Shown: positions 1-30,059 of the stretch, piece by piece
How positions within the stretch are numbered: the stretch's first letter is position 1
Layout of the letters: every line of letters begins with the position of its first letter
Notes under the pieces: model-generated
What the model was told of the DNA's origin: nothing
Database searches by the model: none
The model's input: only the letters and a program-made list of their open reading frames with translations
Program-made: the position numbers and the translations under genes
Assembly: GCA_937922775.1 (NCBI GenBank)
Contig: CALAKE010000485.1
Coordinates: forward strand, 1 to 30,059
Direction of reading: 5' to 3'
Source: an uncultured bacterium
GTDB lineage: Bacteria > Acidobacteriota > UBA890
Length of the DNA: 30,059 nucleotides

Positions 1-42
1 TCGCGCTCATCAAGCGGTCCGAACGCGGAATCGCTCGCCCCG

Positions 43-672
43 CTAGAACTCCCAGACGATCCCGCCCGCCACGCGGCGCAACGTGTATAGATGCTCGTTG
101 AAATCGCCCTGGATCGACCGCCACATCCAGTAGTTACGAAAGTCGCCCTTCATCGAGATCTTCTCGCTCATGAAGTAGCGGACCCCGATGCCCAGAGCGA
201 AGCCGGGTGCGATCTCAGTGTCCTCCTCGATCACTATGCCGAGCGCCTCTAGCTCGTCCTTGATGCCCTGCCGGGGGTCAAACTTGGCGTACATTACGCC
301 AGCTCCGATCGTGCCGTACGGGACGATCTTCGAGGTTCTCGCACCCGTCTGGAGCACGAGGCTTCCGAAGATCTGCGCCACCTTTCCGTCAAGACCGAAG
401 GTCAGATCACCCTCCACCTCAAAGCCGAATGTGGCGTTGGGCTTGAAGAAATACCCAATCGACCCGCCGACCTGGGCTGCGGTCGAGGCACCGAACATCG
501 AGCCGACGAGCACAGAGACATTTGCCCCACCGACCTGATCAGGAGGAGGTGGCGGCTGAACGTCTTGCTGCTGCTCCTGTGGCCCGTCAGTCGCAGCGAA
601 AGCACCGGCGGGCGTGAGCATCGACAGCGCCAGCGCGATGATGACGGCAGTGCATGATTTCATGAGGTTCAT
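43..672 (-). CDS. Outer-membrane beta-barrel (OmpA-like/porin family) protein
   Basis: Signal peptide (IIALALSMLTPAGAFA), Pro/Gln-rich linker, amphipathic beta-strands (YGTIGAGV, FALGIGVRYF) and C-terminal aromatic residue (IVWEF). Start uncertain (681 GTG, 672 ATG or 663 ATG). Confidence 0.75.
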   Translation of the reverse strand: MNLMKSCTAVIIALALSMLTPAGAFAATDGPQEQQQDVQPPPPPDQVGGANVSVLVGSMFGASTAAQVGGSIGYFFKPNATFGFEVEGDLTFGLDGKVAQIFGSLVLQTGARTSKIVPYGTIGAGVMYAKFDPRQGIKDELEALGIVIEEDTEIAPGFALGIGVRYFMSEKISMKGDFRNYWMWRSIQGDFNEHLYTLRRVAGGIVWEF

Positions 673-685
673 CGGCGGCACCTGG

Positions 686-1684
686 TCAGAACTGGAAGAC
701 TGTGCCGGTGGGGAAGTCGGCAGTTCGGTTGATCAGGGTAATGGTCTCGCCCCCTACCAACCCGAGCGGCAGAAAAGCCTCGAAAACCACGAGCTGTGAA
801 GGTTGAATATGGTCGAGCACTCGAGGCTCGAGGGTGATGATCAAGCGTGACCCACCCAGGTTGGTCGGGAAGTCCAGCCCCGCCGGGTCGTTCCTGAGGA
901 AGTCGTCTCCAGGTACCTCCGGGGGCGGGAACAGATCATCGACGTAGGCATTGAGGGTGTCGAGCTCATCGGCCACGTTGAACTGGCCCATGAGGACCTC
1001 CCTACCCTCGATGTAGATGAACTGTTCGTAGACGTATCCTGCCGTGGCCTCCGGAATGTCCAATGTCGGGTTGCCCTCCGAGTCGATGGCCCAGATCCCC
1101 GAGGCCTCGTTGCTATCAGGTCCATCGGTGGGCGTTTGGACCCGATAGCTGCCCGTGGCACTCTGAATCTGATTCGGTATCGGCGATGACAATTGGGCAA
1201 CACCCTCGCTGAACGGTCCCTGCATGATGACGTTGCCCGAGGGTGTTTCGGGGTTGCTGTTGAACAGCTCGATGGTCACGATAACCGACAGAGCTTTCGC
1301 CAGGTTGACGTCATACGTCGTGAAGCGCGGGATGAGGTTGCCGTCCCGATCGACCGTCTGGCCGCTCTCATTGATATTGAACGTTCCCAGAAAGCCGATC
1401 GCGTCGGTGCTCGAGATCCACAACCCGTAGATTCCCACCTCCTGAGGCAGCGTGACCAGCCTTTCGAAGGTGGCAACCACCCCGCGGACATCACCCAGGG
1501 CCCTTGGCAGGGGACTGGGCACCACTGGCGGGTCGCCGCAAGCAGGCAAGAGCATGGCCGCGAGCAAGACGATGCTCCCAGCGCGCCGAGCTAGAGAGGG
1601 GAACGTGTAGCGATTTGCGGAGCTCAATCTGACGACCATTCTATTTGGATGGGGATTGTGTCTGGTGAACCGGCTATCTCGCAA
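686..1684 (-). CDS. Lipoprotein with two RskA-C-terminal-like beta domains
   Basis: Lipobox-like LLPAC. Motifs QTPTDG..NEASGIW and EVPGDDFLRNDPAGLDFPTNL resemble a conserved lipoprotein family often auto-annotated as anti-sigma factor domain protein (from recall). Start may be downstream. Confidence 0.6.
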   Translation of the reverse strand: MRDSRFTRHNPHPNRMVVRLSSANRYTFPSLARRAGSIVLLAAMLLPACGDPPVVPSPLPRALGDVRGVVATFERLVTLPQEVGIYGLWISSTDAIGFLGTFNINESGQTVDRDGNLIPRFTTYDVNLAKALSVIVTIELFNSNPETPSGNVIMQGPFSEGVAQLSSPIPNQIQSATGSYRVQTPTDGPDSNEASGIWAIDSEGNPTLDIPEATAGYVYEQFIYIEGREVLMGQFNVADELDTLNAYVDDLFPPPEVPGDDFLRNDPAGLDFPTNLGGSRLIITLEPRVLDHIQPSQLVVFEAFLPLGLVGGETITLINRTADFPTGTVFQF

Positions 1685-2051
1685 TTGACTGCAACTCGAG
1701 AACTCCCAGGATGAGCGTGTAGAGGCACTCTCTGTCAGTCAGACCGTCGGCTATGCCCGCCTTCCATCCCTCGTAGACCTCGTCGGGCCCAACTCCTTTT
1801 TCCGCCAGCCATGATCTGCAGTTCTCCCAAGTCGGAAGCCACACAAAGTTCTCGAGAAGCTCATCCAGTCCGCCCACCATCGACTCGAAGGTGTTGGCGC
1901 TGTGGATCAGGTAGATGCCGGCCTGGAATGGTGACCCGGCCCGAATCATTCCGTTGACGTCGAAGACGTAGTGCCCCGGCTCTGGTCCCCAGGTCAGGCC
2001 CGATGACCGCAGCCTCGTCGCCATGTTGATTTCGGATTCAGTAAACCGCAC
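1674..2051 (-). CDS. Hypothetical protein
   Basis: 125-aa ORF with protein-like composition (WLPTW motif), overlapping the next gene's start by 11 bp. Confidence 0.7.
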   Translation of the reverse strand: MRFTESEINMATRLRSSGLTWGPEPGHYVFDVNGMIRAGSPFQAGIYLIHSANTFESMVGGLDELLENFVWLPTWENCRSWLAEKGVGPDEVYEGWKAGIADGLTDRECLYTLILGVLELQSIAR

Positions 2052-2240
2052 TTTCGCCCCGGCTCTGTTCTCAGTCCAGATCGTTCGCAGGCAATGAGAG
2101 CGATTCTACCAGGATCAGGTGCTCACGCGCGCGGCGCGACTGCAGCTTGTTCGGACAGGAGGATTGCCCCGTCGTGTTCTCAACGCGCCGTGAAGACCTC
2201 GCTTGACATTGCTCCACCACGACCTGCCTTTTCCTCGTTG

Positions 2241-2281
2241 AACAGAAACCCCCATCCCGGTACTGGTTTCCGGGATGGGGG
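2241..2281 (-). terminator. Intrinsic terminator downstream of the aminotransferase gene
   Basis: 12-bp perfect stem (2249-2260 / 2270-2281) with a 9-nt loop, followed on the minus strand by TTTCTGTT. Confidence 0.7.
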
Positions 2282-2303
2282 CCGAGCTATTTGTCGGATA
2301 CCG

Positions 2304-3593
2304 CTATGATGGCACGCCCTGCGCGACGAAATCGGCGAAGCCGTCCGCATCCTGAACAGCATCTCCGATGCGACGCACACCCTCGAGCAGCGACTCGTCG
2401 TCCGTTGCCGTGCTCAGTCGCAGATAGTTCTCACCCTCGCTTCCCAACCTGCAGAACGACGGGCGATCCATCGTGGCAACCCCGTACCGGTACAGAAGGA
2501 ACATCTGCATCAGCGTCGACGGGCTCGACTTCGCCTGCTCCTCCGGCGACATCGCGTTGAAGGCGTCAATGGCACCGACGTTCTCACATGCTCCCGTGAT
2601 GTTCGGGAAGACATAGAAGGCGCCTCTCGGCATCACGCAGGTGACGCCGTCGATGGCGTTGAGGCCCTCGACCACGAGCTTGCGGCGCCGGTCGAACGCC
2701 TCGACCATCTTGGCGATCTCGACGGCACTCTGTGGGTTCTCGAGCGCCTCGCGGCCAGCCTCCTGGATGAAAGGCGGCGTGCAAGAGATGAAGTTGATGT
2801 TGAGGTTCTTGAAAATCTCCGCTTCCTCGACGGTCGGCAACACGCTGTAGCCGAGGCGCCAGCCAGTCATCGCGTAGGTCTTGGAATGACCCGACAGGAG
2901 AACGGTCCGCTCCTCCATCCCGGGCTGGCTGATGATGCTCGAGTGGGTGAGCCCGTCGAAGACGATGTACTCGTAGACTTCGTCAGTGAATACGCGGCAG
3001 TCGGGGTGTGCCTTTTCGGCGATGACCTGGGCAATAGCGGCCATGTCCTCCTCGCCGACAACTCCGCCACACGGATTCGACGGCGTGTTCAGCATGATGA
3101 GCCGCGTACGGTCTGTGATCAGCTCGGCCAGGTCATCGGGTCGCAGTGCGAAGCCGGCGGATTCCCGGATCCGTAGCGGTACTGGCTTGGCCTCGACGAA
3201 CGTCACCCACGACTCGTATACAGGGAAGCCGGGGCTCGGGTAGATCACCTCATCGCCGGGGTTGACGTAGGTGAGCAGGGTGTAGGTGATTGACGGCTTG
3301 GCGCCGGGATGAACGACCACGCGGTTCATGTCGACGTCGATGCCACGCGTCTCGCTGACCTGACGCGCGATCGCCTGCCGCAAGCCGGGGATGCCCGCTG
3401 GGGCAGTGTAGTGACTATTGCCCGCCTCGATCTGTTCCATTCCCACCTTGGCAATGTGCATGGGAGCATCGAAGTCGGGCTCGCCCAGGTTGAACTTGAC
3501 CACATCGAGGCCGGCAGCCGTTGCCGCGATGATGTGATCCCCGAGCTTGAACGCGTTCTCCGTACCGAGATTCTTGAGACGATCTGCGTACAT
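2304..3593 (-). CDS. PLP-dependent aminotransferase class I/II (aspartate aminotransferase-like)
   Basis: NLGEPDF, YTAPAGIPGLR, NTPSNPCG, TDEVYE and the PLP-lysine motif SKTYAMTGWRLG; SD AAGGAG upstream of the ATG. Confidence 0.95.
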   Translation of the reverse strand: MYADRLKNLGTENAFKLGDHIIAATAAGLDVVKFNLGEPDFDAPMHIAKVGMEQIEAGNSHYTAPAGIPGLRQAIARQVSETRGIDVDMNRVVVHPGAKPSITYTLLTYVNPGDEVIYPSPGFPVYESWVTFVEAKPVPLRIRESAGFALRPDDLAELITDRTRLIMLNTPSNPCGGVVGEEDMAAIAQVIAEKAHPDCRVFTDEVYEYIVFDGLTHSSIISQPGMEERTVLLSGHSKTYAMTGWRLGYSVLPTVEEAEIFKNLNINFISCTPPFIQEAGREALENPQSAVEIAKMVEAFDRRRKLVVEGLNAIDGVTCVMPRGAFYVFPNITGACENVGAIDAFNAMSPEEQAKSSPSTLMQMFLLYRYGVATMDRPSFCRLGSEGENYLRLSTATDDESLLEGVRRIGDAVQDADGFADFVAQGVPS

Positions 3594-3780
3594 CGTGGGG
3601 CCCTCTCCTTGTTACGGAGACCGCACCGAGGGGCGATCATCCGAGAGGTAGAGTGAGAGCGATGGGCTGCAATCTGCACGAACACGACTAGACTATCACC
3701 GGAGCATCTGAGCAAAAAGTCAGGTCGCCTCCGGCACGACGATCTCACCCTGGCCCACCGATGCTCTCGCGGTGAACACG

Positions 3781-4043
3781 CTTTCCACCGAACTTGTGCA
3801 AAACTCCTGTGGAAAACATCATCAAACCTGACGCCAGCCTACGTCTGTCAATGACTCCTGCAGATTGCACTGCCAGATGTGCAGGGCGAGAGACTCTCGA
3901 ATATCCATATTTGTCTTTGTTCATAGGCGCTTAGAGGCCACCGGTGGTCACGAGAGCGTAGTTCTACCGGGGAGGTGCGGTGAGACCGGTCAAGCTGTCC
4001 AGTGCTCGAAAGGTCCGCAGGCGGTGACGGTGCCTTTTGCACA
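3781..4043. promoter_or_regulatory. Cluster of DnaA-box-like sites
   Basis: Exact TTWTNCACA matches at 3795-3803 (-), 3808-3816 (-) and 4035-4043 (+); two-mismatch boxes at 3781-3789 and 3901-3909. Confidence 0.4.
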
Positions 4044-4087
4044 GGTGGGGCATGAAAATGTGCCGCTCCTCACGCCCGATCATCGAG

Positions 4088-4116
4088 TTGACACTGAGAT
4101 GTGCCCTGGATAGAGT
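4088..4116 (+). promoter_or_regulatory. Sigma70-type promoter
   Basis: TTGACA (4088-4093), 17-bp spacer, TAGAGT (4111-4116). Confidence 0.55.
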
Positions 4117-4122
4117 AATTTC

Positions 4123-4270
4123 CCGGAGCGCGGACTCGTGCTCCAAAGATCTACAAACAGGCTGTAAACCTCCAGGGGGAAGGGTGTTTTCCCCCGCCAA
4201 TGCCCACATCCTTGGGGGGACGAAGGCCTGTTCTCGTGGCCCACGAGCACTAGTTCGTGGGCCACATTTT
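4123..4270 (+). ncRNA. Candidate structured small RNA, family not recognised
   Basis: Bounded by a sigma70-type promoter and an intrinsic terminator, contains several hairpins, and has no substantial ORF. Confidence 0.35.
4236..4270 (+). terminator. Intrinsic terminator
   Basis: GTGGCCCACGA / TCGTGGGCCAC 11-bp perfect stem (extendable to 13 bp around an ACUA loop) followed by ATTTT. Confidence 0.6.
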
Positions 4271-4408
4271 CCTTCGGCACGCGCCTTGCCTGCCCAACTC
4301 TCTCCACGCCCTCGCGACGGAGCACGAAGGTAGATGAGGGCCCCGCTCGATTCGAGTTACCCGCGATGCGGTCAGCTGAAGATCAGTTCAGGGGCTTGGT
4401 GGGGTGGG

Positions 4409-4834
4409 TTAGCCGGTTGCGACGACGCCGACACCGAGTCGGAAGACGAGGATGCCGCCATGGTAGCCGGTCAGGATCAGGGTCGCCGTGCCGAGGCCAG
4501 CAAGTGCCCAATACAGCCCTTGATAACGCTGGGGGAGAGATCCTCTCAGCGCTCCTCTCCAGGTCAGGCAAACGACGAAGCAGGCCAAGGTGGCAATCGC
4601 CAGGTTGCGGTGATTCAAGAGCGTGCGAGTCAGATGATCGCCGCCTGAAACCCCCTTGGCCGCCGCGAAGCCTGAAAGCAGCGCGAATGCCGCAGCCAGA
4701 GTTCCGAACTGCAACGTCCACCACGCAACGATGCGTAGGTCGCGCTCCTCGACCGTCGCGGCAATCAAGTCACACACGAAAGACGTGACGAGAAGCGCGA
4801 CAGCGAAATCGACCACAATCGCGTGAGGCACCAT
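4409..4834 (-). CDS. DUF2231-like membrane protein
   Basis: Four hydrophobic segments; HAIVVDFAVAL, HRNLAI and TGYHGGILVFRLGVGV resemble DUF2231 family motifs. Confidence 0.75.
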   Translation of the reverse strand: MVPHAIVVDFAVALLVTSFVCDLIAATVEERDLRIVAWWTLQFGTLAAAFALLSGFAAAKGVSGGDHLTRTLLNHRNLAIATLACFVVCLTWRGALRGSLPQRYQGLYWALAGLGTATLILTGYHGGILVFRLGVGVVATG

Positions 4835-4903
4835 GAGCGTTGGCCTCGCTCGTTGATGAGATCCTGCCCGGCGGGATTTCTCCGGGCACCATCTCGTACG
4901 AGG

Positions 4904-5299
4904 CTAGTCGGAGGACAGCGCTAGGTCTGCCTCGGCCGGGTCCGATACCTTGAATATGCACATGGCATTGCCGGAAGAGCTGGCAACGGTTACGTAGGCA
5001 TAGTCGACGTTGATGCTCTTCTCAGCCAGCAACACCGCCACCTTACCCAGAGCTCCCGGCTCGTCCGATACCTCGACTCCGAGAACATCGACCGTGGAGA
5101 ACGGCAGGTCCGCAGTGCGCAACGCCTGGGAGGCGTTATCGACATCGTCGGCGATCAGCCGGACGATCCCATAGTCAGAAGCCTCCGATGTCACCATGGC
5201 GCGGAGGTTCACGCCCTCTGTTTCCAGGGCGTTGCAGAGGGTCGCCAGGCGACCCGGTTCGTTTTCGAGAAACACCGTGATTTGTCTGAGCACGGGCAT
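4904..5299 (-). CDS. ACT domain protein (two ACT repeats)
   Basis: QITVFLENEPGRL and VEVSDEPGALGKV ACT signatures. Confidence 0.9.
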   Translation of the reverse strand: MPVLRQITVFLENEPGRLATLCNALETEGVNLRAMVTSEASDYGIVRLIADDVDNASQALRTADLPFSTVDVLGVEVSDEPGALGKVAVLLAEKSINVDYAYVTVASSSGNAMCIFKVSDPAEADLALSSD

Positions 5300-5330
5300 A
5301 TTCAGCTCTCACTCCTGGTCTGAGTGTTCC

Positions 5331-6509
5331 TTATCCCCCGGCACGTAGCCGCTGCAGCCGCAGACCGGCCTCCCGCAGCGTCTCGTTCCTCTTGCAGAAA
5401 GCGAAGCGAACCTGTTGGGCGCCCCTCGCAGATTCACTATAGAACGACGAGCCAGGAACGACAGCCACTCCGATCTCCTCGACGAGGTAGTCGGAGAAGG
5501 CCAAATCGTCGACGTAACCGAAACTGCTGATATCCGTCATCACGTAGTAGGCGCCGTCGGGAACAAAGACGCCGAAGCCGGCATCCTCGAGCGCCCCGCA
5601 GAGCAGGTCACGTCGCTCACGGTATGAGGCACAAAGACCGTGGTAGTAGTCCGCGTGTAAATCCAACGCCACCGCCCCCGCTTCCTGCAGCGGGGCCGCG
5701 GCCCCGACTGTCAGAAAATCATGTACCTTTCGGATCGCAGCCGTGATGTCCTCTGCTGCCACGGTCCAGCCAACGCGCCATCCCGTCACTGAGTAGGTCT
5801 TCGACATGCCGTTGATGACGACGGTGCGGTCTCGCATCCCGGGCAGCGTTATCATCGAGCGATGCCGAAGCGGGCGCTCCGGTTGATCGTAGATGATGTG
5901 CTCGTAGATCTCGTCAGTCACCGCGACGACATTGTGCTTGATGCATAGCGCGGCAATACGAGTGAGCTCGTCGTCGCTGAAGACCTTTCCGGTCGGGTTG
6001 TTGGGCGTATTCAGAATAATGACCTTCGTGTGGCTATTGAACGCCGCCTCGAGCTCCTTCATGTCGATACGCCAATCCGGTGGGCGCAGGGACACGAAGC
6101 GTGGTGTGGCCCCCGAGAGAATCGCGTCGGGGCCGTAGTTTTCGTAGAAGGGCTCGAAGATTACGACCTCGTCCCCCGGATTGATGAGCGCCAGCATCGT
6201 CGAAATCATCGCCTCCGTGGCACCACAGGTCACCGTGACTTCTCGCTCCGGATCGATCCGCACGCCGTCTCGCTCGAGCTTGGCGGCCAGTGCGTGGCGA
6301 ATACTGCGTGCGCCCCAGGTGATGGCGTACTGATTCACGTCGGCATTAATCGCCTTCACCGCAGCCTGTTTGATCTCGTCCGGAGCAGGAAAGTCGGGGA
6401 AGCCCTGAGATAGGTTCACGGCGCCGTGTTCGAGCGCCTTGCGAGTCATCTCCCGTATCACCGACTCGGTGAAGTGCTTGACCTTGGTGGAGAGAACAGG
6501 CCTTGCCAC
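5331..6509 (-). CDS. PLP-dependent aminotransferase class I/II (YbdL/kynurenine aminotransferase-like)
   Basis: NLSQGFPDF, NQYAITWG, NTPNNPTGKVF, TDEIYEH, SKTYSVTGWRVG, GAYY and VRFAFCK. The ORF extends to 6584; GTG 6509 is the preferred start. Confidence 0.93.
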   Translation of the reverse strand: MARPVLSTKVKHFTESVIREMTRKALEHGAVNLSQGFPDFPAPDEIKQAAVKAINADVNQYAITWGARSIRHALAAKLERDGVRIDPEREVTVTCGATEAMISTMLALINPGDEVVIFEPFYENYGPDAILSGATPRFVSLRPPDWRIDMKELEAAFNSHTKVIILNTPNNPTGKVFSDDELTRIAALCIKHNVVAVTDEIYEHIIYDQPERPLRHRSMITLPGMRDRTVVINGMSKTYSVTGWRVGWTVAAEDITAAIRKVHDFLTVGAAAPLQEAGAVALDLHADYYHGLCASYRERRDLLCGALEDAGFGVFVPDGAYYVMTDISSFGYVDDLAFSDYLVEEIGVAVVPGSSFYSESARGAQQVRFAFCKRNETLREAGLRLQRLRAGG

Positions 6510-6751
6510 TTCGGGCGCTGACCCGTCCCGGCTACCAGTTGAGTCTCCCGCTCTTGACTCTGGCGATGAAGATGTTGGTGCCACAGCATACCTACGTTCT
6601 GATTAGCGAGGCTCTCGTCTCAGTTTCTAAAGATACGATCCCGTCATCTTACGTGGGTATCCCAGCAGTGACCAGCAGCACGCTAGCTAGCAGCGACTCG
6701 CGCGCACGGCTAGCATGTGACATTCCATTTCCCTACCCGACCTCAAAGCAC

Positions 6752-7786
6752 ATGCTGCGTCGCTGGATCGAAAACTGGGAGTTGTCCATTTACGCTGACG
6801 ACCTCGATGATCGTCGGCCCCAGGCCTTTGGATGGGGCCTGGATGAGGTGGAAGATCTTATCCCCGGGCCCCTCGACCACCTCGATCCCGAGAAGACACT
6901 GGTCGAGCTCGGCCGAAAGCTGAGTGCCGACGGGGATGCTTTCTACCGCGTCGCACCCCTGCAGGAGGAGAGTTTTGACGGGCACCGTCTTTGCTTCGTC
7001 TCTCCCCTCCCGTCGGTTCACATTGAAACTGCCCGTGCCAGCGCTCGACTTTTCGAATCATCGCGAGCGGCGCGGCGCGCAGTCATTGTCATTCCGCAGT
7101 GGAACTCCAACGAAGATTCGCACGTCCAGGCCTGCAAGATCCTGAACGCCTTTGGCATGACCGCACTGCGGCTGACACTGCCGTTCCACGAGAACCGGCG
7201 TCCGCGCGAGATGCTGAGGGCGGATCCGATGGTGAGTCCGGTGATCGGCCAGACCTTGCAGGAGATCCGGCGGGCGGTTCTGGAGGTGCGGCAACTTGTG
7301 GCCTGGCTGTGGGACCGTGGCTACGACCGAATCGGACTTCTGGGCAGCAGCCTGGGGTCTTGCATCGCCTACCTGGCGTGTGCGCACGAGCCGCGAGTTC
7401 GGGCAATGACTCTCAATCATGCCGCGGCGTACTTCGCAGACGTGGTTTGGGAGGGGCTGGTTACCGATCATGTACGACGCAGTCTCGATTCTCACGTCGA
7501 CCTGCCCACTTTACGTCAGGTCTGGGCACCGATCTCGCCCATCCATTTTGCTCCTCGTCTGGCGCGTCCGGACCTGAAGACTCTGGTAATTTCCGGCGCC
7601 TATGATTCGACCTTCCTGCCTTCCCACTCACGACCGCTGATAGATGCCTTGCGTTCCCAAGGCGCCGATCTCACGCGCGTTGTTCTGCCATGCGGCCACT
7701 ACACCCTGGGACGACCGCCCTTCTACCTCATCGACGCCTTCCTGATTGCGAGCTTTCTGCGTCGCGGGTTGTCCAGGAAGGACTGA
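6752..7786 (+). CDS. Alpha/beta hydrolase family protein
   Basis: Nucleophile elbow GSSLG, with AYD and PCGHY as candidate acid and His. Start set at ATG 6752 (MLRRWIENWE) because the longer ORF overlaps the divergent gene. Confidence 0.8.
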   Translation: MLRRWIENWELSIYADDLDDRRPQAFGWGLDEVEDLIPGPLDHLDPEKTLVELGRKLSADGDAFYRVAPLQEESFDGHRLCFVSPLPSVHIETARASARLFESSRAARRAVIVIPQWNSNEDSHVQACKILNAFGMTALRLTLPFHENRRPREMLRADPMVSPVIGQTLQEIRRAVLEVRQLVAWLWDRGYDRIGLLGSSLGSCIAYLACAHEPRVRAMTLNHAAAYFADVVWEGLVTDHVRRSLDSHVDLPTLRQVWAPISPIHFAPRLARPDLKTLVISGAYDSTFLPSHSRPLIDALRSQGADLTRVVLPCGHYTLGRPPFYLIDAFLIASFLRRGLSRKD

Positions 7787-7866
7787 CAGCCGGGGCGTCG
7801 GCCGTTGTTCGCGAACCGAGGCCCTTGTCACAGGTGGCTGCGCCACGGCCTGCTCCCGAGCCGCGA

Positions 7867-8478
7867 TCAGAACCTGACGGTGATACCGCCAGAGAACTCG
7901 ATGTTGTGCAGCGTGGTGTCCTGAAAGAGGAGGAGGGCTTGGCGAAACTCGGGGTCGAGATTGTCCACCTTGAGCGGCGTGATGTGGTCTTTCAAATCCA
8001 CCCGGGCGCCGAGGCTTCCGAAGGCCATTTTGATGCCACCGCCGAAGACGTAGCCGAGCACCGTCTCGCTAGGGGTGTCTCCCGTCTGCAGCCGGATATG
8101 GTCGAAGCCTAGCCCGCCACCGACATAAGGTTGAACGGGCCCCGGGAAGAGAACTATCTGCAGCTCTGCCTCTGCATAGATCAGCTTGGCGTCGTATGAG
8201 CTCCCGCCCGACAGATTGATGGCGCTCGGGCTGTAGATAATGCTGCCTTCCACGGCGAAGGGGAATGCAGTTACTCCAATGCGTCCGCCGAAAAGGGGAG
8301 CGTTCTTGAAATCCTGGGCAACTTCGGGGAGGTCGACCACATCGAGCACATCTCTGAAGCTGTCGCCGATGAGGGCGCCGATGACGAAGGAAACCTCCTG
8401 CGCCGCCGCAGGTTGAGGGACGAGGAGCACGCCCGTGAGGAAAAGCAGAGCTCCGGCGATCAGACGTGTCGCGCGCAT
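7867..8478 (-). CDS. Outer-membrane beta-barrel (porin family) protein
   Basis: Signal peptide ending PAAA, beta-strand patterns (PYVGGGLG, YVFGGGIK, ARVDLKD) and terminal ITVRF. Confidence 0.8.
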   Translation of the reverse strand: MRATRLIAGALLFLTGVLLVPQPAAAQEVSFVIGALIGDSFRDVLDVVDLPEVAQDFKNAPLFGGRIGVTAFPFAVEGSIIYSPSAINLSGGSSYDAKLIYAEAELQIVLFPGPVQPYVGGGLGFDHIRLQTGDTPSETVLGYVFGGGIKMAFGSLGARVDLKDHITPLKVDNLDPEFRQALLLFQDTTLHNIEFSGGITVRF

Positions 8479-8859
8479 TGAATCCTCCAGTGCTGAGTCG
8501 AAGAGCTGCGCCGCCTAAGGGGCGTGTCGGCAGGCTGCCATGCTTCTGACCATCATTCTACCTCAGACGAGTGAAATGACATTGGTGGGTGGTGCGTCCG
8601 TAGGGGGCGTCTATGTTGTGCCGAGCCGGCTCTATTGGCCTGTCTCCAAGGCACTCTTTGCGACGGGGGGCTGGAGTTATTTAACTTTTTGGTGCACTGT
8701 TTACGTCTTGGCAGGAGTGACCAACGCAGCCCAAAAGCAGCACTTGGTGGTCACTAGCAGAGGCCAATGTCGGAAGGGAGGCACCCTTCGACGTTATCAA
8801 TAGTCAGGGTGCGCCCTGAAGTCGTGCGTATGGGGGCCGTTGCAGGGGGGAGGTGTTTG

Positions 8860-10356
8860 ATGAAGGCCAATCTTTTGGCCAGACTCGGGCTTAGGGAATT
8901 CCTGTGTCGCCCAGCGCATGCGTCCGACCTCGATGCGGCACTGCGGGCCGCCGCAAGGGCCTGCCTCCACTCGCCAGGGGCGCAGCAGGCGTGGACGAGC
9001 CTGCGGGCATCTGAGGTCAGGGTTCCCGATAGTGTGTCATCCGTCGAAGACTTGCCCTACGGGTTCGAGGTGCCTGTCGAGCTCGCCGGCCGCGTTTGTG
9101 GCACAGTCGGGTTCGCTGCCGCCGAGCCGGTCAACGGTGATTCGCAGTCTCTGGCGAGCCTGGTCTCCGGAGTGCTCTCGACCTGGGAGGCCCGGCGGCG
9201 CTTGGCTGAGGCTTCACCGTCGTACACGATCGTGGGGTGCAGCGCTGAGATCCGCGGCACAGAGGCGTTGGCGCACCGGTTTGCGGCCCTCGACGAGCCA
9301 GTTCTCATCATGGGTGAAACGGGGGTAGGGAAGGAGCTTGTCGCGCGCACGATTCATTGCCTGAGCCCCCGGCAGGATGAGGTGCTGTGGGCATTCAACT
9401 GTGCCGCCGTTCCCGAGGATTTGCTGGTTAGCGAGCTCTTCGGCCACCGTCGCGGTGCCTTCACGGGAGCCATCCGCGACCAACGAGGTCGTGTTGAAAT
9501 GGCGAACGGCGCCATTCTCTTCCTCGACGAAGTGGGAGACATGGGGCCCAAGATGCAGGCTGCACTGTTGCGCGTGATCGAGACGGGTGAGATCCAGCAA
9601 CTAGGAGACGAGGGACAGGGCCGCCACGTGAACGTCCGTATCATTGCGGCGACCAATCGTGACCTCGAAACTGAGGTCGCCGAAGGCAGGTTCCGCAGTG
9701 ACCTCTACTATCGACTCAGCCCCCTGAACATCAGGGTGCCTGCGTTGAGAGAGAGGCTGGTCGACATCGCAGTTCTGGCTCGACACTTCGTCCGGGTTCT
9801 CGAAAAGGACTGGCATAGACCCCTGGAGCTCACCGATAGCGCGATTCAGCAACTCGTTGCCTACCCGTTCCCTGGCAACGCACGCGAGCTGCGAAATCTT
9901 ATTTTGCGCGCCGCCGCCACCTGCGTAGATGGTCGAGTCGATGATCTCCTCCTTCCAGGTTCGAATCGACGCCCCGCGAGTGCTGCTCTTCCGTGGCCGC
10001 GTGCCGGCGGTGCCGCGCGTACGGCTGCATCTGGCGACGATCGCGCCCACGAGGATCCAAGGCAGGCCTTTCGCGGGCGCGGGCACCCGAGTGTCGGGAG
10101 CAACCTGGCCCGGGCGTCCAGCGCCAAGGGCAGCTTCCCCCGGGCAGAAGGGCGGGTCAGCAGCACGCGCAGACATTCGAGCGGTCGAGCTGACGGTCGG
10201 TCGACCGATCTCAGCTTGAGCTTGGAAGCCGTGACAGCCGATCACCTGCGCAAGGTTCTCGCAATGGCTGAAGGCAACATCAGTGAGGCGGCCCGACTGC
10301 TGGAGATCCCAAGGACGACACTGCAGTCAAAGCTGGAACGCTACGGGCTCCTCTAG
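8860..10356 (+). CDS. Sigma54-dependent Fis-family transcriptional activator (bEBP) with GAF-like N-terminus
   Basis: Walker A GETGVGKE, intact GAFTGA, Walker B LFLDEVG, RIIAATNRDL, FRSDLYYRL, PGNARELRN and C-terminal Fis HTH NISEAARLLEIPRTTL. SD GGAGGT precedes ATG 8860. Confidence 0.95.
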   Translation: MKANLLARLGLREFLCRPAHASDLDAALRAAARACLHSPGAQQAWTSLRASEVRVPDSVSSVEDLPYGFEVPVELAGRVCGTVGFAAAEPVNGDSQSLASLVSGVLSTWEARRRLAEASPSYTIVGCSAEIRGTEALAHRFAALDEPVLIMGETGVGKELVARTIHCLSPRQDEVLWAFNCAAVPEDLLVSELFGHRRGAFTGAIRDQRGRVEMANGAILFLDEVGDMGPKMQAALLRVIETGEIQQLGDEGQGRHVNVRIIAATNRDLETEVAEGRFRSDLYYRLSPLNIRVPALRERLVDIAVLARHFVRVLEKDWHRPLELTDSAIQQLVAYPFPGNARELRNLILRAAATCVDGRVDDLLLPGSNRRPASAALPWPRAGGAARTAASGDDRAHEDPRQAFRGRGHPSVGSNLARASSAKGSFPRAEGRVSSTRRHSSGRADGRSTDLSLSLEAVTADHLRKVLAMAEGNISEAARLLEIPRTTLQSKLERYGLL

Positions 10357-10400
10357 CCGGGACTTCTCAACGAATTGAGGCTGCGCGGGCGTGGGGAGGC

Positions 10401-11027
10401 CTAGCGTGCGACCTGTAGTCCCGGCACGAGTTCCCCCATCGACTGTGAAATGACCGCGACATGCTCTTCGCTCAGGCCGCCACCCCAGACCTGCTGAATC
10501 ACACCCTCGGCATCGAGGGCGAGAGTCTGGGGGACCGAATGCATGCCCAAGTCCGCGATGAAAGAGCGGGCATCTTCCACGACGAGCAGGGGGAACTCTG
10601 CCCGCGATGTTTCTATGAAACGCTGCGTCCTGTCGAGATCATCAAGAGACAAAGCAATGAAGCGCAATTGGCCACTGACCGACCGGTGGATGGAATTCCA
10701 GATCGGTACGTTGGTTCTACAGAATGGGCAAGTGGTCGTGAGGACTACGATGATCGTGGCTGGGTTGCCAGGTTCCGCTGGGCGCAGCTCGATAGAGTTA
10801 CCGCTCAGATCGACAGATCCCGTCACGGGGAATTGGGTCCCGACACGGAGCTCGTTTCGACTCAATGCCGGAGAGGGCGGTGCCGGGCCGAAGCGCCTGA
10901 AGCCCCATAGACCAAACTGAATCACCAGAATAGCGAGACAAAGCAGAAGCACCCTGGTGATGACGCGTTCGAACCGGTTGCCACCGCCTCGCTCTTCTCG
11001 CTCCTCGTCAGAATCGCCCGCGCCCAC
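10401..11027 (-). CDS. Membrane-anchored TlpA/redoxin-family thioredoxin-fold protein
   Basis: N-terminal TM helix, CPFC active site, cis-Pro loop SVPQT. GTG 11027 gives better SD spacing than 11033. Confidence 0.88.
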   Translation of the reverse strand: MGAGDSDEEREERGGGNRFERVITRVLLLCLAILVIQFGLWGFRRFGPAPPSPALSRNELRVGTQFPVTGSVDLSGNSIELRPAEPGNPATIIVVLTTTCPFCRTNVPIWNSIHRSVSGQLRFIALSLDDLDRTQRFIETSRAEFPLLVVEDARSFIADLGMHSVPQTLALDAEGVIQQVWGGGLSEEHVAVISQSMGELVPGLQVAR

Positions 11028-11154
11028 CGCCACCTCCTATCTCACCGGCCTCAGGATCATCCGGTGCGCACAAAGATGGCGCGGCGGGTCGATGGACGCA
11101 AGGGGGAAAGCCCATCGGCCCGCGCGCGCGCTTCGCTGCTGAGCTCGAGGTGTC

Positions 11155-11421
11155 TCAGTAACAGAGAACGTCCGCCGACATTCCGTCGGAGCACCATACG
11201 GTGCAACCGCAGCCCCACCATTCCCACATTCTCGAGCAGCCCTCGTCGAAGATGCTGCAGAAGACGGCGCACGAGTCACCACAATCGACCCAACCATCGC
11301 GGCCGCCGCCTGCACGTTCGGCGTACGCTGGTGACGCAGTCAGATGCACTGTGGCGAGCAATACCAGGGCGATGGCCCAAACTAACGTCGCGATCTCGAA
11401 GTATTTCCTGCGGTTGCTCAA
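11155..11421 (-). CDS. Secreted Cys/Trp-rich small protein, copy 2
   Basis: TTG start with purine-rich SD, 34-aa signal peptide ending AYA, 54-aa mature region with 8 Cys. Differences from copy 1 are almost all synonymous. Confidence 0.88.
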   Translation of the reverse strand: MSNRRKYFEIATLVWAIALVLLATVHLTASPAYAERAGGGRDGWVDCGDSCAVFCSIFDEGCSRMWEWWGCGCTVWCSDGMSADVLCY

Positions 11422-11488
11422 TTACTCTTCCCCTTTCAGGTTCTCCCTCTGTTCCTTGCTGCTCGTTGGCGTTATTCGGGATGGCAAC

Positions 11489-11755
11489 TTAGTAGCAGAG
11501 AACGTCCGCCGACATGCCGTCGGAGCACCACACGGTGCAGCCGCAGCCCCACCATTCCCACATTCTCGAGCAGCCCTCATCGAAGATGCTGCAGAAGACG
11601 GCACATGAATCTCCACAGTCGACCCAACCATCGCGGCCTCCTCCCGCACGGTCGGCGTACGCGGGTGACGCGGTCAGGTGCACCGCGGCCAGCAATACAA
11701 GGGCGATGGCCCAAACCAACGTCGCGATCTCGAAGTACCTTCTGCGTCTATTCAA
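11489..11755 (-). CDS. Secreted Cys/Trp-rich small protein, copy 1
   Basis: SD AGGAGG, TTG start, signal peptide ending SPAYA; mature DRAGGGRDGWVDCGDSCAVFCSIFDEGCSRMWEWWGCGCTVWCSDGMSADVLCY; 83/88 aa identical to copy 2. Confidence 0.88.
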   Translation of the reverse strand: MNRRRRYFEIATLVWAIALVLLAAVHLTASPAYADRAGGGRDGWVDCGDSCAVFCSIFDEGCSRMWEWWGCGCTVWCSDGMSADVLCY

Positions 11756-11881
11756 TGTTCCCTCCTATCTCAGGCTTGTTCGCTCTTTTCGCTCGCCGGC
11801 CTCCCTCTGTGCCGGCCTATCACTATCGAGGTCAAGAACGGACGGCGGGGCCCCTCCTGCCCAGGGTTGATGTGGACACCC

Positions 11882-12919
11882 TCAAGGGGCGTTTGAGGCG
11901 GTCATCTGAGTCCCCACAGAGAAGCTCAAGCCATCCCCATCAGCAGCAACCAGGACACCGTCGGAGTCCATTGTGGCTCCGAAAACACGCCCTTCAGCCA
12001 CCCACTGTTGTTCGAGCTCTCCATCCAGTGAGTATAGGTAGACAACTCGAGAGTTGATCTTGTGCATCACATAGGTAAGAAGGAGCCGATCGCCGGAGGC
12101 GCTCAGGTCCATGTGCAGAATCGGGTCTAGGTTTGCCTGTGGCATGACTTTGCGAGCCTCCTTCAAGCGAATCTCGGCATCTTCGCGGAGCCCAGGCGGA
12201 TCAATGGGCCATTCGCCAACCTGGTTGAGCTCTCTGTCGAACACCCTGACAACGAGCTGTCGGTTGTCGAGCCAATACAAGTTGTCTTCCGAATCGAGGA
12301 CGAAGAGACTGTGAGTCCAAGCTTTGTAGCCGGCGTCAGGCTTTCGGAGAACCGGCTCCGCATCGGTCAGGTCCCCCGAGTAGCGTGTCAGCAGTGCCTC
12401 ACCTTCGCCGGGCCAGGCCAAGACCTCACCCGTCGAGGTAGCGACGATGCTCGAGACACCGCGCTGGGTCACGGACGCCAGATACGTCCCATCCGGCGCG
12501 TACTTGGTGATGCGCCCTAGGCCGTCGTCAGCCACGAATAGGTTTCCGGATGCGTCGATCGCTACGCCGGAAGGCTGCTTGAGCTCACCGGGGCCCTCGC
12601 CCTTGGACCCGAACACCTGAATGACGTTCACACTGCTGTGGTCCACGGTCGGGCGTAGTTGCAGGACACGGTTGTTCCCCGTGTCGGAAACGTACAAGTC
12701 GCCCGTGCTGGACGCGGTCAGGATCATCGCCATATAGAGGGGATCCTCGAGGCCATCGAGCGTTTCCACTCGCAGCGTGGTTTCGGCGAATGGCGTCGGC
12801 TCGGCAGAGTCCGGCGCTGATGGCGAAAGACCCATGATGGCCACCAACCAGATCGTGGCCGCACCGAGAACAGTGACCCGGCCAATCGGGGACATGAGAG
12901 GACCGACAATTCGCGACAT
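11882..12919 (-). CDS. NHL-repeat / 6-bladed beta-propeller exported protein
   Basis: N-terminal hydrophobic signal; NHL repeats GDLYVSDTGNNRV and FGSKGEGPGELKQPSGVAIDASGNLFVAD; SD AAGGAG. Confidence 0.88.
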   Translation of the reverse strand: MSRIVGPLMSPIGRVTVLGAATIWLVAIMGLSPSAPDSAEPTPFAETTLRVETLDGLEDPLYMAMILTASSTGDLYVSDTGNNRVLQLRPTVDHSSVNVIQVFGSKGEGPGELKQPSGVAIDASGNLFVADDGLGRITKYAPDGTYLASVTQRGVSSIVATSTGEVLAWPGEGEALLTRYSGDLTDAEPVLRKPDAGYKAWTHSLFVLDSEDNLYWLDNRQLVVRVFDRELNQVGEWPIDPPGLREDAEIRLKEARKVMPQANLDPILHMDLSASGDRLLLTYVMHKINSRVVYLYSLDGELEQQWVAEGRVFGATMDSDGVLVAADGDGLSFSVGTQMTASNAP

Positions 12920-12957
12920 CGCGTGCTCCTTGGTTAGAGGTTGTCCCTAAACCAATG

Positions 12958-12974
12958 AGCAATCCTCGTGCCAA
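12958..12974 (-). promoter_or_regulatory. Sigma54 (-24/-12) promoter
   Basis: Minus strand reads TTGGCACGAGGATTGCT, matching TGGCACG-N4-TTGCW; predicted +1 near 12947, 28 nt before the propeller ATG. Confidence 0.85.
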
Positions 12975-13048
12975 ACATGAGGATCAGCGCCGAATGGCGT
13001 ATCCATAGGACCTTCGGGCGAAGTCTGCGGTGCCGAGTAGGGGCGAGG

Positions 13049-13064
13049 TGACGGAGAATCGTCA
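13049..13064. promoter_or_regulatory. Candidate bEBP upstream activating sequence
   Basis: Palindrome TGACG-N6-CGTCA centred about 110 bp upstream of the predicted sigma54 +1. Confidence 0.5.
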
Positions 13065-13087
13065 GAGTCAGCGAGCAAAACAGGATA

Positions 13088-13111
13088 CGGGTGCCGAAAT
13101 ATCGGCACCCG
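13088..13111 (-). terminator. Hairpin after the anti-sigma gene (terminator, or alternatively an operator)
   Basis: CGGGTGCCGA-AATA-TCGGCACCCG 10-bp perfect stem 17 nt past the stop; only a weak U-tract follows. Confidence 0.45.
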
Positions 13112-13128
13112 CAGAGTCTTGACCGGAG

Positions 13129-13968
13129 CTAGAGTGGTGCGTCCGCGCTCGCGAGCAGATCGCGGACCTCGGATGCGAGGGCCTTGGCTTCCGAGCCGAA
13201 GACGAAGCGCCAACTCTCGGCTCCCAACCGTGGTGCGGCGAGCTCGTCCAGGATCTGGAGGGACTCGTCTGTCCGCCCGAGCAGCAGCAGCGCGTTCGCA
13301 CGGTACCAGCATGCCTGTCTCAGAATCGCGCTGTCGCTACCGTCACCCAAGGACTCCAATACGGTGACCGCGTCTTCGGGCCGCCCAGCCAAGTAATGTG
13401 CGACGCCTGTGTAGAAACGGAAGAAGTCGACGTCGGCCTGCGCCGGTGGTGCATCGGCAAGAAGCTCGAGGACATGCTCTGGCCGGTCGGCGAGCAAGGC
13501 TTGTCTCGCCTCGTCCAACAACTGCTCCTCACCAGCGCGGCGCACGGCATCAGGAGACGGCCGGCCAATAGTCTCGACGAACTCATCGGTGGCCAGATTT
13601 GCCAACTCGGCTCGCAGATCGACAGCAGGTATTACCTCCGTACGCTGCATCATCGGCGAGGTCCAGACAACGACCGCCAGCAACGCCGCAACCGCCACCG
13701 TAGCGGCCAAGCGCAAATACTGGCGCGCCCACCGGCGGCTGCTGACGGGAGCTCGTGTCGGGAAAGGAATGGTGTTCGGCGTCGAGTTGGCCTCCGCCTC
13801 GCGCAGGGCCTCCAACGCCGCGTCCCGATGGACTTGCAAGCTCACAAGCACCGCATGGAGGTCGGCACATTCCTGACAGCGATCCATGTGATTGAGCTGC
13901 TCGTCGAGGTCCTCAGGGTGCGTATCCCCGTGAATCAGGTCGAGCAGGTCTTCAGTGCTGAGATGCAT
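13129..13968 (-). CDS. Zinc-binding anti-sigma factor (zf-HC2/ZAS) with TM helix and periplasmic TPR-like domain
   Basis: HMDRCQEC (HxxxCxxC), TM segment LAATVAVAALLAVVVW, TPR-like helices (FYTGVAHYLAG, WYRANALLLLG); directly downstream of the ECF sigma gene. Confidence 0.82.
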   Translation of the reverse strand: MHLSTEDLLDLIHGDTHPEDLDEQLNHMDRCQECADLHAVLVSLQVHRDAALEALREAEANSTPNTIPFPTRAPVSSRRWARQYLRLAATVAVAALLAVVVWTSPMMQRTEVIPAVDLRAELANLATDEFVETIGRPSPDAVRRAGEEQLLDEARQALLADRPEHVLELLADAPPAQADVDFFRFYTGVAHYLAGRPEDAVTVLESLGDGSDSAILRQACWYRANALLLLGRTDESLQILDELAAPRLGAESWRFVFGSEAKALASEVRDLLASADAPL

Positions 13969-14033
13969 GAGTTTTGTGGATTCTCGCGCTTCTGGCGCGT
14001 TTCCTGTGCTCCCTAGACGATTGAATAACGGGC

Positions 14034-14603
14034 CTAATGGACATTTTCCGACAACATCTTCTTCAGGTTCCCGAGGGCTGATTGTAGTCGACTATGCAGA
14101 GTGGAGATGGGCGCCCCGGTGAGCTCGGATGCTTCTCTCAGCTTCAGCGGGGGTTGCCGGAGAACCAACAACTCAATGGCTTCACGCTGCGCCTGAGGAA
14201 GCTCCTGCATGCGGCGCAGCATCTCCTTGACCTGCGCGGCCTCGGCCGTCTTTTCTTCTCGTACGACCAGCCGCTCTTCCTGGTCGGCGTCGACGCCTCC
14301 AAGACGTGGCCCTGGCTCACCGGGCTCGGCAAAGCTCGTGAGGCGGGAGCGGGCCCGCACCCTATCGATGGCGCAGTGGTTGACGCTGCGAGTCAGGTAG
14401 CGCCCGGCAGACTCGACATCGGGGAGGTTACCGGCACCGGCGAGCACTCGAGACACAGCTTCCTGGACCGCATCCTCTGCGTCATACGGGTTTCCGGTAA
14501 TCCGCAGCGCAAGGCGCACCCAGATCTCACGGTTCTGCTCGACTGCGGCGGCGACCAGCTCGGCTCTGCTCAGTTTTCGCTCAGCTCTGGTTACTCGGGC
14601 CAC
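14034..14603 (-). CDS. ECF RNA polymerase sigma-70 family factor
   Basis: Region 2 (AEDAVQEA..YLTRSVNHCAIDRVR) and region 4 (LPQAQREAIEL..ISTLHSRL). GTG 14603 with SD GGAG preferred over 14801. Confidence 0.9.
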   Translation of the reverse strand: MARVTRAERKLSRAELVAAAVEQNREIWVRLALRITGNPYDAEDAVQEAVSRVLAGAGNLPDVESAGRYLTRSVNHCAIDRVRARSRLTSFAEPGEPGPRLGGVDADQEERLVVREEKTAEAAQVKEMLRRMQELPQAQREAIELLVLRQPPLKLREASELTGAPISTLHSRLQSALGNLKKMLSENVH

Positions 14604-14904
14604 CTGATGCTCTCCGGGACCGCCTTCCAGCGTGCACAATCGGGGAGACGACGTTGGCATCGCCTTCCCACAGGGCATGATAGCCGTGACCCAGTAATTG
14701 ATGGGAGACAAAAGTGTCTGCCCACTCGAACACAGCGGTCCCCAGCCCTGAACAGCCTGCCGCTGCGCATTCAGCGGCTGGCTCAAATTCAAAGGTAGCA
14801 AATTCCACTATGCGGGCATACAACAAACAACTCGACCATGGTGGGCCAGAAATCTCCAGATGGGGGGGCAACGAGTGGCTACAGAGGCCACTGTATTCTC
14901 TAGA

Positions 14905-15891
14905 TCACGAGGTAGGGCCGCGATTGGCGAGCTGATAGTAGCCGCGCCGCACCCGTGTGAAATCGTCGTACGAAGAGAGAATGGAAGAAACCGTGACGTT
15001 CGGGTTCTTGGCCCTGATCTCAGCGCCCATCGAAATCACCCGATCGGTAATCTCGGCGACCCGCATCGGTTCCTCGGCTTCGGACAAGACCCGCTTGCAG
15101 GCTGCGACGATGGTGTCGGGTCTGCCGCCTCCCGACCGTCTCCCGCGCCCCGACTCCTCACCCTGCGCCGGTTCGATTTGCGATGCCGAATCGGCCGACA
15201 TCCGGGCTCGTCTCACCTGCTTGGATAGTCGGTTGAGCGTCCTGGCCAACTCCTTCGAGGTTGCGACCGCTGTCTCCAGCTCTTCTTCGAGGTCGGAGAG
15301 CTTCCTCGCATACCTACGACTGACGGCAGCCCGCTGCTGCAGCGCACGGCGCTGCCCGCCACCCCTGCGGCCGAGGTTCTCGACCTTGATCTTCCTGAAG
15401 ACTGAAACGGCCTCGGCAGGAAACTTGCGCATCTTGCCGACCATCTCGCTGGGGATCCTGTCGGGCTGCTCTTTCACGTACTTCGAGAGGCTGGCAAGGC
15501 TGATACCTGTCCTGGCAGCCATCTCCGTCAAGGTGAAGAGCTGCTTGTCCGTCTCATCCAATGGATCTTCGCCGTCAGCAACCGCGCGAATCATTCGCAA
15601 GGCCACCCTCGGCACCATGGGATGGCTCGGGCTCCCCAGGTAGGGGATCTCCTCGCGGTGGTCGCGCAGGATCTCCTCGAGGACCTCGACGTCGATTTCG
15701 ATCTCCTGGGAAATCTGTTCCTTCCCGACAACCAGCTCAGGGTCTCGCTCGAAGGACGGATACAGCTTGAGGATGCGCTCGACATCGTCATCGTTGAGCG
15801 AGTTGCTCTCGAGCCCCATGTACTTGATGACTCGAAGAATGGGTGCCAGCTCCAGATGGGGGTGCCTACCGTGAAGCTCCAGTGCAGTCAT
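14905..15891 (-). CDS. Multi-HTH DNA-binding protein (MerR/excisionase-like HTH, coiled coil, C-terminal winged helix)
   Basis: FTLTEMAARTGISLASLSKY HTH, heptad-rich segment, and TIVAACKRVLSEAEEPMRVAEITDRV...FTRVRRGYYQL resembling HARE-HTH. Alternative start at 15819. Confidence 0.7.
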   Translation of the reverse strand: MTALELHGRHPHLELAPILRVIKYMGLESNSLNDDDVERILKLYPSFERDPELVVGKEQISQEIEIDVEVLEEILRDHREEIPYLGSPSHPMVPRVALRMIRAVADGEDPLDETDKQLFTLTEMAARTGISLASLSKYVKEQPDRIPSEMVGKMRKFPAEAVSVFRKIKVENLGRRGGGQRRALQQRAAVSRRYARKLSDLEEELETAVATSKELARTLNRLSKQVRRARMSADSASQIEPAQGEESGRGRRSGGGRPDTIVAACKRVLSEAEEPMRVAEITDRVISMGAEIRAKNPNVTVSSILSSYDDFTRVRRGYYQLANRGPTS

Positions 15892-16018
15892 CTGATCTCG
15901 AATTCCGAAAGAGCCGCGAGGCTCGAAGTAGTGCGTGTGGAGATGTCATCTAGCGCCGGCGAGTCCTTCCCCTCACAGGGTTCTCGTGGCGCGTCGATTC
16001 GAATTTATGGGGACTTTC

Positions 16019-16042
16019 GAAAAAGAATCTCGAAGAGATTCT
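16019..16042 (-). terminator. Intrinsic terminator ending the yhaO-yhaN-HAD-hypothetical run
   Basis: Minus strand AGAATCTC-TTC-GAGATTCT followed by TTTT. Confidence 0.55.
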
Positions 16043-16081
16043 GAGGAGACAATAGAGGGGCCCCAGGACCGTTGTCAAGAT

Positions 16082-16429
16082 TCACGGAGCCGTCGCTTCC
16101 TCCACGTAGTCGACGACCTGAGGCTTGATCCGGCGGGCGAAGTCGGGAGGGAAAGGAAGCCGCACGGCGAGGACTTCACGATTCGGCGGTACCGTTTCGA
16201 GGCGCACCTCGGCCGTAAAGAAAGCATCACCCTCAGATGAGCCTCGCAGTTCTGAGTAGGATTGCTCCCCGAGCTTCATTTCCCAGAGTCTCTCGGCCTC
16301 CTGCATCACTTCACGGAGCACCAATGCGGTATCAGGCAGTACGCGACAGAGCCTGTAGGCGATTGCTCGGCCTGACAGCTCGATGGTCATTACGTTCTTG
16401 TCCTCGTCATTCGAAACATTCATTTCCAC
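16082..16429 (-). CDS. Hypothetical protein
   Basis: 115-aa ORF starting 6 bp after the HAD stop, protein-like composition. Confidence 0.65.
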   Translation of the reverse strand: MEMNVSNDEDKNVMTIELSGRAIAYRLCRVLPDTALVLREVMQEAERLWEMKLGEQSYSELRGSSEGDAFFTAEVRLETVPPNREVLAVRLPFPPDFARRIKPQVVDYVEEATAP

Positions 16430-16435
16430 GTGACC

Positions 16436-17188
16436 TCAGGGCTCACCCAGCCCTTGTTCCAGATCAATGCCCAGGAGAGTCGCGAGTTCGAGTAGATCTG
16501 CGACGACAAAGTCGGGCACCTCGTCCGGCCGAGATGGCTCCACGGCGGCAAACTCGCCTCCGCTCATTCGTACTGTCCATATCCCAAGGCTGTTCGCATC
16601 ACGAATCTCGCCAACCACACGGTCCCCGACACACAGGCAATCCGACGGGTCAAGGGCAAAGCGATCCAGAATCCGTTGGAATACCGGCAACTTCGTTTCA
16701 CCTTCCAAGCTGTTCACGTAGGCGATGGCATGGAAGGTATCGGCGAAGCCCAGCCGATCGATCTTCCTTCTCTGTGTCTTCGGATTTCCCGCTGTGATCA
16801 AGAAGAGACTGCTGCCTCGTTCGCCCAGCTGGAGCAGCAGATGTCGACAGCCCGGCAGGGGCTCGAGATCAGGGACATCGGCAGCAAAGAAGGCAGTACG
16901 CGCCTCGTTCGCCACGAACGACAACGAGGCGTCGACGCAACCTTGGCTGAAGTGTTCCGCGGCAGCAACGAAGTAGTTGCCTCCTTGTGCGGCCTGCGCT
17001 TTGGAACGTAGGAAGTCGATGAGCTCAGCACGATCGGCCCGCAATCCCGTGCGACGCATTGCGTCCGCTGCGTCTTCCAGCGCCAGTTCGACGAGTTGTC
17101 CGGCGGTGTCGATCAGGGTGTCGTCGAGGTCGAAGAAGACGGCTGCAGGAGCAGCGGACAGAAAAGGCCAGCTCAGATTCTTGAACAT
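16436..17188 (-). CDS. HAD-family hydrolase
   Basis: Motif I DLDDTL, motif II ITAG, motif III Lys (ETK), motif IV VGDR..GEI; C-terminal PDFVVADL. Confidence 0.9.
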   Translation of the reverse strand: MFKNLSWPFLSAAPAAVFFDLDDTLIDTAGQLVELALEDAADAMRRTGLRADRAELIDFLRSKAQAAQGGNYFVAAAEHFSQGCVDASLSFVANEARTAFFAADVPDLEPLPGCRHLLLQLGERGSSLFLITAGNPKTQRRKIDRLGFADTFHAIAYVNSLEGETKLPVFQRILDRFALDPSDCLCVGDRVVGEIRDANSLGIWTVRMSGGEFAAVEPSRPDEVPDFVVADLLELATLLGIDLEQGLGEP

Positions 17189-17209
17189 GCTGGCTTCTTC
17201 AAGTGCATC

Positions 17210-19810
17210 CTAGACAGGTTTGGGGAGCAAGATGAGCTTGGCCCCCGGCACCTGTGCGGTGAAGACCTCGGCGAGGTGAGAGTGACAGGTGAAGGCAAGG
17301 ACCTGATGCCCTTCGGCCGCGAAGTCGCCGAGCAGTGTTGCGGCCGAAGCGGCCCTCCTGTCGTCGAAGTTGACCAAGATATCGTCAGCCACGAGTGGGA
17401 GAGGGACGGCCTGGTTGGCGTAGACGGCAGCCAAGGCAAGTCGCATGGCCAGGTAGAGCTGTTCGCTCGTGCCGCGCGAGAGAGCCTCAGGTCCCTTGCG
17501 CCGCCCACCCTTCTTTTCCTCGACCTCCAAACGCGTCTCTCCCAATGGCGCGAGCACGCGAGAGTATCGACCGTTGGTCATGGCTTCAAAGTAGCGACCG
17601 GCGAGCTTCAAAACCTCCGGTTGCCGCTGCTCCTCGTAGACTTGCTTGGCTAGATCGAAAAGGACGCCTGCGACCGTATGGACTGCCCACTCCTCGAGAT
17701 ACCCTGTGAGCTCCGAGCGCTTCTCCTCTCGAGCCTGCAGCAAATCGGACAACTCGGCATCTCCTTCGAGATGCGCCAGTCGCTCTCTGACTCCGCCGAG
17801 CTGCTCGTTCAGGCCATCACGTTGTGCTGAGGCTGCGGCCACCTCTCCCTCCGCGTCCTGCACCTGTCTTTCGATCTGGTCCGGATCGAGGCTCTCCAGG
17901 CGCGTCCGCAGGGCTTCCGGCCCCTCCTCCCCGGCAACGGCACGCAGGGCTGCACGCGCCTGAGCGTATTGGTCGACCACCGTGCGTAGGCGCATGCCCT
18001 GGTCCTCGGCTGCCTCGAGCTCGGCCTGCAGAGCCTCGAGCTCACCGAGCAGAGGCTCGACTGCTTCCTGTAGCCCGACCTGCAGTGAAATCTGGTCTCG
18101 GTGCAGACTTTCGAACAAGGCGTTCACCCGTCCGCATGCAACGGTAAGCTCGCTTGTCGCCTTCGCTGCATTGGCGGAAGATTCCCCGTGCCTCCGGTCC
18201 TGTTCCTGTGCCTCACGAATACGGTCGAGGAGATCGAGAGCGCCATCCGCGCCTAGGTCGACATCGAGACCTTGGCTCTTCAGCCACGCCTGCCACTTGT
18301 CCTCGATCTCCCTGAGCGACTGCTGGGCATCCTCATGCTGCGCCCACATGGTGGTCTCTCTATCCGCCGCCGCCAGGCGCTCGTTCCGCATCTGCTGCCG
18401 GCCGCGGTGGCGCAGCCACATCATGATGATGCCGGTCATGGCGCCAATGGTACCGACTGCGGATGTGGTAACCAGGCGAGCTACAGGCGGCACAACGACG
18501 GCGCTGATGAAGGTGAGAGCGACCGCCAAAGCCCAGGTCAGCATTACGGCTTCACGGCTCACCGGATCCCGCCGCGCTACGATGGTCTCGTACCCATCAT
18601 GAGCTTCAGCGGCGCGCCCAGAAATCGACTCGATTTCCGATTCGACCTGACGCATTTCCTCTGCAAACTGACGTATCTTCTCGCGCTCCTTGAGGCCCGT
18701 GGCTCTGGTGCGGATACGCTCGGCGTTCCACCCCTTGCCCAGGTCCTTGAGGTGGGTCTGTAGAGCCACATTCGCCGTATCTGCATCCGTGAGACCCTTC
18801 TGGATCGCGGCTCGCAACTCCCGCAAACGCGGGGCGGCGGCCAACAGAGTACGGATGCGACCGGACTCTCTGAGCAGAGCTCTCTGAGAAGGAGGCAGAA
18901 GCTCGGCGGGGTCCGACGTCTCGGGGTTCGGCCGCGTTCCCGGCGAGGCTACGTTCTCCTGACCGTCGCCTGCGTCTGTCTTCGTCTTGGCCGGTTCGCC
19001 ACCCGCCGCCGTCAGCGGCACTCCCAATGCCTTGAGCGCCGACTCTGCGGCCAGCAGATCCTCGTAGTCTCGCCAGGCGCGTTGGGCCCGACGAGCCGCG
19101 TCGAGCTGCGACTGGCGCGCGGCGATGATCAGATCCACCTCCGCTAGACGTTCGCCCAAGGAACGTCCCTGCTGCAGCAGGGTAGCGTGCTCCTCCGGCA
19201 GCTGTTGAAGCGGATCGATCTCCTTCTGCAGCGCACCGATCTCGAGGAGCTTCTCCGCGACCGCCTGTTTCCGCCCCCTCGGCAGGTACAGTCGGTCCCT
19301 TTCCTTGCGCAGCCACTGACGGAAGCCAATGGGGTCCTGGCCTCCACTCGCCATGCCGGCGCTATAGATGTGACCTGCGACCTCCTCCTTCTGCAGGGTG
19401 TCGAGGCGCTGCAGCTCCGTCAGACCGAAGGCAAAGACGTTCTCGAAGAGAACGTCGGTCGTGTTACGCAGCAGGTCGGCCAACTTACCTTCTGGGAGTG
19501 ACGATCCATCCTTGTCGCTGATATGCATTGACCCGGGCGAGGTGCCATCGGCACTTCGAGCAACTCGGTAGTAGTCGCCCTCGGCCTCGAAATCAATGTG
19601 TCCTCCGTGCTTGCCTCCCCGCAGTGGCTCATAGCGCTGCGGGTCGCTGCGACGGCGAAAGCCGAACAGGACCGAGCGGATGAAAGTCATCAGAGTCGTT
19701 TTGCCGCCCTCGTTGGGCGCCAGAAGGACGTTCAGCCCTGGGTCCAACTCCTCGAGGTCGAGATCCCGCCAGGTCCCGAAACCATCGATATGTATGCGGT
19801 TGAAGATCAT
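17210..19810 (-). CDS. YhaN-like AAA ATPase (Rad50/SbcC-like, coiled coil)
   Basis: Walker A APNEGGKTT, long coiled coil, signature LSRGTSEQLYLAMRLA, Walker B ADDILVNFDD, H-loop FTCH. Confidence 0.92.
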   Translation of the reverse strand: MIFNRIHIDGFGTWRDLDLEELDPGLNVLLAPNEGGKTTLMTFIRSVLFGFRRRSDPQRYEPLRGGKHGGHIDFEAEGDYYRVARSADGTSPGSMHISDKDGSSLPEGKLADLLRNTTDVLFENVFAFGLTELQRLDTLQKEEVAGHIYSAGMASGGQDPIGFRQWLRKERDRLYLPRGRKQAVAEKLLEIGALQKEIDPLQQLPEEHATLLQQGRSLGERLAEVDLIIAARQSQLDAARRAQRAWRDYEDLLAAESALKALGVPLTAAGGEPAKTKTDAGDGQENVASPGTRPNPETSDPAELLPPSQRALLRESGRIRTLLAAAPRLRELRAAIQKGLTDADTANVALQTHLKDLGKGWNAERIRTRATGLKEREKIRQFAEEMRQVESEIESISGRAAEAHDGYETIVARRDPVSREAVMLTWALAVALTFISAVVVPPVARLVTTSAVGTIGAMTGIIMMWLRHRGRQQMRNERLAAADRETTMWAQHEDAQQSLREIEDKWQAWLKSQGLDVDLGADGALDLLDRIREAQEQDRRHGESSANAAKATSELTVACGRVNALFESLHRDQISLQVGLQEAVEPLLGELEALQAELEAAEDQGMRLRTVVDQYAQARAALRAVAGEEGPEALRTRLESLDPDQIERQVQDAEGEVAAASAQRDGLNEQLGGVRERLAHLEGDAELSDLLQAREEKRSELTGYLEEWAVHTVAGVLFDLAKQVYEEQRQPEVLKLAGRYFEAMTNGRYSRVLAPLGETRLEVEEKKGGRRKGPEALSRGTSEQLYLAMRLALAAVYANQAVPLPLVADDILVNFDDRRAASAATLLGDFAAEGHQVLAFTCHSHLAEVFTAQVPGAKLILLPKPV

Positions 19811-19819
19811 GGCGACTCC

Positions 19820-21151
19820 CTAATCCTCTCCGCTTGCCAACCACTTGATCGCGAGGCTCTCCGCCGCTGCTATGAGGCGGGGCCAATCTGCGATGGTCCA
19901 AGGATCGCGCCCCAGCGCGGCGAGCACGCGACGATCTTCCAGCAACTCCGCGACCGCATCTCGCACGGCGGCGCTAGACTCGGGTTCGAGGCCGAAGAAG
20001 TTCCCTGTACCGATCTCATGCTCCGGAGGGGCAGGCGGCGAGGATCGGATTTCCTCCGCAAGACGCAACAGGTCGCCGAGGAGATCCGGCTGTTCTCGCA
20101 ATGAACGCATGTCACGCTCGGCCCGGGTTGCGAGATCCAGCTGCTCGACCCAGACCGTCCCGGGTTCCGCCGGGGAGGCGTGCTCTTCCCGCAGCGTCTC
20201 GGCGAGATCGTGGCCGGCCTCGGGCCGGTGAAGCTCGGAATGCAGTGGTCCCCCGCCGGTCAAGGTCCAGCGCAGGATGTGCAAGCATTCGCTCGCCTCC
20301 CCGACAATGGCGCTGGCGGTTTGACTGAATACCCCGAGCAGGTCGTCGATCGACTGCACTCCCTCTATGGAGGTCCGCAGCCGGTGCCAACGGACAACAT
20401 CCGACCAGATCGGGGTCAAGCTGACCGAGCCGCCGGATGTCACCTTCACCAACGTTCCCCCGCGCGGCCCCGTCTCGTTGATGTGCAGTCCTTGGGGGTT
20501 GCCGGGATAGTGAATGACGGGTTTCTCCCCGTGCAAAGTCTCGCGCTTGTGCACGTGGCCGAGAGCCCAGTAGTCGAAACGGCGAAATTTGAGATCCTGC
20601 AGCGAGCAAGGCGCGTAGGGAGCGTGTTCCGATCGGTCACCGACGCTCGCGTGCAGGACACCGATGGAGAAAGGACCCTCGGGTTCCACTGGAAAGCCAG
20701 CGGCGAGGTTTTCCTTGACCTCGGGACGGTTGAAGGAGACACCGTAGACGTGGGCCAGGGTTTCACCGTCGCGTACCAGGGGGATTGCCGAAACCTCGGA
20801 ACCGAAGAAATGAACTGATTCCGGATAGCGGATACTCGACAGCCAGCCGCCCATGGGGTCGTGATTTCCGGCGGTGACAAAGGTAGAAATACCGGCTTCG
20901 TGGAGACGAACGAGTTGGTCGCGCAGTTTGATTTGAGCGCGCAGGTTTCGGTCGGCGGCGTCGAACAGATCGCCCGCGATAATGAAGCCGGCAACCTTGT
21001 GCTCCACCGCCGCCGTGACGAGCCGGGTGAAGGCGGCTACCGGGGCGTCGCGGAGATGAGCGCCGAGCTCGGGCGAGAGGTTGGTCAAACCGCGGAAAGG
21101 GGCACCCAGGTGAACATCCGCACAATGCAGGAATGAGAACGGCTGCATCAA
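19820..21151 (-). CDS. YhaO-like metallophosphoesterase / DNA repair exonuclease (Mre11/SbcD-like)
   Basis: ADVHLG, AGDLFD, GNHD, LGHVH and PGNPQG motifs. Confidence 0.93.
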   Translation of the reverse strand: MMQPFSFLHCADVHLGAPFRGLTNLSPELGAHLRDAPVAAFTRLVTAAVEHKVAGFIIAGDLFDAADRNLRAQIKLRDQLVRLHEAGISTFVTAGNHDPMGGWLSSIRYPESVHFFGSEVSAIPLVRDGETLAHVYGVSFNRPEVKENLAAGFPVEPEGPFSIGVLHASVGDRSEHAPYAPCSLQDLKFRRFDYWALGHVHKRETLHGEKPVIHYPGNPQGLHINETGPRGGTLVKVTSGGSVSLTPIWSDVVRWHRLRTSIEGVQSIDDLLGVFSQTASAIVGEASECLHILRWTLTGGGPLHSELHRPEAGHDLAETLREEHASPAEPGTVWVEQLDLATRAERDMRSLREQPDLLGDLLRLAEEIRSSPPAPPEHEIGTGNFFGLEPESSAAVRDAVAELLEDRRVLAALGRDPWTIADWPRLIAAAESLAIKWLASGED

Positions 21152-21254
21152 ATCGCCCGTACCCAGCTACACGGAGGGACCCGCCCGCGGCTCACGCGGC
21201 GGCACCCTACCTGTTACCCGGACATGCTCCTGGAATCCCGCCGCCGGCAGGCGC

Positions 21255-21404
21255 CTAGGATTCCTTCTTATCCTGCTTGATCTGCGAACGCTTGGGACCG
21301 TGGCGCCGCCGGGCCTCTGCCCGCTCCTCGCTGCGCGCTCGCGTCTTGCCATGCGTTGACCGCCAGATCTTGCCTCGCCGGGTGCGTCGATCGCCCTTTC
21401 CCAC
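21255..21404 (-). CDS. thx: 30S ribosomal protein Thx (bS31/bTHX), 49 aa
   Basis: Translates MGKGDRRTRRGKIWRSTHGKTRARSEERAEARRRHGPKRSQIKQDKKES. The N-terminus matches the Thx signature GKGDxRTxRGKIWRG. GTG start with SD GGAG. Absent from the ORF track (under 60 aa). Confidence 0.92.
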   Translation of the reverse strand: MGKGDRRTRRGKIWRSTHGKTRARSEERAEARRRHGPKRSQIKQDKKES

Positions 21405-21675
21405 TGGCTACTCCAAAGCTCGGTTCTTCAGTTAACGATAGTTTTCAGGACTGCAACAGACACCGCCCGGCACGCATGAGCGTCCAATCTCCTCGTCCAA
21501 TAACGCAGAGATCAAACAGCGTCCGCCCGGAAAGACTGTCGCACGACGGTTGGGTCCACGGCAAGCCGTTGCTCGATCCAGGGTGATCCACAAGGATCAA
21601 CCCCCGGCGTCGGCGGGGCGGTGAGCGGTGCTCGCCTGACCCTGCTACGCCGGGGGTCCGCCGCTGACTCCCCTC

Positions 21676-22677
21676 CTAGTAGTCGATTCTCATCCGCTTG
21701 GACCGATCGGGCGCGGCGTCGGGCGCGTCTCCGGTCGCAGGTTTCGCGGCATCGCCCTCCGCATCGTCTCCATCATCGGGCCGGAAGAGGTCTCCGATGC
21801 CGCCGATAGCGCCGAGGACACCGGACGTTTCGAGCGGTAGGTAGATCTTGCTGGCCTTGCCGTCGGCAATCGCCTGCAGTGCCTCGAGGTACTTGATGGC
21901 GATCAGGTCGTTGGTGGGGTCGCCCTCGTGGATCGCGCCATAGACGCTGGCGATCGCCTGCGCTTCGCCCTCGGCAATCGCGATCTTCTCGTATTTGTGC
22001 GCGTCGGCGACGGTCTGAATTGCCTCCGCCTCGCCCTGGGCCTTGAGGATCTGCGACTGCCTGTCGCCGGTGGCGCGTTCGATCTGTGACTGCTTGTCGC
22101 CTTCCGCCTCCAAGATCATGGCCCGACGCTCACGCTCCGCCTTCATCTGCCGGTGCATGGCCTCGGTGACGTCCTTGGGCGGATCGATACGTTGGATCTC
22201 GACCCGCACCACGCGGGTGCCCCACTTGTCGGTCGCCTGATCGAGGATCTTGCGCAGCTCTGCGTTGATTTTCTCGCGTGAGGTAAGCGTGTCGTCGAGG
22301 CTCATCTCGCCGACGACGTTACGAAGGTTGGTCTGAGCCAACTTCGTCGCCGCAGTCCAGAAGTCTGCGACGTTGTAGATCAGCTTCACAGGGTCCGTCG
22401 CCTCGTAGTAGACGACCGCGTCCACTGTGACGACGACGTTGTCCCTGGTGATGACTTCCTGTGGCGGTACGTCGACAACCTGCTCCCGCATGTCGACCTT
22501 ACGCATGCTATCGAGGATCGGAATGATCAGCGTAATGCCGCTATCGGCGGTCCGCAGATACTTTCCGAGGCGCTCGACGACGCCCTTCTGGTACGGCCGC
22601 ACGACACGTACACCCGTCGCCGCGAAAATGACGACGACAACCGCGATGACCATCAAAAAGACGACTGGACCGGGCAT
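21676..22677 (-). CDS. SPFH/stomatin (QmcA-like) membrane protein
   Basis: N-terminal [30 protein letters not shown] and [13 protein letters not shown] coiled coil. Confidence 0.95.
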
Positions 22678-23153
22678 TATGCACCTCCCCCGCTACCCCC
22701 GTCGGGCTGCACTGATCTAGGCCGCACCACGAGGTGAGTTCCATCTACCCTGAGTACTTCGACGCTAACGCCCTCCGGAATCCTCTCCTCTCCCTCCGAC
22801 GCCGCACGCCACTCCTCGCTACCGATGCGCACTAGCCCGGTGAAACCGTGCGGCTGCACCTCCTCGAGAACGAGGCCGACCTTGTCGAGCACACGGTCGC
22901 CCGCAACCCGCAGATCGGCTCCTTCGGTGACGCGATCAGCAAACCGTTTCAACAGCAGGAGAAACGGTATCGAGACGATCAGGAAGATGGCCCACTGCCA
23001 GACCAGGCCAAAACCTGCCCAGGCGAAAAGCGCCGCCGCGGCCGCTCCGATACCGAACGGAAGAATGAAGAAACCGGCAGTGAAGATCTCACCAACGACG
23101 AGGAGTGCGGACAGGATCACCCAAAACCATGTCCAGGACAGCTCGAATCCCAT
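22677..23153 (-). CDS. NfeD-like C-terminal OB-fold membrane protein
   Basis: Hydrophobic N-terminus, [12 protein letters not shown] and [13 protein letters not shown]; stop overlaps the SPFH start. Confidence 0.92.
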
Positions 23154-23407
23154 CGTGTTCTCCTTAGGATGTCGGGCAAGCTGCCAACTTCATGCTGGCG
23201 GCGCTACACCCGCTCATTTCCTGTCACTTGCTTCGTCGTTCGCGCTCTCTATACGGGATGTGCCGCAACGGATTGGATTCTTCCGCTTCCGCTGATCTCC
23301 GCGCAGGCTACGGGCGCGAACGGCTGAAATTCCAGGGTATTGCCGGCCGTAAAACCTCACAACCGAAGGGTAAGGAAACCGAGGGGCAGATTGTGAGACC
23401 TTGGTTG

Positions 23408-23435
23408 TTGCCAGCCGCGTAGTGCACAGTAGGAT
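23408..23435 (+). promoter_or_regulatory. Possible sigma70-type promoter for lemA
   Basis: TTGCCA-16-TAGGAT about 40 bp upstream of the lemA start. Confidence 0.35.
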
Positions 23436-23474
23436 GGTGCAGCGAATTACATCCAATAACAGGAGGTGACCAGA

Positions 23475-24044
23475 ATGGGTGGTTTCTTCGGGGGGTTCCT
23501 AGTCCTGCTGGGATTGGCGGCCGCTGTCGCGTTCTTCCTCATTGGCATCTACAACCGTCTCGTGAAGCTGCGCGTGAGCACGGAGGACGGTTGGAGCTCG
23601 ATCGATGTGCAGCTGAAGCGTCGCTACGATCTCATCCCCAACCTGGTGGAGACGGTCAAGGCGTACGCCAAACACGAACGCGAGACCCTCGAGAACGTGG
23701 TCAAGGCTCGCCAGGCGGGAATCGACGCGAAGGGCGTCAAGGAGCAGGCTCAGGCTGAGAACATGATCACCGGCGCTTTGCGGCAACTCTTCGCCTTGTC
23801 TGAGGCCTATCCTGATCTAAAGGCCAACCAGAATTTCGGCCAGCTACAGGAAGAGCTTTCCACCACTGAGAACAAGATCGCCTTCGCCCGGCAGCACTAC
23901 AACGACACCGTCAGGCGCTACAACGGTACGCTGCAAAGCTTTCCTACGAACGTCATCGGAGGCATGTTCGGTTTCCAGAACAGGGACTTCTTCGAGATGG
24001 AAGACGAGGCACAGCGCGAGGCGCCAAAAGTCAGCTTCGAGTAG
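23475..24044 (+). CDS. lemA: LemA family protein
   Basis: YNRLVKLR, IDVQLKRRYDLIPNLVETVKAY, EAYPDLKANQNF, ENKIAFARQHYN; SD AGGAGG before ATG 23475. Confidence 0.96.
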   Translation: MGGFFGGFLVLLGLAAAVAFFLIGIYNRLVKLRVSTEDGWSSIDVQLKRRYDLIPNLVETVKAYAKHERETLENVVKARQAGIDAKGVKEQAQAENMITGALRQLFALSEAYPDLKANQNFGQLQEELSTTENKIAFARQHYNDTVRRYNGTLQSFPTNVIGGMFGFQNRDFFEMEDEAQREAPKVSFE

Positions 24045-24060
24045 CCCCGATTGGGAAAGC

Positions 24061-24456
24061 CTACGCCGGAGGAAGGGCTGCGACATGCGGGGCAGCGACG
24101 CGGCTGATATCCGAATCGAAACAGATCGCCAGGTCGAACCCGTCGTCCTGATCGTTGCAGCGGACGACCTTGCCTCGCAGGAGCTTCGGCAACAGCGCCG
24201 GACGACGCGGGCGCACGGCGACCATCGCCTTGGAGCCAACGGGAATCTCCTCATCGGTGCTGATGAGGACCCCGAGGCGGCTGACATTTGCGGTCATGCC
24301 AAAAGCGTGAATGAGTGTCAGATCGCTGTCGTAACCGTAGATTTCCACGTCGACCTGCAAAGGTCGCCGAGGGGCCCTTCTACGGTCACGCCCGGTGGCC
24401 TCGGCGGGTGGATCGACGGCACTGACACCTGCCGAAAAGGTCGTCGTGTCGGACAT
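24061..24456 (-). CDS. PilZ domain protein
   Basis: RRAPR (RxxxR) and NVSRLG ((D/N)xSxxG) motifs, plus RGKVVRC and LAICF strands. Start could be 24549. Confidence 0.8.
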   Translation of the reverse strand: MSDTTTFSAGVSAVDPPAEATGRDRRRAPRRPLQVDVEIYGYDSDLTLIHAFGMTANVSRLGVLISTDEEIPVGSKAMVAVRPRRPALLPKLLRGKVVRCNDQDDGFDLAICFDSDISRVAAPHVAALPPA

Positions 24457-24609
24457 TCGACGTTCGTTTCCTCGTGGCCTCTCCCAAGACTCCACTTTGG
24501 CCACAATTCCTTGCGAATCGATTTTCTTGAGCGCCTGTCGTCCGTTCATCTCATCCCCTTTGGGCGCTCACATAACGACCCTACCGAAGATTTTTCGATC
24601 TGAATAGCC

Positions 24610-25551
24610 ATGTCAGACTTCAGCGACCTCACATACCACGACCTGATCGCGGCCAATCGTCGCAACAGCGCACTACTCGTTGCCGGATTTGTACTGTTCG
24701 TGGGGCTTCTCGCCGGAGTGCTGTCGGCTGCCTTCCTCGGGGGTGACCCCGCGGCCGGAATCAGTGCCGGCGTACTGGCGCTTGTCATCGCCGGACTGAT
24801 GGCCGTATGGAGTTATTACGGCGGAGGCAGCGCGATCCTGAGGATGAGTGGCGCACGCCTGATCGAGAAGAAGGATGATCCGCAACTCTACAACGTAGTC
24901 GATGAGATGGCGATCGCCGCCGGAGTGCCGCCACCGCCAGTCTACTTGATCGACGATACGGCGCTTAATGCCTTCGCCACAGGCCGCGATCCTGACCATG
25001 CGGCATTGGCGATTACCAAGGGCCTGCGCGCGAAGCTCACTCGTGGCGAGCTCCAATCCGTGATCGCCCACGAAATGTCACACGTGCGACATTTCGACAT
25101 CCGTCTGGCCATGTTGCTCGCTACCCTCGTGGGGGTCGTGGTCCTGCTGACCGATTTTTTCCGTCGCGGCCTCTTCTGGACCGGCGGCGGGCGGCGCAGC
25201 AGTGGTCGCGACGGGGGAGGGCCGGCGGGGCTGGTGATTCTCGTTGTGGCTATTTTGCTTTCGATCCTCGCGCCCATGATTGCCAGGGTCATTCAACTGG
25301 CGGCCTCCCGGCAACGTGAGTACCTGGCGGATGCTGGTGCTGTGGAGCTGACCCGTGATCCGGACTCGATGATATCCGCGCTCAAGAAGCTCGGCGGAGA
25401 TCGTGAAGTTTTGGAGGTTGCCAATCGCGCCACTGCGCACCTCTTTATCGTGCAGCCGATCAAGAAGTTCGAGGCGCGCGCCAAGGGTATGTTTTCCACC
25501 CACCCGCCGCTCGAGGACCGGATCAAGAGGCTTGAAGCACTCCTCCGCTGA
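24610..25551 (+). CDS. htpX: HtpX-like M48 zinc metalloprotease
   Basis: NAFATG, HEMSH (HExxH), SRQREYLADAGAV, FSTHPPLEDRI and TM segments. Confidence 0.93.
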   Translation: MSDFSDLTYHDLIAANRRNSALLVAGFVLFVGLLAGVLSAAFLGGDPAAGISAGVLALVIAGLMAVWSYYGGGSAILRMSGARLIEKKDDPQLYNVVDEMAIAAGVPPPPVYLIDDTALNAFATGRDPDHAALAITKGLRAKLTRGELQSVIAHEMSHVRHFDIRLAMLLATLVGVVVLLTDFFRRGLFWTGGGRRSSGRDGGGPAGLVILVVAILLSILAPMIARVIQLAASRQREYLADAGAVELTRDPDSMISALKKLGGDREVLEVANRATAHLFIVQPIKKFEARAKGMFSTHPPLEDRIKRLEALLR

Positions 25552-25796
25552 CCCGCGGCCCCGATCTCTCGGCGTACCTCTCGACGAGAACCCGCGCGTC
25601 GAGCGCGTGTCAACTCGTGCGAAGGCGCATGATCTAGTTCGCCCCGAGCCAATTTACGTCTTTGTCAGTATGCGAAAGGTGGGTTAATGTTTTGTGCTGA
25701 CAGCTGGGAAGAGAGGACTCTTCCGCCCACTAGCAGATCCTTGTCTGTCACCCTGAGTAATCCTGCGTCAGAAACCTGGGAAGGGAGCGCGCCGAA

Positions 25797-26180
25797 GTGA
25801 CTGAGGATCGTTCGGGTAACGGTGAGAAACGAGAGCATGAGCGCTTTCCGAAGAAGCTCTCAGTCGAGGTTCATGTTTTCATTTTGCCCGAGGGTCCCGC
25901 CGATCCCGGTTACGAGGCCAGAGGGCGCACGATCGACATCGGCCAAGGTGGCGTGTTGTTGCGTCTCGACAAGGAAGTGCGGGAGGGTCACAAGGTGCGC
26001 TTGCGGTTCTGGGAGATGCCACCGGGGGTTCGCCTCTGGCCGATGATGGTTTCAGGCTCGATCCTGCGTCTGGAGCAGGGCGAGTTGCCGTCGAAGGAAG
26101 GTACGATCGGCGCGGGTAGCCTATTGGCTATCGAGTTTACCGAGCCGCTTTCAGAGCTCGACGTTCCTGGGACAGCGTAG
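25797..26180 (+). CDS. PilZ domain protein
   Basis: REHER (RxxxR) and DIGQGG (DxSxxG variant); LAIEFT terminal strand. Confidence 0.75.
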   Translation: MTEDRSGNGEKREHERFPKKLSVEVHVFILPEGPADPGYEARGRTIDIGQGGVLLRLDKEVREGHKVRLRFWEMPPGVRLWPMMVSGSILRLEQGELPSKEGTIGAGSLLAIEFTEPLSELDVPGTA

Positions 26181-27335
26181 TTGAGCAACCGAGCCAGACT
26201 GCCGGCGTTCGCGGTCGCTCTCGCGGCACTCGCACTGTCAGTGGGAGCCTCCGACGACGGGATTTCCGGCGCGGTGGCATCGCCCTGCATATCATCGGCT
26301 ATAGCTCTCGGGCAGGAACTCCAGGGCGAAACACGTCTCCCCCACGTTCTCATCGTCGCCACAGGTGGCACTATTGCCAGCCGTGCGGGCTCGCCCGAAA
26401 ACCTGTCAGGCTACAGCGTGGCCGACACAGGAGAGGACCTGGTCGCGGCCGTACCCGCCATCTCAGATGTCGCCAGGGTGACGGTGGAGCAGTACAGCAA
26501 CGTGCCATCCACGGCGCTGGCGCCGGCTGACTGGGTTCGAATCGCGCAACTCATCAACGGGGCACTGGAGCCACAAGAGGAGGGACCATTCGGGGATGTC
26601 GACGGAGTGGTCGTCACCCACGGCACGGATGCCCTCGAAGAGACTGCCTTCTTTCTCAACCTTACCGTCAGAAGCGAGAAGCCCGTTGTCGTGGTTGGGG
26701 CGATGCGCCCGGCCTCGGCCATTTCTGCAGATGGCCCCTTGAACCTGCTCAACGCGATTCGTGTGGCGGCCCATCCGTCATCGCGCGATCGCGGCGCCAT
26801 GGTTGTGCTCAATCAGGAAATCAACGCAGCAAGGGACGCTACAAAGGCCAATACGAGGATGGTACAGACCTTCGCCGCCCGAGGGCTGGGAGTCCTGGGC
26901 GTCGTGGATGGTGACCGTCCCGTCTACTACCGCGGCACCGAGCGCCGGCATACGCACGGATCGGAGTTCGACGTTCTTGTCCTCGAACCTGAGAATCTTC
27001 CGCGGGTTGACATCAGCTACACCTACGCCGGCTCTGACGGGACGGACGTGGACGCGTTCGTGGCCAACGGCGCCAGGGGCATCGTGGTGGCAACCGCCGG
27101 CGCTGGAGCTACCACGCGTGGGCAGTCCGCTGCGCTGCGACGAGCTTTCGAGGCAGGCGTCATCGTGGCGCGGTCGAGCCGGACTGGATCAGGACGGGTA
27201 GGGAGCGGCAGGTCTCGGGGCGGATCAGTGAGCGCCGATGATCTCAACCCACAGAAGGCGCGTATCCTCTTGATGCTCGCGCTCACCATCACCGAGAACC
27301 CAGGCGAGATCCAGCGAATCTTCAATACTTATTGA
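26181..27335 (+). CDS. Exported L-asparaginase/glutaminase (type II-like)
   Basis: Signal peptide, ATGGTIA, HGTDALEETA, GAMRP, DGPLNL, KANT and LNPQKARILLMLAL. Confidence 0.93.
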   Translation: MSNRARLPAFAVALAALALSVGASDDGISGAVASPCISSAIALGQELQGETRLPHVLIVATGGTIASRAGSPENLSGYSVADTGEDLVAAVPAISDVARVTVEQYSNVPSTALAPADWVRIAQLINGALEPQEEGPFGDVDGVVVTHGTDALEETAFFLNLTVRSEKPVVVVGAMRPASAISADGPLNLLNAIRVAAHPSSRDRGAMVVLNQEINAARDATKANTRMVQTFAARGLGVLGVVDGDRPVYYRGTERRHTHGSEFDVLVLEPENLPRVDISYTYAGSDGTDVDAFVANGARGIVVATAGAGATTRGQSAALRRAFEAGVIVARSSRTGSGRVGSGRSRGGSVSADDLNPQKARILLMLALTITENPGEIQRIFNTY

Positions 27336-28228
27336 TCCGGAATCAGCGCTACGACCCTGGCGGGCGCTCCAGTTCCATCAGCGATCTTCATCGGCATCGC
27401 GATGACCGCGAACCCCGATGCTGGCAGAGACTCGACGTTGGTCAGATTCTCGAGATTGAAAACGCTGGCGGCTCCCAGCACCTGATGCGCCTCGAACAAT
27501 GAGCTCACCCCCGGATCGATACTGGCGGTATCGATTCCCACCCCCGACACCTCACGCTCGGCCAATACTCTGGCCGCAGCCTCCGAGATCCCGGGGAAGT
27601 GCAGCGTGGTGACGTCCTCCGGCGTGTCGCTGCCGTAGTAGGCATTCCAGTCTGGCCAGAACCTTGCCCAGCCGGATCGGACGATGACAACTGCACCGGC
27701 AGGAATGGTGCCGTGCTGGCTTTCCCATGCCTCCAGGTCCTCGGGCTGTAGGGTCGCATCTGCGTCCGTAGAGCAGCGGTCGCTGATGTCAATGAGCACA
27801 CCTGGGCCAATGAGCTTGTTGACGGGGATCTCGGCGAGAGTCAGGCCACCTTCTGAGAAATGGATGGGGGCGTCGATGTGGGTTCCGAGGTGCTCTGGCG
27901 AGCTGAAGGATCCGGACGCGTACCAGAAGCCCATCTCATTGATCTGCCAGCCTTCCAGCTCGTGCTCGAATGCCGACCCAGTGGGCCAGTAGAGGCCTTC
28001 CGGGCTCAGAGGATATGTGAGGTCGACCAGATACATGCCATCGCCGGTGGCGAGTCGCTGAACGAGGCTTGCGACGTGGTCGGAGGACGCATTACTCAAT
28101 TCCGAAGGGTTCTCTCCCGTACTGTCCGAGACGCCACAGCTGACGGCGAAAATGGCGAGAGCAATCAAGAGGAAGGGGACAAAACCTGCACCGATGCTGA
28201 TATTGTGCAAGGAGTTGTTTCGTTGCAT
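27329..28228 (-). CDS. Cyclase family (kynurenine formamidase-like) lipoprotein
   Basis: EHLGTHIDAPIHF (HxGTHxDxPxH), GIDTASID, ENL and GTGAPARV; lipobox-like AVSC. SD GGAGG before ATG 28228; the longer ORF overlaps the next gene. Confidence 0.9.
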   Translation of the reverse strand: MQRNNSLHNISIGAGFVPFLLIALAIFAVSCGVSDSTGENPSELSNASSDHVASLVQRLATGDGMYLVDLTYPLSPEGLYWPTGSAFEHELEGWQINEMGFWYASGSFSSPEHLGTHIDAPIHFSEGGLTLAEIPVNKLIGPGVLIDISDRCSTDADATLQPEDLEAWESQHGTIPAGAVVIVRSGWARFWPDWNAYYGSDTPEDVTTLHFPGISEAAARVLAEREVSGVGIDTASIDPGVSSLFEAHQVLGAASVFNLENLTNVESLPASGFAVIAMPMKIADGTGAPARVVALIPDQ

Positions 28229-28279
28229 TGTGCGCCTCCGTGACATGTTTCGGGGAACGTTCAGATTTGAGGGTGCACC

Positions 28280-29461
28280 ATGACGAAGCTGATCGCCACC
28301 ACAGCGGTCGGGCTCGAGGAGATCGCCGCTCAAGACCTCCGCGACAGCTTCGGCCTCCCCGCTCTCGCAGGTCGGAACGGCGCCGTCAGCATCAGCATCT
28401 CGGGACCTGCGCCTTGTCCCGAGGTCATCGATACCGTCAGGATCCTGAATCACTGGAGTCGTAGCCTCAACCGAGTCGGGGTTATTCTCTGCGAGGGACA
28501 CTGTCCCGACCTCGATTCCTGCTACCAGCTTGCTCTCGGAGCCGACTACTCTCCGCTCATCGACTCGGAGCAGAGCTTCGCCATCCGGCCTCTGCGCAAA
28601 GGACAACATTCCTTTACATCGATCGACCTTGGGCGGGCTGTTGGCCAGGCGGTGATCGACAGTGTCAAAGAGGCGCAAGGGAAGAGGCTAGCTGTAGATC
28701 TCGATGAACCCGAGGCCATCTTGAGGGCAGGCTTGCACGGCGATGAGTTCCGCCTCTGGCTCGACACTACTGGCGACATGCCGCTGCACCGACGCAGCTA
28801 TAGAAAGCAGCACCATCCGGCTTCCTTGATGCCGAGCTTGGCGTATTTGATGCTCCGTATCGCGAACTGGGCCGGAGGGCCTCTGATCGACCCGATGTGC
28901 GGCATCGCGACCATACCGATCGAGGCTGCGCTGTACGCGCGCGGCATTCCCCCCGGGCAGTTCAGAACAGGCGGCTGGGCTTACGAGCGACTGCCTTGGA
29001 TGGAGCCGGAACCGCAGGCCACCGTCTCAGGGGGGACAATACCGAAGCCGTTGGTTGATCGAGATACCCGCCTCGAGATCCTCGGGGTCGAACGCTTCGA
29101 TCGGCATCTACAAGGTGCCTGGCTGAACATCGCCGAGGCGGGTTTGAGCGACGAGCTGCGCGTGGTGCAGGGCGACGCTGCCGACTTGGAATCTGTCCTG
29201 GATGATTCGGAGAGCTATCCAGTAGCTGTGCTCAACCCACCCTATGGCCGCCGGATTGGGTCGCGTGGCCAGACGGAGATCTTGTATGGTCGTTTTTGCC
29301 AATCGGCTCAGAGGTCGGGAATTCGCCGGATCGTGGTGATCACTGAGCTACTGCGCGCGATGGAGCGGTCGGTGCGAGACGCCAACTACGAGATCACGGC
29401 CCGACATCCGGTCATGTACGGTGATCTCAGGGCCGTCATCTTTGTTGCCGAACAGGCCTAG
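28280..29461 (+). CDS. THUMP-domain class I SAM-dependent RNA guanine-N2 methyltransferase (Trm14/TrmN/RlmL-like)
   Basis: N-terminal TTAVGLEE, THUMP region, DTTGDMPLHRR, DPMCGIAT, GDA and NPPYG. Confidence 0.88.
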   Translation: MTKLIATTAVGLEEIAAQDLRDSFGLPALAGRNGAVSISISGPAPCPEVIDTVRILNHWSRSLNRVGVILCEGHCPDLDSCYQLALGADYSPLIDSEQSFAIRPLRKGQHSFTSIDLGRAVGQAVIDSVKEAQGKRLAVDLDEPEAILRAGLHGDEFRLWLDTTGDMPLHRRSYRKQHHPASLMPSLAYLMLRIANWAGGPLIDPMCGIATIPIEAALYARGIPPGQFRTGGWAYERLPWMEPEPQATVSGGTIPKPLVDRDTRLEILGVERFDRHLQGAWLNIAEAGLSDELRVVQGDAADLESVLDDSESYPVAVLNPPYGRRIGSRGQTEILYGRFCQSAQRSGIRRIVVITELLRAMERSVRDANYEITARHPVMYGDLRAVIFVAEQA

Positions 29462-29536
29462 ACGGGGTCCTTCCAACCGGCGATGTTCGAGTAGTTGCCG
29501 CGCCACGATCTCGACAAACCCAAAGGGAGAAAGCTG

Positions 29537-30059
29537 ATGTGTCTTTCGCGCTGGCTGGTGGTCGTGTTCTCAACAGCTATGTTGCTCACCTGCGCGAGAC
29601 CGGCGCCAGATCAGGATGAGCCCGCCAGTTTCGTCCTCATCCAAACTGAGATGGGCCGGATCGAAGTGGCTATGGACCGAGACCGAGCACCAGCCACCGT
29701 GGACAATTTCCTCGAGTATGTCAGCGGGGGGCACTTCACCAATGGACAGTTCCACCGCACCGTCACGCTCGACAACCAGCCAGACAACGACATCCTGATC
29801 GAGGTTGTCCAGGCCAGCGTGAACCGTGAGTTCCGCGAGAGCGGCTTCGATCCCATCGCGCTCGAACGGACGAGTGTGACCGGACTCAAGCATCTGGATG
29901 GAACGATTTCGATGGCACGAGGCGGGCCCGACACTGCCACCTCGAGTTTCTTCATCTGCATTGGCGACCAGCCCTCACTCGATTTTGGCGGCATGCGCAA
30001 CGCAGACGGTCAGGGCTTCGCGGCATTCGGGCGTGTCACTCACGGGATGGACGTGGTGC
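29537..30059 (+). CDS. Cyclophilin-type peptidyl-prolyl isomerase (runs off the window end)
   Basis: Own translation: signal peptide, then VLIQTEMGRIEV..APATVDNFLEYV..FHR..GTISMAR..TATSSFFI..GFAAFGRV. No stop before the window end, so not in the ORF track. Confidence 0.93.
   Translation, partial: MCLSRWLVVVFSTAMLLTCARPAPDQDEPASFVLIQTEMGRIEVAMDRDRAPATVDNFLEYVSGGHFTNGQFHRTVTLDNQPDNDILIEVVQASVNREFRESGFDPIALERTSVTGLKHLDGTISMARGGPDTATSSFFICIGDQPSLDFGGMRNADGQGFAAFGRVTHGMDVV

Follow-up and report, generated by a model that had tools for sequence, protein, structure and literature searches.

Organization of the locus

The 30 kb of DNA analysed here (the window; 26 of its ORFs were scanned) derive from an uncultured marine-sediment acidobacterium. 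On the minus strand, the window carries an NHL-repeat beta-propeller gene (11882-12919; 345 aa; Pfam NHL and SGL above cut-off), two tandem paralogous genes for peptide precursors of 88 aa each (A, 11489-11755; B, 11155-11421), with a 34-aa Sec signal peptide ahead of a 54-aa acidic 8-Cys core in precursor A, and a thioredoxin-fold gene (10401-11033; 210 aa; Pfam AhpC-TSA and Redoxin) whose product is membrane-anchored and has a CPFC motif. This run is headed by an exact consensus match to the sigma54 (-24/-12) promoter, TGGCACGAGGATTGCT (12958-12973, minus strand), just as a first-pass annotation had described it, and all four genes were found where it had placed them. Convergent with the run, the plus strand encodes a sigma54 enhancer-binding protein (8860-10356; Pfam Sigma54_activat and HTH_8). 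Upstream of the promoter lie the palindrome TGCCGA-N4-TCGGCA (13092-13107, no strand assigned), the gene for an anti-sigma-like membrane protein recognized by its conserved position and weak TPR matches (13129-13968, minus strand; 279 aa), and an ECF sigma factor gene (14034-14801, minus strand; ORF of 255 aa; Sigma70_r2, r4_2 and TIGR02937). The start of the ECF sigma factor probably lies near 14600, because its orthologues measure 189-208 aa.

Predicted sigma54-dependent control

The promoter is the sole exact match to TGGCAC-N5-TTGCW in the 30 kb window and lies 39 nt ahead of the NHL ATG. Is it more than a chance occurrence? The element TGGCAC-N5-TTGC also precedes the NHL gene in nine orthologous loci (L001, L002, L004, L005, L006, L013, L014, L016 and L017), and because these include other genera, the match stands above chance. 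In a deeply divergent locus, L102, a sigma54 promoter with one mismatch precedes the peptide gene by 45 nt.

The adjacent activator matches Sigma54_activat at 3.6e-61, carries the GAFTGA motif in its AAA+ domain and possesses an HTH_8 domain. Its ORF opens at 8767, with orthologue alignments beginning at residue 31. The N-terminal domain of ~115 aa is not a receiver domain, matches no Pfam family and contains no recognisable metal-sensing domain. The activator gene adjoins the peptide gene in all loci that extend far enough. Together with rpoN, which was found in the genome, the -24/-12 promoter, the GAFTGA-type AAA+ activator with its HTH and the upstream palindrome make up the elements of a sigma54 regulon.

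The palindrome, itself the core of GGGTGCCGA-N4-TCGGCACCC, lies ~120 bp upstream of the promoter. No other exact match occurs in the window (0.13 expected), and 16 fetched loci drawn from several genera contain an identical copy, which makes it a candidate upstream activating sequence (UAS) for the sigma54 activator. Counting its T-rich tail, the palindrome would also pass for a terminator-like hairpin (13086-13113), located just past the anti-sigma gene. A dedicated activator gene beside a single -24/-12 promoter, an upstream palindrome and an envelope product are reminiscent of PspF-pspA and ZraR-zraP. The products, however, are unrelated, the ECF sigma/anti-sigma pair is always attached here, and PspF, a bare AAA+ protein, lacks a counterpart of the N-terminal domain.

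Within the run, an imperfect GC-rich hairpin (11068-11139, minus strand) occupies the gap between peptide gene B and the thioredoxin gene. The region 11034-11160 folds at -53.2 kcal/mol (z -2.1), and CAUCUUUGUG follows the hairpin, which is possibly a partial terminator or attenuator. Metatranscriptome contigs span only 12075-12740 within the NHL gene; their depth is ~2, and DNA carry-over may contribute.

A lineage-restricted family of acidic, cysteine-rich peptides

Both precursor genes start with TTG. Precursor A would be cut between ...SPAYA and D, leaving a mature part of 54 aa with eight Cys, five Trp, nine acidic and three basic residues (net charge -6) and the spacing C-x3-C-x3-C-x6-C-x8-C-x-C-x3-C-x9-C; the composition and spacing given in the first-pass annotation hold in every particular. 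The mature parts of A and B differ by a single residue (D/E; dN 0.008, dS 0.58), and the likeness of their DNA is limited to the coding region. Two copies were seen in the genome of the window only, the other loci examined having one each.

Neither Pfam nor NCBIfam has an entry that the peptide matches, and the literature searched yielded no description of the family. When 1.84 billion proteins were searched with a profile, only ~30 small relatives came up; they combine an acidic core with a Sec signal peptide that is unusually well conserved and carries an A-x-A site. Small residues occupy positions -3 and -1 in nearly all of the 41 listed family members, and conservation is higher in the precursor's N-terminal part than in the core. 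Orthologue dN/dS values of ~0.05-0.2 denote purifying selection. Members carry 7-8 Cys in ~50 residues at a median net charge of -7, His and Met are nearly absent, and C-termini read CY, CEM, AET, CAS and similar.

Seven cysteines are conserved family-wide and are the only invariant positions of the core; the family alignment holds no conserved Trp. The Cys of the C-x-C motif is missing in 23 of the 37 aligned members; the 7-Cys majority lacks the motif, and 8-Cys members, the window peptide included, have it. The four disulfides proposed earlier thus fit the window's 8-Cys branch but not the family, because only seven Cys are conserved and odd counts are frequent; a conserved odd count suits a purely structural, all-disulfide protein poorly. 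AlphaFold2 models the core as helix-strand-strand-strand (pLDDT 85-92), with the Cys placed on surfaces that face each other, a layout known from disulfide miniproteins. A Foldseek search with this model against the PDB and Swiss-Prot models gave no match at E < 0.25, and no defensin or toxin; in a VIA structure comparison, the defensin-like LURE1.2 reached Z 3.2, within noise.

The propeller and the thioredoxin

The product of the NHL gene scores 38.3 bits against Pfam NHL (cut-off 20); only about two blades are canonical. It has a conserved N-terminal tail, a hydrophobic anchor or signal in agreement with its proposed export, and no Cys. Profile matches comprise the PknD sensor, TRIM71, Pizza, PAL (E 3e-9) and the NHL domain of SOQ1 (E 4.6e-5). 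A PAL-type enzyme was rejected, since an alignment of six NHL orthologues contains no invariant His for a zinc triad and the peptides have C-terminal residues other than Gly.

The thioredoxin scores above cut-off for AhpC-TSA (32.4 bits) and Redoxin (28.6 bits) and has a hydrophobic anchor segment at approximately residues 26-47. Its closest solved structures are ResA, CcmG/DsbE and StoA; together with the anchor and CPFC, these agree with the earlier assignment to a membrane-anchored TlpA type. NCBIfam matches to ResA, DsbE, StoA and MauD (the latter TIGR02661, E 3e-5) are weak and far below curated cut-offs (ResA, 32.9 versus 170; other equivalogs, 25.7 versus 123, 25.5 versus 210 and 23.5 versus 189), so membership in any of these named equivalogs (ResA, DsbE/CcmG, StoA, MauD) was rejected. 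The genome also encodes a CcdA/DsbD_TM protein and, for general oxidation, a VKOR-thioredoxin fusion.

Thioredoxin orthologues follow the peptide gene in L001, L002, L105, G010 and G007, and in L102 the start of a gene for a thioredoxin-like protein with CRYC overlaps the peptide stop codon. Throughout the 7-Cys clade, by contrast, there is no thioredoxin gene and the peptide gene is directly followed by the convergent activator gene. The module can therefore do without the thioredoxin, which had been counted as a constant member. The link between thioredoxin and eighth Cys goes back to a single evolutionary event.

Conservation of the module

NHL orthologues occur in 7 of 14 genomes of one uncultured Acidobacteriota family and in none of 386 genomes sampled from other families across the phylum. 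Wherever the contig is long enough, the peptide gene is immediately preceded by the NHL gene, except in L102, where the latter has moved. Most of this linkage evidence comes from syntenic, close genomes of one family, in which even neighbours unrelated to the module (a HARE-HTH protein, an SbcC-like protein and an OMP) stay in position, with L102 as the sole independent case. That locus, at identities of 21-42% and with gene order changed, retains six parts: the activator, the ECF sigma factor, the anti-sigma protein, the peptide, the thioredoxin-like CRYC protein and the NHL protein. Because all six persist in a different order at such low identity, functional linkage can be argued. Propeller, Cys-miniprotein, thioredoxin and regulators clearly belong together. 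The first-pass proposal of a recurrent unit of four genes under sigma54 control is thus supported by conservation across loci, but its boundaries were drawn too narrowly, as the sigma54 activator and the ECF sigma/anti-sigma pair also belong to it.

The anti-sigma-like protein combines an N-terminal cytoplasmic domain, one TM segment and a periplasmic TPR-like domain, the TPR matches being below cut-off, and its gene follows the ECF sigma gene in all loci, rearranged L102 included. The periplasmic parts of the module (anti-sigma, NHL, peptide and thioredoxin) have diverged in step, to 28-39% identity between loci, as compared to 53-74% for cytoplasmic neighbours.

A split thioredoxin-NHL system?

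What might be the role of this module? We tentatively favour, at somewhat below even probability, a lineage-restricted periplasmic disulfide miniprotein system, in which the propeller is a scaffold and a CcdA-fed reductase edits the miniprotein, resembling a split version of SOQ1/NHLRC2. A cytoplasmic signal would act on the adjacent sigma54 activator, which would bind the conserved palindrome and fire the -24/-12 promoter. The resulting transcript would encode the NHL propeller, either exported or tethered to the membrane, together with one or two precursors bound for Sec export and, in the window's branch, the thioredoxin. Signal peptidase I is expected to cleave after A-x-A and release a strongly acidic periplasmic miniprotein of 43-56 aa, predicted to consist of one helix with three Cys on a three-stranded sheet with the remaining Cys. 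Its disulfides could be made by the general VKOR-DsbA oxidase of the cell, and electrons may then pass from CcdA through the thioredoxin, reducing or reshuffling the disulfide that holds the branch's extra eighth Cys. The Cys-free propeller may contact the peptide as a binding scaffold, in an arrangement that resembles the fused SOQ1 and NHLRC2. The product would serve periplasmic thiol-redox or envelope homeostasis, together with the neighbouring ECF sigma/anti-sigma pair.

In the thylakoid lumen of Arabidopsis, SOQ1 unites in one chain a TlpA-like domain, a six-bladed NHL propeller and, at the C-terminus, a small domain bearing a Cys pair (bioRxiv 10.1101/2021.03.16.435614); in SOQ1/NHLRC2, the propeller is thought to be a scaffold, and electrons are proposed to arrive via a CcdA homologue (bioRxiv 10.1101/2021.03.16.435614; PMC6107167). 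The module likewise has three such parts on the non-cytoplasmic side: a TlpA-like CxxC domain close to the membrane, an NHL propeller free of Cys and a small partner that bears Cys. Its parts, however, are separate genes and not one polypeptide, so the resemblance concerns parts and topology, and sequence likeness is limited to generic NHL repeats. Moreover, the module's small partner is a helix with three strands and 7-8 Cys, unlike the Ig-like n-DsbD-type domain of SOQ1/NHLRC2, its thioredoxin is optional, and it is under sigma54 control. With the reductases TlpA, ResA, CcmG, StoA and MauD it shares the N-terminal anchor, thioredoxin fold, CxxC motif, a gene beside that of the presumed client and CcdA in the genome; the presumed client here is a small Cys-rich protein, whereas theirs are apocytochrome c, Sco/CoxB or a dehydrogenase subunit.

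Should propeller and thioredoxin act on the miniprotein, they would provide a simple bacterial model of how thioredoxin-NHL proteins choose and process clients, a question that also stands for NHLRC2 in humans (FINCA disease) and for SOQ1 in plants. The peptides themselves—outside Pfam and NCBIfam, with a confident predicted fold lacking a significant structural match, and embedded in a complete, readable regulatory circuit—add to the few known Sec-exported Cys-rich miniproteins of diderm bacteria and show sigma54 targets in poorly known sediment Acidobacteriota.

Alternative readings

In all loci the ECF sigma/anti-sigma pair immediately precedes the sigma54 promoter, which suggests another role for the miniprotein, namely that of a periplasmic signalling ligand: the sigma54-made miniprotein would be sensed by the TPR-like domain of the anti-sigma protein, or by the propeller, and switch the ECF sigma factor in a sigma54-to-ECF relay. 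Peptide binding is common among TPR domains. The adjacency of anti-sigma gene, promoter and peptide gene survives in L102, where the NHL gene is displaced, and the divergence of the anti-sigma protein (33-34% identity) keeps pace with that of the NHL protein and of the peptide (33-39%), while the sigma factor stays at 65-74%. Yet the adjacency may reflect a shared stress regulon, the TPR matches are weak, and the peptide, being under purifying selection, lacks pherotype-like diversification within a genus. As this relay would also leave thioredoxin and propeller without a role, we consider it unlikely.

Rather improbable is a wider reading, a periplasmic thiol relay not recognised before. Here a sigma54-induced, free-thiol miniprotein of new fold would be handled by the NHL scaffold and by the thioredoxin that CcdA feeds, while the TPR anti-sigma protein would sense whether the miniprotein is reduced or oxidised and elicit an ECF response. 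If such a relay exists, the module would amount to SOQ1/NHLRC2 in separate bacterial pieces that are open to genetics; the substrates and mechanism of SOQ1/NHLRC2 themselves await discovery.

Similarly improbable is a periplasmic metal-thiolate buffer, that is, a reduced, acidic, metallothionein-like chelator of Cu, Zn or Cd whose thiols a TlpA-like reductase would keep free. TlpA does so for the thiols of ScoI and CoxB. The density of Cys and acidic charge, the frequent odd Cys counts, and a reductive-type thioredoxin in a genome with CcdA are consistent with this idea, and there is precedent in the bufferins, reported as MNIO-modified, Sec-exported, Cys-rich, copper-binding RiPPs (PMC11626156). 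In bufferins as in the module, a dedicated operon encodes a small, Cys-rich peptide of the periplasm that bears a Sec signal peptide, but the module lacks an MNIO/DUF692 or DUF2063 partner and a DUF2282-type Pfam match, and the Cys pattern differs. Against metal buffering stand the compact, confidently predicted fold with its facing Cys, the near absence of His and Met, the activator's want of a metal-sensing domain, and the 7-Cys clade, which has no dedicated reductase though the periplasm has an oxidase. Profile scans of the window ORFs found no gene for a metal transporter, metal sensor or metal chaperone in the neighbourhood.

To our knowledge, defensins have no propeller, thioredoxin or sigma54 activator partners. 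A defensin-like antimicrobial or competition peptide, i.e., a cysteine-stabilised alpha/beta bacteriocin, nevertheless deserves mention, since the 8-Cys members, among them the window peptide, match the published defensin pattern C-X(2,18)-C-X3-C-X(2,12)-C-X(4,17)-C-X-C (PMC11561630). Cis-defensins (PMC11561630) and the module peptides share the Sec signal peptide, small size and a C-x3-C helix on a beta-sheet; the likeness to LURE1.2 is faint and at noise level. The cis-defensin framework (C-x3-C to C-x-C), however, is confined to the 8-Cys members and absent from the 7-Cys majority, Foldseek found no significant fold match, the peptides are strongly anionic where cis-defensins are cationic, and the window ORFs include neither an outer-membrane exporter nor an immunity gene. 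This role thus appears very unlikely.

We give hardly any credence to a RiPP or cofactor-bearing subunit, whether modified by the propeller in the manner of PAL or paired with it as in methylamine dehydrogenase: the PAL match, the leader-like conservation of the precursor's N-terminal part and the mau-like set of propeller heavy chain, Cys/Trp-rich light chain and weakly MauD-type thioredoxin are outweighed by a core whose only invariants are Cys, a propeller lacking the His of a zinc site, the absence of C-terminal Gly, and a peptide and operon neighbours that match no Pfam family of such systems. A methylamine dehydrogenase-like quinoprotein was rejected for want of a conserved Trp pair, a light-chain Pfam match and, in the profile scans of window ORFs, any gene for MauG, MauE or a haem protein nearby. 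Classic RiPP or bufferin membership was rejected as well, as neither the 26 window ORFs nor the related loci scanned encode radical SAM, YcaO, LanM or MNIO/DUF692 enzymes or a C39 exporter; the earlier report that such genes are missing from the window, and that the peptide falls outside characterised families, is in keeping with this.

The sigma54 operon and its promoter region

What does this operon encode? ORF listing and family scans confirmed the anatomy described in the first-pass annotation, namely four minus-strand genes behind a sigma54 promoter: a Cys-free NHL-repeat protein of 345 aa (11882-12919), two peptide precursors of 88 aa with TTG starts (A, 11489-11755; B, 11155-11421) and a thioredoxin-fold protein of 210 aa, anchored by a hydrophobic N-terminal segment and bearing the motif CPFC (10401-11033). 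The promoter, TGGCACGAGGATTGCT (12958-12973, minus strand), is the sole exact sigma54 consensus in the window and lies 39 nt from the NHL start codon. Converging on the operon is the gene for a sigma54 activator (ORF 8767-10356, likely start 8860) whose N-terminal domain matched no family; upstream, on the operon's strand, lie the genes for an ECF sigma factor and for an anti-sigma factor of TM/TPR-like type. An ECF-type promoter was sought upstream of the operon and not found. Metatranscriptome RNA contigs cover part of the NHL gene only, at a depth of ~2. A GC-rich hairpin with a weak U-tract (11068-11139; -53 kcal/mol) separates the thioredoxin gene from peptide gene B and could reduce read-through, giving a high peptide-to-enzyme ratio.

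About 120 bp upstream of the sigma54 promoter lies the palindrome TGCCGA-N4-TCGGCA, present once in the window (0.13 copies expected) and found in 16 fetched loci. It also scores as terminator-like: 16 nt past the anti-sigma stop codon it forms a hairpin of 12 bp (13086-13113), with TCCTGTTTTG next to it, and it may terminate the anti-sigma gene as well as serve as an activator site. Of these two possible roles, cross-genus conservation of the sequence makes that of a site for protein binding the likelier. A separate conserved element, ATTTTCGTCTTT…TGTGGCACAAATG, precedes the ECF sigma genes of three genera (loci L023, ~2040-2090; L024, ~2180-2220; L101, ~3140-3180); it contains TGGCAC without a -12 TTGC, and the window and locus L002 carry a different but related element, TTTTGTCTCCCAT, in its stead.

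A family of small cysteine-rich peptides

The mature peptide comprises 54 aa, with eight Cys, five Trp, nine acidic and three basic residues, and matched nothing in Pfam or NCBIfam. Its relatives are from Acidobacteriota. Word-indexed searching across 5.8 billion clusters returned 11 close relatives. A profile search, an approach that the first-pass annotation had proposed, read all 1.84 billion representatives and gave 32 hits, of which 30 are proteins of 75-111 aa. The other two, P0039 and P0042, are large and spurious (carbonic-anhydrase and InlB-repeat proteins). In one metagenomic member, P0027, a relative of P0017, the signal peptide and the three or four leading Cys are retained before unrelated sequence takes over; a frameshift in the gene or a faulty assembly is the probable cause.

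All members share an unusually conserved N-terminal part, with basic residues, W/F-F-D/E-I-x-T-x-x-W-A-I-A-L-V… and then T-P-A-F/Y-A, followed by a Gly-rich linker and an acidic core (median net charge -7, range -13 to +1). Small residues at -3/-1 in nearly all of them are compatible with signal peptidase I. We rejected export by the Tat route, since relatives have RK, KK or NR in place of the twin Arg. In an alignment of 37 cores, seven Cys are fully or almost fully conserved (mature positions 13, 17, 21, 28, 39, 43 and 53), and an eighth at position 37, giving C-x-C, occurs in some branches only. Eight Cys therefore describe the window's branch and not the family, most counted members having seven (7 Cys, n=20; 8, n=14; 6, n=2; 5, n=1). 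Purifying selection prevails within the genus (dN/dS ~0.05-0.2, signal and core alike), and the family, divergent between genera, is not visibly under diversifying selection.

Peptide genes A and B are similar from ~20 nt before the start codon to the stop codon. Their mature parts differ by one conservative residue change and ten synonymous changes, and this dN of 0.008 against a dS of 0.58 points to an old duplication with both copies maintained by selection. All other loci examined carry a single copy. Our literature search (NHL/Cys-rich peptide/thioredoxin/sigma54, NHLRC2, bacterial defensins, Acidobacteriota small proteins) found no description of this peptide family. We regard it as undescribed, and its setting as a novel arrangement of parts of familiar types.

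Conservation and linkage of the locus

Of 14 genomes from a single Acidobacteriota family, 7 have a propeller orthologue; none turned up in the sister family and none among 386 genomes sampled from the phylum's other families, where G260 (E 1e-21), one further match, was set aside as generic NHL blades only. Only four of 185,579 species genomes came up in a pattern scan, a metagenome scan was run with the NHL alignment, and near-identical DNA is present in marine and other sediment metagenomes. In a heuristic scan of ~140 loci around generic NHL genes, Cys-rich ORFs with a signal peptide appeared in this subfamily only.

Where contigs are long enough, the gene order is HARE-HTH, ECF sigma, anti-sigma, palindrome and sigma54 promoter, NHL, peptide, thioredoxin (in some loci), convergent activator and small outer-membrane protein; to a large extent this reflects ordinary synteny inside a single family and is weak evidence. 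The best evidence that six parts work together comes from L102, a deeply divergent locus that keeps all six in a different order, each protein only 21-42% identical to its window counterpart. Here a divergent activator gene, the ECF sigma and the anti-sigma gene are followed by an 8-Cys peptide gene, whose stop codon is overlapped by the start of a TM-anchored, CRYC thioredoxin-like gene, and an NHL/DUF5128 protein is encoded on the other strand. A one-mismatch sigma54 promoter stands 45 nt before the L102 peptide gene, and the locus also shows the conserved core to be sigma54 control of that gene. The linkage that the first-pass annotation proposed to check held for the propeller, as it does for the activator and the ECF pair, and failed for the thioredoxin in seven loci.

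Within the NHL protein, the first ~30 residues (12830-12919; alignment A1) are among the best conserved parts across genera (M-S/P-R-I-I-x-P-x-V-S-P-x-G-R-V-x-V-L-x-G-A-T-L-W-L-V-A), the remainder being 36-41% identical. A cytoplasmic tail and TM segment so well conserved suggest that the anchor stays uncleaved and has a partner within or at the membrane; the peptide signal segment is over-conserved in parallel.

The thioredoxin and its redox context

By fold, motif and anchor, the thioredoxin can be placed in the TlpA/ResA/CcmG superfamily; it falls within no named equivalog. The window's own genome (G000) has a CcdA/DsbD-type electron channel and, at C235:11339-12472, one 434-aa open frame joining a VKOR domain to a DsbA-like thioredoxin domain; DsbB was not found in this 81% complete assembly. 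A VKOR-thioredoxin fusion is the usual substitute for DsbB/DsbA. General oxidation is therefore supplied elsewhere in the genome, and the operon thioredoxin more likely acts on the reducing or reshuffling side.

Eight loci, with 8, 6 or 5 Cys, have the thioredoxin, and the seven that lack it are all 7-Cys (G003, G004, G008, L110, L112, L116 and L118). We rejected a repeated correlation between seven Cys and a missing thioredoxin (7 versus 8 loci), because all 7-Cys loci form one clade on the NHL tree (support 96/94). The joint absence of enzyme and eighth Cys is therefore a single event, suggestive rather than statistical.

Possible roles of the peptide

What might such a peptide do? The observation behind the first-pass annotation is real and conserved; its interpretation, a dedicated module that exports, folds and binds or displays a four-disulfide or metal-thiolate miniprotein, is partly right. 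Tentatively, and at somewhat less than even probability, we favour the following reading as the most economical: sigma54 activation would lead to production of a disulfide-locked periplasmic miniprotein, which would bind to the Cys-free propeller as its platform and whose extra disulfide, in 8-Cys forms, would be edited by the CcdA-fed thioredoxin. Arabidopsis SOQ1 and human NHLRC2 offer an analogy, carrying in one chain the parts encoded here as separate genes. A co-fold of propeller (residues 38-345) and mature peptide (score 0.02, partner pLDDT 30-38) is evidence neither way.

Measured against G003 and G010, identity to the window copy is 65-74% for the ECF sigma factor, 66% for the HARE-HTH protein, 53-54% for the activator and 53% for the outer-membrane protein, and only 33-34% for the anti-sigma factor, 36-39% for the NHL protein, 33-39% for the peptide and 28% for the thioredoxin; these last four, the periplasmic parts, diverge quickly and in step. 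One of these, the TPR anti-sigma factor, figures in a rival reading in which the peptide would be its ligand. As to the anti-sigma factor itself, a redox-sensing ZAS type was rejected: H-x3-C-x2-C is found in the window and L102 and missing in G003 and G010.

In a second rival reading, the peptide would serve as a metal-thiolate buffer; no Trp, His or Met is conserved in the family. A bufferin-like reading was rejected (no MNIO/DUF692 or DUF2063 partner, no DUF2282-type Pfam hit).

The predicted fold bears on a third rival, a defensin-like weapon. AlphaFold2, given a 37-sequence alignment, modelled the mature peptide at a mean pLDDT of 79.6 (85-92 over residues 11-50), with a helix at 13-23 carrying Cys 13, 17 and 21 on one face and strands at 28-34, 38-43 and 48-52. 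The model matched nothing significantly in the PDB (Foldseek), 48,161 PDB representatives (VIA, best Z 3.9), AFDB clusters, Swiss-Prot models or the ESM Atlas; the defensin-like LURE1.2 (Z 3.2) and a designed helix-plus-three-strand miniprotein (Z 2.8) are both within noise, and in full-precursor searches the signal helix alone matched. Nor did a feature search of the Atlas yield a usable hit. The published defensin Cys pattern (PMC11561630) fits the window peptide, not the family as a whole.

The weakest rival is a modified peptide or enzyme subunit, of which two versions are excluded for lack of their defining residues, the methylamine-dehydrogenase-like (no conserved Trp) and the PAL-like (no invariant His in a propeller alignment of six orthologues). 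The earlier view that the module does not fit the classic RiPP classes is supported: the peptide has no Pfam or NCBIfam family, and no radical SAM, YcaO, LanM, DUF692 or C39 transporter gene turned up among the 26 window ORFs scanned.

Neighbouring genes

A gene for a HARE-HTH protein with an extra HTH (14905-15891, minus strand) sits immediately upstream of the ECF sigma gene in every genus, and its product is much more strongly conserved than the periplasmic proteins of the operon. On the plus strand, 6503-7786 encodes a 427-aa protein that scores 195.9 bits for RcgR, a family of putative quorum lactone hydrolases with a curated cut-off of 182. Small outer-membrane beta-barrel proteins are encoded at 43-681 and 7867-8478 (both minus strand), and the position of the latter past the activator gene is kept in G010 and L002.

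Follow-up and report, generated by a model that had tools for sequence, protein, structure and literature searches.

Why should a bacterial genome carry, side by side, two very short genes that specify practically the same exported peptide, and what might that peptide do in the company it keeps? The question arises from a stretch of 30,059 nucleotides from an uncultured member of the Acidobacteriota (contig CALAKE010000485.1 of assembly GCA_937922775.1; the whole stretch is referred to below as the window). The first-pass annotation, made from the sequence by itself, described a duplicated peptide gene under near-complete purifying selection on its mature region and considered two products of the same sequence to have been kept for reasons of dosage and because of a tightly constrained partner or ligand.

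A tandem pair of peptide genes under purifying selection

Both genes lie on the minus strand and encode 88 amino acids. Gene B (11489..11755), which starts with TTG behind an AGGAGG ribosome-binding site and ends with TAA, occupies the ancestral position adjoining a gene for an NHL-repeat protein, and the sequence upstream of it can be aligned to the upstream regions of the orthologues. Gene A (11155..11421) also starts with TTG, replaced by GTG in other strains, and ends with TGA; GTG is the start at the same codon in orthologues. Purine tracts resembling Shine-Dalgarno sequences stand close 5' of both starts, AGGAGG in front of gene B and GGGGAAGAG in front of gene A. The repeat unit, 287 nt long and 87% identical between the copies, recurs with a period of 334 nt and takes in about 19 nt 5' of each start. 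In the 67-nt spacer between the copies (11422..11488, minus strand), the 19 nt nearest gene A belong to this unit and hold the ribosome-binding site of that gene; weaker homology is found slightly further upstream, and the remainder of the spacer is unrelated. The earlier description of the spacers as diverged is therefore correct for most of the 67 nt but not for the roughly 19 nt 5' of each start, which lie inside the repeat.

The two genes differ at 30 of 267 nt: 15 differences fall in codons 1-34 (the signal region), 14 in the mature region (codons 35-88, 162 nt) and one in the stop codon (TGA versus TAA). When counted again codon by codon, the 14 mature-region differences comprised 13 synonymous changes plus E35D, all at third positions, which reproduces the count in the first-pass annotation, as does the confinement of the remaining four amino-acid changes (S2N, N3R, K6R and T24A) to the signal peptide. 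By the Nei-Gojobori method, dS is 0.58, dN 0.008 and omega 0.013 for the mature region, and in the 47-residue core, which is identical in A and B, dN is 0 at a dS of 0.54; omega is 0.13 for the signal region, and the overall dS between the copies is 0.55. Given the observed mix of transitions and transversions, the binomial probability that at least 13 of 14 changes would be synonymous under neutrality is about 1e-7. These pairwise values establish purifying selection on both copies and, together with strain variants that spare the frame, agree with the earlier statement that the product is truly translated. Orthologues are not free to diverge in the mature region either, with omega between 0.03 and 0.19 for orthologue pairs and 47 invariant columns in their alignment. 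Gene conversion was ruled out as the cause of the identical cores because the synonymous differences are spread through them, 10 persisting within the core. The genes are real, their reading frame is correct and selection acts on it; it is such a codon-level signal that establishes very short genes of this kind, which gene callers and annotation pipelines leave nameless.

The source genome was assembled from a metagenome and is fragmented (4.48 Mb in 781 contigs, 81% complete), so it is fair to ask whether the two copies are an artefact in which two strains were joined into a chimera or a repeat was collapsed or expanded. In sediments, marine and other, the stretch turns up in runs from 12 studies, and copy A, spacer and copy B are bridged by two contigs that were assembled independently from two other metagenome studies: Logan contig X2 (record 3) covers 11207-11570 with 0 differences, and Logan contig X4 (record 11) covers 11215-11570 with 5. 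Moreover, the flanks and the ribosome-binding sites differ between the copies, and the codon pattern of their differences is that of long separate evolution. We regard the chance of an artefact as negligible, and the first-pass annotation was right to set the pair apart from an assembly duplicate or chimera.

Variation among strains was seen in X4 and in X20, a single metatranscriptome contig of 169 nt (11279-11447, 4 differences). It consists of three synonymous changes, the TTG>GTG change at the start of A and the TAA>TGA change at the stop of B; further variants are E35D in A or D35E in B and one change in the spacer. This pattern is what purifying selection on this frame is expected to leave, and the sole difference between the two mature products, E or D at residue 35, is itself polymorphic. 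X20 gives only a hint of expression, as the contig may derive from DNA carryover in the library. An 88-residue homologue on a 1-kb contig (P0001) mixes residues typical of A (S2, E35) with residues typical of B (R3, R6, A24); we take it for a probable allele of B from another strain, the alternative being a recombinant.

Outside the window, a word-indexed search recovered 11 clusters of close homologues at 75-97% identity, in which the eight-cysteine core is nearly invariant and the linker after A-Y-A varies in length, and ten more distant relatives of 81-111 amino acids came from a profile search run exhaustively over 1.84 billion representatives. Two long matches of the representative search, P0019 and P0020, are Ig/repeat proteins and were treated as spurious. 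Of 14 other genomes in the same GTDB family, 6 contain a member, and these belong to 4 of 7 genera; all other genomes among the 401 Acidobacteriota searched gave one weak match, and the weak match in another Acidobacteriota family (G227) has one stop inside. A search of the ESM Atlas with the peptide returned only unnamed Acidobacteriota clusters (score 0.80). The family, previously undescribed, is confined to one family of uncultured Acidobacteriota of marine sediment that occurs in many metagenomes, and A and B are true tandem paralogues within it. All eight other loci with the same synteny (six in genomes of relatives and two on metagenome contigs) have a single copy. Because every relative found has only one, the second copy is a lineage-specific gain and no property of the system; the dS between A and B is lower than that to any orthologue (0.97-1.66), and therefore the duplication is younger than those splits.

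A sigma54 operon and its conserved neighbourhood

The tandem is part of an operon on the minus strand with the order NHL beta-propeller, peptide B, peptide A and TlpA/ResA-like thiol-disulfide oxidoreductase. The first gene (11882..12919) encodes an NHL-repeat beta-propeller with an N-terminal signal or anchor (Pfam NHL, 1.1e-09), whose profile matches are PknD/Pizza, TRIM71, PAL and, weakly, SOQ1 (E about 1e-5, over two blades); it adjoins the peptide gene in every relative. The product of the last gene (10401..11033) is membrane-anchored and is placed in its class by AhpC-TSA and Redoxin matches above the Pfam cut-offs, a CPFC motif and an N-terminal hydrophobic segment. Its NCBIfam matches to ResA, DsbE and MauD all fall short of the equivalog-level cut-offs, and its nearest PDB structures are ResA and CcmG. 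This gene is found at this place in two genera only (g1 and g2) and is missing there in the other two (g3 and g4), and the enzyme is therefore no obligate partner.

About 40 nt upstream of the NHL start codon, on the minus strand, lies the sigma54 promoter TGGCACGAGGATTGC (12959..12973), the only exact match in the window to the -24/-12 element (TGGCAC-N5-TTGC); an exact element also stands 5' of the NHL gene at the relatives' loci L003, L009, L010, L011 and L012. A gene for a sigma54 activator (bacterial enhancer-binding protein, bEBP; 8767..10356, plus strand; Pfam Sigma54_activat 3.6e-61, HTH_8) converges on the 3' end of the operon and is syntenic in all relatives. At the level of sequence, the exact element and the nearby activator together mark a sigma54 operon, and the bEBP is likely to be its regulator. 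No Pfam domain was detected in the N-terminal ~155 residues of the bEBP, be it a receiver, GAF or PAS domain.

Further upstream, and likewise on the minus strand, an ECF sigma factor (14034-14801) is a conserved neighbour, and between it and the NHL operon lies the gene for an anti-sigma-like membrane protein (13129-13968), which has an N-terminal H-x3-C-x2-C motif of the zinc anti-sigma type, one transmembrane segment and C-terminal TPR repeats and is syntenic in all relatives. After this gene, a terminator-like 12-bp hairpin with a T-rich tail (13086..13113, minus strand) would divide the ECF-sigma/anti-sigma transcription unit from the sigma54 operon. The conserved block is headed by a 328-residue protein (14905-15891, minus strand) with an HTH and a C-terminal HARE-HTH domain, whose identity between genera is 65-91%.

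The order HARE-HTH protein, ECF sigma factor, anti-sigma-like TPR protein, NHL propeller, peptide, TlpA-like enzyme (where present), bEBP and outer-membrane barrel is kept in four genera, and the synteny of NHL gene, peptide gene and bEBP gene extends to 6 other genomes from these genera and 2 metagenome contigs. Both the sigma54 promoter and the adjacency of the NHL and peptide genes are preserved across the four genera, all of one Acidobacteriota family. A complex prediction for the propeller (residues 40-345) with the mature peptide scored 0.22, the mark being 0.32, which weighs neither way on binding, and a literature search on this combination of parts returned nothing relevant. In one relative, the peptide profile has a second, weak match (E 1e-6) elsewhere in the genome, at locus L023 (G005:C1:3685729-3688908), with an ECF sigma-like gene and a weak NHL-like match as neighbours; it may be a diverged paralogous module.

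The precursor, its cysteines and the predicted fold

The precursor consists of a basic N-terminus, a hydrophobic helix, an A-x-A motif, a variable Gly-rich linker and a 47-residue anionic core rich in Cys and Trp. The N-terminus is rich in R and K, residues 10-29 are hydrophobic, and A32 and A34 are invariant in an alignment of 23 sequences, as in a Sec-type signal; the A-x-A followed by a Gly-rich linker of variable length reads as a signal-peptidase I site. Across the 23 sequences, the invariant positions are W15, A16, L19, A32, A34, D46, G70 and seven cysteines. Export by the Tat system was rejected, since the twin arginine is not conserved and only R4 is invariant, and a type IV pilin-like signal was rejected as well, there being no Gly before the conserved Phe. 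The signal/anchor segment (codons 1-34; 11320-11421 in A and 11654-11755 in B) is unusually conserved for a signal peptide, and W15, A16, L19 and an acidic or polar residue at position 9 persist down to relatives with only 30-50% identity. The segment may do more than target the protein, or may be retained as a membrane anchor.

The mature 54-mer has a mass of 5.9 kDa, a pI of 4.05 and five Trp residues. Its core domain, residues 42-88 (DGWVDC...VLCY; 11158..11298 on the minus strand in copy A), contains eight cysteines and has a net charge of about -7, within a family range of -5 to -11. In the full-length AF2 model, an N-terminal helix spans residues 3-28 and the disordered linker residues 30-41, ahead of a compact domain at the C-terminus; the model of the core by itself (pLDDT 87.7, pTM 0.61) has an HEEE topology, with a helix at 6-16 and strands at 21-26, 32-36 and 41-44. 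The core is thus predicted to be one helix packed on a three-stranded sheet. Neither Pfam, with 23 members scanned up to E = 10, nor NCBIfam gave a match for the peptide, and in the PDB sequence search the core had no match, the sole match being to a transmembrane stretch of gp41 (E 1.5). With the full and core models, Foldseek against the PDB found fragment matches only, all with E above 0.3; a wide VIA-align search reached a best Z of 4.0-4.3, which is noise level, with mixed folds (PepSY-, cystatin- and WD-blade-like fragments among them) and no fold assignment.

The cysteine count varies across the family. Distant relatives mostly have seven cysteines and one has six; these members are L012:5008-5238 (G003) and P0015-P0023, and the additional positions, C71 and C73, form the C-G-C of the window clade. 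Most of the family should therefore possess at least one unpaired or intermolecular thiol, and a fully disulfide-bonded scaffold cannot be the whole story. Because the six-cysteine relative lacks both C71 and C73, the sequences suggest a three-disulfide scaffold with one or two extra cysteines.

Weighing the possible roles of the peptide

We favor, with a probability of roughly 0.55, the reading that the product is a disulfide-rich mini-protein of the periplasm and works as a partner of the propeller/thioredoxin pair, its tandem duplicate being retained by selection. Both genes would be co-transcribed from the sigma54 promoter with the NHL and TlpA-like genes, and all products of the operon appear to carry export signals. 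The precursor would be exported via Sec and cleaved after A-Y-A, and the mature peptide would then fold in the periplasm into a disulfide-stabilized alpha/beta mini-domain that may serve as a client or small partner of the NHL propeller. Where present, the TlpA-like enzyme would set or reset the redox state of its cysteines. The duplication arose in this lineage after the split from the sister species, and purifying selection has kept both copies at what is effectively one product, for which the simplest benefit would be a doubled output per operon transcript. A dosage benefit, as suggested in the first-pass annotation, is plausible but unproven because all relatives get by with a single gene; the closely constrained partner or ligand proposed there is likewise a hypothesis.

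The thiols could also be working groups. The peptide might be redox-active or metal-binding, with free thiols (the C-G-C pair in the window clade and the single extra cysteine in the seven-cysteine relatives) kept reduced by the TlpA-like reductase and used as a thiol relay or buffer, or as metal ligands. TlpA/ResA-type enzymes are periplasmic reductants and CXC motifs can be redox-active; the odd number of cysteines in most distant relatives, the six-cysteine variant without C71 and C73, and the strongly acidic core with Asp beside Cys are all in keeping with such a role. Nevertheless, the peptide matches no metal-binding or redox family in Pfam, NCBIfam or the PDB sequences, and the two genera without a TlpA-like gene at the locus also have seven-cysteine peptides, so that we consider this reading rather unlikely. 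A cis-defensin of the CS-alpha-beta type, released against other cells as an antimicrobial or toxin-like peptide, is improbable. Both copies and all other eight-cysteine members fit the published cysteine pattern CX(2,18)CX3CX(2,12)CX(4,17)CXC (PMC11561630), three strands follow a helix in the predicted topology, and the LURE peptide 5yah_C is among the weak structural matches (Z 3.6, rmsd 2.2, 35 aligned residues). However, 4.2% of shuffled cores fit the pattern as well, whereas none of the seven relatives with seven cysteines, which lack the CXC, does so. None of the structural matches rises above noise (best Z 4.3), unrelated folds are among them, and Foldseek found none with E below 0.3 for the HEEE core model. 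The peptide is also strongly anionic, none of the 23 members matched a defensin family in Pfam at E = 10, and the 30-kb window encodes neither an outer-membrane exporter nor an immunity protein recognizable by Pfam.

The two remaining readings differ in what they make of the N-terminal segment. If the helix stayed uncleaved, the product would be a single-pass membrane protein that uses its conserved transmembrane helix to dock on the NHL, TlpA-like or anti-sigma proteins, which are themselves membrane-anchored, and it might act as a signaling or regulatory subunit. The hydrophobic stretch of about 20 residues, the invariance of W15, A16 and L19 even at 30-50% identity together with the omega of 0.13 in this region, and the N-terminal anchors in all neighboring proteins speak for this; but A32 and A34, at -3 and -1 for signal peptidase I, are invariant family-wide and are followed by a linker of variable length, which has the look of a cleavage site, and we hold an uncleaved helix to be quite improbable. 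It is very improbable that the products are RiPP precursors, in which the conserved part would act as leader and a maturase would cross-link the Cys-rich core (for instance through sactipeptide- or ranthipeptide-like thioethers). Tandem precursor copies are common in RiPP loci, and the conserved N-terminal region, Cys-rich C-terminal part and C-x3-C-x3-C spacing are of the kind expected. The supposed leader, however, is a Sec-type signal, hydrophobic and ending in the invariant A-x-A site, a well-packed domain is predicted for the core, and neither the 30-kb window (30 ORFs, Pfam) nor the syntenic loci, which have the same gene set, contain a radical SAM enzyme, YcaO, lanthionine synthetase, P450, C39 peptidase or ABC exporter. 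The lack of a maturase and of a dedicated peptidase or exporter in the window agrees with the first-pass annotation, which had contrasted the pair with diversifying RiPP precursor arrays.

The favored partnership of mini-protein and propeller/thioredoxin pair can be compared with several known systems. In human NHLRC2 and in the lumenal domains of plant SOQ1, a thioredoxin-fold CxxC domain and an NHL propeller are fused and act together (PMC6107167; bioRxiv 10.1101/2021.03.16.435614), which provides some precedent for the pairing. The window shares with them the thioredoxin-fold CxxC, the NHL propeller and, in our reading, an oxidizing compartment and a protein client. Unlike in NHLRC2 and SOQ1, the two parts are encoded here by separate neighboring genes of one operon, resemblance to SOQ1 is weak, two genera have no TlpA-like gene at the locus, and the client would be a dedicated, co-encoded mini-protein. 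A bolder version, in which the NHL propeller and the Cys-rich mini-protein, joined in some genera by the TlpA-like enzyme, make up an undescribed sigma54-controlled periplasmic redox module, a split counterpart of NHLRC2/SOQ1 with a dedicated anionic defensin-like client and the CGC pair as its working thiols, is in our estimation distinctly unlikely.

An analogy of parts exists with the quinoprotein amine dehydrogenases, which also combine a periplasmic beta-propeller with a small subunit that contains Trp and is rich in disulfides, and with a TlpA-like accessory protein; in methylamine dehydrogenase, these are the seven-bladed MauB, the small Cys/Trp-rich MauA and the thioredoxin-like MauD. 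The analogy goes no further: the window propeller is of the six-bladed NHL type, unlike MauB, the match of the TlpA-like protein to MauD is far under the cut-off (23.5 versus 188.6 bits), and no MauG, MauE or other cofactor-maturation genes are present in the window. A role of the peptide as a TTQ/CTQ cofactor subunit was rejected, as the Trp residues are not conserved in distant relatives, which have 0-2 of them, and the window has no MauG or QhpD/QhpG. With tandem RiPP arrays, such as those of two-peptide sactibiotics and lanthipeptides, the pair has in common that short genes lie next to each other and that their products are conserved towards the N-terminus and Cys-rich towards the C-terminus, but its cores are identical and not diversified, its N-terminus is a Sec signal, and maturase, protease and exporter are missing.

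Bacterial cis-defensins are CS-alpha-beta peptides such as xanthusin-1 and actifensin (PMC11561630, PMC12284004). In their fold, disulfides paired C1-C4, C2-C5 and C3-C6 staple a helix to an antiparallel sheet. The window peptide resembles them in its small signal-peptide-bearing precursor, its Cys-rich core of about 45-50 residues and the succession of helix and strands and, in the eight-cysteine clade only, in a CxxxC that falls within the predicted helix and a CxC located at a strand. It departs from them in being strongly anionic and Trp-rich, in having no sequence match or significant structural match, in a CxC that is not conserved across its family, and in the confinement of that family to one Acidobacteriota family. 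Its genes also share a sigma54 operon with those of an NHL propeller and a thioredoxin-like enzyme, and we know of no such operon setting for defensins.

A tandem duplicate under purifying selection is ordinary biology. The value of this locus lies in a small exported Cys-rich family without a database relative, which conserved synteny and a conserved sigma54 promoter tie to an NHL propeller and, where two of the four genera are concerned, also to a thioredoxin-like enzyme of the periplasm; the peptide family and this sigma54/NHL/thioredoxin setting were undescribed, and we find them moderately interesting. If the peptide is defensin-like, the bacterial cis-defensins would be extended to a new phylum-level setting and to anionic peptides. 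If it is a client of the propeller/thioredoxin pair, these bacteria would offer a simple model for the poorly understood NHLRC2 and SOQ1.
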